A DNA stretch of 64,000 bases from Minisyncoccia bacterium (lineage in GTDB: Bacteria; Patescibacteriota; Minisyncoccia; Phycocordibacterales; DATDWN01). Below are positions 1-64,000 of this stretch, one piece after another. Each line of letters begins with the position of its first letter. The first letter of the stretch is position 1. Both the position numbers and the translations under genes were made by a program. Location: contig JBAQUS010000004.1 in NCBI GenBank assembly GCA_049297675.1, positions 13,188 through 77,187 of the forward strand, written 5' to 3'. The notes under the pieces are model-generated. The model saw only the letters and a program-made list of their open reading frames with translations. It made no database searches and was not told the DNA's origin.

Positions 1-813
1 AGTATATTCAACCCTGTCAACCTGTTCAGCTTTTGCTCGAGTAAGTCTCTCCAGCTGACTACTTGCATTTATCCCCTCGTCTGTAAGTCTTTGAATGATC
101 TGGATTTTTCCCTCGATTATTTTTGCTAAACTAAAGGCATCTTGGGTTTTAGTAGCTAACTGAGTTATCTCATCGTATGCCCTAAGAGCACTTGTCATAG
201 TCCTATCTATTGAATCTATTTTTTTCTTCAAAATCTCAATCTCACTTGTAAAATCCTCAACTTGCTTTTTTATTGTATATGTATTTTCTGAGAAATCTCT
301 AGGGTTAAGACTTTTTATTACCTCGACAACCTCTGGGACATTTTTGTGCAATACTTTGAACGTGTAGTTACAGCTCGTCTCAGACTCTGTGTTGTTTTCA
401 AAGACAACATAGGCTAGTGATTTGAGCTTCAAAATCTCCTGACAATCTCTCGACTTGTTTCTGGTTTCAATATTTGCGTTATAATCCGTCACTTCAAAAT
501 CTTCTGCTCCGTCACCTACCCCACCTCCACCACCGCCAACTGGTGGATATATCATGTTTCGAGTTGAAAGAGTAGGAGCGGATTTTTCATACATTTCATC
601 TGCATACGAATCATAGACAGGCATCTCAGCCATTCCACCATATCCAGGTGCTATTGAACTAACACTAGGATAACTTCCAGTAGTCAAAGTCGAAGGAAAA
701 CTAGAGTTAAAAAGATTATACGAGAAAACAATAACAAAAAGGCTTACGAACAGAACACCAAGAGCCTTAAGTACGTTTATGGGTGTGAAAGTGAAGTTTT
801 TAATGAAATCCAT
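1..813 (-). CDS. hypothetical membrane-anchored protein, partial (C-terminus lies beyond the window start)
   Basis: ATG at ~811-813 on the minus strand (MDFIKNFTFTPINVLKALGVLFVSLFVIVFS...). One N-terminal TM, a Gly-rich linker (GGGGGVGDG), then a coiled-coil-like tail. It is not in the ORF track because it runs off the window edge. I translated it by eye. Confidence 0.4.
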   Translation of the reverse strand, partial: MDFIKNFTFTPINVLKALGVLFVSLFVIVFSYNLFNSSFPSTLTTGSYPSVSSIAPGYGGMAEMPVYDSYADEMYEKSAPTLSTRNMIYPPVGGGGGGVGDGAEDFEVTDYNANIETRNKSRDCQEILKLKSLAYVVFENNTESETSCNYTFKVLHKNVPEVVEVIKSLNPRDFSENTYTIKKQVEDFTSEIEILKKKIDSIDRTMTSALRAYDEITQLATKTQDAFSLAKIIEGKIQIIQRLTDEGINASSQLERLTRAKAEQVDRVEYT

Positions 814-841
814 AGGTAATTATATTATAATTATAATATCA

Positions 842-1969
842 CTATCTCCATTCTTTGACGATCTGGTGTTTTATAGAACCTATAACACCAACTGAAAGTA
901 ACATCATAATCACCTGGAAGATAAAACCGAAGAACGGAACTAATCCCAAAACCTTAAAGACGACGACACCAATAAATATTGTTTTCAAACTGATTTCCGT
1001 TTCATCTTTTTTAAAGTAACCATAAACCAAACTTCCGACAATTATAGGTGAGATTACCCATCCAAACAAAAGTAGAGAAACGAATGCTATTATCCCCATA
1101 AGCCCAAGTGGAGCTCCTATAATAGTCATAATCAAAAGAACTGAAAGTAGTGGTAATAGAAGTAGAATAAGTAAACCTCTTCCAATCTCAAGCATTGGAC
1201 GCTCCATTGCCTTACTTACAACTTCGCTACTGTATCGTTTCAAATTTAGCCCGATTACAGAAGCGGTAACAAATAGTGCCAGGAATTTCCCAATAACCCA
1301 TAGTGACAGAACTCCCAGGAGTACATCTTTAGGAATCTGCCTTTTAGTTTGAGGCTTAAATTCAATCTCTCCTAAAACTACTGCTCCATCCTCTTTTATT
1401 AGTTCACTATTGGCCTTGTATGACAACTTGCCTTTAATAATTGCTGATTTACCTAGAGTTACAGACTCAGCCATAATACTAATCTCGCCTTCAATCGGTG
1501 AATTAATATAAACTTCTCCTCCAGCAATTTTTACTTTCCCGGAAACCGGCGCGTCAATTCTGATGCTCCCCGCACCCACAGTGACATCCCCTCCTACACC
1601 ACTTCCTCCTATGGTAACCTGGCCACCGGCTATTACAACATCCCCAGAAACTTTTCCTTGTATAACAATATTGCCACCAGCTATGCGTAAGTCATCTAAT
1701 ACATTTGAGACCACAGTCACACTACCTCCGCCAGCCAAAAGATCTGCTCCGACCGTACCACTGACCAAAACATTTCCACCACCAACTATGAGATCTCCCG
1801 TTACTTCTCCCATGCTTGTAACACTTCCCCCACCCAAATAAGCATCTCCAGTAATTTTCTCCCCCGATCCGATAGTGGGCTGTTCTCCACCTCGAAACTC
1901 AGCACTAAAGGCAAGTAAAGGGATGAAAACAAACAAAATCGACAAGAAATAAAGATATGATTTTTTCAT
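842..1969 (-). CDS. secreted/membrane protein with bactofilin-like (polymer-forming, beta-helical GGxV repeat) domain and C-terminal multi-TM region
   Basis: Signal peptide MKKSYLYFLSILFVFIPLLAFSA. Repeated xGGxVxVxGxVxGD units are typical of the bactofilin/DUF583 beta-helix. Four to five C-terminal TM helices. Confidence 0.5.
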   Translation of the reverse strand: MKKSYLYFLSILFVFIPLLAFSAEFRGGEQPTIGSGEKITGDAYLGGGSVTSMGEVTGDLIVGGGNVLVSGTVGADLLAGGGSVTVVSNVLDDLRIAGGNIVIQGKVSGDVVIAGGQVTIGGSGVGGDVTVGAGSIRIDAPVSGKVKIAGGEVYINSPIEGEISIMAESVTLGKSAIIKGKLSYKANSELIKEDGAVVLGEIEFKPQTKRQIPKDVLLGVLSLWVIGKFLALFVTASVIGLNLKRYSSEVVSKAMERPMLEIGRGLLILLLLPLLSVLLIMTIIGAPLGLMGIIAFVSLLLFGWVISPIIVGSLVYGYFKKDETEISLKTIFIGVVVFKVLGLVPFFGFIFQVIMMLLSVGVIGSIKHQIVKEWR

Positions 1970-2070
1970 GTTCTAATAGTTAATTTTAATGTTTATATTA
2001 TACACCCACATCTTTTTCATTCAAGACAAACCTAATCCCATGAATACCTGCAACAAATATGTAAAAATTC

Positions 2071-2098
2071 ATTCCAAAATTCTCAAGAATTTTGGAAT
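2071..2098. promoter_or_regulatory. 28-bp palindrome attccaaaattctcaagaattttggaat (operator-like), core AATTCTCAAGAATT
   Basis: Near-perfect inverted repeat seen in the sequence. It overlaps the 3' end of the ArsR gene, ~100 bp upstream of the 842..1969 gene start. It shares its core with the palindrome at 2471-2508. Confidence 0.5.
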
Positions 2099-2454
2099 TC
2101 AGTTAAAAATTTGACAAATCTTTCTCCGTAAGGAGTTAGAGAGTGAACAACATTATGACCTTTATAATTTTTATTTATTAGTCCTGCGCCTGAAAGCCTA
2201 CGTAAATGTTCGGATATAGTTTTAAAATTGCCTTTTAGGCTTGACGCAATATTTTCAACACTTGCTCCCTTTTCTTTTGATACTAGAAGTAAAATGGCTA
2301 TTCTCCAATGATTTGCGATTCCTTTTAAGTGCCTTTCCATTTGTTTGGCTGTTTTTGGAACACGATAAAAAGATGCTCCTCCATTAGATGATTTTTTTGA
2401 TTTACTTTTTTTGAAGGCTAATCCCGCTCCCATAGATTGACAGCATCCTAGCAC
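2083..2454 (-). CDS. ArsR/SmtB-family winged-helix transcriptional regulator
   Basis: HTH signature NFKTISEHLRRLSGAGLI, preceded by HWRIAILLL. The real start may be an internal Met (MERHLKG...). Confidence 0.7.
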   Translation of the reverse strand: MLGCCQSMGAGLAFKKSKSKKSSNGGASFYRVPKTAKQMERHLKGIANHWRIAILLLVSKEKGASVENIASSLKGNFKTISEHLRRLSGAGLINKNYKGHNVVHSLTPYGERFVKFLTEFQNS

Positions 2455-2470
2455 AATTCCATATATTGTA

Positions 2471-2508
2471 AACTTATTCTTAAATTCTCAAGAATTTAAG
2501 AATAAGTT
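2471..2508. promoter_or_regulatory. 38-bp perfect palindrome aacttattcttaaattctcaagaatttaagaataagtt (operator-like)
   Basis: Seen in the sequence, immediately upstream of the ArsR start. Same AATTCTCAAGAATT core as 2071-2098. Confidence 0.5.
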
Positions 2509-2567
2509 ATATTTGGATATTTATAATGAATAATTCTGACTACAAAAATTTCGATACTGACGTTTAC

Positions 2568-2882
2568 TCACTTAAACTCGAAAACAATTTTTTTAAAATT
2601 TATTATTTTGCCTTTTTCGACTTCTATTTTCTCTTTCTTGTACAATGCCATCCTCTCTTTTCTGTGTTTATTGTCCGTCCAGAACTTGCCGTCAGTATAA
2701 ACTATCCTATGCCATGGGATTTTATGATTGCCCTCCTGCCAAGCCTTGTACAAAATGCCTGTGATACTTCTCGAAGCCATGCTTCCCCCACCCCCTGCCT
2801 TAGCAATTTTACCGTAAGTCGTCACTCTGCCTTTTGGAATAGACATTGCCAGTTTTACAACTCTTTCTGAAAAAGTTTGCAT
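2568..2882 (-). CDS. alkyltransferase-like protein (ATL; MGMT/Ogt DNA-binding domain with Cys replaced, PWHR motif)
   Basis: IPKGRVTTYGKIAKAGG...ASR.ITGIL...IPWHRIVY is the MGMT DNA-binding domain with PWHR instead of PCHR. The + strand ORF 2526..2870 is antisense and likely spurious. Confidence 0.7.
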   Translation of the reverse strand: MQTFSERVVKLAMSIPKGRVTTYGKIAKAGGGGSMASRSITGILYKAWQEGNHKIPWHRIVYTDGKFWTDNKHRKERMALYKKEKIEVEKGKIINFKKIVFEFK

Positions 2883-2898
2883 GATATTTAAAAAAATC

Positions 2899-3768
2899 TT
2901 ATTTAACTATCATTTCTAAAAATTTAGAAAGTGAGATGAATGCTGCAGCGGCTTTTTTGTGACCATTTCCTCCCAAAATCTGAGCCAAGGTCAAGGCGTT
3001 TGGCTCATGACCATCTCTTCCTCGAAAACTTATTTTGACAGTGTTACCACTTATTCCAAATATACCTACGGTTTTGTTTTGTTGGCTAGAGAGAATATTT
3101 CCTCCAACCGATCTCAAACCAGAGTCAATGTTGTAAACTGGGACTTCAAAATCACCTATTTTTATAGTAATTGGCAGTTTCTCGAGCTCTTTAGTCAGCC
3201 TCTTGTCTTCGTATATGGATATCATTCTACCCTTATCCTTTTTTTCATCTAAATCAGAATTTATCAAACCAGCTACAGCTTTTGAATCATTTTGAAATAT
3301 TGATAAATAATTCCCCATATCTTTTGTATCATCTCTGTATTTCAACTTAAACAAGTCAGCATCTTCAACCAGTTTTATTAGTTCTGGAACTTCATCATCA
3401 GGGAAAAAATATGACCATGATAATGATGCCCCCGACTTATCATTATCAAAAATGAAAGTGAAATTTTTGTTTTCAATCGCCAACTTTTCGTATTCTTCCT
3501 TTGCACCTATATGATGATCTATTGATGTAACCTTAAAACCTAGACTCAAAATTTCCTTAACGCCCAAAACATTATCAACTGTATAGACATCTGTGCCTTC
3601 ATCAATCAAAGACAAAATATTCTCCAACTCTTCCCTCGTGTGTGAGTGAGATAGTGGAAAAACTTTTGCCTCAGGAAATTTCCTCAAAACCACCGCTCCG
3701 GCAGTTGTCCCGTCATTGCAATCCTTATGATATATGGCTATTACTTTTTTCATGATTTTTTCCTCCAT
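2899..3768 (-). CDS. DHH/DHHA1 family phosphoesterase (NrnA-like nanoRNase / pAp phosphatase)
   Basis: N-terminal DHH region (IAIYHKDCNDGTTAG ... SIDHHIG) and C-terminal DHHA1 GGNGHKKAAAA motif. Confidence 0.7.
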   Translation of the reverse strand: MEEKIMKKVIAIYHKDCNDGTTAGAVVLRKFPEAKVFPLSHSHTREELENILSLIDEGTDVYTVDNVLGVKEILSLGFKVTSIDHHIGAKEEYEKLAIENKNFTFIFDNDKSGASLSWSYFFPDDEVPELIKLVEDADLFKLKYRDDTKDMGNYLSIFQNDSKAVAGLINSDLDEKKDKGRMISIYEDKRLTKELEKLPITIKIGDFEVPVYNIDSGLRSVGGNILSSQQNKTVGIFGISGNTVKISFRGRDGHEPNALTLAQILGGNGHKKAAAAFISLSKFLEMIVK

Positions 3769-3789
3769 CTTGGAGCAAAACCTGTAGAA

Positions 3790-4083
3790 CTACCAAACCT
3801 GGAATATTTCTCTTGAGCCGGTCAGGTACATCTCAGTATAACCCTTCATTTTCTCCATAGCCTTTTTCATTTCTTTTGTCGGATTTTTGTATTTTTCCCA
3901 ACTTTTTTCATAAGCTGTCAGATCTTTATATTTTGAAACCATAATCACTCTGTTATATTGACCAGTCATGTCGGTCATTATGTTGACCAGATTCTTGTCA
4001 CTAGCCATCACCCCTTTAAATAACTTAGCCATTTTCGAAGCATTACCAGGCTTACAAACAAATACATCATGTACGATAATCAT
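3790..4083 (-). CDS. hypothetical protein (possible small alpha+beta barrel, Dabb/ABM-like)
   Basis: 97-aa ORF with no diagnostic motif. Fold guess only. Confidence 0.3.
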   Translation of the reverse strand: MIIVHDVFVCKPGNASKMAKLFKGVMASDKNLVNIMTDMTGQYNRVIMVSKYKDLTAYEKSWEKYKNPTKEMKKAMEKMKGYTEMYLTGSREIFQVW

Positions 4084-4142
4084 AATTATTTTGGTTAATG
4101 ATAATTATTTATTATACACCTTTTAGATAAATACAAAGTGAA

Positions 4143-5330
4143 CTATATAAAAGTTAGTGCCTTACCAAGCTTTCCGGCTCTCCCTGTTCGTCCTATTCTA
4201 TGTATGTAGTCTTCATGCGTGCCCGGTACATCGAAGTTAATAACGTGGCTTACATTTGGAATGTCCAAGCCTCTTGCCGCCACGTCTGTTGCAACGAGTA
4301 CTTTAGTTTTGTTTGCTTTAAAATCATTTAGAGCTCTCTGTCTTTGAGTTTGGTTTTTATTTCCATGTATTGCTGTGGAAGAGACTCCTCTTTTTGAGAG
4401 CTCATCAGATAGTTTTTGAACACCATGTTTTGTTCTAGCAAAAACCAAAACCTTCTCGAATTCATCTTTTGAGAGTAATCCGTGTAACACATCAACTTTT
4501 GGCAAATCGTTAACCCGTACAACATCTTGATGAACATTTTTTGCAGTATCACCTGTTTTAACAGAAATTCTAACAGGATTATTCAAAAATTCAGAAATAA
4601 GTTTTTCGATCTCATTTGAGAGCGTTGCTGAAAAGAAAAGGGTTTGTCTTTCTTTTGGCATTTTAGACATAACAAGTCTCATGTCGTTTATAAAACCCAT
4701 GTCTAGCATCCTATCTGCTTCATCCAAAACCACAGATCTATAATTTGAAATATTCAGAACTCCTCTTTCCATTAAATCTTTTATTCTTCCGGGTGTACCG
4801 ATTACAAATTGATTGTGAAATCGTAGCTGTCTTATTTGCCCGCCAATAGGTACTCCTCCAACAGCACAAACCGAATGAATGCCTACATTGCCAACAAATC
4901 CTTTAAGTTCATCGTTTATCTGTACTGCCAGTTCACGTGTCGGAGCTATGATAAGAACCTGCTCATTGACACCGTTGTAAACTTTATGAATAAGCGGAAT
5001 AAGAAAAGCCGCAGTTTTGCCTGTACCTGTATTTGCAATTCCAACAATATCTCTGCCAGCTAAAATCTCTGGAATGGCACCGTCTTGAATAGGTGTAGGT
5101 GTTACGTAACCTTTTTTTATAATGTTACCCTTCAAACCTTCCACAATTTTAAAGTCAGCAAAACTATGCTTAGGCACGAATGGTATTTCCTTCGCTACTT
5201 CAACTTTAGTATTTATATATCTAGAGACATCAATGCTTTTTTGTGCAAATTTTCCTCTACCTCTACCTCTTCCATTAAATCGTGGACTGGAAAAACTTCC
5301 ACGTCCAAAATTTCCATTATTTCTGTACAT
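4143..5330 (-). CDS. DEAD-box ATP-dependent RNA helicase
   Basis: Q motif/motif I (TPIQ..., ANTGTGKTAAF), PTRELA, GTPGR, VLDEADRMLDMGF, SAT, ARGLD, HRIGRTGRAG. RG-rich N-terminus. Confidence 0.9.
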   Translation of the reverse strand: MYRNNGNFGRGSFSSPRFNGRGRGRGKFAQKSIDVSRYINTKVEVAKEIPFVPKHSFADFKIVEGLKGNIIKKGYVTPTPIQDGAIPEILAGRDIVGIANTGTGKTAAFLIPLIHKVYNGVNEQVLIIAPTRELAVQINDELKGFVGNVGIHSVCAVGGVPIGGQIRQLRFHNQFVIGTPGRIKDLMERGVLNISNYRSVVLDEADRMLDMGFINDMRLVMSKMPKERQTLFFSATLSNEIEKLISEFLNNPVRISVKTGDTAKNVHQDVVRVNDLPKVDVLHGLLSKDEFEKVLVFARTKHGVQKLSDELSKRGVSSTAIHGNKNQTQRQRALNDFKANKTKVLVATDVAARGLDIPNVSHVINFDVPGTHEDYIHRIGRTGRAGKLGKALTFI

Positions 5331-5596
5331 ATTATTTAGCGAATACTCGCTATAACCCTGAGCGTTATATTAAAATCTTGCTCCGACTCAAGGGTTTTAT
5401 GAAGGTCTAGCCTTCGCAATTAGAGAGTTAAAAGTCCCTGAAACCACTGAGATATTAAGTTATCCCACCATTATAGCAAATCCACATATTTTTGTCAAAT
5501 AAGCCGAAATAAACGCTTTGTTAGTAAATAAAAATGATATAATTCTTAACATACTTTGAACTATGAAACTCGACGAAAACACATGTTTTCTGGCGT

Positions 5597-5655
5597 ATCT
5601 CGGAATGCGTGTAGCATGAGAGTTAAGGAAAATTTTCAGCAGAAAATTATTCCGG
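5597..5655. repeat. ~58-bp repeated element (atctcggaatgcgtgtagcatgagagttaaggaaaattttcagcagaaaattattccgg), copy 1
   Basis: Paralog of 26311-26368. Sits ~50 bp upstream of the acyltransferase gene. Confidence 0.55.
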
Positions 5656-5706
5656 CACCATAAAATATGTGTTGAGTAAGAGTTTCATGTTCCATAACAA
5701 AAAACA

Positions 5707-6897
5707 ATGCAATTTGGTTATACCAACATCTTTCCCTACTTTGTAATCAGTGCCTTTATGGTCGCATTTTCTATTTTTGTGTTAAAAAGAAGTAGTTTTT
5801 TTCAAAAAATAGCCGAGGCTGAAGTATCTGAGAGATACGAAGCCTTGGATGGTTTACGTGGGTTTCTAGCTATCGGGGTTTTCTTTCAGCATGCTGTACA
5901 AAATTTCTCTTTCTTTCAAACTGGTGTTTGGGTAATCACCGACTCACGGTTTTACAGATTTTTAGGGGGAGAAGCTGTTATATTATTTTTCATTACCACA
6001 AGCTTTTTATATTGGACAAAACTGGTCTTAGTAAAAAGTCACGGTGAAAATCAAATGTTTCGGTTGTATCGAAGCCGGTTACTTAGATTAGCTCCTCTTT
6101 ATCTTTTTTCGGGACTATTGGTCAGTATTATTGCCCTGTATAATGTTGACTTCAGTATTATTTCAATAAGTGGTTTTTTTAGAGATATTTTTTATTGGCT
6201 AACACTTGGACTACACACCATCCAAAGCTTTAACGGCACTGACATAATACCTATCAATGCCGGAATACACTGGACACTAAGATACGAATGGGCATTTTAT
6301 CTCTTACTACCCCTAGTAGCATTTTTGATGAAAAATTCACTTGGTAAAATTGCTTCAGTTCTTATTTTGATAGGAATATTCTCCCTTCCCGACAGAGGAT
6401 ACTGGGCAATATTTCTTTTTGGCATTCTCTCCGCCTATATTGTAAGTTACTACCCATCTATTCCATGGTTTAAGAAAAATAATTGGTCAGCTTTGGTTCC
6501 ACTCGTGGGCCTGTTTCTTGTGTACTCAATAAATTACAAACCATACTCTTATGTTCAATATTTTATCAGTATGATAGTCTTTCTGTGTTTCGTATATGGC
6601 AACAATTTATTTGGATTGTTGAAAACGCCTTTCGCAAAATTTTTGAGCACTATTAGTTACAGTGTCTATCTTTTACATGGAATAGTCCTGTATATTGTTC
6701 TAAATATTGTAAACAAGTTCTATCCCGTAGCATCTCTTAGTCCGCTTCAGTATTGGACTGTCATTCTCTTTGCTGGAATAATAGTTATTGTTGTTTCGGC
6801 TCTATCTTATAGGTTCATTGAACACAGGTTCATAGAGAAAATCAAACTTGGTAAGAAAGGGTCGTCGCCTACACCTGTAATAGAAAAAGTTATTTGA
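5707..6897 (+). CDS. acyltransferase family 3 (OafA-like) integral membrane protein
   Basis: ~10 predicted TM helices with acyltransferase_3-like spacing. ATGA-type overlap with the next gene. Confidence 0.5.
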   Translation: MQFGYTNIFPYFVISAFMVAFSIFVLKRSSFFQKIAEAEVSERYEALDGLRGFLAIGVFFQHAVQNFSFFQTGVWVITDSRFYRFLGGEAVILFFITTSFLYWTKLVLVKSHGENQMFRLYRSRLLRLAPLYLFSGLLVSIIALYNVDFSIISISGFFRDIFYWLTLGLHTIQSFNGTDIIPINAGIHWTLRYEWAFYLLLPLVAFLMKNSLGKIASVLILIGIFSLPDRGYWAIFLFGILSAYIVSYYPSIPWFKKNNWSALVPLVGLFLVYSINYKPYSYVQYFISMIVFLCFVYGNNLFGLLKTPFAKFLSTISYSVYLLHGIVLYIVLNIVNKFYPVASLSPLQYWTVILFAGIIVIVVSALSYRFIEHRFIEKIKLGKKGSSPTPVIEKVI

Positions 6898-7910
6898 TTA
6901 TGCAACACCATATTCATCACAATCATAAAAGGAAAAGGAGAAAAGTTTTTTGGCTTGTCTCACTTTTGGTTATTTCAACTATTTTGATAGCAATGTATTT
7001 TAGCAATAAGGATTCACTCGTAGTAAACGAAAAAATTGCTGTTGCCACTACAACAAAAATAACAAAACCAAAAACAACAGTTAAACCTGAAAAAATCAAA
7101 CCACAGACAAATGGCGAAATGAGTATCTCCGTTTTTCCAGATTCTATTATGCAGGGAGAACCAGCTATTATAAAAGTAAATGGATTGTCATCGACAACAA
7201 ACGTAAAGTCTTTCACGTTCGACAGTCGCCCTCTTATCTTTTTTCTCTATGAGGATGAAGTTACAGCCTTTCTCGGTGTAGATCTAAACTATGCAACCGG
7301 TACTTTTCCACTTGTACTAACCATGAAAGACGGTAAGCAAATTCGTCAAGATTTTGTCATAAAGACACGCCCCGTGGTCAGAATTCCTTTTGATATTCCT
7401 GAAAAACTCGGCGGTAATACACCGCAGAGCGTCAAAATTCTTTTCGCAACACTTGCGCAGGAGGCAAAAATTGTTAACGCCATTCCAACCGGTTACACTA
7501 GACTCTGGACAGATAAATTTAGATCGCCATTAGACACTCCTATTGTTGTAGAAGATCCTTATGGCTACACAAGAATTACCGGAAACTCCACCATGCCTCA
7601 CAAAGGTACGGATATAAGAGCACCTATCGGCACCCCCGTCTATGCTATGAATCGCGGCTTGGTTAAATTTACAGACAATCTTCGCAACTACGGTAACACA
7701 GTGGTTATAGATCATGGACTGGGATTGCAAACTGTCTATATGCATCTTTCAGAAATTAAAGTAGCCAAAGACCAGATGGTAGAAAGAGGAGACATGATTG
7801 CCCTAAGTGGTGACACTGGTTATGTTCTAAACCCACATCTTCATCTGACAGTCAGAATTTGGGATATTTCCATAGACGCCATGAAATTTTTAGAACTTTT
7901 AGGTGAGTAA
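6894..7910 (+). CDS. M23 family (LytM-like) peptidoglycan metalloendopeptidase, membrane-anchored
   Basis: HKGTDIRAPIGTPVYA ... GNTVVIDHG ... GDTGYVLNPHLHLTV (HxxxD and HxH motifs). N-terminal TM. Confidence 0.85.
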   Translation: MIMQHHIHHNHKRKRRKVFWLVSLLVISTILIAMYFSNKDSLVVNEKIAVATTTKITKPKTTVKPEKIKPQTNGEMSISVFPDSIMQGEPAIIKVNGLSSTTNVKSFTFDSRPLIFFLYEDEVTAFLGVDLNYATGTFPLVLTMKDGKQIRQDFVIKTRPVVRIPFDIPEKLGGNTPQSVKILFATLAQEAKIVNAIPTGYTRLWTDKFRSPLDTPIVVEDPYGYTRITGNSTMPHKGTDIRAPIGTPVYAMNRGLVKFTDNLRNYGNTVVIDHGLGLQTVYMHLSEIKVAKDQMVERGDMIALSGDTGYVLNPHLHLTVRIWDISIDAMKFLELLGE

Positions 7911-7928
7911 AATTATCTGAGTGTTAAT

Positions 7929-8855
7929 TTAATTCTTTTTTGACTCCATTAGGTCGTAAATCTCTCTTGAGAGTTTTTTCAGTGAAAATTCCTGCCAAGG
8001 CCACTTAGTTTTAGTAATGGTCAGAACAGCAATAGCATAATGTGAATTTTTACCTTCCACAACTCCTGCATCTCCACTATATTTAATAACAGCATAGCCT
8101 TTATTAAAAGCAGTTCTAATACCATGGTATATGTTCCATTTATATCCATTAATTACTAACCATCCTCCTTTACGGTAGTAACTCTTAAAATCTTTGAGAT
8201 TTAAACCACCCCTTCTGTCCCTGTTCCATCTTAGTAAATAGCTTTTTAATTTTTCTGATACCCACGGATTAACTAATTGTCCTTGCTCCACTTTATAGAA
8301 AAATTCAGCTAAATGACGTGCATTGGATACTGTAATCTTAGAAACACGATATTCACCTTCCTCTTTTAATCTGTCTAGGAACTTTCTAGTTACATCACTC
8401 CCATTCCATCCATTCGGTAAAATTATATTGTTATTAATATTTTCTCTATTGGCTATATCAATAAGTACATTTGAGGCGGTGTTATCACTCCTTGTAAGCA
8501 TGAGGTCTAAAAGGTAGTCTGTGGTGACTTTATCTCCTGTTTTAAGTAGAGGTCTATAATCTTTGTGGGTACATTTTGGGAAAAATCTTACGTTTTTATC
8601 AACCTCATTTACAAGAGTAATCTCTACGACATCTTCAAGTTTTCTCAAACCAGCATTTATTTGTCTCAATATTTCAGCTCCAACAAAAACCTTGTATATA
8701 CTTGCTGGGTAAATAAAGTGATCCATATTAAATCCAGCAATTTGTGCTTCAGGATTTTTTAAATCAATGATGGCCAAAGATATTTCGTTTGGTTTTGGAT
8801 GGAAATTTTCAACAATTTCTTTTATTTTTTGACTAAGTTGTAGATTTTCTTTCAT
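7929..8855 (-). CDS. serine hydrolase of the class A beta-lactamase / D-Ala-D-Ala carboxypeptidase fold
   Basis: SIYK (SxxK), TRSDNTASN (SDN) and KGG motifs. Confidence 0.55.
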   Translation of the reverse strand: MKENLQLSQKIKEIVENFHPKPNEISLAIIDLKNPEAQIAGFNMDHFIYPASIYKVFVGAEILRQINAGLRKLEDVVEITLVNEVDKNVRFFPKCTHKDYRPLLKTGDKVTTDYLLDLMLTRSDNTASNVLIDIANRENINNNIILPNGWNGSDVTRKFLDRLKEEGEYRVSKITVSNARHLAEFFYKVEQGQLVNPWVSEKLKSYLLRWNRDRRGGLNLKDFKSYYRKGGWLVINGYKWNIYHGIRTAFNKGYAVIKYSGDAGVVEGKNSHYAIAVLTITKTKWPWQEFSLKKLSREIYDLMESKKN

Positions 8856-9060
8856 GCTTTTTAATCATTTCCATTTCAGGTAATATTGCTCCACTTCTCA
8901 TCCTAAACCTTTCATCATTAAATCTTCTTCCTGTGTCTACAAAACCAAGTTTGTTGGGAGTAGTGGACACCGAGTGTCCACTATTCGACTACATTTTATG
9001 GTTATTTTAGGATTTTGAACAGTAGTAGTGGGAATCCCCTCGCTTATTCGCTTAGACTGT

Positions 9061-9552
9061 TTAGAGCTCTATACGAAAAAATACTTGTGGTCCCCATTTT
9101 GATTCCAAGGGAAAACTTTTAATAATCCTCTCCTTATAATGCCTGGATATATTTTCAGCAAAGTCATTTGCAATAAGAGCATTTCTTTCTAGATATTTAA
9201 AGCCACGAATCTTTAATTCATTTTCCAATTTATCCATAATAACCCCGAGTAGACCCTTACCCCTATAATCTTTTTTAATCACCGTGTCCCACATCCATGC
9301 AGTTTCTCCAGGTAAGGCTGGACTACCAGATGTTTCTGGTTCCATTGGTTTAGCATAAGCAAAGCCAATTATTTCTTGATTATCAAGATTTTTTAATAAT
9401 ACAATGGTATTTTCAGAATTTATAAAATCTTTCTCCAGTTCATCTTCAGTAAAAGGATGTTGTTCAAAAGCCTCATTTTCCAAAGAAATAATAGAATCTT
9501 TTGTTTCATTCCAACTAGATTGGTTACTATTAAATACCTCTGCCAAAATCAT
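9061..9552 (-). CDS. GNAT family N-acetyltransferase
   Basis: KDYRGKGLLGVIMDKLENE (acetyl-CoA binding R/Q-x-x-G-x-G/A motif). Confidence 0.6.
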   Translation of the reverse strand: MILAEVFNSNQSSWNETKDSIISLENEAFEQHPFTEDELEKDFINSENTIVLLKNLDNQEIIGFAYAKPMEPETSGSPALPGETAWMWDTVIKKDYRGKGLLGVIMDKLENELKIRGFKYLERNALIANDFAENISRHYKERIIKSFPLESKWGPQVFFRIEL

Positions 9553-9601
9553 GTATACATTATATCAGTTTTATTCTGCTAATGTTTCTGTTTCGTTTAT
9601 T

Positions 9602-10666
9602 TTAATTTTCCCTCTTAGCTTCATTATTTGCTCTTTCAACCATAAATTTCACTGATTCATTCATATTAATATCCTGTATCTGAATACTAGGTCTCTTATT
9701 TTTAAAAACTCTATAAATCTCATCTGCAAAAGCTTGTCCAACCGTAGGAACTTTATCGTAATCCATAATAATCACCTTAAATTTCTCAAGACCAGAAAGA
9801 ACTCTGCGGGCTTGTGATCGAGATATGTGTACTCCGCCCATAACATACAATCTAACTCTTATTTCAGTTTTATCAAATCCGTAGTCACTATTTTCACCTA
9901 CGTTTGTATACTTTTTAAATATATCACTCAGATGATGTCTATCACCAACATTCACACGAAAAGTAACCTTCGTGCCCTGTTTCTGACCTTTGACTTTTTT
10001 AATAAAAATATCTTTTATTACATTATTAGCAATAAATTGATAACCATAACTATTTAGTATAAACTCGTCACCAATTTTCGAAGTGAAAAAAATACCCTCA
10101 CCGGAGTGAAGCTTAGGGGCTGTTGTAGTTTTACCTTTAAGTAAATCTTGTATAGCTTCAATTTCAGAGTGTAAGTGTTTTTTTTGCATAATATTTCTAA
10201 AAGCACCAATACCAAAGTCGTCAACAATGAAAGTTAAGACATTTTTATTAAGAGAAACAAATATCTTTATTTTCTTTGAAGTTGAGTGTTCAATGGCATT
10301 ATTTAGCATTTCGGAAAACGCATATTCAAAAATACTTTTTACATTTTCAGATATTTTTAACACTGGAAGAAATTGCTTTTCAATATCATTAAAAATTTTA
10401 TGTTCTTCTAAATTTTTATTTGTTAGGATTTTTGAGTATGAGTTTGGCGCAAGTTTTGTATTCTTTTGCAAAAATTCTTCAGTAGTATAAAAGGCTGATC
10501 GTGTTGAGCCAATCTTAATAATCATGTTTTCATACACCAAACTTGATAGAAGTTTTGAAACGTACTGCCTAGACACACCAAAAGGCTCAATAAAATCCGA
10601 AGACCTTACCGTTCCCTTTTCTTTTATCTCTTGTATTATTTTTGCTTTAGTAAGCATTGTAAACAT
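9602..10666 (-). CDS. HTH + GHKL/HATPase_c-like ATP-binding domain + DUF4325 (STAS-like) protein
   Basis: N-terminal HTH (GVSRQYVSKLLSSL). N-box-like EMLNNAIEHS and FIVDDFGIGA. C-terminal ISRSQARRVLSGLEKFKVIIMDYDKVPTVGQAFADEIYRVF is the typical DUF4325. Confidence 0.5.
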   Translation of the reverse strand: MFTMLTKAKIIQEIKEKGTVRSSDFIEPFGVSRQYVSKLLSSLVYENMIIKIGSTRSAFYTTEEFLQKNTKLAPNSYSKILTNKNLEEHKIFNDIEKQFLPVLKISENVKSIFEYAFSEMLNNAIEHSTSKKIKIFVSLNKNVLTFIVDDFGIGAFRNIMQKKHLHSEIEAIQDLLKGKTTTAPKLHSGEGIFFTSKIGDEFILNSYGYQFIANNVIKDIFIKKVKGQKQGTKVTFRVNVGDRHHLSDIFKKYTNVGENSDYGFDKTEIRVRLYVMGGVHISRSQARRVLSGLEKFKVIIMDYDKVPTVGQAFADEIYRVFKNKRPSIQIQDINMNESVKFMVERANNEAKREN

Positions 10667-10725
10667 AATTGTAAACTAATGCTTTTCAATTGTCAACCAA
10701 TTGTCAACCAATTCTACATCCTCTG

Positions 10726-11328
10726 TTAAATCCAGTTATTTTCCGTTAGAAAACCCTTAACCTTCTCATATATTTTACGATGTCCTTCAGCATTGGGATG
10801 CAGACCATCATCAAAGTCCTCATTTTCAAGTAACCCTACATCTAGAAAAGGAACGTTGTTTTCTCTACAAACCTCTTCCATTATCTTGCTATATTTCTTT
10901 ATATTCTCATTTGTGTAATAAATAGGAATCCAAGGTACTGGGGTTGTTTTAGATTCATCACAGTTTTTCAAATCCATAAAAACAATTTTGTCAGTAATCT
11001 TTTTTGCTCTTTTGATTATTTCTTCAAGATTACTCCTGAATTTCTCTGGCTGAACCATAAAATTACCTGGTTTATCATAAGAAGCATCATTACCACCAGT
11101 TTGAAATATAATTGCATCAGCACCTCTTATCTTTGCTTCATTTTCAAATCTCTCCAAAATTGTCTCTGTTGTTCCTCCAGAAATACTTTGATTATATATT
11201 TCTACATAATCTTCGTCTCTTTTTGCAACATAAAACCAAAGACGATTTACCCATCCACCTTTTTCCATATCCCAAGCGCCCCAAGCTGTGCTATCTCCAA
11301 ATATACAAATAGATTCTGGCTTTTTCAT
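10726..11328 (-). CDS. SGNH/GDSL family hydrolase (lipase/esterase)
   Basis: ICIFGDSTAWGAWD (GDS), FQTGGNDAS (GGND), DGLHPN (DxxH). Confidence 0.85.
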   Translation of the reverse strand: MKKPESICIFGDSTAWGAWDMEKGGWVNRLWFYVAKRDEDYVEIYNQSISGGTTETILERFENEAKIRGADAIIFQTGGNDASYDKPGNFMVQPEKFRSNLEEIIKRAKKITDKIVFMDLKNCDESKTTPVPWIPIYYTNENIKKYSKIMEEVCRENNVPFLDVGLLENEDFDDGLHPNAEGHRKIYEKVKGFLTENNWI

Positions 11329-11413
11329 ATAGTTTCTAAAGGATAAATATCAATACCCCCGCAACATTTTCTTCAGTTTCTCCATGTCTAACTAAAAATA
11401 ATTTCATATAAAT

Positions 11414-11977
11414 TTATATATCTAAGTTAATTACTTTGTACTCATATTCCTTAAGAAATAAATTCTCTAAGTCTTGTGCTATATCTTTGAATACATCCTT
11501 ATATTCCTCTTTATAATGGGGAATGATTTTAAGAGGAAGAATACCAAGACCTTCCATTATTTGATTTGCACTTGGACTAAAGAAGAATCTACCAAATACA
11601 TTCGCACCAGCTGACTCTCCAGCTACGGTTTTTCCTTTCAATGAGTCTTTCAATTCAGGAAACTTTTTCAATGCCTCTAGTAGTTTTAGAGAAGTGCCAC
11701 CTTGAAAATATATAATATCCGCATATTTTACCTGTTCAATAAAAGACTCTTCATTCGCAACCTCAAAGTTAAGTTTCTCTTGGTGTTTATTTTGATTAAA
11801 TTCACCCTTAACTCTTTCTGTGGTGATATGTATTCGTTCAATATCTTTTGCAAAAGGAACAATCAAAACCTTTGCATTTTCAGGAGCATCTTTCAGGATT
11901 TCCTTATAGAAATCTGAATTATTCTCTTCTTGATTACCAGGAGTGAACCCCCCATGGAGAATAAACTTTGTTTTCAT
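11414..11977 (-). CDS. peptidase S51 family (dipeptidase E-like) / type-1 glutamine amidotransferase-like
   Basis: YFQGGTSLKLLEALKK ... GESAGANVFG resembles the S51 nucleophile region. Confidence 0.5.
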   Translation of the reverse strand: MKTKFILHGGFTPGNQEENNSDFYKEILKDAPENAKVLIVPFAKDIERIHITTERVKGEFNQNKHQEKLNFEVANEESFIEQVKYADIIYFQGGTSLKLLEALKKFPELKDSLKGKTVAGESAGANVFGRFFFSPSANQIMEGLGILPLKIIPHYKEEYKDVFKDIAQDLENLFLKEYEYKVINLDI

Positions 11978-12381
11978 ATAACTTTACCTAAATTACCATT
12001 CAAAATAATAGCGTCATAAGCCTGGAGTTCATCGTCAATGTATTTTTGATGTGGTAAAGAATTAAGAACAAAAATTTTCTTATCTCTATAATGAGCAAAC
12101 GCCATTTCAAGAAAAGTGCTAGCGCCAATATAATTTTCGATATCTCCTTTTGTATAATTACAGACTAATATAGCATCTGAGGCTTCAATTTTGTCTAAAT
12201 GTACTTTTGCTAAATTTAAACTTTTCTTTGCTTCCACACGACTCGAGCCATCTTCACTGAAATAATCTACATTTTCAACCTTTATTGGTCTGTACACTTC
12301 ATGACCATTGGCCTCAAGTTGTTTTTGAATTTCAATCATATTATCAAAAAACTTTATTGATCCACAAAGCGTAATTTTCAT
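11974..12381 (-). CDS. nucleoside 2-deoxyribosyltransferase-like protein
   Basis: MKITLCGSIKF... start and GASTFLEMAFAHYRDKKIFVL (conserved Glu region of NDT-like proteins). Confidence 0.45.
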   Translation of the reverse strand: MKITLCGSIKFFDNMIEIQKQLEANGHEVYRPIKVENVDYFSEDGSSRVEAKKSLNLAKVHLDKIEASDAILVCNYTKGDIENYIGASTFLEMAFAHYRDKKIFVLNSLPHQKYIDDELQAYDAIILNGNLGKVI

Positions 12382-12384
12382 AAG

Positions 12385-12945
12385 TTATGATTTTAATCCG
12401 AATAATTTTTGACCCTCATCAAACAAATCGAGCATATCCTTCGAAAGAATGAGTGGGATAAACTTTTGTCTATCTTCTGGAGTAAGATTGTTTAGAGAAT
12501 CAATCTTCCAAGCTTCAAAGCCTATCGCTTTACCGGACTCGACCTGAAGGTCGCTGACCTTACCATCAAAAAGATAAACGTATTGTGAACGAATAGTATT
12601 ATTCGTAAGTTTTGTTACTTCATCAAAACTTTTCTTAAACATCTTTTTTACTAGCTTTAATTTTGAAAGATCTACATTAATTCCAGTTTCTTCTTTACAT
12701 TCTTTAACCGCTGTCTCATCATAAGTCATTTTTGGATCAACATGCCCACCAACAGTTGCATCAAGAAGATCTGGATATGTGTCTTTATCTTTTGCTCGAT
12801 GTTGGAAAACAATCTCCCTATCTGGAGTTATAAACCAAATATGAATTTCGCGATGCAATAATCCTTTTTCATGAACAGTTTTCCTTGGTTCAAGACCAAT
12901 TATTTCATCATTTTCATTTACAACTTCAAGCATTTCTTCTTTCAT
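12385..12945 (-). CDS. NUDIX hydrolase
   Basis: Nudix box GGHVDPKMTYDETAVKECKEETGINV. Confidence 0.85.
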   Translation of the reverse strand: MKEEMLEVVNENDEIIGLEPRKTVHEKGLLHREIHIWFITPDREIVFQHRAKDKDTYPDLLDATVGGHVDPKMTYDETAVKECKEETGINVDLSKLKLVKKMFKKSFDEVTKLTNNTIRSQYVYLFDGKVSDLQVESGKAIGFEAWKIDSLNNLTPEDRQKFIPLILSKDMLDLFDEGQKLFGLKS

Positions 12946-12956
12946 ATTTAGTATAA

Positions 12957-12996
12957 TAACAAAAAATCACCGAGTTGTATCGGTGATTTTTTGTCT
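12957..12996. terminator. rho-independent terminator hairpin aaaaaatcaccgagttgtatcggtgattttttgt; conserved copy also at ~33943-33977
   Basis: Perfect stem flanked by A/T runs, downstream of the minus-strand tRNA-Gln. It could act in either direction. Confidence 0.6.
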
Positions 12997-13082
12997 TGAA
13001 TACTGCACTCAGCAGGTATGCTATGTCGGAATAGGTACTTGAGCCATTTCGACCCTCCTCGGAGTCCGAAACTATCTCAAGC

Positions 13083-13156
13083 TGGCTGGGGGGGAAGGAA
13101 TCGGACCTTCATTAGAAGCTTCAAAGGCTCCTGTCCTACCATTAGACGACCCCCCA
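13083..13156 (-). tRNA. tRNA-Gln (anticodon TTG), CCA encoded
   Basis: Manual cloverleaf: U1:A72 acceptor (as in E. coli tRNA-Gln). D stem gtc/gac. Anticodon stem ggagc/gcttc with loop CTTTGAA. T arm gaagg-tccgatt-ccttc. Confidence 0.8.
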
Positions 13157-13436
13157 AATTTCTAGAATCAGGAAATCGGTCACAAATAATTTTCTGATGA
13201 AAATTTTCGCGACCCCGCCTCCTTCGTCTTCACTCAGTCCGGCCTTGCAAAAACATAACATGTTTTCTCACCCCTCTAAAGGCTTCAAAGGCCTCTGTTC
13301 TAGCGTGGGGCGTCTCCCAATATGCAATACAGTAACACTTTTTTTTGTCATCCTCAACTATTAGTCTAATCCAATTCACAATTACATACAAATATAAATT
13401 GATTAAACTTTAACTACTAATTAATTTACTTTGCTA

Positions 13437-13472
13437 TACACTTAACTTATGCTATAGCATAAGTTAAGTGTA
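13437..13472. repeat. 36-bp perfect palindrome tacacttaacttatgctatagcataagttaagtgta
   Basis: Seen in the sequence just downstream of the PaaX-like gene. Related to the 14087-14126 palindrome (cacttaa...gctatagc...ttaagtg). Confidence 0.6.
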
Positions 13473-13498
13473 TGTAGTCTTAGTATAGTATTTTAAGT

Positions 13499-14071
13499 TC
13501 AATCGAGAGAAAGAGAAAATAATTTTCTAATTCTCTTATCACCTTCGATAGAATCTGCAATTATGTAAAGTAGATCCTTCCCTATTTTGAAATCAGCTTT
13601 CAGTAAATTAATAAAGTCCTCACAATCGTAAGGGTAAATCCAGACACTATCTTGTAATCTCAGAAAACCAACACTACTAAGAGTCAACCTGACCTTGTTT
13701 CTAAGAATTTTTCTTGTTTCGGGAATATCAAAAATGAGCATTCTCCATCTTTTATCCCATTTCTTTGGTTTGCTAATTTTCCAATCCCTTATTTCCATGC
13801 CTTCTAAATATTTTAGTCCCTTTTCAGTTATTCTTATTAACCCGTTCTCACGTCCTAAAAATCCATTTTGTAGCAATTTATCACGAGATCTAGCCATTAC
13901 TTCTCTCTGCCTCTTTATCGGCTTAAAACCTGCTTTCTCTAGATACTGAACGGCATTAGGAGCAAGCAGTGCGAGACTGACATACCCCGCTAACTTTACT
14001 GAGGTTAGTATTATTTTTTTGAGATCATTTCTTGCCTTCCTTTTTCTTGATTTATTCTCTATATCCCCCAT
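13499..14071 (-). CDS. PaaX-like transcriptional regulator (winged-helix N-terminus + PaaX_C domain)
   Basis: RWRMLIFDIPETRKILRNKVRLTLSSVGFLRLQDSVWIYPYD matches the PaaX C-terminal domain pattern. N-terminal basic/wHTH region. Confidence 0.55.
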   Translation of the reverse strand: MGDIENKSRKRKARNDLKKIILTSVKLAGYVSLALLAPNAVQYLEKAGFKPIKRQREVMARSRDKLLQNGFLGRENGLIRITEKGLKYLEGMEIRDWKISKPKKWDKRWRMLIFDIPETRKILRNKVRLTLSSVGFLRLQDSVWIYPYDCEDFINLLKADFKIGKDLLYIIADSIEGDKRIRKLFSLSLD

Positions 14072-14086
14072 TATTCGAATATATCA

Positions 14087-14126
14087 TATACACTTAACTA
14101 GTGCTATAGCACTGATTAAGTGTATA
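14087..14126. promoter_or_regulatory. 40-bp near-perfect palindrome tatacacttaactagtgctatagcactgattaagtgtata, immediately upstream of the PaaX-like gene (putative operator)
   Basis: Seen in the sequence. Only the 2-bp inner flanks break the symmetry. Same family as 13437-13472. Confidence 0.5.
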
Positions 14127-14280
14127 TGATAGTTACGTAATATGCGTTAGTGTGTCTAATTCGTGTGCTAATATGTTTGTCTAGGACTATCAATAATATA
14201 TTATGAATCTATAATCAGTTTATTTATTCTGCTATTATTACAAATGTTACTAATCCTTCGTAGAATTCAAGAAAACGATA

Positions 14281-14958
14281 ATGCAAACTAATGTGGACCA
14301 AGTAGAGAAATTAAAAAATAAATTAATTGGTAGTAGGATTTCAGGTTTAGCTCTAGACATAGATGAAACACTTGCAGATTCAAACACACATTGGTTCGAA
14401 AATATGTTTAAATTCCACGCACCAGAGGGACTGAATCTAAAGGACGTCATGAGTAAACATAAATTTGTGGAGGAGGTTCCTGAATGGTCTACTGTAGAAG
14501 CTTTTGAATTCATGCAGGAAATGCTCCATTCGGAAGAATTCAATGAGTCAGTTCCTCTAATTGAAGATTCTAACCATATTGTAAATAAAATAGACAAGCT
14601 AATTCCAATAGTTGCTTATATAACAGCAAGACCTAGCACTGTGATTAACGCCACAAATAGATGGCTAAAAAGACATGACTTTCCTGCGGTTGACTTGATA
14701 ACTCGCCCACATGACATACAAGCTACTGTAACTGATATTATAGACAGAAACAAATGGAAAGCGAAAATCCTAATTGATCTCTTTCCATATGTTTCAGGAA
14801 TTATCGATGACAACTTGCTATTAGCACAATCACTTGACGATCTAGGTTACAAAGGTACGCTCTATCTTTATGGAACCAAAACAACAAAGTTTGATCACAT
14901 GAATCATGTTATAACATGCCCTACATGGAATGATGTTTTAGATAATATAGTAAAATAA
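14281..14958 (+). CDS. HAD superfamily hydrolase-like protein
   Basis: LALDIDETLADS (DxDxT motif I). The overlapping minus ORF 14250..14597 is judged spurious. Confidence 0.5.
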   Translation: MQTNVDQVEKLKNKLIGSRISGLALDIDETLADSNTHWFENMFKFHAPEGLNLKDVMSKHKFVEEVPEWSTVEAFEFMQEMLHSEEFNESVPLIEDSNHIVNKIDKLIPIVAYITARPSTVINATNRWLKRHDFPAVDLITRPHDIQATVTDIIDRNKWKAKILIDLFPYVSGIIDDNLLLAQSLDDLGYKGTLYLYGTKTTKFDHMNHVITCPTWNDVLDNIVK

Positions 14959-15005
14959 ATAAAAAAAATAATAATTACAATTGTCTTAATTTTACTAGGA
15001 AGTGA

Positions 15006-16025
15006 CTAACTATTTATAATATTTATAAGAGCAAGTTCAAGTGGAAGAGATGGAATATATGAGGTTCCCACTCTCTCATAAGAATTTAGAAGTTCAATAA
15101 GTGTTTTGGATGAAAAATCCCCTGAAGCTTTGGCTATTTTAGATACAAACTCAAATTCCTTTTCTGATAGTTTGTTTTTGACTGAATTTTCTGTCCCAAA
15201 GCGGACAAGTAATACTGCTCTGGTAGTTTGTAGTATTAGTTTCAAAAATACAGACATATCTATGTTTTGTGATACAGCTTTTTTTACTGCATTAAGTCCA
15301 TTTTCAAGTTTCTTTTCGCTAATTGACTCAAGTATTTCATGAACTAACTCAACAGATGGTGCTCCTGTAACAAGCCGGACTTCTTCTTCTGAAATTTTTT
15401 TGTCCTTTGTATAAGACAAGACTTTTTGTAAAATTCCTTGAGTATCACGAAAAGAACCATCTCCCAAAAGTGCGATGAGCTCGGCAGAAGAATCTTCAAT
15501 CGAATACCCTTCTTTTTTGGATATATTCAATGCAACCTTTTTCAATGTTTCTTCACTTGGTTTTTTGAAAGTAAAGACTTCACAGCGTGAGAGAACAGTT
15601 TCTGGAATTTTGTGCGTTTCCGTGGTGGCTAAAATGAAAACAACATGAGAGGGTGGCTCCTCCAAAGTTTTTAGTAGTGCATTTGAAGCGGACTTTGAGA
15701 GCATGTGAACTTCATCCAAAATGTAAACTTTGTATTTTGACTCAAAAGGTAATGTAAAAACTGATTCGTTCAGTGACCTAATATCATCTACTGAAGTATT
15801 TGAAGCGGCATCAATCTCATATATATCGTTTTGAGTTGTGCCAATTTCCTTTGCAAATATTCTGGCAACCGAAGTCTTACCGGTCCCCCTAGTACCAGAA
15901 AAAAGATAGGCGTGGGAGATGTTACCTGAGCCTACTTCAGCCTCTAAAACCTTTACAACATGGTCCTGACCAATAACATCTTTAAATTTTGCTGGGCGAT
16001 ATTTACGATATAGTGACTCTGACAT
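15006..16025 (-). CDS. dnaX: DNA polymerase III subunit gamma/tau (short form)
   Basis: YRPAKFKDVIGQDHV, SGTRGTGKTSVARIFAKEIG (Walker A), YKVYILDEVHMLS, NALLKTLEEPP, SRC. Confidence 0.8.
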   Translation of the reverse strand: MSESLYRKYRPAKFKDVIGQDHVVKVLEAEVGSGNISHAYLFSGTRGTGKTSVARIFAKEIGTTQNDIYEIDAASNTSVDDIRSLNESVFTLPFESKYKVYILDEVHMLSKSASNALLKTLEEPPSHVVFILATTETHKIPETVLSRCEVFTFKKPSEETLKKVALNISKKEGYSIEDSSAELIALLGDGSFRDTQGILQKVLSYTKDKKISEEEVRLVTGAPSVELVHEILESISEKKLENGLNAVKKAVSQNIDMSVFLKLILQTTRAVLLVRFGTENSVKNKLSEKEFEFVSKIAKASGDFSSKTLIELLNSYERVGTSYIPSLPLELALINIINS

Positions 16026-16088
16026 GAAAGTAGTATAAACGAATCAGACCGCGGAGTACACACGCGGTCTGATAATCTGAATGCTGAA

Positions 16089-16271
16089 CTACATAGGCGG
16101 CTTCTTCTCTACCCTGAGACCACGAAGTGTGTGATTACGTCGGAAACGCACCATTATGACATTTCCGTTTCGTTTGATGTATCTAAATGGAATATTGCGC
16201 TTTTTTGTGAAAACATGTGCAACACAATCCATTCTGGGGAAACTGGTTTTGAACACCAAAGGTGATCTCAT
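16089..16271 (-). CDS. small basic protein, possibly ribosomal protein L28 family
   Basis: 60 aa and highly basic. Loose resemblance to L28 (..AHVFTKKRN.PF..IKRNGN..MVRFR...LRG). Weak. Confidence 0.3.
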   Translation of the reverse strand: MRSPLVFKTSFPRMDCVAHVFTKKRNIPFRYIKRNGNVIMVRFRRNHTLRGLRVEKKPPM

Positions 16272-16500
16272 GATGGCCCCCTGTTTCTAGTAGAACAGTA
16301 ACATTGTATTAAAAATAAAGTCAAACAATTTTGTGTAAAAAAACAAAGAGGTCTAGTGACCCCTTGAAACAGACAAAACAAAACTGAATAAAACGACTCG
16401 GTGCACAAAGCCCTCACCACCCCTGGTTATGGACAGCTTTGCGGAGAATCCCGCCGGACTGCCAATGCACCGAGTCAATTACACACTACTATAAAAAATA

Positions 16501-17493
16501 TTAGTCGTCAATTTTTTTAATATATTTTTCGATTACCTTTTCTACATCTAGGGAATTATTAGTTTCCATGAGTTTAATTCTTAACTCCTTTGCACTCCAT
16601 CCACTTAGATGAACATCAAAACCCGTCACATATGCTTTGAAATGTTTTTTCATAATTGAAAAATTTTTATGAGGTAGCATTTCTTCAAATAGTTTTGTGT
16701 GCTCAATCAGAATTTTCAGTTTTTCTTCTACATTAATTGGTAATTTCGATTCAGAAAAAAGCCATGGGTTTCCAAAAATAGCTCTTCCGAGCATTGCACC
16801 ATCACAACGATTCTCAAGACACTTTCTTCTAGCGTCCTCAATATCAATCAAGTCACCATTTCCAAAAATTAGAGTTTTACTTTTCTTACCATTTGAGTTT
16901 ACAAACGCATTTCGAATCTTAACAGCTCTTTTTACATGTTCCCATCTAGCTGGCACGAGTGACATCTCCTTTCGGGTACGTGCGTGAATTGTTATAACAG
17001 CAGGCTCCGCTTCAAGCAAAGTAGGTAGCCACGTTTCGAGTTCATTTTTATTGTATCCAATTCTAGTTTTGACAGAAACAGGAAGATCTCCCGCACCCCT
17101 CTTAGCTGACAAAATTAACTCTTGAGCAAGTTTTGGGTTTTTAATGAGTGCGGCACCAGCACCCTGCTTCTCAACACTTTTATCTGGACAACCAATATTT
17201 ATGTCCACTCCGTCAAAACCAAGTTCATTAGCTAATCTTCCAGCCTTCTCCATCATCTCAAGACTTGATGTAAAGAACTGAGCAACAATTGGTCTTTCAC
17301 TTTCATCAAAAGCTAAATCTTTTATTAATACATCATAGCCACCTTTAAACAAACCATCAGCAGAGACAAACTCAGTCCACATTACATCGGGTTTACCATA
17401 TTTTGCAATAATATACCTAAAGGCCGGATCAGTAACGTCCGCCATAGGTGCTAGAGTCATTATCGGTTTTTTAAGTTGATCCCAAAAACTCAT
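16501..17493 (-). CDS. tRNA-dihydrouridine synthase
   Basis: LAPMADVTDPAFR, DGVDINIGCPDKSV, FMN-binding TIM barrel. Start adjusted to the Met (MSFWDQL...) right after the folD stop. The track ORF extends to 17574 and overlaps folD. Confidence 0.8.
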   Translation of the reverse strand: MSFWDQLKKPIMTLAPMADVTDPAFRYIIAKYGKPDVMWTEFVSADGLFKGGYDVLIKDLAFDESERPIVAQFFTSSLEMMEKAGRLANELGFDGVDINIGCPDKSVEKQGAGAALIKNPKLAQELILSAKRGAGDLPVSVKTRIGYNKNELETWLPTLLEAEPAVITIHARTRKEMSLVPARWEHVKRAVKIRNAFVNSNGKKSKTLIFGNGDLIDIEDARRKCLENRCDGAMLGRAIFGNPWLFSESKLPINVEEKLKILIEHTKLFEEMLPHKNFSIMKKHFKAYVTGFDVHLSGWSAKELRIKLMETNNSLDVEKVIEKYIKKIDD

Positions 17494-18290
17494 ATGTTTA
17501 AAAACAAACAAGATAAAGTTACCGGACCAACTCCCCCAGGAACAGGAGTCACGAGTAGAGCCTTTGGAAAACAATCTGGATCAACATCACCAACAATTTT
17601 TCCCTCTGACTCACTTGTTCCTGCGTCAATTAAGATCACTCCTTCCTTTATCATGTCGGGTTTAATAAAATGAGAATCACCAGCACCAGAAATAATAATG
17701 TCAGAAGTTTTAAGTAATTCATCTTTTTTTGTTGGATCAGTATTTTTATCTATTTGAGCATAGTTTATTTTCTTCATACTAAGCATGTTTGAAACAGGCT
17801 CACCCACCAATTTTCCAGAACCAATAATCAAAATTTTTTTGTCACTTAAATCAATACCGTGATATTTTATTATTTCTTCAACGGCTCTCGAAACAGGTGG
17901 GACTTTATCTGTTTGTCCTAACTTGTATTGTCTTTTAGCATTTTCACTTAGAACATCAATATCTAAATCAACTGGAACTAGATTTAAAACTTGATCAGTG
18001 TCAAGATTTTTAGGTAATGGAAGCTGTATAACAATACCAGAATAATTTCTCAATGTAATTTCATCAATAATTCTTTTTACATCTGTAAAAGTAACGTTCT
18101 CCGGATGTTCTGAAACAATTGCTTTAATACCCAAACCTTCAGCAAAACGACATTTCATATTTATAAACTGTCTACTACCTGGATCATTTCCAAATATAAT
18201 AAAGCAAACCTTCTTTTGAGAAGCTTTTGATAGATTATTTATTATTTGCTCTTTTAACAAAGAAGCGACTTGTTTTCCGTCAGCGATCAT
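17490..18290 (-). CDS. folD: bifunctional methylenetetrahydrofolate dehydrogenase/cyclohydrolase
   Basis: DGKQVASLLKEQI, IIGSGKLVGEPVSNML, PVPGGVGPVT. Confidence 0.8.
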   Translation of the reverse strand: MIADGKQVASLLKEQIINNLSKASQKKVCFIIFGNDPGSRQFINMKCRFAEGLGIKAIVSEHPENVTFTDVKRIIDEITLRNYSGIVIQLPLPKNLDTDQVLNLVPVDLDIDVLSENAKRQYKLGQTDKVPPVSRAVEEIIKYHGIDLSDKKILIIGSGKLVGEPVSNMLSMKKINYAQIDKNTDPTKKDELLKTSDIIISGAGDSHFIKPDMIKEGVILIDAGTSESEGKIVGDVDPDCFPKALLVTPVPGGVGPVTLSCLFLNI

Positions 18291-19165
18291 TATTCTCCCT
18301 TAAGTTTATAGAACAACTTATTACCATACCTCAAATCAATGTATTGTACAGGCAAATCCCCATCATTAGTTAAATTCAGATCTGGAGTTTTTAGTAAAGC
18401 CTCGAGATTATCATAAACTTTGGTGAGCGACTCGGCTGTGTCAAAATATATCTCCGTTCCACCAGAAAGAGTTAATGTAAACTCACCATTATCATTTCCG
18501 ACTATGTATAACGGATTTAGAGATAGCTCTTTGATTTTTGAAACAAAAATGTTTATGTCCCTAAACAAAGTGCTAGATGCCATATACTCCTTTCCTAAGA
18601 TAGATTCACCTGAAATTATTCCGTAATACTTAAAATAAGCGTCCCCGGAAAAATTTGGTGCCATGGCAAAAATAGTGCTATTTTGATCAATGAAATAACA
18701 ATTCTCCAAACTAGCAACCTCACTTATCACACCTTCAATTGTAGCATTATCCCTTCCAGGAACTGTGTTGCACCAAATAGCATAGGGCTTTCTCTCTCTA
18801 ATACTGACTATAAGTGTTTTAAAACCAGTTAATGAGATATCAATTTCTTCAATCCTTTTAAATGATTCCTTTAAATGATTATTTAAACCAGTCTTTGAGT
18901 ACCAAAAAAAGTTGTCTTTTGGAAAAAGCCACAGGTATGATCCTTCCAGATATTCTTTTGATTTTTTTCCTACTTCCTCCTCTGTCACTAAAACACCCCC
19001 AGAAAGCTTGATCTTTGATATTCGAAATTCAGAACGATGAGATATGTAGGAGAAGGCAGAAATAAAAATAATGACAAGCAAAACAGAAAGTCCTAATTTT
19101 ATCTGTCTTTGTTTTCTTTTTTTTCTTAAATATTCCTCTCTGTGTGTTAAATTGCTTATTGGCAT
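18290..19165 (-). CDS. cell division protein FtsQ/DivIB-like (N-terminal TM + POTRA)
   Basis: TM LGLSVLLVIIFISAFSYIS followed by a POTRA-like ISKIKLSGGVLVTEEEV...LIVSIRERKPYAIWC. Confidence 0.5.
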   Translation of the reverse strand: MPISNLTHREEYLRKKRKQRQIKLGLSVLLVIIFISAFSYISHRSEFRISKIKLSGGVLVTEEEVGKKSKEYLEGSYLWLFPKDNFFWYSKTGLNNHLKESFKRIEEIDISLTGFKTLIVSIRERKPYAIWCNTVPGRDNATIEGVISEVASLENCYFIDQNSTIFAMAPNFSGDAYFKYYGIISGESILGKEYMASSTLFRDINIFVSKIKELSLNPLYIVGNDNGEFTLTLSGGTEIYFDTAESLTKVYDNLEALLKTPDLNLTNDGDLPVQYIDLRYGNKLFYKLKGE

Positions 19166-19230
19166 GTGACTAATTTCAAATTTTAATGAGTGTTTTTTAG
19201 AAATTAAAAATTAGAAATTAGAAATTTAGA

Positions 19231-20502
19231 TTATTTTCTTGAAATAATTTTCCTCCCTCCCATGTAAGGCACTAGTACTTCAGGAATTTTTACGGAGCCA
19301 TCTGCCTGCTGATAATTCTCAATAATCATTATGAGTGGTCTACCAGAGAGAGCAGTATTGTTTAGAGAGTGAACAAATCTCATTTTCCCGTTGTCATCTT
19401 TGTAGCGAATATTTAGTCTCCTAGTTTGAAAATCATGGAAATACGAAGCTGAACCAGTTTCTCTATATGTATTCTCACTTGGAAGCCATACCTCGATGTC
19501 ATATTTTTTTACCTGACCTAATCCCAAATCACCTCCACAATTTGCTACAACATGATAAGGAAGTCCGAGTACTTCTGTCATTTCTTCAGTATTTCTTTGA
19601 ACCTCCTCATGTAATCTTACTGACTCCTCGTGACTTGCTTCACACAAAACAACCTGCTCAAACTTGTAAAATTCATGGACTCTTAGAATTCCTTTTGTAT
19701 CTTTTCCATGACTCCCCGCTTCTCTTCTGAATGAGTCAGAAAATGACAAAAACTTCATGGGTAAACTTTTCTTGTCTATTACTTCGTCCATAAAATAACC
19801 CATTGTGGCAACCTCTGCAGTTCCTGAGAGGTATTCTCCATCTTGAGTTTTGTACAAATCCTCCTCTCCCTGTGGAATGTATCCAGTTCCTAGTAATAAT
19901 TCACGTTTTAAAAGTGAAGGAACGATCATCGGAGTAAATCCACTTTTTTTTGCAAAAAAATCTTGAACAAATCTCCACAAGGCAAACTGCAGACTTGCTC
20001 CATCGCCTTTCAAAAAATACCCTCTAAACCCAGCGATCTTTGTCCCTCTTTCCAAATCAAGCATATCTAAGTTTTGCATAATCTCAATGTGACTTTTGGG
20101 AATAAAATCAAACTTTGGAATTTCTCCCCAAACTTTAACTTCCTTATTATCTTTATCATCCAACCCTTCTGGCACAGAAATATCTGGAACGTTAGGAACT
20201 GCAATCATCAGAGTCTGCCATTCATGCATTACTGTTTTTAGTTCCTCCTCCTCTTTTTGCATTTCTTGCTTAAGTGATTGCATTTTTACAATCATCTCAT
20301 TTTTTTCATTTTCATTACTAATATTTACAATTTTTTGACTTACTTCATTTTGCTCTGAACGTTTTTTTTCAACTGAGGTAAGCAAATCCTTTCTTTTATC
20401 ATCAACTAAAATAAGTTTATCAACATCAAAATCAAGGTGTTTTTTTTTGGCACCCATAACCACTGTATCTTTATTTTCTCGAATAAATTTAATATCTAGC
20501 AT
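19231..20502 (-). CDS. serS: serine--tRNA ligase
   Basis: N-terminal coiled-coil arm. Class II core GYFLKGDGASLQFALWRF...REAGSHGKDTKGILRVHEF...GSASYFHDFQTRRLNIRY. Confidence 0.9.
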   Translation of the reverse strand: MLDIKFIRENKDTVVMGAKKKHLDFDVDKLILVDDKRKDLLTSVEKKRSEQNEVSQKIVNISNENEKNEMIVKMQSLKQEMQKEEEELKTVMHEWQTLMIAVPNVPDISVPEGLDDKDNKEVKVWGEIPKFDFIPKSHIEIMQNLDMLDLERGTKIAGFRGYFLKGDGASLQFALWRFVQDFFAKKSGFTPMIVPSLLKRELLLGTGYIPQGEEDLYKTQDGEYLSGTAEVATMGYFMDEVIDKKSLPMKFLSFSDSFRREAGSHGKDTKGILRVHEFYKFEQVVLCEASHEESVRLHEEVQRNTEEMTEVLGLPYHVVANCGGDLGLGQVKKYDIEVWLPSENTYRETGSASYFHDFQTRRLNIRYKDDNGKMRFVHSLNNTALSGRPLIMIIENYQQADGSVKIPEVLVPYMGGRKIISRK

Positions 20503-20544
20503 GATTCTATCAGTTTAACAAAATTTCACTAATATGAGAACCCC

Positions 20545-20597
20545 CGCAGAGGTTGGTAGAAAATGAACATTCTCTACCAAACTCATGCGGGGGAAAA
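20545..20597. terminator. long GC hairpin (cccccgca...tgcggggg with inner ggtaga/tctacc stem)
   Basis: Seen in the sequence. It lies between the serS start and the upstream small gene, acting as terminator for the 20583..20828 ORF. Confidence 0.5.
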
Positions 20598-20828
20598 CAA
20601 ACGAAACAAAAACAGTAGTCCACCTGAAAAAATTAACCAGACAGTAAGACCGGCCAGTAGCGAGACAACTAGGCTTATCACTACGGCCATGCAACCCATT
20701 ACAACTGCCTGATTATCTCCTCTTGACATATACTCTCGACCCTCCTCAGAGCCGATTATGTTTCGCATCGACGCCACAAAAACCAGAATCGCCACTACTG
20801 ACAGAAAAATGTAAGCCTTGGGTTCCAT
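20583..20828 (-). CDS. small membrane protein (2 TM), hypothetical
   Basis: 81-aa ORF with two hydrophobic helices. Confidence 0.35.
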   Translation of the reverse strand: MEPKAYIFLSVVAILVFVASMRNIIGSEEGREYMSRGDNQAVVMGCMAVVISLVVSLLAGLTVWLIFSGGLLFLFRLFSPA

Positions 20829-20908
20829 ACTGCCTCCTTCTATATTTCAGCAGTTTTTAGTAATAAAATCAACTTCAAAGTCTCGGGAATTTGTGTACTA
20901 TTTAGTTC

Positions 20909-21763
20909 ATGATAATTAAGAACCTACCAAGAGAAGACTTTCCGCCCTTACTCCTCCAAATCAACGACCCGCCGAAGTCCTTGAGAATCGTCGGAGAATT
21001 ACCTAAAACCGAAAAATACTTGGCAGTGGTCGGCTCAAGAAAATACAGTGAGTATGGCAAAAATGTTTGTGAAAAACTTATCGAGGGACTTTCTGGATAC
21101 TCTATTACAATAGTATCTGGCTTGGCTCTTGGTATTGATTCAATCGGACACAGGTCGGCGATAAGAGCGGGACTCCCAACAATCGCTATCCCAGGGTCAG
21201 GTTTAGCAGAAGAAGTCCTGTATCCACACAGTCATAAAAATTTAGCAAAAGAGATCGTTGAGAAAGGCGGATGTTTGCTTTCTGAATTCCCTGATACTTA
21301 TCCATCTCTACCAAAAAATTTTCCTGAAAGAAACAGGATCATTGCTGGAATGTCACATGCTACCCTGGTTATTGAAGCGGAACTACAATCAGGTACACTC
21401 ATCACATCCAAACTAGCCACAGAATATAACAGGGACGTCTTTACAGTTCCAAATTCCATTTTTTCCAAAACATCTGAAGGTCCACACATGCTCCTGCGTC
21501 TTGGTGCAACACCAATAACACAGTCAGCAGATATTGTTTCAGCACTTGGGCTAACTCCCCACGATAACTTATTTCAAAAGAGAGATTATAAAAATTGTTC
21601 ATCTGATGAACATGAAGTCATTTCACTACTTTCTGAACCGTTTTCCCGCGATGAAATAATTCGTAAACTAGAAAAGCCTGTTTACGTAACTCAGACCATA
21701 CTAGCCACAATGGAGATCAAAGGACTAATAGAGGAAACAATGGGAGAAATACACTTAAAATAA
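20909..21763 (+). CDS. dprA: DNA processing protein DprA (Smf)
   Basis: VVGSRKYSEYG...IVSGLALGIDSIGHRSAIRAG...RNRIIAGMSHATLVIEA...SGTLITS (DprA Rossmann domain). Confidence 0.85.
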   Translation: MIIKNLPREDFPPLLLQINDPPKSLRIVGELPKTEKYLAVVGSRKYSEYGKNVCEKLIEGLSGYSITIVSGLALGIDSIGHRSAIRAGLPTIAIPGSGLAEEVLYPHSHKNLAKEIVEKGGCLLSEFPDTYPSLPKNFPERNRIIAGMSHATLVIEAELQSGTLITSKLATEYNRDVFTVPNSIFSKTSEGPHMLLRLGATPITQSADIVSALGLTPHDNLFQKRDYKNCSSDEHEVISLLSEPFSRDEIIRKLEKPVYVTQTILATMEIKGLIEETMGEIHLK

Positions 21764-21803
21764 ATTTCTAATTAACATAATTTCTAATTTCTAAATAAAA
21801 ACA

Positions 21804-22154
21804 ATGAACAACAACTCAAAATATGATCTCGAAGAGAGGACTGCAAAGTTTGGAGAAAATATAATAGTATTTTGTAAAGACTTGCCTAAAAATGAAATAA
21901 CCAAACCCTTAATCAATCAACTAATAAAATGTGGCACCAGTGTTGGTGCAAATTATTGCGAAGCAGACGATGCAGAGAGTAAAGCTGATTTTAAACATAA
22001 AATTGGAATTTGTAAAAAAGAAGCAAGAGAATCAAAACATTTCTTAAGAATGGTGGTTACAGCAGCACCAGAAACTAAATCGAGTGCAACAAAACTTTGG
22101 TTAGAGGCAAAAGAAATAAACTTAATTTTTAATTCGATATACAAAAAGTGCTAA
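21804..22154 (+). CDS. four-helix-bundle protein (TIGR02436 family; often found in 23S rRNA intervening sequences)
   Basis: GTSVGANYCEADDAESKADFKHKIGICKKEARESKHFLRMV matches the family signature. Flanked by aatttctaatt / aattagaaatt repeat clusters. Confidence 0.65.
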   Translation: MNNNSKYDLEERTAKFGENIIVFCKDLPKNEITKPLINQLIKCGTSVGANYCEADDAESKADFKHKIGICKKEARESKHFLRMVVTAAPETKSSATKLWLEAKEINLIFNSIYKKC

Positions 22155-22266
22155 TTGAGTATTGTGACTTATTTAGAAATTAGGTTAATTAGAAATTAGA
22201 AATTTAAATATAAATTTGCTTTTTATAATATTTTTCTGTAATACTTAGTAAACAAAATAAAATAGT

Positions 22267-24516
22267 ATGAAATTACTTATTGTCGAATCCCCTGCCAAAG
22301 CTAAAACCATTTCAAAATATTTGGATGGCAAATATAAAGTGGTCGCATCTGTTGGTCATATTCGCGATTTGCCAAAATCAAACAAAAAAGCCATCGACAT
22401 CGAGGGTGGGTTTATTCCGCATTACGAAATATCCAAAGGTAAAGAACGTATTGTAAAAGAACTCCATGATCTTGCAGACAAAGCAGATGAGATACTTTTG
22501 GCAACTGACCCCGACCGAGAAGGCGAAGCTATCGCCTGGCATATTGCCCAAGCCACAAAGCTCAAAAATCCGAAGAGAGTAGTTTTTAACGAAATCACTA
22601 AAGAGGCAGTGACTGAAGCGGTAGAGCATCCTAGAAAGATAGATATGAATCTCAAGGAAGCACAGGAAGCAAGGAGAGTCTTAGATCGCTTAGTGGGTTA
22701 CGACCTATCCGGACTTATTTGGAAAAAGGTTCGTTACGGTCTGTCAGCTGGTAGAGTTCAATCCCCTGCTCTTCGAATAATAATGGAGCGTGAGCGTGAA
22801 ATCCGAGCTTTCAAACCTGAAGATTACTGGGTTATCTCCGCCTTAGTTTCCCCTACTTCGGATATAGGGGAAAAATTCACAACAATATGTGAGGAAGAGC
22901 CGAGAGATAAGAAGGAGTTTGAAAAAATTGTTGAGCTTACGGAAAAAGCCGGAAAGGAAAAAAGATGGAGAGTTGTAGATGTTAAAGAAACTGAAGCCAA
23001 AAAAACTCCAAAGCCTCCTTTTATTACTTCAACACTTCAGCAGTCAGCTTCTTCGAGACTAGGATTTTCTCCATCGAGAACAATGGGTATCGCTCAGAAA
23101 CTTTATGAAGCTGGATATATTACATACATGAGAACAGACTCTACAAATCTTTCAAATCAAGCTCTGGGAGATATTGGTCAAACTGTTGAGAAAAAATATG
23201 GAAAGGAGTTTTTACAAATTAGAAAATATGCAACAAAAAGTAAAAACGCACAGGAAGCCCATGAAGCTATCCGCCCAACACACTTTAGTGTAGAAAACGC
23301 CGGTCACAACGAAGAGCAGATAAAACTTTACAAACTTATATGGCAGAGGACCTTATCATCACAGATGGTTGATGCACAAATGATAAGAACAAAAATTTCA
23401 ACTAACGTTCACAATACTAATATACGAATTAATGCGAATGAAACGAATGAAAGTCAAATTCCGGACTTTTCAATAACTGGTTCGAGAGTTAAATCACCTG
23501 GGTGGCTTTTGGCAGATCCAGCCTCTCGTGGTGAAGAAGTGGAACTACCAAAAGTAGTGAAAGATGAAAAATTAGATTTAATAAAAATAAATACTGAGGA
23601 AAAACAAACCGAGCCACCAGGAAGATATTCGGAGGCTGGGCTAGTAAAGGAGCTTGAAAAAAGAGGTATCGGCAGACCTTCTACGTACGCATCAATCATT
23701 AAGACTTTGGAGGATAGAGGTTATGTTGAGAAAATAAACAAAGCTTTAGTGCCAACAGATACGGGTGATGTGGTTTCGTCTTTTCTTGAGGACAACTTCC
23801 CTACTTATATAAGTGATGATTTTACGGCACACATGGAAGATGATTTAGATGAGATAGCTCTAGGTAAGAAAGAGTACATCAAAACTCTAAGTGATTTTTA
23901 TAAACCATTTTCTAAGGAAGTTAAGAGCAAAGAAAAAATGGATAAAGTCACAAACATGGGTGATGCTGATCCGAAAATGAAATGCCCAACTTGCGGAGAC
24001 TCTATGATAATAAAACTTTCCAGAAATGGAAAATTTTTATCGTGTTCTCGATATCCTGAATGCGAGGGAGCACTGACGATGGATGGATTAGAGATAAAGA
24101 AAGATGAACCAATTGGTATCGACCCTGAGTCAGGACTGCAAGTTTTTATTCAAGTCGGGAAATATGGTCCATATGTTCAGTTGGGTGAAAGGGTGAAAGG
24201 AAAAGGAAGCAAGAAAGCATTGAAACCCAGGATGGCAAGCATCCCGAAAGAGAAACCTCTAAACGAAGTATCAATGGAAGATGCTATGAAATATCTCTCT
24301 CTTCCAAAAGTTTTAGGTTCACACCCAGAGACTGGTGAGACCATTACTGCAAATATAGGTCGCTTTGGGCCTTACATAGCTCATAATACCAAACCTAAAG
24401 CTGACTTCCGTTCGCTTAAAGTGGATGATGTTTACGAAATCGAGCTTCCTCGAGCACTAGAAATTCTGAAGGAAGAGAAAAAAAAGCGTGGATTTTTGAG
24501 AAAAAAGAAAGCTTAG
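22267..24516 (+). CDS. topA: DNA topoisomerase I
   Basis: Toprim N-terminus MKLLIVESPAKAKTISKYL...VVASVGHIRDLP. Active-site Tyr region. C-terminal zinc ribbon CPTCGDSMIIK...CSRYPEC. Confidence 0.95.
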   Translation: MKLLIVESPAKAKTISKYLDGKYKVVASVGHIRDLPKSNKKAIDIEGGFIPHYEISKGKERIVKELHDLADKADEILLATDPDREGEAIAWHIAQATKLKNPKRVVFNEITKEAVTEAVEHPRKIDMNLKEAQEARRVLDRLVGYDLSGLIWKKVRYGLSAGRVQSPALRIIMEREREIRAFKPEDYWVISALVSPTSDIGEKFTTICEEEPRDKKEFEKIVELTEKAGKEKRWRVVDVKETEAKKTPKPPFITSTLQQSASSRLGFSPSRTMGIAQKLYEAGYITYMRTDSTNLSNQALGDIGQTVEKKYGKEFLQIRKYATKSKNAQEAHEAIRPTHFSVENAGHNEEQIKLYKLIWQRTLSSQMVDAQMIRTKISTNVHNTNIRINANETNESQIPDFSITGSRVKSPGWLLADPASRGEEVELPKVVKDEKLDLIKINTEEKQTEPPGRYSEAGLVKELEKRGIGRPSTYASIIKTLEDRGYVEKINKALVPTDTGDVVSSFLEDNFPTYISDDFTAHMEDDLDEIALGKKEYIKTLSDFYKPFSKEVKSKEKMDKVTNMGDADPKMKCPTCGDSMIIKLSRNGKFLSCSRYPECEGALTMDGLEIKKDEPIGIDPESGLQVFIQVGKYGPYVQLGERVKGKGSKKALKPRMASIPKEKPLNEVSMEDAMKYLSLPKVLGSHPETGETITANIGRFGPYIAHNTKPKADFRSLKVDDVYEIELPRALEILKEEKKKRGFLRKKKA

Positions 24517-24549
24517 TAACTTTCCTTTAAAGTTATATAATTATATCTT

Positions 24550-25953
24550 GTGAATGATCTAAAAGAAATAACCTCTTTGATGCTAAATCCGACGGAGAAT
24601 GATATTTCTCTTGTCGAAAAAGCCTTTAGTTTTGCTAAAAAGGCTCATGAAGGTAGTATGAGAAAAAGTGGTGAACCTTATTTTAACCATGTTTTTGGCA
24701 CCGCGAAAAATATTGCTGAGATTGGCATGGGAGCTACCACAATAGCTTCTGGACTTTTGCATGACACTATTGAGGACACAAAAGTAACCGAGGAGGAAAT
24801 CGAGAGAGAATTCGGAAGTGAGATATTGTTCCTAGTTGAAGGTGTAACCAAGCTCGGTAAATTGAAATATCACGGTACTGAGAGATATAACGAGAGTCTA
24901 AGAAAGCTTTTTGTGGCAACTTCAAAAGATATTAGGGTTCTTATCATAAAACTCTGTGACAGGCTTAATAATATGCAAACTCTTTCTGCCATTCCGAAGG
25001 AGAAACAAATTCGTATTGCTAAAGAAACTCTTGAGATATATGCACCTATCGCCTACCGGCTGGGCATAAAGAAACTCCAGAGAGATCTAGAGGACACTTC
25101 TTTCGGCTACGTATATCCAAAAGAATATGAGGAAATAAAAAAGATTTTGAATGTAAAGAAGAACGAAGTCGAGAAACATCTTGATAAATTTCAAAAGTCA
25201 TTAAAAAAGGAGTTGGCAAAAAACGATATTACAGATTTTAAGATTGATTACAGAGTAAAAAGCCTATACTCACTTTATAAAAAATTACAAAAATACAAAT
25301 GGAATGTTGAATCAGTTTACGATATTTCAGCCATTCGCATAACTGTTCCAGAGATTTCCGATTGTTATAGAGTTTTAGGAGTAGTTCACGGATCATGGAG
25401 ACCACTTCCTGAGAGAATAAAAGACTACATTGCATCCCCTAAGCTAAACGGGTATAGATCGATACACACGACTATTTTCACAGGAGATGGTGGAATTATA
25501 GAGGTCCAGATCCGAACTGAGGAGATGCATAAGGAAGCGGAGTACGGTATCGCTTCTCATTTATCGTACAAGCAAGGAGGAAAATCCGCCACTGGCTGGA
25601 TAAAAGACTTGATAGAATATCAAAAAGAAGCTGGCGACGAATTCATTGAAAACATAAAGACTGACTTTTTCGAGGAGAGAATTTTTATTTTCACCCCCAT
25701 AGGAGACGTCATGGACCTACCCAAAGGCTCATCAGTTATAGACTTTGCCTATGCTGTTCACACTGATATTGGAGACCACATGTCGGGGGCAAAAATAAAC
25801 GGTAAATTTGTGGCAATCACTACCACGCTTCAAAACGGCGACAGGGTTGAGATAGAAACCAAAAAATCCGCCAAGCCAAGCTCCAAGTGGCTAGAGTTCT
25901 GCAAGACTACCGTTGCCCGTCGAAAAATCCAACATTCACTCGAGAGAAAATAA
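24550..25953 (+). CDS. bifunctional (p)ppGpp synthetase/hydrolase, Rel/SpoT family (HD + synthetase + TGS; no ACT domain)
   Basis: HD motif LLHDTIEDT, synthetase motif YRSIHTTI, TGS-like C-terminus. GTG start per the ORF track. Confidence 0.85.
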   Translation: MNDLKEITSLMLNPTENDISLVEKAFSFAKKAHEGSMRKSGEPYFNHVFGTAKNIAEIGMGATTIASGLLHDTIEDTKVTEEEIEREFGSEILFLVEGVTKLGKLKYHGTERYNESLRKLFVATSKDIRVLIIKLCDRLNNMQTLSAIPKEKQIRIAKETLEIYAPIAYRLGIKKLQRDLEDTSFGYVYPKEYEEIKKILNVKKNEVEKHLDKFQKSLKKELAKNDITDFKIDYRVKSLYSLYKKLQKYKWNVESVYDISAIRITVPEISDCYRVLGVVHGSWRPLPERIKDYIASPKLNGYRSIHTTIFTGDGGIIEVQIRTEEMHKEAEYGIASHLSYKQGGKSATGWIKDLIEYQKEAGDEFIENIKTDFFEERIFIFTPIGDVMDLPKGSSVIDFAYAVHTDIGDHMSGAKINGKFVAITTTLQNGDRVEIETKKSAKPSSKWLEFCKTTVARRKIQHSLERK

Positions 25954-25961
25954 TCACTACA

Positions 25962-26043
25962 CAAAATTTCTTTCTCACTATTTATTTTTCCAGACCGCAT
26001 AAATCCTTGGTAGGATTTTGCTTAGCCTCGGCACTCTAAGAGA
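25962..26043. repeat. ~80-bp conserved intergenic element (caaaatttctttctcac...tttttccagaccgcataaa...ttgcttagcctcg...tctaaga), copy 1
   Basis: ~80% identical to 63919-64000. Both copies sit immediately downstream of a + strand gene stop. Confidence 0.6.
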
Positions 26044-26310
26044 CTCATCAAAGGATTACCTTTGTGATTCTCTAAAGTGCCTGCGGAGTCTTCCGAAGAG
26101 TTCACACTGACTACTGCGTCGGATATAAGACTTCGCATGCTAAACCTCCCTGTTCTTGCAAAAGGATACCAATCAAATCTAGTTTTGTCAAAAAATATTT
26201 TACAAATAAATAAACGAAGACTCCCATCGCTTGTTCACAATTGTGGCAAAAAATTCTCACAATGAGAACATGATGAATAAAATCTCGTTGACTTGTAATT
26301 TTTTCAGAAT

Positions 26311-26368
26311 ATGTCGGAAGCCGAAGAGACCGAGACTTAAAGGAAAATTTCAGCAGAAATTTATCATG
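26311..26368. repeat. ~58-bp repeated element (atgtcggaag...cttaaaggaaaattttcagcagaaatttatcatgg), second copy of the 5597-5655 element
   Basis: The 3' ~30 nt (ttaaRggaaaattttcagcagaaaWtta) are nearly identical between copies. Confidence 0.55.
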
Positions 26369-26414
26369 GTTCTGAAAAAATTATAAGGAAAAAGAGATTT
26401 TGTAATTGAAGTTT

Positions 26415-27461
26415 TTATATGCTGAAGTTTTTGATGGAGTATAATTCTTCATCACTGCTATTTTCATCTCGAGACTTCTCTAGAGGTGTTCGGTCGTCCA
26501 TTTCCTTTAGGTCGCTTATAGTAAGGTCAACTGCAGTTGAGTCGTTAATATAGTTTGGAACATTTTCGTTTTTTGGGGGAATGGGATTTTCTACAATATG
26601 TTTATCTAACATTTCTGTGCCAGTCATTTTTTGATTGGATTTTATAAGTTCGAGAATTTGATGGAGGTCTTCGTTTGAGAAATAATCTATAAGAATTTTC
26701 CCGCCATTTTCTCTTTTCTCGATCGAAACCCTTGTTCCTAGTGTCTCTGTTAGTCTCTCTTCCATCTCCTGCGTTTCAGGATCTAGTGTAGCTCCCTTCT
26801 TTTTTATTTTGTCATAGGCAATCCTCCTACCAATTGCTTCGGTTTCCCTAACGGTCAATTTTTTATACATTATTTCCTTAAACAGTGTTTGTTGTTCGTC
26901 TGGTCTGTCACCCAGCATCATGAGGGGTCTTGCATGACCCTCTGTGATCTTGCCTTGAGAGATAGCATCTAGAATCTCCTTGGGAAGGGCTAAGAGCCTT
27001 ACGGAGTTTGAAACATATTCACGGCTCTTTCCAACTTTCTTGCCAATCTCATGGTGTTTAAAACCAAACTCATCAATAAGTCTTTGAAAAGCTCTGGCTC
27101 TATCAACAGGATTTAGATCCTCTCTTTGGATATTTTCTATTATTGCTAACTCAAGCTTCAATAAATCATTTTCTTCATCCCCTACTTTTATAAGTGCAGG
27201 CACTTGAGAAAGCCCGGCTATCTTCGATGCTCGAAGTCGTCTTTCGCCCGCTATGAGTTCATACTGAACATCGAGTCCTCCATCTTCTTTTTGAATCTCC
27301 TTTCGAGTGACAACGAGTGCTTGCAAAACTCCGTACTGCCTTATTGAATCTGCAAGAGACTGGAGTTCAGCTTCGTTAAATTCCCTTCTAGGTTGAAAGG
27401 GGTTAGGAATTATTTTGTCTACATCTATCCAGAAAATTGAATCCTTATAAAACTGGGACAT
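26415..27461 (-). CDS. parB: ParB/Spo0J family chromosome partitioning protein
   Basis: ParB box LIAGERRLRASKIAG, HTH HHEIGKKVGKSREYVSNSVRLL, C-terminal extension. Confidence 0.85.
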   Translation of the reverse strand: MSQFYKDSIFWIDVDKIIPNPFQPRREFNEAELQSLADSIRQYGVLQALVVTRKEIQKEDGGLDVQYELIAGERRLRASKIAGLSQVPALIKVGDEENDLLKLELAIIENIQREDLNPVDRARAFQRLIDEFGFKHHEIGKKVGKSREYVSNSVRLLALPKEILDAISQGKITEGHARPLMMLGDRPDEQQTLFKEIMYKKLTVRETEAIGRRIAYDKIKKKGATLDPETQEMEERLTETLGTRVSIEKRENGGKILIDYFSNEDLHQILELIKSNQKMTGTEMLDKHIVENPIPPKNENVPNYINDSTAVDLTISDLKEMDDRTPLEKSRDENSSDEELYSIKNFSI

Positions 27462-27535
27462 AAAATAGTTAAAGTTTGTAAAGTTATAAAGTTTGTAAAG
27501 TTATGAGATCATTTTATCACATAAGAAAATCTGGC

Positions 27536-28672
27536 TCAATCAAAATCTCCGACTAGTTCTGGCTCTATCCTAAGCCTTATTCCAAATTCTTTATACACTT
27601 TTTCTGACACCTCTTTTGAAAGATTGTAAATATCCTTGGCCTTAGCACGACCAGTAAAGTTATTTATTACCCCAGCATGACTCTCTAAAATCTTTGCACC
27701 CCCTCTGGATTTTCCTCTGTAGCCAAGTATCTCCACAAACAATCCTGGTGTAACTTTCATACCCTGCTTAACCCTAAATACACTTTTTTTGTCTACCATT
27801 TCTTGTGCCTTTTTATTGTGACCCATCTTTCTTAATTTATGAATTATTGAATCGAATGTTTTTGAATTTACGGATTTGGCATTCCAGAAACTGCCGACAG
27901 AACCATTCTTAGGACTGCCGGGAAATGGAAATTTGTTATCTCTTACTGAAATAATTGCCATCCTCAATGTTTTTAAACTAGGAATAATTTTAGGATGATT
28001 CTCAAAGTACTTCTTTAGATCGTTGTATTCAAAATTTAGTTTTCCTTTTTTCCATAATCGAAAGACTATACTTGTTACAACATATTTATTTTTATATTTT
28101 CTAGGATCATTTAAACAACTTTTTCTATAAGAAAATTTTATTTCTTTTCTGGATAAGATTTTCTCTTTTAGGGTTTTTCTATTTATTACTTTCACAAAAA
28201 CAACACTACTTGAAACTTCCTGACCGTATGCGCCTATATTCTGGACAACTGAAGCACCAACAGTTCCAGGAATATGTGAGAGATTTTCAACTCCATATAG
28301 TTTCTGATTTACTGAAAACTTAGCAAAATCATCCCAAATTTCACCGGAAAAAACCTCATAATCCCTATACTTACTACTCTCTCTCACAACCTTCACACCT
28401 CTCAAATTTACTTTTATAACTAATCCAGAAAAACCACTATCTGAAACAATAATATTACTTCCTCCCCCAAGAATAAAAACTGGAACTCTTTTTTCTTTTG
28501 CAAAAATTAAAGCCATTTTTAGTTCAGCGAGACTAGATACTGATGCAAAAAACCTTGCTTTACCTCCTACATGCATGCTTGTTAGAGGTTTAAGACTATG
28601 ATTTTCTTTAATCTTCATATTCAGCCCAAATATACCATATATGATATAATCGCCAACGTGGAAAAAACTCAA
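27536..28672 (-). CDS. murB: UDP-N-acetylenolpyruvoylglucosamine reductase
   Basis: FAD-binding PCMH N-terminus (HVGGKARFF...ILGGGSNIIV) and MurB C-terminal domain. Confidence 0.85.
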   Translation of the reverse strand: MSFFHVGDYIIYGIFGLNMKIKENHSLKPLTSMHVGGKARFFASVSSLAELKMALIFAKEKRVPVFILGGGSNIIVSDSGFSGLVIKVNLRGVKVVRESSKYRDYEVFSGEIWDDFAKFSVNQKLYGVENLSHIPGTVGASVVQNIGAYGQEVSSSVVFVKVINRKTLKEKILSRKEIKFSYRKSCLNDPRKYKNKYVVTSIVFRLWKKGKLNFEYNDLKKYFENHPKIIPSLKTLRMAIISVRDNKFPFPGSPKNGSVGSFWNAKSVNSKTFDSIIHKLRKMGHNKKAQEMVDKKSVFRVKQGMKVTPGLFVEILGYRGKSRGGAKILESHAGVINNFTGRAKAKDIYNLSKEVSEKVYKEFGIRLRIEPELVGDFD

Positions 28673-29980
28673 AAAAACACAGACGATTTTGAGATAGAGG
28701 GCGGGAGAAAACTTTCTGGAACAATAAAAACTAACTACTCCAAAAACGGTGCAATGGGTCTTTTTTGCGCATCTCTTTTAAACAAAAGTACTACTATTCT
28801 TCATGGAATTCCTAGGATAGAGGAAATCGCTAGAGCAATGGAGATATTTGAAAGCATTGGGGTAAAAACCGAATGGATAGCAAAAAATTCTGTAAAAATC
28901 ACACCGCCGAAAAGATTTAAACTCCACAATATAAATATGAAATCTGCTGGGAGAATACGATCGGTGCTTATGATGATCGGTTCACTTATCCATTCTGAAA
29001 AAAAATTTAAAATTCCTCATGAAGGTGGATGCAAAATGGGTCAGAGAACAATCGCTGCGCACAGGTTCGGACTAGAATCCCTCGGAGTAAAAATTGTTAC
29101 CAAAGAATCATATTATGAGATAAGTCGTGGAAACCTTAAACCTGGAGAGATAGTGATGTATGAAGCTAGCGACACAGCTACAGAAAACTTGCTTATGGCA
29201 TCTTCACTTATACCAGGTAAAACCACTATAAAGTTTTGCCCATCAAACTATCAGGTTCAGGAGATTTGTTTTTTTCTGGAAAAATGTGGAGTAAAGATAG
29301 AAGGTATCGGAACAACCACACTAACAGTTCACGGCATAAAAAGAATAAACAAAAAAATCGAGTATCACAATAGTGAAGACCCTATTGAATCCATGATGTT
29401 TATTTCCTCCGCTATCGTTACAAAATCAAAACTAAAAATAACACGATGTCCTATTGATTTTCTTTCTCTAGAACTCCTGAAGTTAGAAAAAATGGGTTTA
29501 AAATTTTTAAAATCAAAGGAATACACTTCAGAAAATGGAAGAACCAAACTTGTCGATATTACAGTTTACCCATCAAAGCTTAAGGCTTTGTATGACAAAA
29601 TTCACGCCTCAGCCTACCCAGGAATAAATTCAGACAATCTTCCTTTCTTTGTGCCTATCGCCACACAAGCTAAGGGAACGACTCTTATTCACGATTGGAT
29701 GTGGGAAAACCGAGCTATATACTTTACAGAACTGAATCGCCTCGGAGCCAATATTGTCTTAGCCGATCAGCATAGGGTTTTTGTAAACGGCCCGACGGAA
29801 CTCAAAGCTAATCAGGTTATTTGTCCACCAGCCCTCAGGCCTGCCATGATAGTTTTCGTAGCAATGCTAGGAGCAAAGGGCACATCAATTCTAAGAAATG
29901 TATACTCTATAAAGCGCGGATACGAGAACGTAGCAGAGAGACTAAATGTAATCGGCGCAAAAATAAAACTATTGGAGTAA
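28598..29980 (+). CDS. murA: UDP-N-acetylglucosamine 1-carboxyvinyltransferase
   Basis: DDFEIEGGRKLSGTIKTNYSKNGAMGLFCASLL aligns to the MurA N-terminus. The true start is probably downstream (e.g. GTG ~28658), since the track ORF overlaps the divergent murB start. Confidence 0.8.
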   Translation: MIFFNLHIQPKYTIYDIIANVEKTQKNTDDFEIEGGRKLSGTIKTNYSKNGAMGLFCASLLNKSTTILHGIPRIEEIARAMEIFESIGVKTEWIAKNSVKITPPKRFKLHNINMKSAGRIRSVLMMIGSLIHSEKKFKIPHEGGCKMGQRTIAAHRFGLESLGVKIVTKESYYEISRGNLKPGEIVMYEASDTATENLLMASSLIPGKTTIKFCPSNYQVQEICFFLEKCGVKIEGIGTTTLTVHGIKRINKKIEYHNSEDPIESMMFISSAIVTKSKLKITRCPIDFLSLELLKLEKMGLKFLKSKEYTSENGRTKLVDITVYPSKLKALYDKIHASAYPGINSDNLPFFVPIATQAKGTTLIHDWMWENRAIYFTELNRLGANIVLADQHRVFVNGPTELKANQVICPPALRPAMIVFVAMLGAKGTSILRNVYSIKRGYENVAERLNVIGAKIKLLE

Positions 29981-29985
29981 AAGCA

Positions 29986-30273
29986 CTATTTTATTTCATC
30001 TTTTTTCACAATACCAGCCTCCCTAAGTGTGTCGATTTCCGCAGAAACAGTGGTATCATACACTGATTCATCGTTAGCTTTTTTTTTAACTGTAGCAGAC
30101 AAACTATCTTCTGACACGTATAAATAGTACAAGTTTGGTTCGTATATAAGATGTTTTATTGCAGAACTAAATGCACCTAAAATACTCTCTTCTGACTCCA
30201 TTGGACCTTCAAGTTCAGACTGGATTTGATCTGGTTTCAATTCCTCTATATTCCTTATTTGTTCATTATTCAT
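29986..30273 (-). CDS. hypothetical acidic protein
   Basis: 95-aa ORF with no recognisable motif. Confidence 0.3.
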   Translation of the reverse strand: MNNEQIRNIEELKPDQIQSELEGPMESEESILGAFSSAIKHLIYEPNLYYLYVSEDSLSATVKKKANDESVYDTTVSAEIDTLREAGIVKKDEIK

Positions 30274-30298
30274 ATCTTTCTATTTTAACATAAAAACT

Positions 30299-30384
30299 TG
30301 GTGCCGGGAGAGAGAATCGAACTCTCAATGGATTGCTCCGCACGATTTTGAGTCGTGTGCGTCTACCAATTCCGCCATCCCGGC
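30299..30384 (-). tRNA. tRNA-Leu (anticodon CAA), type II with long variable arm, CCA encoded
   Basis: Manual fold: acceptor gccggga/tcccggc, anticodon stem cacga/tcgtg with loop CTCAAAA, T arm gagag-ttcgatt-ctctc. Confidence 0.8.
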
Positions 30385-30464
30385 ATTTGTAAAATAAATA
30401 TATCACAAGTCTTAAAAAAGTTCAGGGTCAGCTCTCGCTAACCCTTAAACATCTTATAATTATC

Positions 30465-30887
30465 TCACTCTTTCCTTCTTCTCCGCAATTTCTTGTTGAG
30501 TGAATTGATCTCAGAAACTATCTCGGGCTTCATGCAATTGATCGAAGAGACTCTCAAGACAAGGCCACGAATTCCAGGACCAGCATTTGACGTCCCCTTT
30601 TGCTCTTGATTCCAGCTAAAGATCATGCCCACTTGAGCATGTGGACCCCTTTGCTTTAACATTATCCCACTAACAACTATTACCGCTTGACGTGATGCAT
30701 CCTCAAGTCTTTTGAGACTGGGAAGATTAAGTAGTGGACTTTCAATTCTTTCCTCAAAGATTCGAACTACAGCCACTTTCTGCCCCCTCCTACTTCCTAT
30801 CCAAACTGCATTGAGCAGTTTAGTTAGAATCGACTTGTTCAAAACATCCTGTGACTCAATTTTCTTGATCATTTTTCCTCCAATCAA
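30465..30887 (-). CDS. hypothetical protein
   Basis: 140-aa ORF ending in a basic tail (KKLRRRRKE). No motif recognised. Confidence 0.3.
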   Translation of the reverse strand: MIGGKMIKKIESQDVLNKSILTKLLNAVWIGSRRGQKVAVVRIFEERIESPLLNLPSLKRLEDASRQAVIVVSGIMLKQRGPHAQVGMIFSWNQEQKGTSNAGPGIRGLVLRVSSINCMKPEIVSEINSLNKKLRRRRKE

Positions 30888-30930
30888 CGTTGCGGGAATC
30901 TACAATCCATTGTAAAGTATCTCTTAATTT

Positions 30931-31845
30931 ATGAAAAAATCAAGTGTTAAAAATGGACTTCCGAAAGTCCTTGTTATTCTCGGACCAACTTCAATGGGAA
31001 AAAGTGACCTAGCTGTTAGGCTTGCAAAAAAATTTAATGGTGAAATTATTTCCGCTGACTCAAGACAGGTTTATAAAGGACTAAACATTGGCACTGGAAA
31101 AATCACAGAAAAGGAAATGCTAGGTGTCCCCCATCATCTCCTGGACGTGGTTTCTCCTAAAAAAATTTTTTCTGTGTCAGATTTTCAAAAAATAGCAATC
31201 GAGAGAATCGAGAATATTTTATCAAGAGGTAAACTGCCCATAATCTGTGGCGGTACTGGATTTTATATCGACTCAATCGTCCACGGCATAGTTTTACCAG
31301 AAGTTCCACCAAATCCTAAATTGAGAAAAATCTTAGAGAAAAAAAGTCTGGAGGAATTAGTAAAAATATTAAAAAAATTAGACAAAAATAGACTGGAAAA
31401 TATTGATCAAAAAAACAAAGTCAGGTTAATCCGTGCTATTGAGATAGCAAAAAGTCTTGGTAAAGTACCAAAAGTTAAAAAGGAGGAAAGTAAGTATGAT
31501 TTTTGCCAAATAGGACTGAGGATTGATGACTATAATTTGAAAAAAAAGATTCGTAACAGGCTATTTTTGAGAATAAAAAAAGGAATGATAAAAGAAGCTG
31601 AAAATATTCACAAAAATGGGCTCACATACAAGCGAATGAAAGAGCTCGGTCTTGAATATAGGTTTTTAACTGACTTTTTAGAGAAGAAAATTACAAAAGT
31701 GGAATTGTTTAAAAAAATTATGGATGGAAATTGGAACTATGCCAAGAGACAAGTAACTTGGTTTAAAAGAGATGAAAAAATAAAGTGGTTCAAACCCACA
31801 GAGGAAAACTCAATTAAAAGAACTGTGGAAAAATTTTTGACATAA
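30931..31845 (+). CDS. miaA: tRNA dimethylallyltransferase
   Basis: VLVILGPTSMGKSDLAVRLA...ISADSRQVYKGLNIGTGKIT...GVPHHLLDV. Confidence 0.9.
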   Translation: MKKSSVKNGLPKVLVILGPTSMGKSDLAVRLAKKFNGEIISADSRQVYKGLNIGTGKITEKEMLGVPHHLLDVVSPKKIFSVSDFQKIAIERIENILSRGKLPIICGGTGFYIDSIVHGIVLPEVPPNPKLRKILEKKSLEELVKILKKLDKNRLENIDQKNKVRLIRAIEIAKSLGKVPKVKKEESKYDFCQIGLRIDDYNLKKKIRNRLFLRIKKGMIKEAENIHKNGLTYKRMKELGLEYRFLTDFLEKKITKVELFKKIMDGNWNYAKRQVTWFKRDEKIKWFKPTEENSIKRTVEKFLT

Positions 31846-31884
31846 ATTCGTAACACATATAAAATCAAAAAGGAGGTCTTCAGA

Positions 31885-32433
31885 ATGAAGTTGCCGACTG
31901 TATCAGCGAATACTATCGTCCGAAGTTGGGATGGTAGACTAGTCATTGTCAAACACAAACAGAAAGCCTACGACATTAGGCTCGAATGTCCGTGGGGTCT
32001 GCCAGGAGGTGGACTTGAAGACGGTGAAACTCCAATCGAAAATGCGATAAGAGAAACGAGACAAGAGATTGGAGTGGATATCAAAGCTCCAAAACTCATC
32101 GGAACGTTCATCCAGAGAGTTAGGGATGACGAAGCTCCGGGTGGCTTCGTCAGTGGCGTACTCCACCTTTTTGTATCAATTGAGTCAGATTTGGAAGGAA
32201 GGATCAGATGGGAAGGATGTGACGAAATAGAGGAGATTGCCCTTCTTGCACCCAAATCCATCTGCGAAAAACGACAGGAGATCGGACTCGGCTACTTTCG
32301 CATGATTCTCAAGTACATGAGATGCATCGACGGTGCTGACAGGTACGGATTCCAAAACCTCCGACTGTCCTTACCTGTTGAGTATCCACGATTCGGACTA
32401 AAAGACAAAGACCAACTTGTTCTTCAGACTTAA
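31885..32433 (+). CDS. NUDIX hydrolase
   Basis: Nudix box GGGLEDGETPIENAIRETRQEIGVD. Strong SD aaaggagg upstream. Confidence 0.75.
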   Translation: MKLPTVSANTIVRSWDGRLVIVKHKQKAYDIRLECPWGLPGGGLEDGETPIENAIRETRQEIGVDIKAPKLIGTFIQRVRDDEAPGGFVSGVLHLFVSIESDLEGRIRWEGCDEIEEIALLAPKSICEKRQEIGLGYFRMILKYMRCIDGADRYGFQNLRLSLPVEYPRFGLKDKDQLVLQT

Positions 32434-32617
32434 GGGGTGTGCCAGTAATCTCGGCACGCCCCTTAAAATTTTACATGAAATTTAATATGAATTAGTGTAG
32501 ATTAATATATATGAATCCCGTTAGAAGTTGTAATATAAAACAATTCTTGAGAAATAATTATCAACTAGATTTAATTTTTGTACCAAAGAGTTAACAGCTA
32601 CTGGTACTTCTAACGGG

Positions 32618-33295
32618 ATGAAATCTGTGATACTTTGTGCAGGCGAAGGAACGAGAATGAGACCACTTACCTTTACTTTGCCTAAACCACTCATTGACGT
32701 ATCTGGCAAAACAATAATTGAAAGAATTTTAGAGTCTCTTCCAGAGGAAATCGATGAAGTTATTTTGGTTGTGGATTATTTGAGAGAGAAAATCATATCT
32801 CATCTTGTAGAAAACTTTTTAGGAAGAAAAATAAGCTATGCCATTCAAGGAGAAAAAAGGGGTACATTTGGTGCACTACTTAGTGCAAAAAATTTTATAG
32901 AGGAAAATGAAAGATTTCTTGTTCTAAATGGTGATGACATACATGATAAGTTTGAGTTAAGAGAATATTTAAAACACCCAAGAAGTTTCGGTATACAGAA
33001 AATGATAATGCCAAACTATTATAGTGTTTCAGTGGATGAGAACAAACATGTTATTGGTTTTGCCAAACAAACAGATAAGGAAAAACTATATGGAACCTTT
33101 GTCGCAACTGGAGCTTATGTTTTGGATTCAAATATATTTAAACATCCTGGAGTGATAGTTTTTGGCGGAGAATTAGGGCTTCCTCAAACTATTCTTGCCC
33201 AAAAAGACTACCCTATCAATGCAGTAGTCACAGAAAGGTGGGTACCTATAAACTCGTTTGAGGATCTAGAAAAAGCTAAAAAAATATTTTCTTAA
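32618..33295 (+). CDS. sugar-phosphate nucleotidyltransferase (GlmU/RmlA N-terminal domain-like)
   Basis: MKSVILCAGEGTRMRPLTFTLPKPL (GxGTRxxPxT). Confidence 0.8.
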   Translation: MKSVILCAGEGTRMRPLTFTLPKPLIDVSGKTIIERILESLPEEIDEVILVVDYLREKIISHLVENFLGRKISYAIQGEKRGTFGALLSAKNFIEENERFLVLNGDDIHDKFELREYLKHPRSFGIQKMIMPNYYSVSVDENKHVIGFAKQTDKEKLYGTFVATGAYVLDSNIFKHPGVIVFGGELGLPQTILAQKDYPINAVVTERWVPINSFEDLEKAKKIFS

Positions 33296-33401
33296 TTTAC
33301 AGACGATCTTGTCCTGTGTGAATCCACTCTTTTCTGGATCATGAGTTTCCTAAATAGCACTATCTCCAAATATGCAAATTCATTCTGGTTTTTTCATACT
33401 T

Positions 33402-33926
33402 TCATTTTAAGATCTTGTAATGTAGCTGGATCGTATCCTCATTAAGTTTGTTAACTTCCATAAGTTTTAGATCGTATTCAAAATCAGCCTCAGAAAAAAC
33501 TTTTATTCCTTTTCCAAATATCAATGGTTCAACATCTAAATAAATCTCATCTATTAAGTTTTCTTTAAGAAAAGAACTATTTAATTGACCTCCTCCAGCC
33601 ACAAACGCTGTTTTAAAGTTTTTTGTTTCTAATAAATTCAATATATCTTTTGGTGACTTTTTTGTAATCAAAACATTGTCACCCCATTTATTTTCTATCT
33701 CCTGGTTAGATACTACAATATTCAAAGCATCTGGAAATGGAAAATATCCATACTTAGAAGTTTCTATATATGTATTTTTACCCATTATTGTATTTCCTGC
33801 TGATTTACTATGTTCGTAAAATCCTTTCAAGTCTTCTTCTTAAGTAAACTCTGAATTACCATTTTCTCTAGCAATATAACCATTAGCAGATATTCCCATA
33901 TAGATAATTGTCTTCATAATCATCAT
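33402..33926 (-). pseudogene. dihydrofolate reductase-like (RibD C-terminal / DHFR family) gene interrupted by an in-frame TAA (~33840-33842)
   Basis: Minus-strand translation reads MMIMKTIIYMGISANGYIARENGNSEFT-[TAA]-EEDLKGFYEHSKSAGNTIMGKNTYE..., continuing into track ORF 33402..33830. Both halves match the RibD_C/DHFR consensus contiguously. Confidence 0.6.
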
Positions 33927-33942
33927 AATAACAAAAAATCAC

Positions 33943-33977
33943 TGATTTGTATCGGTGATTTTTTGTCTCAAATATTG
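33943..33977. terminator. terminator hairpin aaaaaatcactgatttgtatcggtgattttttgt (paralog of the 12957-12996 terminator)
   Basis: Seen in the sequence downstream of minus-strand tRNA-Trp. Near-identical to the hairpin after tRNA-Gln. Confidence 0.6.
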
Positions 33978-34030
33978 CTTTACTTTCTCGCAAAAACGTC
34001 ACATTGACGCGTCTCGTGCGACGCTCGACT

Positions 34031-34104
34031 TGGCGGGGGGTGGAAGAATCGAACTCCCGACAACGGTTTTGGAGACCGTAGTTATACCACTTAACTAACC
34101 CCCC
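34031..34104 (-). tRNA. tRNA-Trp (anticodon CCA), CCA encoded
   Basis: Manual fold: acceptor ggggggt/acccccc, anticodon stem acggt/accgt with loop CTCCAAA, T arm gggag-ttcgatt-cttcc. Confidence 0.8.
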
Positions 34105-34162
34105 AGATTTACAAAATATAGCAAAAAAACGCCTGATTGGCGAATAAAAAAACAAAATATAG

Positions 34163-35296
34163 CTAAATAACTATCCTCTCTATTAGTGGATTAAGTCGAG
34201 TAACAAATTCATAGTTTGTAGTTCCAGATACTTCTGCTAATTCATTTACTAAAACAGACAAACTGCCGGATCTACCCAAGAGAATAACTTCATCAAAAAT
34301 TTTTGCATTTTTTACATCTGTAACATCTACAACTATCATATCCATTGAAACTCTCCCTAAAACTTTGCAAAATTTATTTCCTATTATTACAACCCCTTTG
34401 CTTGAAAGACTTCTGGAATATCCATGCCAGTAACCAATAGGAATAATAGCAATTTTGGAGTCTCTTTTTAATTTTTCGGTTAGATCATATCCGACGCCAC
34501 TACCTTTTGGAACGTTTTTTATCTGGGAAATAATACTTTTCCAAGTTAACACAGGTTTAAGTATTACTTTATTTTTGTAATATTCTTCGATTTTTTTCGA
34601 TGGCCACAAACCGTAAATACCGATACCAATTCTAAGCATATCCATTTTATTACTTATAAGTATCGCTCCGCTTGTGGATTGACTATGAGTAATAAAATTT
34701 TTAAACCTAGCTTCTTTAAAAAAGTCGACGGCTATTTGGAATTTTTTTACCTGCAGCTCCGTCTGAGTTTTATCATCAGGATCTTTGGCTGAGGAAAAAT
34801 GCGTGTAAATCCCTTCTAACTTTATATTTTTTGATACTTTAATTAGCTCAATTACTTTTGGAATTTCCTCTAGAAAAAAACCTTGTCTGTGCATGCCTGT
34901 ATCAACTTTGACGTGAACGTTAATTTTTTCCTTAGACTTTCTAAGTTTATTTAAAGATTCGAAATCAGAAACGGTAATAGAAACACGATTCTTTATGGCC
35001 TCCTTAACTCTATCCGGAAGTGTAAAACCTAAAACAAGTATTGGTTTTCTTATCCCATTTTCTCTCAAAGCACTTGCTTCAACAATAGAATCCACTCCTA
35101 AAAAATCCACAGCAAGGTTTTGAAGTATACTAGAAATTGTGAGAAGTCCGTGACCATAAGCGTTTGATTTAACCACTCCCATGAGTTTCATTCCTTTAGC
35201 AATTTTTCTAAAAGTTTTGTAGTTACTTTTTATCGCCTTTTCGTCAATTTCAATCCAAGTTCTTAGCTTTTTTTTAATATTTACTGATTTAATCAT
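34163..35296 (-). CDS. alr: alanine racemase
   Basis: PLP-lysine motif VVKSNAYGHGL. Two-domain length. C-terminal beta domain. Confidence 0.9.
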   Translation of the reverse strand: MIKSVNIKKKLRTWIEIDEKAIKSNYKTFRKIAKGMKLMGVVKSNAYGHGLLTISSILQNLAVDFLGVDSIVEASALRENGIRKPILVLGFTLPDRVKEAIKNRVSITVSDFESLNKLRKSKEKINVHVKVDTGMHRQGFFLEEIPKVIELIKVSKNIKLEGIYTHFSSAKDPDDKTQTELQVKKFQIAVDFFKEARFKNFITHSQSTSGAILISNKMDMLRIGIGIYGLWPSKKIEEYYKNKVILKPVLTWKSIISQIKNVPKGSGVGYDLTEKLKRDSKIAIIPIGYWHGYSRSLSSKGVVIIGNKFCKVLGRVSMDMIVVDVTDVKNAKIFDEVILLGRSGSLSVLVNELAEVSGTTNYEFVTRLNPLIERIVI

Positions 35297-35338
35297 TTAA
35301 TATTATGTTGAAAGTAAAAAAACGCTATTAAGCGTTTT

Positions 35339-35494
35339 TTACTTTTTTGCCTCTTTGAAAGCAACTCTCTTACGGAGTTTTTTGCTGTACTTTTTGAGTT
35401 CGATTTTTCTCTCGACTTTTTTCTTGTTTTTCCTGGTCCAGTATACTTCCCCAGATTCTTTATTTCGAAGTGGTATTAATCTATCTTGTGACAT
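35339..35494 (-). CDS. rpmG: 50S ribosomal protein L33
   Basis: 51-aa ORF not in the track: MSQDRLIPLRNKESGEVYWTRKNKKKVERKIELKKYSKKLRKRVAFKEAKK matches the L33 consensus (...GHFYTTTKNKR..PEKLELKKFDP.VR.HV.YKEAK). Followed by terminator aaaaaacgctattaagcgtttttt. Confidence 0.8.
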   Translation of the reverse strand: MSQDRLIPLRNKESGEVYWTRKNKKKVERKIELKKYSKKLRKRVAFKEAKK

Positions 35495-35699
35495 AGTACC
35501 TTGAGATTAATATAAAATTAGAGAAAATGCAAGGAGACCAACCCGTTCGGATTGGCCTCTAGAAATCACAAACCATCGTCTGGAAAAACTCCTGGCAGTA
35601 TGAGCTGAATACTTCTGACAAATTTCTCGTACTCAGTAATGAATACATAGGAAATTCCTATGTAAGTGCCGTACGAAAAAATCCCAAGCAGTTGGGATT

Positions 35700-35725
35700 T
35701 GTTTCGTCGTGTGCGCCGGGTTGGA
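35700..35725 (-). repeat. partial duplicate of the tRNA-Tyr 3' end (discriminator + acceptor 3' strand + T-stem) with its own terminator hairpin (~35678-35700)
   Basis: gtcgtgtgcgccgggttgga here matches 35885-35905, but the T-loop is replaced (ggaatttctcc instead of ggattcgaacc). The upstream aaaaaatccc..gggattt hairpin parallels the one at 35866-35886. Confidence 0.6.
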
Positions 35726-35889
35726 ATTTCTCCCTCGCCTCTCAAGTTTGCCGTCGCAAACTCTCGGGCTGGTCACCGACTCGCGTTCGGCTTTTACTAA
35801 AGCCGAAATCGCTCCGTCGTTCGAATCCAACACGCAAAGCATGCTTTGCTCCGGCACACACGAAAAAATCCCTTGCGGGATTTGTCGTG

Positions 35890-35972
35890 TGCGCCGGGTT
35901 GGATTCGAACCAACGAAGCCCGAGGGCGACAGATTTACAGTCTGTTGTGATAGACCACTCCACCACCGACGC
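35890..35972 (-). tRNA. tRNA-Tyr (anticodon GTA), type II long variable arm
   Basis: Manual fold: acceptor gcgtcgg/ccggcgc (one G-U), anticodon stem acaga/tctgt with loop CTGTAAA, T arm gttgg-ttcgaat-ccaac. Terminator aaatcccgcaagggatttttt downstream on the minus strand. Confidence 0.8.
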
Positions 35973-36027
35973 AACAGTTAGAGAATATCATAAAGCAACA
36001 CAATTTCAAATTTTTATATTCACAAAC

Positions 36028-38712
36028 TTACGCCATAGTAGATTCTGGAATGAAGCTTTCTGAAACAAATGAGCCGTTTCTTCCCTTCTTTACGTTGAAA
36101 TTAAACTCACCTCCCTTTAAATCAACATGAATTGTTCCGCCTTTTGAAATGCCTTTGCTGACCATGAGGGATGCAATGGGTGTTAGAATTTTGGACTGAA
36201 TCAGACGCTTCAGAGGTCTCGCCCCATATTGTGGGTTATAACCCTCTTTTGCTAGATGCTCTATAACGGAATTTGAAAACACCAGCTTTATTTCTTTTTG
36301 CAAGAGTCTATCTTTGACTTGTTCTACCTGAATATTAACAATTTCTGCTATGGCTTCTTTGGATAAAATATCAAATATTATTATCTCATCCAATCTGTTT
36401 AAAAATTCTGGTCTAAAGTGATCCTTAAGAGCTGACATGACATTAGTTTTGGCATTTTCATAATTTGCCTTCTCTCCACTACCAGAGGCAAAACCGATTT
36501 TCTCCATTTTGTCTATGAATCTCGAGCCAATATTTGATGTCAAAATAATAACTGTATTTCTAAAGTTTACCACCCTGCCCTTTGAGTCTGTTAGTTTGCC
36601 ATTATCAAGCACCTGAAGCAGAATATTGAAAACCTCTGGATGAGCCTTTTCTATCTCGTCGAAAAGAATAACCGAATATGGTCTGTGTCGAACCATTTCC
36701 GTAATGGTTCCTCCTTCATCATGACCTACATAACCTGGTGGAGCACCTATAATTTTTGAAACTGAGTGCTTTTCCATAAACTCCGACATATCGATACGTA
36801 TAAGAGCTTTGTCGTCGTCGAACATAAATTGGGCAAGAGCTTTAGTAAGCTCGGTCTTTCCAACCCCTGTTGGACCAAGAAAAAGAAAAGATCCTATTGG
36901 TCTGTTGGGGTCAGAAATCCCAACCCTACTTCTCTTTATAGTATCCGAAATCTTCTGCACTGGTTCGTTTTGACCGACTATTCTTTTCGTTAAGACTTCT
37001 TCCATTCTGCCAAGCTTTTCTGCCTCTTCCTCTAGCATTCTAGTAACTGGAATTCCTGTCCATTTTGAAACTATAGTTGCAATATCGTTTTCAGTTATTT
37101 CTTCTTTCAAAATTCTTCTTGACGATTGAAGTTTTTTTAATCGCTTTAACTTGCCATCTAGTTCTTTCTCAAGCGCCGGAATTTTACCATAGCGAATCTC
37201 AGCAGCACGTGAAAGGTCCGTTCTAGCCTCTGCGCTATCTGCCTCTAACCTCAAACTCTCAAGTTGTTTCTTTATTGATTTAATATCATTAACTGTTTCT
37301 TTCTCGTTATTCCATTTGAGCTCTATCTCACTAATGTCTTCCTTCAAATCGGCAACACTTTTTTCTATCTCCTTTAATCGTGTCTTTGATTTTGTGTCAG
37401 TCTCTTTTTTTAAGGCTTCTTGCTCGATCTGGAGCTTGACGATTTTTGAGTGAGCAGTCTGCAGAACTGGAGGTTTGTTCTCTAGTGCTATTTTTAAGTA
37501 GGATGAAGCTTCATCAATAAGATCGACTGCCTTGTCCGGTAAAAATCTATCAGAAATATATCTTGCTGAAAGATTTACAGCAGAAACTATTGCCTCGTCT
37601 GTGATATGAACTCCATGATACAGTTCATACTTCTCCTTAAGCCCTCGTAAAATAGTTACAGCATCATCGATAGAAGGTTCATTTACGTAAACTGGCTGGA
37701 AACGTCTTGTCAGAGCTGGATCTTTCTCGATATGCTTTTGGTACTCCTTAAGTGTCGTAGCTCCAATTGCTCTTAACTCTCCACGAGCCAAAGCAGGCTT
37801 CAGCATGTTTGAGGCATCAAGCGACCCTTCAGCCGCACCTGCTCCGACAATAGTATGAATTTCATCAACAAAAAGAACTATTTTGCCGTCAGCTCTCTCG
37901 ACTTCTTTCAAAATATTTTTAAGTCTTTCCTCAAACTCACCTCTATATTTTGTTCCAGCAATAAGAAGTCCTAGATCAAGTGAAACTAGCTCTTTATCCC
38001 TCAAAGATTCTGGCACTTCCCCCATAGACATTCTTGTAGCCAGTCCTTCAACAATGGCAGTCTTTCCCACACCAGCTTCGCCAATAAGTATCGGATTATT
38101 TTTTGTTCTTCGAGAGAGAATTTGTATTATCCTACCTATTTCATCATCTCTTCCTATAACAGGATCAAGTTTGTTTTGTTGGGCAAGTTTAGTAAGTGAC
38201 CTAGTATACTTTGAAAGAGCCTTAAATTTTTTCGGAGCCTCACTTTCAACAGTTTTAGCACTTCGAATATCTTCTAAAACCTTCAAAACCGCATCCTTGT
38301 TTATTTTAAATTTCAAAAGTAAATCTCTTGCTGAACTTTGAACTTCCGTAAGTGAAAGAAAAAGGTGTTCTGTCGATACAAACTCATCTTTCAGGCTAGA
38401 TGCTTCTTTTGCTGAAATTTCTATGGTCTGTGCCAAATCAGGTGTGAGATAAATCTGATACGAAGCAGATAAGGTTTGTCCGGCCTCAGTACCTTCTATG
38501 AGCTCAAGAAGTGAGTCCGTCAGTAATATTGTATCAATCTCCATTCTGTCCAATATAGAGGCGACTATACTCTCTTCCTGAAGAATAAGCGCTGTCAAAA
38601 GATGGTTGGTATTAACATGATTTTGACCACGTTCAATAGCCAGCTCATGAGCCTTTCTTATAGCTTCTTTAGCCTTTGTGGTAAATTTCCCAAATGGTGG
38701 CATGCTGTTCAT
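36028..38712 (-). CDS. clpB: ATP-dependent chaperone ClpB (Clp_N, AAA+ D1, coiled-coil M-domain, AAA+ D2)
   Basis: 894 aa. Two Walker A motifs ([16 protein letters not shown]), long coiled-coil middle domain, ClpB C-terminal domain. Confidence 0.9.
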
Positions 38713-38750
38713 TACACCACTATATCAGAAATTATTGCAAAATCAAAAAT

Positions 38751-39599
38751 TTATTGAGTTACAGTTTTCTTTTCGGATACTGTCTCAGTAAGACTATTTA
38801 GCTCATTTTTTAATACTGAAATTGGTGTAAAAATCCTAGTTTCGTTGTTTGAAAGTTTTATCCCAACAACATCACCAGAGAGATTAAATATCGGACTACC
38901 AGATACCATATCCCTTGAAGTAATATCAGTATTTATACTTGATATAACTTTTACTGTTGAAGTCCCAACACCAGAATCTTTGGTTGAAAGTGATGTAACT
39001 CTGCCTACTGTGACCGAGTTATCCGAAGTACCACCAAGACCTATAAGAGTCTGCCCGAGCTTAACTTCTGCTTCTGATATTACACTCGGCTCTAGATTTA
39101 TTTCCGATTTCTCAGGTAGGTTAGCTAGAAATAAAATAAAGTTTGTCTGTTTATCAATACCTTGGGGAATAATTTCAACAACTTCCCCATCGCTTAGTTC
39201 CGCAGAATATTTGTTTGTCTTCAAAACAGTTTTTCTGTCAGTAGCTATGCCCCCTCCGCCAATTATTATTCCTATCCCGTAAAAACTAGCCTCTTCTGTG
39301 AAAGGATTTCTCTCCCTTATCCTGACAACACTTTTTAAATTTTTGTTGATCGAATCTATTATTCTGTCTTCTTCCTTAACTACAACAGTAGTTATCTCCT
39401 TTTGGTTCGACTGAATGATGGACGGCGTTGCTGGCACGATCGTCTCAACAGTCTTTTCCACAATACTGTTTATGTTTCGTGTTATTTCTATCGGAGCCTC
39501 TTGAAGAAGAGCATTAGTCATTATTCCTGTGGCAATCGAGGTGACAAAACTAACAAGAAGTGTCAGCAGTACAATCTGATTTTTGTTAAGGTCCTCCAT
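38751..39599 (-). CDS. membrane-anchored trypsin-like (HtrA/S1C-like) serine protease homologue without PDZ; catalytic His not evident
   Basis: N-terminal TM. GxSGxP-like VSGSPIFN and a Gly-rich beta-barrel region. The expected TNxHV His region reads TDRKTV, so it may be non-catalytic. Confidence 0.45.
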   Translation of the reverse strand: MEDLNKNQIVLLTLLVSFVTSIATGIMTNALLQEAPIEITRNINSIVEKTVETIVPATPSIIQSNQKEITTVVVKEEDRIIDSINKNLKSVVRIRERNPFTEEASFYGIGIIIGGGGIATDRKTVLKTNKYSAELSDGEVVEIIPQGIDKQTNFILFLANLPEKSEINLEPSVISEAEVKLGQTLIGLGGTSDNSVTVGRVTSLSTKDSGVGTSTVKVISSINTDITSRDMVSGSPIFNLSGDVVGIKLSNNETRIFTPISVLKNELNSLTETVSEKKTVTQ

Positions 39600-39629
39600 A
39601 TATGCTGCATAATATCATTTCTTTTTATA

Positions 39630-40778
39630 ATGGTAAACGACTACATTTATGATAGTATAAAATGTATGAGTTTTGAATTACATACAATTGAAAATCCGAG
39701 TAGTCGAGATGACCAAGGTCACTTAAGTAGAAAGTTGGAAAAAATTAATCCTGGGAGAGACAGGGTTGAGGCTTTTAGAGTAGCCCGAGAAAGAATTCTC
39801 GGTAACCCTGATCTATACGAGAAATTTATAAAAGGCTTCATAAAAAGCAGTGATTCAATCCCTGTTGAGCTTGCCAGTGTACAAAATGAATTTCTATCAA
39901 ACTGTGTTGAATTATCTGATCAAGAGATAGACTCTCTGGTTAGACAATTCAACAAGGGATTAGCAGATTATCTAATAAAAAATTATGCAAAATTAGGAAT
40001 AGACTCGCAAAGAAAGGAGCATCTACTTTCTTCTCTTGATAGCCTTGGGATGAATTCAGTAGGAATAATTAGTGCAGTTGAATACATTAGGTCCAGAAAA
40101 AAACTATTCGAATTGGGTCCTGAACAGGATTATGGTTTTTATTTCGAGGATAGTCTAGATGCTAGATATAAAATTGATCTAATTGAAGTTTTATATTTGG
40201 ACGGGAAAGTAAATTCAATGAATTTAGTACAAATTAAATCGCGTAAACCCGATGACAACGAGATAGAAAAAATATTAGATGACCATAGGAGTTGGGTAGC
40301 AAGTTCTATGATGGATTTAGAGACTTTTGAGAGAGAATACACTGACGGTATTCCTGATAATTTGACTATAGAAATCATGTTAGAAAATGCTCAAGATGTC
40401 GAGGATTTACTTGTGGATGTCTGTACTGATCCAGACGGATTTAAACCTGATAAATTCATTGAAAAATTAGATCTGGGAAATCTAAATAACAAACAAAAAG
40501 CGTGGTTGCTACTTAAATACGGAAAAATCATGATTGAAAAAATTGCTAGTGCTGTCAAAAACCAAGTTCTTGATGCTAATCAAGCTGAAGAAATACTAGG
40601 AGCACTTAGCAAACTAACAAATAAAGTTATTGCAAAAGCAAAACTTCCAAAAAATTTTTCAACAGTAAGAAATATAAACTCAGTAATTGCTGTTGGTCCT
40701 GAGATTATTCGTGAAGAAAGAATACATGGAGATAGTATTTCAGACATACATAAAAAAGTTGTCGGTCTAAGTAATTGA
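39630..40778 (+). CDS. hypothetical protein
   Basis: Start set at MVNDYIYDSIKCMSFEL (ATG ~39630). The track ORF starts at 39402 but overlaps the convergent upstream gene. No recognisable motif. Confidence 0.4.
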   Translation: MVNDYIYDSIKCMSFELHTIENPSSRDDQGHLSRKLEKINPGRDRVEAFRVARERILGNPDLYEKFIKGFIKSSDSIPVELASVQNEFLSNCVELSDQEIDSLVRQFNKGLADYLIKNYAKLGIDSQRKEHLLSSLDSLGMNSVGIISAVEYIRSRKKLFELGPEQDYGFYFEDSLDARYKIDLIEVLYLDGKVNSMNLVQIKSRKPDDNEIEKILDDHRSWVASSMMDLETFEREYTDGIPDNLTIEIMLENAQDVEDLLVDVCTDPDGFKPDKFIEKLDLGNLNNKQKAWLLLKYGKIMIEKIASAVKNQVLDANQAEEILGALSKLTNKVIAKAKLPKNFSTVRNINSVIAVGPEIIREERIHGDSISDIHKKVVGLSN

Positions 40779-40819
40779 TAAATAGACCAAATAATGATAT
40801 AAAATAAGTGGAGTCAGAC

Positions 40820-40969
40820 ATGAAAAAATCATCCTTACCTGGTCTTAAATCAATATCAGTGAATAATAAACCCACGGATAGAGGAGTGGCTAAGGTCAGG
40901 CTTGAAAAGGCGCGTGCTGAGTTCGAACGTCGCTTAGATCGTGTATTGAACGAAGGTAAGAAAAAGTGA
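40820..40969 (+). CDS. possible small basic protein (49 aa), hypothetical
   Basis: ATG..TGA ORF MKKSSLPGLKSISVNNKPTDRGVAKVRLEKARAEFERRLDRVLNEGKKK in an otherwise empty 230-bp gap. Below the track's size cutoff. Confidence 0.25.
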   Translation: MKKSSLPGLKSISVNNKPTDRGVAKVRLEKARAEFERRLDRVLNEGKKK

Positions 40970-41008
40970 GGGTTACTACCAGTATGCCTTGGTGGTAGCC
41001 CTTTTCGT

Positions 41009-42217
41009 TTATTTAAAAATCTTTTTCAAGACAGAAACAAGCTCATCAATATCCCTCTTTGTGCTTTCCCTTCCTAGAGTAAACCGAAGAGAAGACATTT
41101 TGCATTCCTCCTTTCCGAGAGCCTCAACCACATACGAAGATGAATCCTCTTTTAGTGTTCGACAAGACGATGAGTATGAAGCTGAAATCCCTGCGACATC
41201 TAGTGAGATGACCCCAAACTCTGCATCCAAACCCGGAAAACAAATATTAATGTTGTTTGGAAGTCTTTCCTCCTTTGAGCCATTTAGACTAGTCTTCGGA
41301 AAGGTATTGAGAATTTTCTCAATTTCATAATCTCTAATTTCTTTAAGTCTAGTGGATTCGCTTTCTTTCATTTTTTCTGCAATTTCCAATGCCTTAGCAA
41401 ATCCTATTGCACTTGAAACGTTCTCCGTGCCACTCCTAAGCCCTCCCTCTTGTCCTCCGCCGAAAATAATAGGTGATATTTCTACTCCATTCTTTACAAA
41501 CAGAACTCCAGTGCTTCTCGGACCATAAATTTTAATGCCATCAAGTGTCATCATATCCACACCAAGTTTCAAAACGTTTACATCGAGATAAAGTGGTGCT
41601 TGGCAGGCATCTGTATGAAAATAAGGATACTCGGTGTTGTTCTTTATCCTAAAATCCTTAATCACTTTGCTGATTTCCTTTATTGGTTGGATTGTTCCAA
41701 TCTCATTGTTTGCGTACATTATTGAAACCAGAACAGTCTCTTTTTTTATTGCATCTCTTATGTCCTTAATTGAAACTAATCCCTCGGAATTTACTGAAAG
41801 TTTTGTCACCTCTCCTCCTCTTTTTTCTATTTCACTAAAAACTTCCAGGACAGACGGATGCTCGATTTGTGAAGTAATGAAATGTGGTCTAGAAATAAAA
41901 CTTTTGCTTTTTTCAAAAACTCCTAAAATAGTCATATTGTTTCCCTCAGTCCCACCACTGGTGAAATAAATAGATTTACTTTGAGTGCTTAGAATTTCTG
42001 CAACCTTTCTTCTAGCTTTTTCAAGATTTTCCTTTGCCGTAATTGCCTGACTGTAAAGTGCAGAAGGGTTAGCAAAAATTTTCTCTTCATATTCACGCAT
42101 TACTCTCACTACTTCCTTGTCTATGGGAGTGGTCGATGCATAATCTAAAAAAATCCTCTCTTTTTTACCTAATAAATTAAATAAATTCATGATTTTATGA
42201 TACAGATTATTTTGCAA
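41009..42217 (-). CDS. cysteine desulfurase (class V aminotransferase, NifS/IscS-like)
   Basis: DYASTTPIDKEV...SGGTEGNN...HTDACQAP...PLP-Lys region. C-terminal Cys loop SSSCRTLKEDSSYV. Confidence 0.85.
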   Translation of the reverse strand: MQNNLYHKIMNLFNLLGKKERIFLDYASTTPIDKEVVRVMREYEEKIFANPSALYSQAITAKENLEKARRKVAEILSTQSKSIYFTSGGTEGNNMTILGVFEKSKSFISRPHFITSQIEHPSVLEVFSEIEKRGGEVTKLSVNSEGLVSIKDIRDAIKKETVLVSIMYANNEIGTIQPIKEISKVIKDFRIKNNTEYPYFHTDACQAPLYLDVNVLKLGVDMMTLDGIKIYGPRSTGVLFVKNGVEISPIIFGGGQEGGLRSGTENVSSAIGFAKALEIAEKMKESESTRLKEIRDYEIEKILNTFPKTSLNGSKEERLPNNINICFPGLDAEFGVISLDVAGISASYSSSCRTLKEDSSSYVVEALGKEECKMSSLRFTLGRESTKRDIDELVSVLKKIFK

Positions 42218-42240
42218 ATGACAACAAATTATGACATACT

Positions 42241-42717
42241 ATGGAAATGTCATTTGATCTACTAACTATAATTTATATTACTTTAGTAATACTTGTAGTT
42301 TTAGTTGGATGGATTATAAGACTTGAAATAAAGTTAGGAAGGCTACTTTTGGGTAAAAATGCCAAAACGCTTGAAGACAGCATCTTTTTTGCCAAGGATA
42401 ATCTTGAAAAACTTAACAATTTCGAGAAGAAAACTTTGGAAAATTTCTCCCAAATGGAGAAGAAACTTAAAAGAAGCGTGCAGGCTGTTGAAACAATCCG
42501 TTTTAATCCCTTTAAAGGAAATGGGGATGGTGGAAGTCAGAGTTTTTCCACTTCTTTTTTATCTGAAGACGGAAACGGAGTGGTCATTTCCAGTCTATAT
42601 TCAAGAGATAGGGTCAGTATTTTTTCGAAACCACTTCAAAAGTTTGAGAGTAGTTTCGAACTAACGGGTGAAGAAAAAGAAGTGGTAGAAAATTCTAAGA
42701 AAGTTTTAGTAAATTAA
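42241..42717 (+). CDS. hypothetical membrane-anchored protein (DUF4446-like)
   Basis: N-terminal TM LLTIIYITLVILVVLVGWII, then a coiled-coil and a C-terminal domain. Confidence 0.35.
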   Translation: MEMSFDLLTIIYITLVILVVLVGWIIRLEIKLGRLLLGKNAKTLEDSIFFAKDNLEKLNNFEKKTLENFSQMEKKLKRSVQAVETIRFNPFKGNGDGGSQSFSTSFLSEDGNGVVISSLYSRDRVSIFSKPLQKFESSFELTGEEKEVVENSKKVLVN

Positions 42718-42751
42718 TGCCAGATGGTCATGAACCAGCCCAAACACTGCT

Positions 42752-44257
42752 ATGAAAACAGAAAATCAAAATTCAGAAAAGCGTGGTCCTATCGTGGCTG
42801 TAATGGGTCATATTGATCATGGCAAGTCAACTCTCCTCTCTTTCATAAGAAAAAGTACTAAGCCTCTAGATGAAGCCGGAGGTATCACTCAACACATTTC
42901 TGCCTATGAAGTCCCCCACACAGACAAGGAGGGAAAAACAAGGAATATAACTTTTCTCGATACTCCTGGTCACGAGGCGTTTTCGGGAATAAGAAAAAGA
43001 GGGGCAAAAGTGGCTGATATAGCTGTTCTTGTTGTATCTGCAGAAGATGGAGTGAAACCTCAAACAAAAGAGGCACTGGAATCCATAAAGAACAGCAAAA
43101 CTCCATTCATTGTTGCTATAAATAAAATAGACAAGCCAGATGCAAACATAGAGAGAACTAAACAAAGTCTGGCAGAAAATGAAATTTATATTGAGGGATA
43201 TGGAGGAGATGTTCCATGTGTAAACATTTCAGCGAAGAACGGTGATGGCGTTGAAGATCTATTGGATATGATTATTCTAATTTCTGAACTTGAAAATCTT
43301 TCAGGAAACCCAGATGAAAACGCAGAAGGAATAGTAATAGAAAGTAATAGAGACTCCAAAAAAGGAATCTCTTCGACTTGTATAATAATTGATGGCAAAA
43401 TTCAAAAAGGAATGTATATTACTTCAGGAACCTCGAGTTCACCGGTTAGGATTATTGAAAACTTTCTTGGAAAACAAGTTGAATCAGCTCAATTTCCAAG
43501 CCCAGTAAAAATTATCGGTTGGGATTCGCTTCCAGAGGTTGGCGATAGTTTCCATGTTTGGAAAACAAGGGAAGAAGCAAGAGAAGCTGTACAGAAAGAG
43601 GTGGAAAATAAAAGCTCTAAGTCAATAAGTGGTGAGGACCTCAAATGTGAAAATTCCATAGCAATTGTAGTCAAGGCGGATACGGGTAGCAGTCTTGAAG
43701 CTATGATTGGTGAAATAAATAAACTTAGGCTTGAAAAAATATGTCCGGAAATTATTGCCTCAGGAATAGGAAATATTTCTGAAAATGATGTGAGACTTGC
43801 CGATGGTGGAAATAAAAAGGCTATTGTTGTTGGTTTCAATGTTGATACCGATTCTCTAGCAAAAAACTTATCGGAAAGAAACGGAACTCAAATAAAAACT
43901 TTCAACATTATTTATAAAATGAGTGAATGGTTAAGTAAGCTACTTATTGAAAACACGCCAAAGGAAAAAGTCTCTGAGAGCGTTGGTGTGGCTAAAATTT
44001 TGAAGATTTTTAGTAAAGTTCGTGACAAACAGATTGTCGGTGGGAAGGTTGAGAAAGGTAAAATCGATCTTGGCTCTCAAGTAAAAATTTTAAGGAGAGA
44101 GGCTGAAATTGCAGAAGGCAAAATAAGAGAGCTTCAAAGCCAGAAAAATCAAGTCAGTGAAGTCGTTGAGGGTAAAGAATTTGGAGCAATGATAGAATCA
44201 AAAATCGAAATAGTGCCGGGAGATAGGATTGAATGTTTTATTATTGTTGAAAAATAA
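42752..44257 (+). CDS. infB: translation initiation factor IF-2 (short form lacking the N-terminal extension)
   Basis: G domain VAVMGHIDHGKSTLL, DTPGHEAF, NKID, SAK. Followed by rbfA with a 1-nt overlap. Confidence 0.85.
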   Translation: MKTENQNSEKRGPIVAVMGHIDHGKSTLLSFIRKSTKPLDEAGGITQHISAYEVPHTDKEGKTRNITFLDTPGHEAFSGIRKRGAKVADIAVLVVSAEDGVKPQTKEALESIKNSKTPFIVAINKIDKPDANIERTKQSLAENEIYIEGYGGDVPCVNISAKNGDGVEDLLDMIILISELENLSGNPDENAEGIVIESNRDSKKGISSTCIIIDGKIQKGMYITSGTSSSPVRIIENFLGKQVESAQFPSPVKIIGWDSLPEVGDSFHVWKTREEAREAVQKEVENKSSKSISGEDLKCENSIAIVVKADTGSSLEAMIGEINKLRLEKICPEIIASGIGNISENDVRLADGGNKKAIVVGFNVDTDSLAKNLSERNGTQIKTFNIIYKMSEWLSKLLIENTPKEKVSESVGVAKILKIFSKVRDKQIVGGKVEKGKIDLGSQVKILRREAEIAEGKIRELQSQKNQVSEVVEGKEFGAMIESKIEIVPGDRIECFIIVEK

Positions 44258-44580
44258 TGAGTAACAGAAATCAAAGACTAAGTGAAATTCTAAGAGATTT
44301 AGGTGCCCGTTTTCTGCTTCTTAATGGAAACAAATCCTCGCTTTTAACCGTGACAAAATTGGAATTAACAAGGGATGGAAAAAATGCTACTATTTTCTTT
44401 ACGGTTTTTCCAAATAGTTTTGAAAAAACTGCTCTTGAGTTTGCCAAGAGAAAAAGAAGTGATTTTAGAGAATTCGTTAAGGAAAATTCAAAACTAGGAC
44501 ACCTCCCCCAGTTTGATTTTGAAATTGATCTAGGAGAGAAAAACCGTCAAAAAATTGACGGATTATTAAATGAAAAATGA
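44257..44580 (+). CDS. rbfA: ribosome-binding factor A
   Basis: Position directly after infB. RbfA-like N-terminus (NQRLSEILRDLGARFLLL) and length. Confidence 0.65.
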   Translation: MSNRNQRLSEILRDLGARFLLLNGNKSSLLTVTKLELTRDGKNATIFFTVFPNSFEKTALEFAKRKRSDFREFVKENSKLGHLPQFDFEIDLGEKNRQKIDGLLNEK

Positions 44581-44650
44581 CCTAGTCGCCAAGTGGTAAG
44601 GCAAAGCTCTGCAAAAGCTTTATACGGCGGTTCGATTCCGCCCTAGGTCT
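44579..44650 (+). tRNA. tRNA-Cys (anticodon GCA)
   Basis: Manual fold: acceptor gacctag/ctaggtc, anticodon stem aagct/agctt with loop CTGCAAA, T arm ggcgg-ttcgatt-ccgcc. Starts 2 nt inside the rbfA stop codon. Confidence 0.75.
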
Positions 44651-44719
44651 CCCTAAAACATTTACACAGTAAGTGTTTGGGTGAACAATTCATCCAGAGA
44701 GTTGTTGTAACCAAATTTT

Positions 44720-44801
44720 GCTCGGGTGGCGGAACTGGTATACGCGTTCGACTTAAAATCGAATCCCGAAAGGGGTATGGGTTCGATTCCCATCCCGAGC
44801 A
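44720..44801 (+). tRNA. tRNA-Leu (anticodon TAA), type II
   Basis: Acceptor gctcggg/cccgagc, anticodon stem ttcga/tcgaa with loop CTTAAAA, long variable arm, T arm atggg-ttcgatt-cccat. Confidence 0.8.
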
Positions 44802-44850
44802 CAAAATTGAAATAAACTAAAATTAATGTTATAAATTTAAAGTAAAATTT

Positions 44851-44923
44851 GCGCCTATAGCTCAGCTGGTAGAGCAGATCCCTCTTAAGGATAAGGTCCC
44901 AGGTTCGATCCCTGGTGGGCGCA
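44851..44923 (+). tRNA. tRNA-Lys (anticodon CTT)
   Basis: Acceptor gcgccta/tgggcgc (one G-U), D arm gctc-agctggta-gagc, anticodon loop CTCTTAA, T arm ccagg-ttcgatc-cctgg. Confidence 0.75.
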
Positions 44924-45119
44924 CAAGCCGAAATAATCTAAACTGCTTTAGATTATTTCGGACTTGTGCGCAACCAGAATATACCTTTAGGTGATTCTGG
45001 TTGAGGTTTCGGGCTTGTGCGTTATTAAAACATGTTTACTAAATAGTTTGAATCGTGGTTTCAAATTTGTGTGTGAAAGTAAGATAGCAATATAATGTTT
45101 TAGTTTCAAGTTAACAATT

Positions 45120-45203
45120 GGGCGAGTGGCGTAACAGTAGCCGCGCCAGTCTTAGGAACTGGTCCCGTAAGGGGTGGAGGTGCGATTCCTCTCTCGCCCA
45201 CCA
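45120..45203 (+). tRNA. tRNA-Leu (anticodon TAG), type II, CCA encoded
   Basis: Acceptor gggcgag/ctcgccc, anticodon stem ccagt/actgg with loop CTTAGGA, long variable arm, T arm ggagg-tgcgatt-cctct, then ACCA. Confidence 0.8.
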
Positions 45204-45490
45204 ATAAGGAACTAAAGGGTTCTGAATGCGAACCCAAGCGGAACGCCCGAAGGGCGTGCCAAGGATTTTCGCCTGATTCTGCAAGAGAATTCGGGAATTT
45301 TGGTGTGCAAGCGTGCAAGGTTTTTTCGTCGAGACGCAGGTTCGAGCCAAAGATTTCTTTGGCATAGACCTTTTTAGTAAAAAGATCTGAATCAGAAGCG
45401 ATTCTGTCCAATGATTCCGCGTCTTTTAGCCATTGTTGGAAAGGTGCGAGCCAATCATTCTACTTGTGTGAAAGAGAGGTCATTTCTCAT

Positions 45491-45515
45491 CTGTCAAACA
45501 TCCGATGTTTGACAG
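45491..45515. repeat. REP-like palindrome ctgtcaaacatcCgatgtttgacag (copy 1 of 3 around RAYT-1)
   Basis: Palindrome tgtcaaacatc-N-gatgtttgaca, also seen at ~46022-46046 and ~46241-46277. Confidence 0.65.
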
Positions 45516-45555
45516 TAAGTTAGGGGTAGATTATTACCGAAAATGTTAAAACTTT

Positions 45556-46215
45556 TTATACTTCAAAAGTTTTGGTGTCAGCTTTTACCCCGCTATTTTT
45601 TACAAATTTATAATATTCATATTTATCCTCAAATTGGTCTAATACTACTTCCCTTTTTAATATTTCCTTCCAACGATTTTCTGTAACGTAATCCTGATAG
45701 CTAGACCACTCATATTTTTCTGGATTATTACTCCAATGTGAAAGCTCTTTTGGATTTAAATGAACATACGCAGATAAATGTAGTAGTTGTTCATTACTTT
45801 CAACATGAACTGCTTTATACGGACCTTCAAAAAGATGCCCCGAAATTTTATATTTAGTATTGAAGTATTTTGTATACGAGTTAAGTACACGTTGCATATA
45901 TTTCCCAGTTCCACCTTCTTCATTTTCACGAACTATTAGATGAAAATGGTTAGTCATCATCGCAAAAGAAACTAGGTCAACGTATCTTTTCGAAATTATC
46001 TTTTCGTAATCATCACTGTTAATGTCAAACATCCGATGTTTGACATAATTCGAGATCATTCTTGAAACTTGAGGAAAAATAACATTTGCTTGAAAGTATA
46101 AAATGAGAAATAAAAATCTAATTCTATCTCTATCATCCTTGAAGATGATTTTCTTCCCAACTCCCCGATTATATATATGATAGTGTTCCCCAATTTCAAT
46201 ATTATCTCTTCTCAT
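45556..46215 (-). mobile_element. REP-associated tyrosine transposase (RAYT; IS200/IS605 TnpA-like HUH Y1 transposase)
   Basis: HYHIYNRGVGKKIIF, HUH motif MMTNHFHLIV, GHLFEGPYKAVHVESNEQLLHLSAYVHLNP (catalytic Tyr region). Flanked by, and containing, cognate REP palindromes. Confidence 0.8.
46022..46046. repeat. REP-like palindrome atgtcaaacatcCgatgtttgacat located inside the RAYT-1 coding sequence
   Basis: 25-bp perfect palindrome (single central base) seen in the sequence. Confidence 0.6.
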
Positions 46216-46240
46216 AACCTCTCATCCTACATGGACAACT

Positions 46241-46277
46241 ATCCATCTGTCAAACATCGGATGTTTGACAGATGGAT
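46241..46277. repeat. 37-bp REP palindrome atccatctgtcaaacatcGgatgtttgacagatggat, upstream of RAYT-1
   Basis: Perfect palindrome. Central base G versus C in the other copies, i.e. the opposite orientation. Confidence 0.65.
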
Positions 46278-46372
46278 AAGATCGATTATTAGAAAGGCTT
46301 GTGATTTTTTTAAAATCGATCTTGTTGCAAATAACGGCTTAATGGTGGGGGTTTTTTGACGACACCCTTGAC

Positions 46373-46401
46373 TTGACTTTTGGATTTAATTGTGATAGAA
46401 T
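46373..46401 (+). promoter_or_regulatory. near-consensus sigma70-type promoter (TTGACT - 17 bp - TGaTAGAAT extended -10) for the GC-rich SPFH-like gene
   Basis: ttgacttttggatttaattgtgatagaat seen in the sequence. Inference only. Confidence 0.4.
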
Positions 46402-46499
46402 GGTGAGCAGAACGGGAGCGGCAATTCTTGCCCCTTTCGTCGCTCCTTGACACTCTAGTTTTTAGTTTACAAGCGCTTAAATGCGCAGAAGAGGTTAGC

Positions 46500-48038
46500 A
46501 TGTTTTACACTATCGCAATTTCCGTTCTCGTTGCAGTGACAATCTCGGTCCTGATCGTCGTCGGTTGGCTTATCTTCCGTGTCGTACAGACACGGAGGAG
46601 GACACCAGTCATTCATGATTGGGCGCGGAGGGATGATAGTCGCGAGACGACACCCTCCCCGACTCCTACCACGACATCCGGAATTGATGTCGACCTCACA
46701 CTGAATCCTCCCCGCCATACTCCGAAAGGAAATAGCGGAAGAGAACCCGAACCGTTGCCTCCATGTAAATGGAAAAAAGGCACGTTTCGTATCATCTACT
46801 GGGCGGTAATAATTCCGCTCGGAATGATATCTGTCTTCGTTCTGGAGTGGGGTATCCTATCGGGTCTGCCACTCACGTGGAATACCCTGTTGGAATTCAA
46901 CGCAACTTCAGTTGGGCTGACCCTTGTTGTTCTCTGGGTAGCCTACTTCTTGGACACATTCAAGATCGTCAAGTTCAATGAACTCGGCGGTCGTGTGGTA
47001 CTTGGTAGTTTCGAGTCCTACTCTGACGGGATAACTCTCGCACCGAGATGGATTACCGATCTGGTCAAGGTAACGAGAGCAACTGAAGAACTTGATCAAC
47101 CTCACAGTGACCCGTCAAAAATTTTCTGGGGAGACCTAAGCAAACTTCCAGACGGGAAAATCCCGGACGGTATGGTACTACCAATTCGTGTGCCATTCCT
47201 CCAGAGGTCAAGCGATGAAGACTTCGAAGTTCGCTGGCCACTTGAAACAGGAGAGGTCAAAACCAGAATTACAAAGGGCTATGACCTTCTTAGTGCAACG
47301 GATGCTCCTGTCGAGTATTCGATCGGAATCAGATTCATCGACATCCAACGTGTTATCGTTCGACTCAGGTCACTCAAAGCAGCCTACGACTTGGCAACAG
47401 ACTATGCAGAGACGCTCATAACGGGCACTTTGCAGAAAATGTCCGCTGCCGAAGCCCAAGTACTGAAACAGGAAATTTCAGTACATCTTGAGGAACAGAC
47501 GGACAACCGTGTTTTCCAATCGTACGGCTTCGTGATCGACTTCGTGACTTTGAAGTCAATCGGGACTTCGCACACAATCGCGGAATCGCGAGCGCAGGCG
47601 GCAGCAGCTGTCAACCTTGCGAATAAAACGGTTAGAGACGCAAAAGCTACAGCTAAGGCAACCGAACTTCAAGGTGCTTCTGTGGCTGGAGCTGAATTGG
47701 CACTACTCAACGCGAGGTCAGTAGGACTACGCAACATCGTCGACGCTGCGACTTCACGGTCAGGGGGAGTTGAACTCGCCAAAGCTATGGAAGCGGCACG
47801 CGCTATTCAGTTTGGCGCAGATTCGACAGTTGTTGTCCCAGGTGGAAACACTGGGGACGGTCTCGGACTCTTTGGCGCAGCGGTCGGTACAGCAATTAGT
47901 GCTTCGGCCGCACTTGGGAGAAAACCAGCTGGTGAAAAAGCTCTAACAGAGACCCAACCAGCACAACCAACAACTACTACAACACCCCCTGCACGTGGCG
48001 ACAGACGTGGCCATAAGAAAGGGGGTAAGAGGAGTTAG
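46500..48038 (+). CDS. GC-rich membrane protein with SPFH/band-7 (stomatin/flotillin-like) core and Ala-rich C-terminal tail
   Basis: Start taken at MFYTIAISVLVAV (TM). FKIVKFNELGGRVVLGSF...ITLAPRW resembles the SPFH start. AESRAQAAAAVNLANKTVRDAKATAKATELQGAS is an Ala-rich coiled region typical of HflK/flotillin tails. ~50-55% GC against a ~35% background. Confidence 0.4.
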   Translation: MFYTIAISVLVAVTISVLIVVGWLIFRVVQTRRRTPVIHDWARRDDSRETTPSPTPTTTSGIDVDLTLNPPRHTPKGNSGREPEPLPPCKWKKGTFRIIYWAVIIPLGMISVFVLEWGILSGLPLTWNTLLEFNATSVGLTLVVLWVAYFLDTFKIVKFNELGGRVVLGSFESYSDGITLAPRWITDLVKVTRATEELDQPHSDPSKIFWGDLSKLPDGKIPDGMVLPIRVPFLQRSSDEDFEVRWPLETGEVKTRITKGYDLLSATDAPVEYSIGIRFIDIQRVIVRLRSLKAAYDLATDYAETLITGTLQKMSAAEAQVLKQEISVHLEEQTDNRVFQSYGFVIDFVTLKSIGTSHTIAESRAQAAAAVNLANKTVRDAKATAKATELQGASVAGAELALLNARSVGLRNIVDAATSRSGGVELAKAMEAARAIQFGADSTVVVPGGNTGDGLGLFGAAVGTAISASAALGRKPAGEKALTETQPAQPTTTTTPPARGDRRGHKKGGKRS

Positions 48039-48040
48039 TC

Positions 48041-49396
48041 ATGCCTATCGTCGCAATCGTTATCGTACTCCTCTTTCTCGTCTTCGGACGAAGGAAAGGA
48101 AACGATAGCAAATACATTCGAGAGTCAGAGGTCGTTGATACCAAGCCAAATGGTAAAACAGAGACGGAAAAACACACTCTGTGGTGGCACGTCGGCCACT
48201 ACAAACTCGTGTGGCTACAGCACTGGAGGAGGTCAACAACCCTCCGTGTCTCCGCCGGACTGCTTGCTTTCGGGCTGGGAGTCTGGATCTTCCCTCTAAC
48301 GAGGGAATGGTGGAGTTCGCAGTGGGTTAGCTTCGGCCTTTACCTAATTGCCGCTCTGGCCATTATCTGCCTTGGGTTCATGTTGGGCCCGGCGCAGAAA
48401 GTGCCGTTCGAGTACAGGCTCCGGCCTTTATTGCTCATCATTGGAATTGCGATCGCAGTCTACGGACTCGGTGCGAACACCAAGTTCGGTCAGAGCACCT
48501 GGTCGTGGATCGCCTCTCACTTCGGGAGAACAGATGGAAACATCGGTCTAACTCCAGAGGAGACAGCTGACCTACCGGACGGGTTCGTCGAGAGCGACAA
48601 TCCGAACCACTGGTCAAACCACGTCACCGATGAAAATCGTGATGTGGTCAACATGGTCCGGGCTGCCGTCCAGAGCGAACTTGTCCCAACCCATTGGGAC
48701 CTCGCCATGCAGATCTGCGGTATGGAATCGGCATGGTTTCGTCAGTTCGATGAGGACGGTAATGTTCTCAGAAACGTCAAAAACAATGACGGGTCAATCG
48801 ACTACGGAGTCTGTCAGATCAACTCCATATGGATGAAAAAGTCCAAGGAGTTGGGAGATGGTTTCCGGATCGACGGGCCGGCTGACGAAAACATTCGAAT
48901 GGCCATGTGGATCTGGACGAATCCAGAAACACGTGGGCCACGCGAGTGGACCGGTACGTACAACACAGCTCTTGCTGTTGTCCGCAATGCGCGGACAACG
49001 CCAGAGACTGTGAACGCACGTCGAACTCCAGAGAGGTCACCGGCTGAACAGGAGACTGTTCAGGCTGGGATCGCACTGGTCTCACAAACTGAGCCAATTC
49101 ACCAGCAACGCAACCCACAAAGAGAGGTGTCTGTCACAGCCATGTTTCCAGGATGGGTCACCGACAAGTCCTCCATGACCTGCGACCTCGAAGAGGACGC
49201 AGAAATCGAGGCGGTCGGTGAGCCTGGAATATTTTACTGGAGTGACACAAACTTCAGTACGAACATCCTAAAGCCTGGAGAAACTGCTTCACTTGCTGGA
49301 TTCAAATGCGTTGCAGTCAGATACTTTTCCCCAACGTTTGGGGGAAAACTGACTGAGGGTCAGAGCCCTTACGCAATCGTGAGACGATACAAATAA
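48041..49396 (+). CDS. GC-rich polytopic membrane protein (4 TM) with C-terminal lysozyme-like / lytic-transglycosylase-like domain
   Basis: ICGMESAWFRQF...NNDGSIDYGVCQINSIWM. The catalytic E-S plus the DG-S-x-DYG-x-x-QIN-S motif is very close to the C-type lysozyme signature (FESNFNT...NTDGSTDYGIFQINSRWW) and compatible with the SLT E-S...GLMQ pattern. Confidence 0.55.
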   Translation: MPIVAIVIVLLFLVFGRRKGNDSKYIRESEVVDTKPNGKTETEKHTLWWHVGHYKLVWLQHWRRSTTLRVSAGLLAFGLGVWIFPLTREWWSSQWVSFGLYLIAALAIICLGFMLGPAQKVPFEYRLRPLLLIIGIAIAVYGLGANTKFGQSTWSWIASHFGRTDGNIGLTPEETADLPDGFVESDNPNHWSNHVTDENRDVVNMVRAAVQSELVPTHWDLAMQICGMESAWFRQFDEDGNVLRNVKNNDGSIDYGVCQINSIWMKKSKELGDGFRIDGPADENIRMAMWIWTNPETRGPREWTGTYNTALAVVRNARTTPETVNARRTPERSPAEQETVQAGIALVSQTEPIHQQRNPQREVSVTAMFPGWVTDKSSMTCDLEEDAEIEAVGEPGIFYWSDTNFSTNILKPGETASLAGFKCVAVRYFSPTFGGKLTEGQSPYAIVRRYK

Positions 49397-49431
49397 ACTA
49401 GAGTTAGAGAGGAGTACACATGTTCGCATGA

Positions 49432-49460
49432 GGCCGTTACCCGATAAGGGAACGGCCTCT
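49432..49460 (+). terminator. rho-independent terminator gaggccgttacccgataagggaacggcctc + T-run
   Basis: 9-bp GC stem followed by ttttta. Ends the GC-rich two-gene module. Confidence 0.7.
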
Positions 49461-49495
49461 TTTTATGCATGATGATATATAAAATTTCTCTACAG

Positions 49496-49526
49496 AAAAC
49501 CGCTCAAGTTGTGAGCGGTTTTCTGT
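49496..49526 (-). terminator. terminator hairpin agaaaaccgctcaagttgtgagcggttttct for the minus-strand pilin-like array
   Basis: Stem aaaaccgctca/tgagcggtttt, convergent with the 49432 terminator. Confidence 0.65.
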
Positions 49527-49536
49527 GACTAACTTG

Positions 49537-49827
49537 TTAATAGTTTCGTATTATAGCGTTGACTGCTGCGTTATTAGGTGCCACCCCGAAAGTGTTAAGG
49601 ACGAAGTGAACCAACCCATAAACCGAAAACATTATGACCATTCCCACTATTCCCCAGACCATGGAATCTCTGGACTCCTTTCTGGTATTTCCTTTATCGT
49701 CTGCATCAGAAGATAAAAACTTGATGGCCCCCCATACAAAGTACAGAAAGGCTATAGCAAACATGAGGAAAATCAATGGATTCAGTATAACGTTTGCTAC
49801 ATTACGTAGAAAAGGAACAATAGTCAT
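49537..49827 (-). CDS. TrbC/VirB2-like 'T4SS pilin' family paralog, N-terminally short (no signal peptide)
   Basis: Core motif PLIFLMFAIAFLYFVWGAIKFLSS..DDKG..RKESRDSMVWGIVGMVIMFSVYGLV is shared with the six upstream paralogs. Confidence 0.5.
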   Translation of the reverse strand: MTIVPFLRNVANVILNPLIFLMFAIAFLYFVWGAIKFLSSDADDKGNTRKESRDSMVWGIVGMVIMFSVYGLVHFVLNTFGVAPNNAAVNAIIRNY

Positions 49828-49852
49828 GTACTAGTTTCGTTAACTAGACTGA

Positions 49853-50206
49853 TTACAGACCTGTAACTGTTGGAACTGTACCAGTTGTGATGTTTTGAAC
49901 ACCAAATGTAGATTGTAACCATGCAACCAATCCGTAGATTGAGATCATGACTGCTATTGCAATCACACCCCAAATCATCTGGTTTCTACCTGCCTCCTGT
50001 GCCTTAGGATCCCCAGCTGAACGTAGGAATGTAACCAAGCCCCAGAAGAAGAACACTATCGCTAGACCGAAAACTATAGGGATAAGTGTTCTAACTGTTG
50101 TTGCAATGAAAGTAAGAAGTGCTTGCAAACCTGTTAAGTTTGGAGTCTGGGCGAAAGCCAAGACTGGAGCAAGAAAAGATCCTACTGAAATGACAATTTT
50201 TTTCAT
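49853..50206 (-). CDS. secreted two-TM TrbC/VirB2-like 'T4SS pilin' family protein (paralog 1)
   Basis: Signal peptide ending AFAQ. LIPIVFGLAIVFFFWGLVTFLRSAGDPKAQEAGRNQMIWGVIAIAVMISIYGLVAW. Confidence 0.6.
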   Translation of the reverse strand: MKKIVISVGSFLAPVLAFAQTPNLTGLQALLTFIATTVRTLIPIVFGLAIVFFFWGLVTFLRSAGDPKAQEAGRNQMIWGVIAIAVMISIYGLVAWLQSTFGVQNITTGTVPTVTGL

Positions 50207-50311
50207 TTTTTTGTTAATATTACGATTAATAATGCTATTATAGTACTTTTTAAAAATAATGCAAGTCCTCGGTCAAATAGACTCTGTGGATTAGTTTACT
50301 TCCAGTTATAC

Positions 50312-50689
50312 TTAGTTTGGACTAAAACATGTTTCAAAGTTAGTACAAGACTCAATACTAAAGACATTTCCAAGAAATGCCACTATTCCAAATAATGATA
50401 GAATGATGAACATGCCTATAATACCCCATAACATCCTTTGTTTTCCTTCCTCACGGGATTTAGAATCACCAGAATTTAGTACAAATTGTGCCACACCCCA
50501 TATAAAGAAAAGCAAAGCAACACTGCCTAGGATTGGTACTAATATATCAACTAAATCCTTAAATTCCTGAGCAAAAGTCTGAATAGTTTGAGCCGAAAGA
50601 ATGGTTGGAAAAATAGACCAAGACAAAGACACTACAAAAAATATTCTGCTGGTGTAACCATGAGAAAATATAAATTTTCTTACCATCAA
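50312..50689 (-). CDS. secreted two-TM TrbC/VirB2-like 'T4SS pilin' family protein (paralog 2)
   Basis: Signal peptide ..LSAQ. LVPILGSVALLFFIWGVAQFVLNSGDSKSREEGKQRMLWGIIGMFIILSLFGIVAF. Confidence 0.6.
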   Translation of the reverse strand: MMVRKFIFSHGYTSRIFFVVSLSWSIFPTILSAQTIQTFAQEFKDLVDILVPILGSVALLFFIWGVAQFVLNSGDSKSREEGKQRMLWGIIGMFIILSLFGIVAFLGNVFSIESCTNFETCFSPN

Positions 50690-50711
50690 AATAGTTAATG
50701 TTACAAAATTA

Positions 50712-51071
50712 TTATAAAGAAGTACAGATCATTGACCCGATTGGACACCCTGTTTGTGGTATCCCTAGAGCAGTATTTATAAATGCCACTATTCCGAATA
50801 TAGACATTATTACGAACATACCAACTACACCCCATATCATCCTTTGTTTTCCCTCTTCTCTCAGTTTGGTATCGCCAGCATTTAGAATAAATGTAGCTAC
50901 ACCCCACATAAAGAACATAAAAGCCAAACCGAAGACGATGGGTATAAGAAGTCGAACTATATTTCCGAATTCAGTCACTAGTGTTCTTACCACGGCTAGA
51001 CTCTGGGCAAAAATAAAAACAGGAAATAAAAGTTGTGGTGCATAAATTAAAAATTTTAGATTTTTCTTCAT
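50712..51071 (-). CDS. secreted two-TM TrbC/VirB2-like 'T4SS pilin' family protein (paralog 3)
   Basis: Signal peptide ..IFAQ. LIPIVFGLAFMFFMWGVATFILNAGDTKLREEGKQRMIWGVVGMFVIMSIFGIVAF. Confidence 0.6.
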   Translation of the reverse strand: MKKNLKFLIYAPQLLFPVFIFAQSLAVVRTLVTEFGNIVRLLIPIVFGLAFMFFMWGVATFILNAGDTKLREEGKQRMIWGVVGMFVIMSIFGIVAFINTALGIPQTGCPIGSMICTSL

Positions 51072-51140
51072 ATTTTTTATTTATTTCTATTTATTACTAT
51101 CAGTTATGCATTATAATACATACAACACAAAAGTACAAGG

Positions 51141-51524
51141 CTAAAATCTAATGAAAACAAAGGCAGGATCAGCATCAGTAGAGCCATTCAACCCTACAGC
51201 GTTTATAACAACACCAATGATTGCTCTTACAGATAGTAGGACAAATAAAGCAATTGTTCCCCAAAGCATATATTTTCTTCCATTTTCTATTTCCGTTTTA
51301 TTTCCAGATCGAATAAAAAATTTAGAAAGACCCCAAATAAATACTAAAACAGCTAAAGAAAGAAAGGCTGGCAGGATTGTGTTGTAAATAAGTTCTCCTG
51401 TGGTGAAGGCGGCATCTCCAAATGTGCCACCCGGAGGTATAAGTTGGGCATAAGCAATAATCGGAAAAACACTGACAACAAGGTTTGAAATGAACCTGTA
51501 GTGCTTTAAAAAAAAAGTTTTCAT
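51141..51524 (-). CDS. secreted two-TM TrbC/VirB2-like 'T4SS pilin' family protein (paralog 4)
   Basis: Signal peptide ..AYAQ. ILPAFLSLAVLVFIWGLSKFFIRSGNKTEIENGRKYMLWGTIALFVLLSV. Confidence 0.55.
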   Translation of the reverse strand: MKTFFLKHYRFISNLVVSVFPIIAYAQLIPPGGTFGDAAFTTGELIYNTILPAFLSLAVLVFIWGLSKFFIRSGNKTEIENGRKYMLWGTIALFVLLSVRAIIGVVINAVGLNGSTDADPAFVFIRF

Positions 51525-51536
51525 TATTGATAAATT

Positions 51537-51899
51537 TTAACCAACAGTGATTAGTTGACTAACCGTATTTCTAACCAGCTCTGATATGGCCACAGCTCCG
51601 AGGAGAATTCCTCCGCCTATGAGAGCCCAGAGAAGTCTCTGTTTTGCCTCGCCAAGTTTTTTCTCATTACCTTGGGCAGTTACAAAAGTAAAGCCTGCAT
51701 AAATAATGTACATTACAACCACCACGGCTCCTATAGGCAAAACCACGTTGTTAAGGAGTGCAGTTAAAATATCAATGAGATTGCTTCCTGCTTTGGTGGC
51801 CGGATTGGTAATGGTAATATTTTGAGCGAACAAAACTACTGGCAAAATAATATTAGCGAGTATCAGAAGAATTTTTGTGTATTTTTTATATATTTTCAT
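51537..51899 (-). CDS. secreted two-TM pilin-like protein (divergent paralog 5)
   Basis: Signal peptide ..LFAQ. VLPIGAVVVVMYIIYAGFTFVTAQGNEKKLGEAKQRLLWALIGGGILLGAVAI has the same architecture with a weaker motif. Confidence 0.45.
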   Translation of the reverse strand: MKIYKKYTKILLILANIILPVVLFAQNITITNPATKAGSNLIDILTALLNNVVLPIGAVVVVMYIIYAGFTFVTAQGNEKKLGEAKQRLLWALIGGGILLGAVAISELVRNTVSQLITVG

Positions 51900-51903
51900 A
51901 TTA

Positions 51904-52314
51904 TTAACCTAGAAAAGTTGGAATATTATCATCTAATAATGCTGTGGTGATAAGTCTAACTAACACCCAGGCGATTATTATAATAGCAATACCCTGTACA
52001 ACTTTAAGAAGCATACCCGCGGCTTTTGCCCGCTCCGAAGCACTCTCTCCACCCATCATAAACCTAAAGCCAGCCCAAGCGATAACTATAACAGAAAAAC
52101 CTAGGGCAAACTTAGTTCCTTCGTTTGTCACTCGTCTTACGGCTCTTATCAGGTCATCAAATGTACACTCTCCTGCTATCCCACCAACTCCGGGACACTC
52201 GTAAACAAACTGGGCATGGCTTACTAGTGGTGTAAAAAGAAAAAGAAAAACAAGAAACAGGAGAATTTTTGATGCCAAATTATTTAAAAATGTACTTCTC
52301 ATTTTGTTAAACAT
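51904..52314 (-). CDS. secreted two-TM pilin-like protein (divergent paralog 6, Cys-containing mature N-terminus)
   Basis: Signal peptide ..SHAQ. ...FSVIVIAWAGFRFMMGGESASERAKAAGMLLKVVQGIAIIIIAWVLV. Confidence 0.45.
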   Translation of the reverse strand: MFNKMRSTFLNNLASKILLFLVFLFLFTPLVSHAQFVYECPGVGGIAGECTFDDLIRAVRRVTNEGTKFALGFSVIVIAWAGFRFMMGGESASERAKAAGMLLKVVQGIAIIIIAWVLVRLITTALLDDNIPTFLG

Positions 52315-53603
52315 TATGATTTGATTAGAGCAGTCAGTTCTGTTTCCGCTCTGTTTAAGGCATCAGATGCTCTAGACCTTCCACTAGTTATGCTCTCAAT
52401 CATATCACGAAACAGATTTGAAGTTGCCTGTGGTTCAGGATCAATCCACGACCTGGAGATTAAGGCAGAATCATAGAATACTTGCATGTGAGCCTCTGGA
52501 GGCTTCACAGAAAGCATGTCTCTTCTTACAGGAGGTAGGTTTGTAATGCCACCTATTCCCTTTATAGCTTCGACCTCTGTCAGAGCGTTTAGGGCTATAA
52601 AGGAGGCCTGGATATTTTTGGATTGCTTTACAATGGATATACCGTAGAGATGTCCGAAAACTACTTTCTTTTTGCTATCTCTTATTTGTGGAACCGAAGT
52701 GACACCGTAATTTAGATTTGGATTTTTTTGTTGAATACCAACTAGCTCACTAGCAAAACCAAAATAAATAGCCAAATTTCCGGAGAGAAAGAAGTTGGAT
52801 GAAGATGGAAGGGACCTATTCCAGGAATATGAGACAAGGTTTGGATTAGAAAATTGGATGTAAAAATCTGTTGCTGACTGGCTCGGAGTCCTAGGATATC
52901 CGAACTGAAGGTTAAGCACTGTATCAAGCCCATTTTCCTCCCTCTGTATTATTGGTGTTCCAGCTTGGAGCATGAGCATTATGAGTAACTCCTTGGCACT
53001 TGTGATATTTCTCCATTCACCGAAAGCTATAGTTGATTGAGAAATATTGGCCTGACCGTCTTTTTTGGTGATCTTTGGAACCAAGTCTGGAATCTCGTCC
53101 CAGTATTTAGGAGGGGACGCAATAAAGTTGCTGGAGAATAAGTCTCTATTCCAATACATAACCATGGGATCAATAATGAATGGCAAAGCTAATATGCCTT
53201 CTGGAGTAAGAAACAATTCCCCTTCTTCTATAAACCTGTCCTTGAAATCCCTCTCTGGATAAAATTCCGATGGTATTGGATAAAGTTTATTTCTATTTTT
53301 GTAAACCAAATCCTCTCTAAGAATAACTATGTCTGGCCCTCTACCTTCTGCCAGAGCCTCGACAAAGTCTCTATCAAAATCTGATGGGTCCTTTCTGACA
53401 TACATCACTCTTATGTTTTTATTTCCAGAAAGTGACGAAGCTATATAAGCATTTGTAAATGCATCGTCCGAAATAGTTCCCCATGCGACTAGACCAGCAG
53501 ATACATTTGCTGTACCGGTATTTTTACTCAAGGCAAAAACCATAATACCTGCAACTATGGCCACAGAGAAGACGGCTATGACAGCTATTTTAAACGTACT
53601 CAT
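52314..53603 (-). CDS. membrane-anchored extracellular solute-binding-protein-like protein (family 1 SBP fold)
   Basis: N-terminal TM, then LVAWGTISDDAFTNAYIASS...FVEALAEGRGPDIVIL resembles SBP_bac_1 N-lobe. No adjacent permease or ATPase genes. Confidence 0.4.
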   Translation of the reverse strand: MSTFKIAVIAVFSVAIVAGIMVFALSKNTGTANVSAGLVAWGTISDDAFTNAYIASSLSGNKNIRVMYVRKDPSDFDRDFVEALAEGRGPDIVILREDLVYKNRNKLYPIPSEFYPERDFKDRFIEEGELFLTPEGILALPFIIDPMVMYWNRDLFSSNFIASPPKYWDEIPDLVPKITKKDGQANISQSTIAFGEWRNITSAKELLIMLMLQAGTPIIQREENGLDTVLNLQFGYPRTPSQSATDFYIQFSNPNLVSYSWNRSLPSSSNFFLSGNLAIYFGFASELVGIQQKNPNLNYGVTSVPQIRDSKKKVVFGHLYGISIVKQSKNIQASFIALNALTEVEAIKGIGGITNLPPVRRDMLSVKPPEAHMQVFYDSALISRSWIDPEPQATSNLFRDMIESITSGRSRASDALNRAETELTALIKS

Positions 53604-53640
53604 ATTCGCTGATTATAACAAGAAATCATTTTTTCTAAAA

Positions 53641-54168
53641 TTACATCTTCTTAAAGATTAATCCGTAGTGATGTGCTCCGGCGGAAATTTCCCTGTCTAT
53701 ACTAAAGCCCTGCTTTTCAAAAAGCTCTTTGGCTTTTGGTTTTTTAACAACATCGATCGGTTTTGGACCAATTCCACCGAATGAATCTGACCAGTCTATT
53801 ACCAATACCCTTCCCCCGGGTTTTAAAATTCTTTTGGCCTCTTTTATTGCCCCGACTTTATCATCTAGCTGAAAAAGAAGATTGCAAATAAAAACCAGAT
53901 CAACAGAAGAATCCCTAAGTTTTGCTCCATTTGGCTTTTCGACATTACCCCATACTACTTCTATGTTATAAAGGCCTTCTTTTGTTGAGTTATTTTTCAA
54001 TCTGGTCAGTAGCTCTTTATCTACGTCAATAGCGTAAACCCTACCAGTTGAAATGAGCGCCCTTGAAGCAGCCATGGAGTAATGTCCCGAGCCAGAACCA
54101 AAATCTGCAATATCCATCCCGGCCTGTATTCCACACTGCTCTATGTTTTTTATTGGATCGGAGAACAT
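53641..54168 (-). CDS. class I SAM-dependent methyltransferase
   Basis: Motif I IADFGSGSGHYS, motif II VDLVFICNLL, LKPGGRVLVIDW. Confidence 0.8.
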   Translation of the reverse strand: MFSDPIKNIEQCGIQAGMDIADFGSGSGHYSMAASRALISTGRVYAIDVDKELLTRLKNNSTKEGLYNIEVVWGNVEKPNGAKLRDSSVDLVFICNLLFQLDDKVGAIKEAKRILKPGGRVLVIDWSDSFGGIGPKPIDVVKKPKAKELFEKQGFSIDREISAGAHHYGLIFKKM

Positions 54169-54341
54169 TGGCTAGTTATGAAGTTGAAAGTAAAAAGTTA
54201 GAAGTAATACAAACAGTATACTAACAAAATTACGTGCTATTTATTATACAACCAAAAAACCAAATCAACACTATAGTTGTTCACAAATTAGAGTTTAAAT
54301 TTTGTTAATTTTATATAAGGACTCAATATAAAAAACCTGTT

Positions 54342-54362
54342 TTACTAGGGTAACCCTAGTAA
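54342..54362. repeat. REP-like palindrome ttactagggtaaccctagtaa (downstream flank of RAYT-2), followed by ttactagtaa
   Basis: Perfect 21-bp palindrome with core ctagggtAaccctag. A cognate copy lies at 55051-55073. Confidence 0.65.
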
Positions 54363-54365
54363 TTA

Positions 54366-55043
54366 CTAGTAACTATCTTTATATTCTAACCAATCAGTTA
54401 TATTATCATTAAAATCAAAGATACTTGAAAAATACTCAGGGAAATTAGTTTTGTCTAAAATCATACCCGCTTCCCTCTTTTGTCCGACATAATCTAAATA
54501 ACTAGAACAATCATAATTCGATAGAAATTTTTTAGCTTTACTAATGTTTTTTATTCCAGATTCTTTCCAGTCATATTCAATTAATTTAACTGGATTAAGA
54601 TGAATGTAAGAAAATAAATATTTCAAATATTCATCAGAGTCAGCATGTTCTGCTTTATATGTACCCTGAAACAACGAACCCACTCTATCATTTAATTTAT
54701 TAAAGTAGGTAGAATAGCCCGTAGTCAATTTTTCCATAAACATAGCTGTACCGCCCTCAACAATTTCTCTAACAAGAATATGAAAATGATTTGGCATTAA
54801 AACCCATGCTCCTATTGCAACGAGTTGCTCGCCCCTGTTAATATCTTTCAATGGTAAGTCTATTGTTGTGCTGTACCTATAAGGAAGAGTATTGTTTGCA
54901 AGATATAAGAGTCTAATAAATCTCTTATAATCATTCTGTGAAATAAAAATATCGCGCTTTTCAACTCCTCGATTATATATATGGTAAAACTCGCCTTCAG
55001 ATATGACTATTTTTCTTTGCATAGAAGCACTATATACTAACAA
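54366..55043 (-). mobile_element. REP-associated tyrosine transposase (RAYT; IS200/IS605 TnpA-like), second paralog
   Basis: FYHIYNRGVEKRDIF, HUH LMPNHFHILV, GSLFQGTYKAEHADSDEYLKYLFSYIHLNP. Flanked on both sides by ctagggtaaccctag REP palindromes. Confidence 0.8.
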
Positions 55044-55050
55044 CTCTCAT

Positions 55051-55073
55051 CTTACTAGGGTAACCCTAGTAAG
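55051..55073. repeat. REP-like palindrome cttactagggtaaccctagtaag (upstream flank of RAYT-2)
   Basis: Perfect 23-bp palindrome seen in the sequence. Confidence 0.65.
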
Positions 55074-55133
55074 ATGAAATTTTGATACCATGAAGCCCTG
55101 AGACTTCATGGTCCCAGGGCTGTTACCTGCTTT

Positions 55134-55382
55134 TTATTCTTCCTTCTCAGGTTTTTGTGGTGTGAAAGTGACAGAACCTGGGAGTTGACCTGAGGCACGT
55201 CTTTGCTGACGCACGGCTTCTTTGTAAAGTAGACATTGACGGTCAGCCTCAGCAGCATCACCACGTTCCCGTGCTTCTGACGCTCTGCACATACGAGTGA
55301 GCCACTCTGGGTTTGGTTCTGGATCAGTACCACGATTCGCCATGATTAACCTCCTCAAATTTTCCACATACATTATAAACAA
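55134..55382 (-). CDS. small GC-rich hypothetical protein (likely start [10 protein letters not shown]..., ~55343)
   Basis: ~50% GC ORF between gyrA and RAYT-2. Its 5' end overlaps the gyrA stop in the track. Preceded by hairpin ccatgaagccctgagacttcatgg at 55089-55112. No motif recognised. Confidence 0.35.
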
Positions 55383-57841
55383 ATAAGTGAGGCAATACTA
55401 TCTCCTTCGCGGAGTTTCATGATACGGACACCTTGAGTTTGACGACCAAGAACTGGGATTTCTTTGCTGTCCACTCGGATGACTTGTGATTTTTTAGATA
55501 TTGCCACAATTTCACCTTCAACACTAGCAAAAACTTTAGCGGAAATCAGACTACCTGTTTTTGGAGTAACTTTGGCAGTTTTTATTCCCGAGCCACCGCG
55601 GTTTTGGATTTTGTATTCATCAATATCTGTGCACTTGCCATACCCGTTTGCAGAGATGACCATAACGTTTGCATTGTCTAGATCATTTGGAACTGTCTCA
55701 GCAGAAATAATCTCATCACCCTTTTTTAGTTTAATAGCCCGCACTCCCATAGCGGTTCTTCCCATCTCACGAATATCTGATTCTTTGAAATGAATGGCCT
55801 GTCCCTTGCTTGTTACAACGATAACTGTATCTTTTTTTCTAGTAAATGAAGCTGAGATGAGTGCGTCACCGTCATCTAGCTTTATTGCAATAATACCCGA
55901 AATTCGTACATCGTGAAAACTAGCAGTGGCTACTTTTTTTACTGAGCCTTGTTTAGTAACCATCATTGTTGAAGACTCTTCGCCCTTAACTTTCTTTGGC
56001 ATTGGCAAAATAGAAGTGATTTTCTCACCTTCTGAAAGTGGTAAAAAGTTCATGATTGATTTCCCACGAGTAGCCCTGCGTCCCTCTGGAATGTCATACA
56101 TTTTTGTCTGATAAACTTTTCCTCTGTTAGTAAAGAAAAGCAAATCGGAGTGAGTAGAAGTTATGAGTAGATTTGTAACAAAGTCTTCTTCTTTTGTGTC
56201 CAGGTCAATCACCCCGACTCCCCCACGTTTTTGTTTTCTAAACTCATCTGGATTGGTTCGCTTTATGTATCCACCAGCGGTCAATACTAGCGCGTTTTCC
56301 TCATCAGGAACGAGATCTTCGACGGAAAGTACTTGTGCTCCACCCTTTATTATTTTTGTGCGCCTCTCGTCACCATATTTTTCCTTAATATCTTCCGACT
56401 CTTTTTTTATTATTAAAATAACTTTCTTTGGAGAGTTTAATATGGACTTTAGTTCCTCAATCATAATCTGCACTGCCTTGAGTTCATCCTCTATCTTCTT
56501 TCTCTCAAGTCCGGCCAAACGTGAAAGCTTCATTTCCAAAATAGCATTGGCTTGAATTGACGAGAATTTAAACTCTTTCATCAATCTCATGTGAGCCTCG
56601 GGAGTATCTTTGGAAGATTTGATGAGTTTAATAATGGCATCAATATGATCGAGTGCTTTTTTCAATCCCAAAAGAATATGCTCTCTTTCCAGTGCTTTTT
56701 TGAGATCAAACTCTGTTCGTCTTTTTATTACTGTTACTCTGTGAGAAATAAATTCCTCCAAAATATCTTTTAGGGAGACTGTCTCTGGTATCCCTTTTAC
56801 GAGACCAACCATATTGTAATGAAAAGTGTCTTCGAGTTGAGTATGTTTATATAAATAATTCAGAACTGTTTGAGGATGAGCTGTACCTTTTAACTCAATA
56901 ACTATTCTTATATCTTTTGCAGACTCATCACGAATGTCTTTTATTCCCTCGACTTTTTTCTCCTTGTGAAGATCAACTATTTTTAATATTAGGTCAGCCT
57001 TGTTTACTCTAAATGGTAGCGAAGTAATAACGATTTGATACTGTCCAGATTTTGTCTCAACAACTTCTGCCATACCACGCACAACTACACCACCTTTTCC
57101 TGAAGAATAAGCATGATGCATGTCCTTAGCTCCAAAAGCTATTGCTCCTATCGGAAAATCTGGACCTTTGACGAACTGCAGAAGATCCTCTGTTGTAGCA
57201 TCTTTATTATCTGCCAAATGGATAACCGCATCCATCACTTCGTTTAGGTTATGAGGCGGAATATTTGTTGCCATTCCAACGGCAATACCTAGTGTGCCGT
57301 TTAGAAGCAAGTTAGGTACAGCGGTTGGCAAAACTTTCGGCTCCTTTTTTGTGCCGTCGTAATTTGGCACAAAATCAACAGTTTCTTTTTCAATATCGTG
57401 CAGAAGTTCGGATGCCAATTTAGTCATTTTTGCCTCCGTATAACGCATGGCTGCCGCATTGTCTCCATCAATCGAACCAAAATTTCCCTGACCTAATATG
57501 AGAGGGTAACGCATAGTAAAATCCTGCGCCATCTTAACCATTGAATCATAAACTGCTACATCACCATGCGGGTGATAATTTCCCAAAACTTCTCCGACTA
57601 CCGCAGCAGATTTTCTGGATTTGGCACCAGATGTCAATCCGAGTTCTGACATAGCAAAAAGAATTCTCCTATGCACAGGTTTTAGTCCATCACGAACATC
57701 TGGTAATGCACGATCGGTAATAACAGACATTGCATAATCTATAAAAGATGTCTTCATCTCAGAAGTTATTTCCTGCGAGATAACATTTTTTACAGCTAAA
57801 GCCGAATTGGTCTCTTCTGGATTATTTTTTTTACCTGACAT
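55373..57841 (-). CDS. gyrA: DNA gyrase subunit A
   Basis: [31 protein letters not shown], active-site Tyr region, C-terminal beta-pinwheel repeats. Confidence 0.95.
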
Positions 57842-57905
57842 TTAGGTGGTAAGTTAAATTAATCAGTGGATTATAGCACAACAAAAAGGCAAATTCAAAG
57901 CTTTT

Positions 57906-58274
57906 TTAATCGGAGGAAGGATTATTTTCTATTAGTAAATCTGAGGTACTAGAGGTATTTTTTGGAATATTTTCTGAATTGTTTTGAACGTAAGTCTCAG
58001 AACCAGACAAACCACCTAGAGAATTTTTAAAATTTGCCACCTCTCCTCCAAATGTCAAAAGGGATGAATAAACCAAATCAGAAAATGCCGATAAAGGACT
58101 TGGTTCACTATTTATGGCCTCAATGTCTCTTTTCTCTTGTTCCCTAAAACTGGGATATATAACAATTGCCCACATAAGCAAGATTATCCCAGAAAAAGTA
58201 ACAGCAATAAGTAAAGCAATTTTTTTTCTTATTTTATGGGGTTTTTCTCTTAATCTCTCAATGAGGTTGAGCAT
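57906..58274 (-). CDS. hypothetical membrane protein
   Basis: One TM (IALLIAVTFSGIILLMWAIVIY) and a Ser/Asn-rich tail. Confidence 0.3.
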   Translation of the reverse strand: MLNLIERLREKPHKIRKKIALLIAVTFSGIILLMWAIVIYPSFREQEKRDIEAINSEPSPLSAFSDLVYSSLLTFGGEVANFKNSLGGLSGSETYVQNNSENIPKNTSSTSDLLIENNPSSD

Positions 58275-58322
58275 TTAATAGTTATAAAGTTTAAAGTAGA
58301 AAGTTATAAAGTTGGTATTAAA

Positions 58323-58958
58323 TCAGATGGATTCGAGGACTAGTACGTCGCCTTCCTTGCCTTCTAGATCTTTTCTTTTGACAGTCAGTTTGTCGACAGG
58401 TTTTATTCCTTCCTCACCAGACTCCTTTAGAAATTTTTTCAATGAATCTTTTTCACCTACTTCCTCAAAATGACTAGGAATTATTATTTTTGGTTCAAAC
58501 TGCACAGCCACCTTGTGAGCTACAGCGGGATCTAAGACATCTCCACCACCTATTGGCACAAAAAGAATATCCACGCCGTCGATTCCCTCCTTTGTCTCAG
58601 AGGATAATTCCTTCTCTGAAAGTGCTCCAAGAAAACAAAGACTTATTCCCTCAAGTGAGACAGTATATATCGTGTTAATCCTTTCCTTGCCTCCGTAGTT
58701 GGACTTTGATAAAAAACCTTTTATGAAAACGCCAGAGACTTCATACTCACCCGGACCGTTTATAAGAAATGATTCCTTTTCTCCACGAGAAGTTGAGTCA
58801 GAGCCGTTGTGCTCCGGAGAATTGAGGGAAACAAGAGTAATGTCGCTTCCAAAACTCTTGCCTTTTATTTCGGAGTCCTTGGAAATTGGATTAACAGCAA
58901 TGGTGGTCTCACCAAAAGAAACCTTAAAAAAATCCGCTCCGTGGTATGTGATTATCAT
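58323..58958 (-). CDS. metallo-beta-lactamase-fold metal-dependent hydrolase (UPF0173-like)
   Basis: MIITYHGADFFKV...IAVNP start and ...IPSHFE C-terminus, typical of this MBL subgroup. Confidence 0.5.
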   Translation of the reverse strand: MIITYHGADFFKVSFGETTIAVNPISKDSEIKGKSFGSDITLVSLNSPEHNGSDSTSRGEKESFLINGPGEYEVSGVFIKGFLSKSNYGGKERINTIYTVSLEGISLCFLGALSEKELSSETKEGIDGVDILFVPIGGGDVLDPAVAHKVAVQFEPKIIIPSHFEEVGEKDSLKKFLKESGEEGIKPVDKLTVKRKDLEGKEGDVLVLESI

Positions 58959-59023
58959 AACGTTAGTCTAACAGAAAAATTTATTTTTTCAAACTGAGAA
59001 ATTTCAAAATTAAATTTCTTAAC

Positions 59024-59055
59024 AGGTACTTGGCGGTTTAACCGCCAAGTACCTA
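59024..59055. terminator. bidirectional terminator hairpin aggtacttggcggtttaaccgccaagtacct
   Basis: 14-bp perfect stem seen in the sequence. Confidence 0.6.
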
Positions 59056-59220
59056 AGAATTTTGAAAGTTATTTATTTGACTACTCAGTTGTAGAAATCA
59101 GTCGTAGAAAATAAAGCGAGGACTCCCCTCGCTTACTCGCTTAAAATACTTAGAGAAACAGAAAACCCGCCGACCGATGCCGACGGGTTTCATAATCGTC
59201 GCTTGAGGTGATTTCCATTG

Positions 59221-59472
59221 TCAGTACGAATCGCTCATTGTTTTCCACCCGCAATATGTACAAGTTGAGTAGACAAACGTGTACATCTTGTCTTCAGTAT
59301 TACGTGCCTCCTGGCTAATCTTTCTAGAAAAGCACTCAGGGCACGACTTGATTTTGAGGGACGGGGGAACTCCAATCCCAAGACCCTTCGACAAATCTTC
59401 GATCAAATCTCTGACGATGCTCATGGTTGAAACCTCCGCAACCATTATACACCCAAACACAACGCTTGTCAA
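59221..59472 (-). CDS. hypothetical zinc-ribbon protein
   Basis: CPECF...CTYCGWK Cys pairs. 83 aa. Confidence 0.3.
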   Translation of the reverse strand: MTSVVFGCIMVAEVSTMSIVRDLIEDLSKGLGIGVPPSLKIKSCPECFSRKISQEARNTEDKMYTFVYSTCTYCGWKTMSDSY

Positions 59473-59543
59473 GATGGTAAAAATGTGTTACTTCTGTATA
59501 CTGTTTGGGTATTTTACAAGCAGAGTCTAAAAGGAGTTAAACC

Positions 59544-59590
59544 ATCACATTTGTGTAATCCCCTAGGTGTCACCTAGGGGAAAATGTGAT
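59544..59590 (+). promoter_or_regulatory. structured leader upstream of rpsA: nested palindrome atcacattt..cccctaggtg-t-cacctagggg..aaatgtgat
   Basis: Seen in the sequence ~100 nt upstream of the rpsA ATG. rpsA is classically autoregulated through 5'-leader structure, so a regulatory role is inferred. Confidence 0.35.
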
Positions 59591-59696
59591 AGCCTCCTCT
59601 CTAAAATACTCAAGAATACTAATGTCAAGAAAAATAAAGGAGGAAGTTAAGAGCGAAGCGCTTGAAAAAGAAGCCAAGCAAAAGGAGGAGGGGGTA

Positions 59697-60740
59697 ATGT
59701 CAAAAATGCTAAACGACGACATGATCCCCCCGGGAATTGATGATGTTGTCGAAGGAAAAGTCATAGGAATTGAAAAATCAAAAGTTTACATAGATATTCC
59801 CCCATTCGGTACGGGAATCATTTTCGGTAAGGAATATATAAACGCAAGAGACATTATAAAAAAAATAAATGTTGGTGATTCTGTTGCTGGAAAAGTAATA
59901 TCACTTGGAAACACGGAAGGCTACATTGAAATTTCCCTTAAGGAAGCTCGTCAGGCACTTATATGGTCTGAAGCAGAAGATGCAATAAGGGATAAGAAAG
60001 TTTTTGAACTCTCAGTCACAGAAGCAAATAAGGGTGGTCTTATACTTTCATGGCAAGGTATTTCAGGATTTCTACCAGCCTCACAACTGAAAACCGAACA
60101 CTACCCAAGAGTTTCCGATGGCGATAAAGACAGAATCCTAGAGGAGCTTAAGAAACTTGTTGGTCAGAGAATTTCCGTAACCATAATCGGAGCCAGTCCA
60201 AAAGAGGGAAAACTTATTTTCTCTGAAAAAAGTCCGGAGCAGAAAAATAAAGACTACATTATCGGAAAGTACGAGCTTGGTGAGGAAGTTGCTGGAGAAG
60301 TAACTGGTATGGTTGACTTCGGAGTTTTCGTAAAGCTTGAGGAGGGACTGGAAGGTTTGGTACACATATCAGAAATTGATTGGGCGCTAGTAGAGAATCC
60401 GAAGCTTATGTTTCATATTGGCGAAAAAGTCAGAGTAAAAATAATTGAAATAAAGGATGGGAAGATTTCCCTTTCAATAAAGGCTCTCAAAGAAAATCCT
60501 TGGAAAGATGCAGAAAAGAAATACAAAAAAGACGACATTGTGGATGGTGTGGTTATTAAGTTCAATAAACACGGAGCTCTAGCATCCATAGAAGAAGGCA
60601 TTGCAGGCTTGGTTCATATTTCAGAGTTCGGAAGTGACCAAACACTACATGAAAAACTTGAGCTAGGTAAGAACTACAAGTTCAAGATTAGTATGTTCGA
60701 CTCAAAGGAACAGAAAATGACATTAAATTTTGTAGGATAA
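59697..60740 (+). CDS. rpsA: 30S ribosomal protein S1 (four S1 domains)
   Basis: Repeated S1 domains (GKVIGIEKSKVYIDI, GKVISLGNTEGYIEISLKEA, GEVTGMVDFGVFVKL, GVVIKFNKHGALASI). Start set at the ATG preceded by a strong SD aaaggaggaggggg. The track ORF starts at 59586. Confidence 0.8.
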   Translation: MSKMLNDDMIPPGIDDVVEGKVIGIEKSKVYIDIPPFGTGIIFGKEYINARDIIKKINVGDSVAGKVISLGNTEGYIEISLKEARQALIWSEAEDAIRDKKVFELSVTEANKGGLILSWQGISGFLPASQLKTEHYPRVSDGDKDRILEELKKLVGQRISVTIIGASPKEGKLIFSEKSPEQKNKDYIIGKYELGEEVAGEVTGMVDFGVFVKLEEGLEGLVHISEIDWALVENPKLMFHIGEKVRVKIIEIKDGKISLSIKALKENPWKDAEKKYKKDDIVDGVVIKFNKHGALASIEEGIAGLVHISEFGSDQTLHEKLELGKNYKFKISMFDSKEQKMTLNFVG

Positions 60741-60799
60741 TCTCCACTCTACTAGTGGCATGAAGGGCGACCTTGTGGGTCGCCCTTTGGCACGAATAC

Positions 60800-60988
60800 T
60801 TACTTCGTCCTGATAACTGCCTCTAGAATTTTTACGAGAGATTGCTTGGCAGTAGAAATGACTTCGGCAGCTTCGTTGCTTGTGACCTGATCCGACCTTC
60901 GCCAGGTTGGAGGGTGAGACAAGAGAGACTTGGATGATTCTTGTGAACTACCTCTCCTCCACATTTTTTCGATTTCTTGATGTGACAT
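60800..60988 (-). CDS. hypothetical small protein
   Basis: 62-aa ORF, slightly GC-enriched. No motif. Confidence 0.25.
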   Translation of the reverse strand: MSHQEIEKMWRRGSSQESSKSLLSHPPTWRRSDQVTSNEAAEVISTAKQSLVKILEAVIRTK

Positions 60989-60996
60989 ATTTCCCC

Positions 60997-61272
60997 CTAT
61001 CTTTCCTCAACTCCAAAACGTCTCAGGACTATACCATGGAAATTTTCTATTCTCCCCCATGATTTAGGGTCAAGTGTGAGAGTAGTCAAGAATGCCATCT
61101 CATACGAGGAAAAGCCAATTTCTACTACTTTCCACTCGCCTACAGACGATCTAGGGTCAGGAATGTAGTAAAAGAGTATTACTGGATCACTCTGAGACTC
61201 ACTAGAACGAGAATTCATACACATTTTCACCCTCCTCAGGATGAAGTTCTGACATAGACTATGCCACAACAT
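60997..61272 (-). CDS. hypothetical small protein
   Basis: 91-aa ORF, slightly GC-enriched. No motif. Confidence 0.25.
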   Translation of the reverse strand: MLWHSLCQNFILRRVKMCMNSRSSESQSDPVILFYYIPDPRSSVGEWKVVEIGFSSYEMAFLTTLTLDPKSWGRIENFHGIVLRRFGVEER

Positions 61273-61306
61273 AACACCAAAAACAAGGGAGTCTAACGAT
61301 TTAGAT

Positions 61307-61894
61307 TCAATTAAACCCTGTCATGGTTTTCTCCAGTCCCATAGTGACGAAAGTCTCTAATGACTCGTTTACTTTCTTTGATAACTTTTTCAGTTCCTTA
61401 ATTTCCTCGTCCTTAAACTTTCCTAATATAACTTTTGTTACAGCTTCATCACCACTTGGTTTTTTGATTTTTCCGCTAGAGGTCACAGGCGAAATCCCAA
61501 CACGAATACGTGCAAATTTTTCTGTTTTGACAGCCTTTATTATTGATTCCAGTCCCTTGTGTCCGCCGGAAGATTTGTTAAAGGAAATTTTAGATTTTCC
61601 AAAAGATAAATCGAGATCATCGTATATCACAACCATTTTTTCTGCTCCCTTAATACTAGATACAAGATTCTTTATGCTACTCCCTGATTTATTCATGAAA
61701 GTTTCTGGCAAAACAAGAGTCACAGGTGATTTACCCACTTTTACCTTAGCCAATGTAGCATTCTGCTTTTTATCAAAATTCCACTCTGCATCAAGGGTCT
61801 TTCCAAACCATGTGAGGAGCATCCGTCCAGTGTTATGACGAGTGTCTTTGTATTCTTCTCCCGGATTACCAAGACCTACAAAAATATATGACAT
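61307..61894 (-). CDS. pth: peptidyl-tRNA hydrolase
   Basis: MSYIFVGLGNPGEEYKDTRHNTGRMLL, conserved His/Asp region. Confidence 0.9.
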   Translation of the reverse strand: MSYIFVGLGNPGEEYKDTRHNTGRMLLTWFGKTLDAEWNFDKKQNATLAKVKVGKSPVTLVLPETFMNKSGSSIKNLVSSIKGAEKMVVIYDDLDLSFGKSKISFNKSSGGHKGLESIIKAVKTEKFARIRVGISPVTSSGKIKKPSGDEAVTKVILGKFKDEEIKELKKLSKKVNESLETFVTMGLEKTMTGFN

Positions 61895-62052
61895 TTGATT
61901 ATCTTAGCATAAGATAATCAAAAATTTCCAATTACTAATTTCTAATTGCTAATTACTAAAATTACGTGTCTAAGTTTAAAAATTATAAATTTGAAATTAA
62001 AAATTAACTTTTTCTATTGTGTCAAACGAGCTTTGCTTGTATACTTCTTTTT

Positions 62053-62652
62053 ATGAATTCTGAAAATCCAGATAAAATTGTTGTTGAAAAAAATCAGGAA
62101 AAGAAAAGTACTTGGAAAGACATTGTCAAAGAAATAGTTATTTTTGTAATCATTGCTTTTGGTATTGTCTTACCTTTTAGAATGTATGTGGCTGAGCCGT
62201 ATTTAGTTGATGGCAGGTCAATGGATCCGACATTTAAAACAGGAGACTATCTGATAGTCAACAAAATACTTTACAGATACAAGACTCCAGAAAGAAATAC
62301 AGTTCTAGTCTTCAAATACCCAAACGATCCCAAAAAAAGCTTTATAAAAAGAGTGATTGGGCTTCCTGGTGAGACTGTAGAAATCAAGGGCAACACTGTC
62401 ACAATAAAAAACAAGGAAAATCCAGAGGGTTTGGTTTTAGACCAATCTTATGTTATACATACCTCTCAACAGGATATTAAGAGGGTGCTCTCCGAAGATG
62501 AATATTTTGTTATGGGAGATAATAGAACTGAAAGCTTTGACTCGAGAGCTTGGGGTCCGCTTAACAAAAAATACGTATCTGGTGAGCCACTTATTAGGCT
62601 TTGGCCACTAAATAAAATTGAACTTTTGCCAGGCATTTTGCAAGTTAAGTAA
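62053..62652 (+). CDS. lepB: signal peptidase I
   Basis: VDGRSMDPTFKTGDYLIV (catalytic Ser box), GDNRTESFDSRAWG (box E), catalytic Lys region KRVIGLPGE. Start at MNSENPD. The track begins 36 nt upstream. Confidence 0.85.
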   Translation: MNSENPDKIVVEKNQEKKSTWKDIVKEIVIFVIIAFGIVLPFRMYVAEPYLVDGRSMDPTFKTGDYLIVNKILYRYKTPERNTVLVFKYPNDPKKSFIKRVIGLPGETVEIKGNTVTIKNKENPEGLVLDQSYVIHTSQQDIKRVLSEDEYFVMGDNRTESFDSRAWGPLNKKYVSGEPLIRLWPLNKIELLPGILQVK

Positions 62653-62674
62653 TTAGGCAAGTAATTAGAAAAAG

Positions 62675-63910
62675 ATGACAAAAAAATTAGGAAAAAACTC
62701 CGGTGAAAAGCAGTCTAAATCGCACTTAGAGAGTGTTACTGATAAGGTTGGTGAAACAGCAATTCACTATGGATTTACGGTTGTCAGACCTCCCCAAATA
62801 ACATCTGATGATATTTCAAAGTATAAACAATTCAAAGAATCCGATCACTACGGTGACGCACTAGAAAAAATAGCTTTGACTCGCTGGTATATAGAAAACA
62901 GACTTGAAACAGAAGCCCAACCTATTACAATTCATTATAAACGGCCTCTTCTGGGAGGACACTTAAAGAAAAAACCAAACATTGAGATGTATGGCTTTGA
63001 AGTAATGGGTAACACCAAAGCTACTTCTGAAGCTCTGATTTTAAAAACCATTTTGGCAGTTTTAGACGATTTGGGATATAGGGATTTGTATTTAGACATA
63101 AATAGTATAGGTGACAGAGAATCTATTTCAAGATTTGAAAGAGAGCTTCAGTCATACTTTAGAAAAAATCAACACATACTACCAGCCAAACTACGTAATG
63201 ATTTTAAAAAGAATCATTACTCTTTTGTCATAGAAAACCACCCTGAATCAAAAGAGTTTTTAAAAAATGCTCCACAAACCGTCGGCACTCTCTCTGAAGC
63301 AGGCCGTCTTCACTTTAAAGAAGTTTTAGAGTCAATTGAAGCTTTTGACGTGTCCTACAAAATTAAGCCACACGCAATAGCAAGCAAACATTATGCTTCC
63401 TATACAATATTTGAAGTTAGACAAATTTCAGAGAAAAAAGAGGAGGATGGAATCCTTTTGGCTTACGGTTACAGATACAACCACTTGGCCAAGAAAATAG
63501 GAGGAAAAAAGGATATATCAAGTGTCGGTGGCACAATCCTTGTAAAAAAGCACCCCTCATTTACAAAAAAAGTAGCTATAAAAAATATAAAGAAACCAAG
63601 ATTTTACTTGGTTCAGCTAGGCTCCATTGCTAAACTAAAAGTTCTAAACGTTGTTGAAATGCTTCGTAAAAATAAAATCGGCGTTTATCACTCTATAACT
63701 AAAGACAAAATCACGGGACAACTAAATGGGGCTGAATACATGAAAGCCTCTCACGTTCTCATAATGGGTCAGAAGGAAGCCATAGAAAACAGTATCGTTG
63801 TCAGAAACCTAATAAACCGAGAACAAGAAACTGTCTCACTTGAGAAACTACCTGAGTTTTTAAAAAGTTTGGATAAAGATGAGGTAAAGAAGAAAAAGAT
63901 GAAGAAATAG
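62675..63910 (+). CDS. histidine--tRNA ligase-like class II aaRS (divergent HisRS / HisZ-like)
   Basis: Motif-2 region MYGFEVMGNTKATSEALILK...LYLDINSIGDRES matches HisRS FHQFGVEVFG...LELNSIG. Motif-3-like YGYRYNHLAKKIGGKKDISSVGGTI. C-terminal class II anticodon-binding domain. Confidence 0.6.
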   Translation: MTKKLGKNSGEKQSKSHLESVTDKVGETAIHYGFTVVRPPQITSDDISKYKQFKESDHYGDALEKIALTRWYIENRLETEAQPITIHYKRPLLGGHLKKKPNIEMYGFEVMGNTKATSEALILKTILAVLDDLGYRDLYLDINSIGDRESISRFERELQSYFRKNQHILPAKLRNDFKKNHYSFVIENHPESKEFLKNAPQTVGTLSEAGRLHFKEVLESIEAFDVSYKIKPHAIASKHYASYTIFEVRQISEKKEEDGILLAYGYRYNHLAKKIGGKKDISSVGGTILVKKHPSFTKKVAIKNIKKPRFYLVQLGSIAKLKVLNVVEMLRKNKIGVYHSITKDKITGQLNGAEYMKASHVLIMGQKEAIENSIVVRNLINREQETVSLEKLPEFLKSLDKDEVKKKKMKK

Positions 63911-63918
63911 TTGATTTT

Positions 63919-64000
63919 CAAAATTTCTTTCTCACCAAATCTTTTTCCAGACCGCATAAAAGTTTGCTAACTTTTTGCTTAGCCTCGAAAATCTAAGAAA
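63919..64000. repeat. ~80-bp conserved intergenic element, copy 2 (truncated by the window end)
   Basis: caaaatttctttctcaccaaatctttttccagaccgcataaaagtttgctaactttttgcttagcctcgaaaatctaagaaa is ~80% identical to 25962-26043. Confidence 0.6.

Follow-up and report, generated by a model that had tools for sequence, protein, structure and literature searches.

A seven-gene array of VirB2/TrbC-like pilin proteins coupled to a MalE-like binding-protein gene in a Minisyncoccia bacterium

The window, the whole 64-kb stretch of DNA analysed, comes from a metagenome-assembled genome of an ultrasmall Minisyncoccia (Patescibacteria) bacterium and carries at 49537-52314 on the minus strand an array of seven co-directional, paralogous small membrane-protein genes of 96-136 aa. 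These seven genes are a real conserved set of conjugation-type pilin-like proteins, as observed in their family membership, architecture, conservation, gene order, operon linkage and low dN/dS (indicative only, dS being largely saturated). The array is, by sequence comparison, neither a recent nor a variable amplification, and the paralogues are most likely specialised pilin subunits that assemble together and not antigenic variants. The genes were named P1 to P7 by coordinate, P7 being the first transcribed. Seven consecutive minus-strand genes had been described in the earlier note, and all of the open reading frames (ORFs) were recovered at the positions and lengths given there:

51904..52314, minus strand: P7, 136 aa, first pilin-like gene (ORF; PF18895 23.2 bits)
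51537..51899, minus strand: P6, 120 aa, TrbC/VirB2-like pilin (PF04956 30.8 bits, PF18895 25.4 bits)
51141..51524, minus strand: P5, 127 aa, core-group pilin-like protein (PF18895 25.8 bits)
50712..51071, minus strand: P4, 119 aa, core-group pilin (PF18895 38.8 bits)
50312..50689, minus strand: P3, 125 aa from a TTG start or 124 aa from the next ATG as used by gene callers, core-group pilin (PF18895 45.1 bits)
49853..50206, minus strand: P2, 117 aa, core-group pilin (PF18895 35.1 bits)
49537..49827, minus strand: P1, 96 aa, terminal signal-less pilin-like protein (PF18895 31.2 bits)

Family membership was assessed with profile searches. PF18895 (T4SS_pilin, gathering score 26.6 bits) was matched independently by all seven proteins with E values from 1e-11 to 7e-5, demonstrating that the assignment is not due to chance. 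P1 to P4 scored above the gathering score and P5 to P7 fell 1-3 bits under it yet were significant (E <=7e-5). The TrbC/VirB2 family PF04956 (gathering score 27.9 bits) was passed by P6 only; P7 reached 16.9 bits and P1 to P5 gave no match. Orthologues of P6 matched PF18895 in 21 of 21 cases and TrbC in 17 of 21 (E<1e-3). The best NCBIfam match for each of the seven was NF045849 (E 1e-8 to 6e-3, 16-35 bits against a cut-off of 40). Among PDB sequences the family profile matched the pKM101 pilin TraM best, though only marginally (E=0.046), and the P6-type profile had no sequence similarity to experimentally solved pilins. A family HMM search of the 64-kb window found no array members beyond P1-P7. 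The placement in a T4SS-pilin/VirB2-like family that had been proposed from the letters alone is borne out by these matches.

Six of the seven proteins have a basic n-region, a hydrophobic h-region and a P-x4-[FSYH]-A-Q motif at residues 20-35, and every one of the seven has a pair of strongly hydrophobic segments (Kyte-Doolittle maxima of 1.8-2.9 over 17 residues) on either side of a charged loop some 18 residues long, confirming the signal peptide and two-helix layout described earlier. P1, also as described, has no signal segment; it starts at the position of the mature N-terminus in the other copies. The P7 signal peptide ends in PLVSHAQ and is followed by an N-terminal extension with a C40...C50 pair, conserved in all aligned first-position orthologues, and then by the two-helix hairpin. 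The P6 signal peptide ends in PVVLFAQ, and a conserved I-x-N-P motif, in which N32 and P33 are invariant (alignment A4), precedes the hairpin. In P4 the loop has the motif GD.K.REEGKQ and the C-terminal tail contains C109 and C116; the C-terminal tail of P3 contains C115 and C121. Among 81 sequences compared, described for P4, the termini were variable and the core was conserved, as expected if the termini face outward, and conservation of the loop and motif reached past the hydrophobic segments. The earlier note had four copies sharing one long motif. This was roughly right for P2-P5, except that the variable stretch from GM to S was one position too long; once it is shortened to four positions, P4 matched exactly and P3, P2 and P5 matched 27, 23 and 14 of the 29 fixed positions. 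AlphaFold2 modelled P4 as a helical hairpin both as a precursor (helices 5-63 and 68-101, pLDDT 80) and in mature form (helices 2-41 and 46-79, pLDDT 77.5). Fold searches returned hundreds of unrelated hairpins and are uninformative for a helical hairpin.

To place the array in an evolutionary context, 30 related species loci from a genome scan were compared together with two further loci, L005 and L006. The same order (P7-type, P6-type, two to four core copies, P1-type) was found in 21 of the 30 scanned loci; six copies was the commonest number in relatives of the window, with the core copy number varying from two to four between species. In L005 every copy is matched by a single orthologue at the corresponding position, 50-95% identical to it. 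P2 is the most conserved copy (95% identical to its L005 orthologue, dN/dS about 0.05, on a dS scale that is largely saturated), and P5 and P3 evolve faster than their neighbours, with L005 identities of 50% and 57% as compared to 84% for the binding protein encoded upstream, placing P5 as one of the two fastest-evolving copies. In 24 loci the last gene on the 3' side of the array is a signal-less P1-type orthologue of 78-106 aa with the conserved start M-[TS]-I-x-P-F-L...ILNP. Across the five copies with estimable dS, dN/dS was 0.05-0.24 (about 0.09 for P1), consistent with purifying selection and indicative only, as dS was largely saturated. Within the window the seven proteins share 11-46% pairwise amino acid identity (mean about 25%), P3 and P4 being the closest pair at 46%. 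The graded divergence noted earlier is numerically true, but the sequence comparisons resolve it into old, separately conserved subfamilies (at least four, in fixed gene order) and not a series of recent duplications; by the same comparisons the signal-less terminal copy is a conserved subfamily and not a decayed duplicate.

The genes and sites around the array are as follows:

52314..53603, minus strand: MalE-like solute-binding protein, membrane-anchored, 429 aa (PF01547, PF13416; PDB sequence matches are maltose-binding proteins)
53612..53639, minus strand: promoter-like site TTTAGA-16-TG-TATAAT just upstream of the binding-protein gene (consensus match only)
49492..49526, no strand assigned: perfect 15-bp inverted repeat with a 5-nt loop, between the lysozyme-like stop (49396) and the P1 stop (49537)
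48041..49396, plus strand: lysozyme/lytic-transglycosylase-like multi-transmembrane protein, 451 aa, convergent on the array, with the motif E-S...D-Y-G-V-x-Q-I-N
46428..48038, plus strand: SPFH/Band_7-like membrane protein, 536 aa from a TTG start or 512 aa by gene callers, co-oriented with and abutting the lysozyme-like gene

The array is translationally coupled to the MalE-like gene, whose stop overlaps the P7 start by 1 nt. A homologue of this gene lies immediately upstream of the array in 30 of the 30 loci where one was detected (28 scanned plus L005 and L006), and in 27 of these it ends inside the first pilin ORF or at most 30 nt short of it. Intergenic gaps within the array are also short or overlapping, which implies co-transcription, and the MalE-like gene is probably the first gene of the operon. 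The site at 53612..53639 is a possible operon promoter, in a region where promoter-like sites are no more numerous than the shuffled expectation, and the inverted repeat is likely a bidirectional terminator between the convergent gene sets.

The neighbours of the array are, on one side, the genes for the MalE-like protein, a methyltransferase and GyrA and, on the other, the lysozyme-like gene, the SPFH gene and tRNAs. The convergent, GC-rich SPFH and lysozyme-like pair is a usual neighbour, an SPFH-like homologue being found downstream of the array in 18 related species loci and a lysozyme-like homologue in 12; the GC content of the SPFH-like gene is 0.51 compared to 0.37 for the window. PF01145 (Band_7) was matched by 11 of 19 SPFH-like orthologues (best 4.6e-13), the window copy giving no match. 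The lysozyme-like family profile (A5) matched lysozymes at E=8.5e-6 and the T3SS transglycosylase EtgA at E=2.4e-4. Pfam SLT was matched by one of 13 lysozyme-like homologues scanned (2.3e-5), and the L005 orthologue had a faint SLT match in its precomputed annotation. A cell-wall-opening role similar to VirB1 or EtgA is possible for this protein.

The window and the related loci were searched for T4SS machinery. No VirB3, VirB4, VirB6 or VirD4 gene was found in the 64-kb window, in agreement with the earlier note; the only ORFs of at least 600 aa there are TopA, ClpB and GyrA, and the other sizeable window ORFs all have unrelated Pfam assignments, none of them T4SS. Among ORFs of at least 500 aa in the 30 related loci (up to 10 kb on each side, several shortened by contig ends) there was no candidate VirB4, and neither VirB3 nor VirB6 was found in these flanks. 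With no T4SS gene near the array, a T4SS link is drawn from the names of the families and from Saccharimonadia, a different class.

We favour, at slightly better than even confidence, a model in which the seven VirB2/TrbC-type (PF18895) genes, co-transcribed with the MalE-like gene, encode a heteromeric fibre or conduit assembled by a T4SS. Six of the products would be exported by Sec and cut by signal peptidase I after the Ala of A-Q, where small or aliphatic residues occupy -1 and -3, leaving an N-terminal Gln; of the genes for pilin maturation, only a housekeeping signal peptidase I gene (PF10502) was seen in the window, at 62017-62652. Each mature protein would form a membrane helical hairpin with both variable termini facing outward and the conserved basic loop facing inward, a topology that P1 would reach without a cleaved signal. 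The first copy, with its disulfide-type Cys pair or larger N-terminal domains, the TrbC-like second copy, the two to four core copies and the signal-less last copy may then assemble into one heteromeric surface fibre or conduit, comparable to major and minor pilins. Assembly would depend on a Patescibacteria-type T4SS (VirB4, VirB3/PrgI, VirB6) whose genes are predicted to lie in another part of the genome; the product of the convergent lysozyme-like gene would breach the cell wall, and the SPFH protein would act as a scaffold at the assembly site. One observation cuts both ways for this model. Natural single-chain fusions of three to six pilin modules exist; they point to modules working next to one another, and such covalent polyproteins fit poorly with a pilus polymerised one subunit at a time.

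The same fusions better suit a fixed membrane complex than a polymerising fibre, and a less probable reading is that the seven hairpin proteins, predicted to contribute 14 transmembrane helices after processing, form with the MalE-like protein a heteromeric complex or short conduit, for example for uptake of host-derived molecules, and not a VirB4-driven pilus. This T4SS-independent complex, which we consider unlikely, would account for the constant position of the binding-protein gene and for the lack of a candidate VirB4 in the window and the 30 related loci, and no ABC permease or ATPase gene accompanying the binding protein was found in the 64-kb window. However, no energising component is evident for it, the P6 type matches TrbC/VirB2, and the only experimental context of the PF18895 family is a T4SS cluster (PMC10633639). 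The order GyrA, methyltransferase, binding protein, array is moreover strongly conserved in these reduced genomes, where adjacency alone may overstate functional coupling. A more elaborate proposal is a Minisyncoccia/Paceibacteria-type system in which a six- to seven-member pilin set has split from the T4SS and, with the MalE-like, lysozyme-like and SPFH proteins, forms a VirB4-independent, envelope-spanning conduit for capturing host-derived molecules with fixed stoichiometry and obligate-partner subunits; we consider this rather improbable.

Seven paralogues could also represent a repertoire for variation, either as alternative major pilins (antigenic, phase or host-range) or as a silent cassette reservoir. 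Variability is concentrated in the N- and C-terminal segments, which are predicted to be exposed, P3 and P5 have diverged well beyond the binding protein, the number of core copies changes between species and a variation hypothesis has been raised in the literature (PMC12102498, main text). The conservation data point the other way. Order and subfamilies are kept in 21 of 30 species, the copies are positional orthologues, and dN/dS is low, below 0.25, in every copy with estimable dS, although dS is near saturation. The sole DNA repeat, 164 nt at 74% between P3 and P4, together with the low paralogue identity means that homologous exchange of cassettes would have nothing to act on. The locus showed neither an invertible element nor a slippery tract, three independent assemblies were 100% identical over it, the gaps imply that the copies are transcribed together and the signal-less copy is itself conserved. 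We therefore judge variation improbable. Of the options that the earlier note had offered, antigenic or phase variation and a cassette reservoir are disfavoured, and several pilus subunits is the option that the conserved order, subfamilies and low dN/dS (with dS near saturation) support.

Finally, these could be unrelated two-helix membrane proteins of the holin, bacteriocin-immunity or toxin type that match the pilin HMM only by hydrophobic composition, a reading that we consider very improbable. In its favour, a hairpin of two helices is simple in composition, three of the copies score slightly under the Pfam gathering score and the fold searches hit hundreds of unrelated hairpins. Against it, the seven PF18895 matches are independent and no competing family scored better (no holin family, the better match that the earlier note had held out against a pilin assignment, was found among profile matches of P1-P7 at E up to 1), a cleavable signal peptide is not characteristic of holins, the locus is housekeeping chromosome where no phage or lysis cassette was seen, and the conservation extends to the loop and motif.

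Patescibacteria are host-dependent and account for much of the bacterial diversity that has not been cultivated. A VirB2-like array is essential in the sole genetically tractable species. The comparison presented here narrows the question of what such arrays build, and why they hold six or more copies, to conserved subfamilies in fixed order with low dN/dS (indicative, given saturated dS), one of them without a signal peptide, in a set tied to a solute-binding protein and not to VirB4, and favours a heteromeric assembly of specialised subunits over antigenic variation.

Several known systems resemble the array in part. The minor and major sets of the type IV pilus and type II secretion pseudopilus are a functional analogy only: they too are divergent paralogues in fixed order in one operon, and their specialised pilins are thought to prime, tip or anchor one fibre. 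Their fold and processing are unrelated: prepilin peptidase removes a class III signal, and the protein has just one helix, at the N-terminus. P1-P7 contain no class III signal peptide (G|F/M-x-x-x-E), having instead n-h-c signals ending in A-Q and two hydrophobic helices, and type IV pilus families are absent among their Pfam matches. The Mbov_0395-family pilin-like protein of mycoplasma ICEs (NF045849) is alike in belonging to a monoderm T4SS and in being the best NCBIfam match for all seven proteins; it is a single gene in a mobile element, and the array matches all lie below its curated cut-off. The diderm pilins VirB2, TrbC and TraA (PF04956; pKM101 TraM, PDB 8cw4) are likewise small pre-proteins with a long signal, two helices and a short basic loop. 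They are usually encoded by a single pilin gene beside virB3 and virB4 and are processed by cyclisation (TrbC, VirB2) or N-acetylation (TraA), whereas here there are seven paralogues without adjacent machinery, Cys-pair termini and a monoderm envelope.

The closest experimental parallel is the essential array of six PF18895 pilins within a T4SS cluster in Southlakia epibionticum ML1 (SEML1_0014-0019; Wang et al. 2023, PMC10633639; reviewed in PMC12857230). Both are tandem sets of divergent PF18895 proteins, some also PF04956, on a Patescibacteria chromosome, those of S. epibionticum measuring about 125-140 aa and matching, with six copies, the number most often seen in relatives of the window. 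The S. epibionticum array, from Saccharimonadia, lies beside VirB4-, PrgI- and VirB6-like genes, whereas the Minisyncoccia array has MalE-like and SPFH/lysozyme-like flanks and no T4SS gene in 64 kb. Arrays of this kind have been published more broadly. In the main text of Quinonero-Coronel et al. 2025 (PMC12102498), 441 Patescibacteria VirB2-like arrays of 2-11 tandem PF18895/PF04956 genes (mean identity 25%, maximum 54%) are described as most abundant in Microgenomatia and Saccharimonadia, and roles in variation or host range are suggested; published speculation on pilin variation draws an analogy with Bartonella and Anaplasma. That main text makes no mention of a fixed order of subfamilies, a terminal copy lacking a signal peptide, coupling to a binding-protein gene or the GC-rich SPFH/lysozyme pair. 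With seven tandem genes in a Patescibacteria genome, a mean identity of about 25% and a maximum of 46%, the array described here falls within the published definition and is largely a known entity, an instance of the Patescibacteria pilin arrays catalogued in papers from 2023-2025 with some previously unreported details.

The exact proteins were present in MAG GCA_049296155.1 ('Minisyncoccia bacterium') and in several independent assemblies. Over the compared region, three independent assemblies matched the window at 100% identity, and a strain variant did so at 96.8%. The window was ordinary chromosome, encoding ClpB, IF-2, GyrA, TopA, RelA/SpoT, ParB, MurA, MurB, DprA and SerRS as well as ribosomal protein S1, Pth, signal peptidase I and eight tRNAs. 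TopA, ClpB and GyrA were its only ORFs of at least 600 aa and VirB4, VirD4 and VirB6 are therefore absent from the 64 kb, as the earlier note had stated. No T4SS gene was found in the ~5 kb of contig beyond the window's left end. The features of the locus, and one gene elsewhere in the window, were as follows.

9602-10666 (-), a single protein with a histidine-kinase-like ATPase domain, a STAS-like DUF4325 and an N-terminal DNA-binding-like stretch
44579-45203 (+), four-tRNA cluster (Cys-GCA, Leu-TAA, Lys-CTT, Leu-TAG), directly upstream of a Y1 transposase-like gene and the GC-rich pair
45556-46215 (-), IS200-like Y1 transposase-domain gene
46428-49396 (+), GC-rich pair, an SPFH-like and a lysozyme-like gene
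49492-49526, perfect 15-bp inverted repeat between the array and the two convergent plus-strand genes
49537-52314 (-), seven pilin-like genes, P1-P7 in coordinate order, P7 transcribed first
52314-53603 (-), membrane-anchored MalE-like solute-binding protein
54366-55043 (-), second IS200-like Y1 transposase-domain gene, paralogous to the first, the two bracketing the wider locus
55045-55079, perfect hairpin with a 16-bp stem, adjoining the second Y1 transposase-domain gene

Homologues of the Y1 transposase-like genes lay between gyrA and a methyltransferase gene in several related species (L011, L013, L021, L026 and L034).

The seven consecutive ORFs P1-P7 encode 96, 117, 125, 119, 127, 120 and 136 aa and showed operon-like spacing, with gaps of 4-105 nt. 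All seven matched PF18895 (T4SS_pilin), P1-P4 above the gathering score and P5-P7 1-3 bits under it, and P6 additionally passed PF04956 (TrbC/VirB2). The best NCBIfam match of all seven was NF045849 (mycoplasma ICE pilin-like), sub-threshold in every case. A PDB sequence search with a P6-type profile gave no match, and no holin or other small-membrane-protein family competed with the pilin assignment in Pfam and NCBIfam searches of P1-P7. The array of TrbC/VirB2-like pilins described from sequence in the earlier note was thus real and non-chance, and its family was correctly assigned. P2-P7 begin with a lysine/arginine-rich start and a hydrophobic stretch followed by P-x4-[FSYH]-A-Q, ending at residues 20-35, and continue with two strongly hydrophobic helices separated by a charged loop of ~18 residues. 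P1 was confirmed as a terminal copy without a signal peptide, aligning from residue 1 onward to the mature part of P2-P7. Pairwise identity between paralogues was 11-46% (mean ~25%). The long motif assigned to four copies held in part. As written it carried one surplus spacer position; with that removed it was exact in P4 and present at 27/29 fixed positions in P3, 23/29 in P2 and 14/29 in P5. P3 and P4 each have two Cys in their tails, as do many homologues. In GenBank the lysozyme-like gene is tagged WAX44_00835 and P4 WAX44_00850, leaving two numbers for the three genes between them (P1, P2, P3), so that one pilin copy is apparently unannotated.

To compare relatives, a P4-type alignment was scanned against one genome per species, giving 30 Patescibacteria loci in which pilin-like ORFs were called by the family HMM on six-frame ORFs and typed by best-matching window paralogue. 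Five to seven co-directional pilin-like ORFs were found in 23/30 loci, and one locus (L032) had ten in two clusters. The order was fixed in 21/30 loci, running from a P7-type through a P6-type and 2-4 copies of the P2-P5 core group to a P1-type; the core group, whose members resemble one another, had three copies in 16 loci. Conservation in this group lay in the helices and loop, and variation in the N-terminal segment of the mature protein and in the C-terminal tail. Each subfamily carried its own marks.

Subfamilies by position in the array
First, P7-type: all aligned members with a Cys...Cys pair ahead of helix 1; large N-terminal domain in some species
Second, P6-type: I-x-N-P with invariant N-P; TrbC matches in 17/21 members
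Middle, P2-P5 core group: loop G-D-x-K-x-R-E-E-G-K-Q
Last, P1-type: without signal in 24/24 loci; start M-[TS]-I-x-P-F-L...I-L-N-P

We rejected the idea that P1 is a truncated pseudogene, as the P1-type is kept across relatives as a signal-less subfamily. Some array members were much larger. The first-position protein of L016 (6736-8751, +) is 671 aa long, its PF18895 module spanning residues 593-655, and other members with large extra domains were found at L038 7333-8460, L028 8530-9471 and L015 8674-9498, suggesting that pilin modules may display other domains.

The array was linked to the binding-protein gene. This protein matched PF01547/PF13416, its PDB matches were maltose-binding proteins, and the end of its gene shares 1 nt with the start of P7. 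A promoter-like site lies directly upstream of the gene (weak evidence). GyrA, methyltransferase, binding protein and array were found in the same order in most related loci, and the binding-protein end lay within 30 nt of, or overlapped, the first pilin ORF in 27/30.

The comparative data favor an array of specialized subunits, all of which would be needed. By what is known of Sec signal peptides, cleavage would follow the Ala of A-Q (Ala at -1; Ala, Leu, Ile or Ser at -3) and leave an N-terminal Gln. By analogy with VirB2/TraA pilins, the products would sit in the membrane as hairpins whose two termini lie outside and whose basic loop lies inside, and a VirB4-type machine would extract and polymerize them. 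The seven subunits may co-assemble. The first-position copy, which carries extra domains in some species, is then a candidate for an exposed subunit or one at the tip, and the copy without a signal may have a special role. Assembly driven by a T4SS would be the weakest step of this proposal. No candidate VirB4 was found within up to 10 kb on each side of the array in the 30 related loci, several of which end earlier at contig ends; there, ORFs of at least 500 aa were assigned by Pfam to penicillin-binding proteins, RNase J, an SBP_bac_5 protein, GroEL and BipA. The others were the 671-aa pilin-module protein of L016, two ORFs without a Pfam match, GyrA (by phmmer), and IF-2 and ClpB, these last two assigned only from their size and location. 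Searched against 1.84 billion representative proteins, P1 returned 5,629 relatives at E<=1e-3, many of which were single chains of 2-6 tandem pilin modules; some of these (P0011, P0012, P0090, P0097, P0137) were noted to be without internal signal peptides. P0011 and P0012 have three modules each and P0090 has six and a Cys-rich tail; a six-module chain with a long Cys-rich C-terminal domain reaches 933 aa. Fusions of this sort classically hint at modules that act side by side. The main alternative is that the proteins form a membrane complex that needs no T4SS and acts together with the binding protein. In its favor, the array is invariably coupled to the binding-protein gene, VirB4 is invariably absent from the vicinity, and pilin modules occur fused into polyproteins; we give it a minor but real chance.

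Divergence was assessed against L005, the closest other species to the window, which has a one-to-one orthologue for every copy and a binding protein 84% identical.

Amino acid identity of each copy to its L005 orthologue
P7: 77%
P6: 76%
P5: 50%
P4: 82%
P3: 57%
P2: 95%
P1: 74%

Against the L005 orthologues, dN/dS was low (0.05-0.24) in the five copies with estimable dS, usable only qualitatively, as low dN relative to dS, because synonymous sites were at or near saturation (pS 0.55-0.84 between the two genomes, P2 excepted). A single DNA repeat was found between copies, in P3/P4 (164 nt at 74% identity). The earlier note had also raised antigenic or phase variation or a cassette reservoir. Such a variation repertoire is weakened by the fixed order, the subfamily marks, the low dN/dS and the near-absence of DNA repeats, and we consider it improbable. 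A non-pilin identity is contradicted by the HMM results and is very improbable indeed. As a separate observation, P2 (49853-50206) had a synonymous difference from L005 of just 0.34, against 0.55-0.84 in all neighboring genes, and a higher GC of 0.42; this could reflect recent between-lineage recombination or nucleotide-level constraint.

Downstream, the 451-aa product of the GC-rich pair combines several transmembrane helices at its N-terminus with a lysozyme/lytic-transglycosylase-like domain. Its family profile matched lysozymes (E=8.5e-6) and EtgA, a type III secretion transglycosylase (2.4e-4), and 1/13 scanned homologues matched Pfam SLT. The 536-aa product belongs to the SPFH/Band_7 family, PF01145 being matched by 11/19 orthologues and not by the window copy. 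An SPFH homologue followed the array in 18 related loci and a lysozyme-like homologue in 12. Judged by position only, the two could plausibly assist an envelope-spanning structure, one as a machinery-associated wall hydrolase and the other as a membrane scaffold. The pair has a GC of 0.51-0.53 and a GC3 of 0.48-0.60 (window median GC3 0.30), and recurs at L005 3909-6529, L013 11653-13466, L021 11180-13025 and L026 11120-12678. Most related species share this GC excess at the corresponding place (0.56 vs 0.38 in L026), so that it is conserved and gene-specific. The pair evolves very fast, with 43% identity or no BLAST match where flanking genes were ~80% identical. Among 5.8 billion proteins only 4 homologues were found, and no close donor homologue for the high-GC island. 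Recent horizontal acquisition or assembly chimerism of the island (46.4-49.4 kb) was rejected, because many species, as well as independent assemblies, have these two genes with an equal GC excess in an equivalent position. In L006 a sortase gene (13599-14186, -) lies directly beyond the SPFH-like gene, next to the pilin array.

Arrays of this kind were already described in 2023-2025. The text of Quinonero-Coronel et al. 2025 (PMC12102498) reports a search of 3,035 Patescibacteria genomes with PF18895, PF04956 and other profiles that gave 441 'VirB2 arrays' from 383 assemblies, each array with 2-11 pilin genes in tandem (identity mean 25%, maximum 54%), and suggests variation or host-range roles by analogy with Bartonella and Anaplasma. 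The published survey places virB4 near dnaA in class Paceibacteria. Relative to the text of the 2023-2025 papers, supplements aside, four details appear to be new: the subfamilies keep a fixed order, one conserved member lacks a signal peptide, the array is coupled to the binding-protein gene, and the SPFH/lysozyme pair is persistently GC-rich. They make the question of why there are so many pilins more testable. In Southlakia epibionticum, Wang et al. 2023 (PMC10633639) showed six PF18895 genes, SEML1_0014-0019, to be located inside the T4SS cluster and to be essential for epibiotic growth. The window locus is thus a further example of a published type of array, in a different class from that of S. 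epibionticum.
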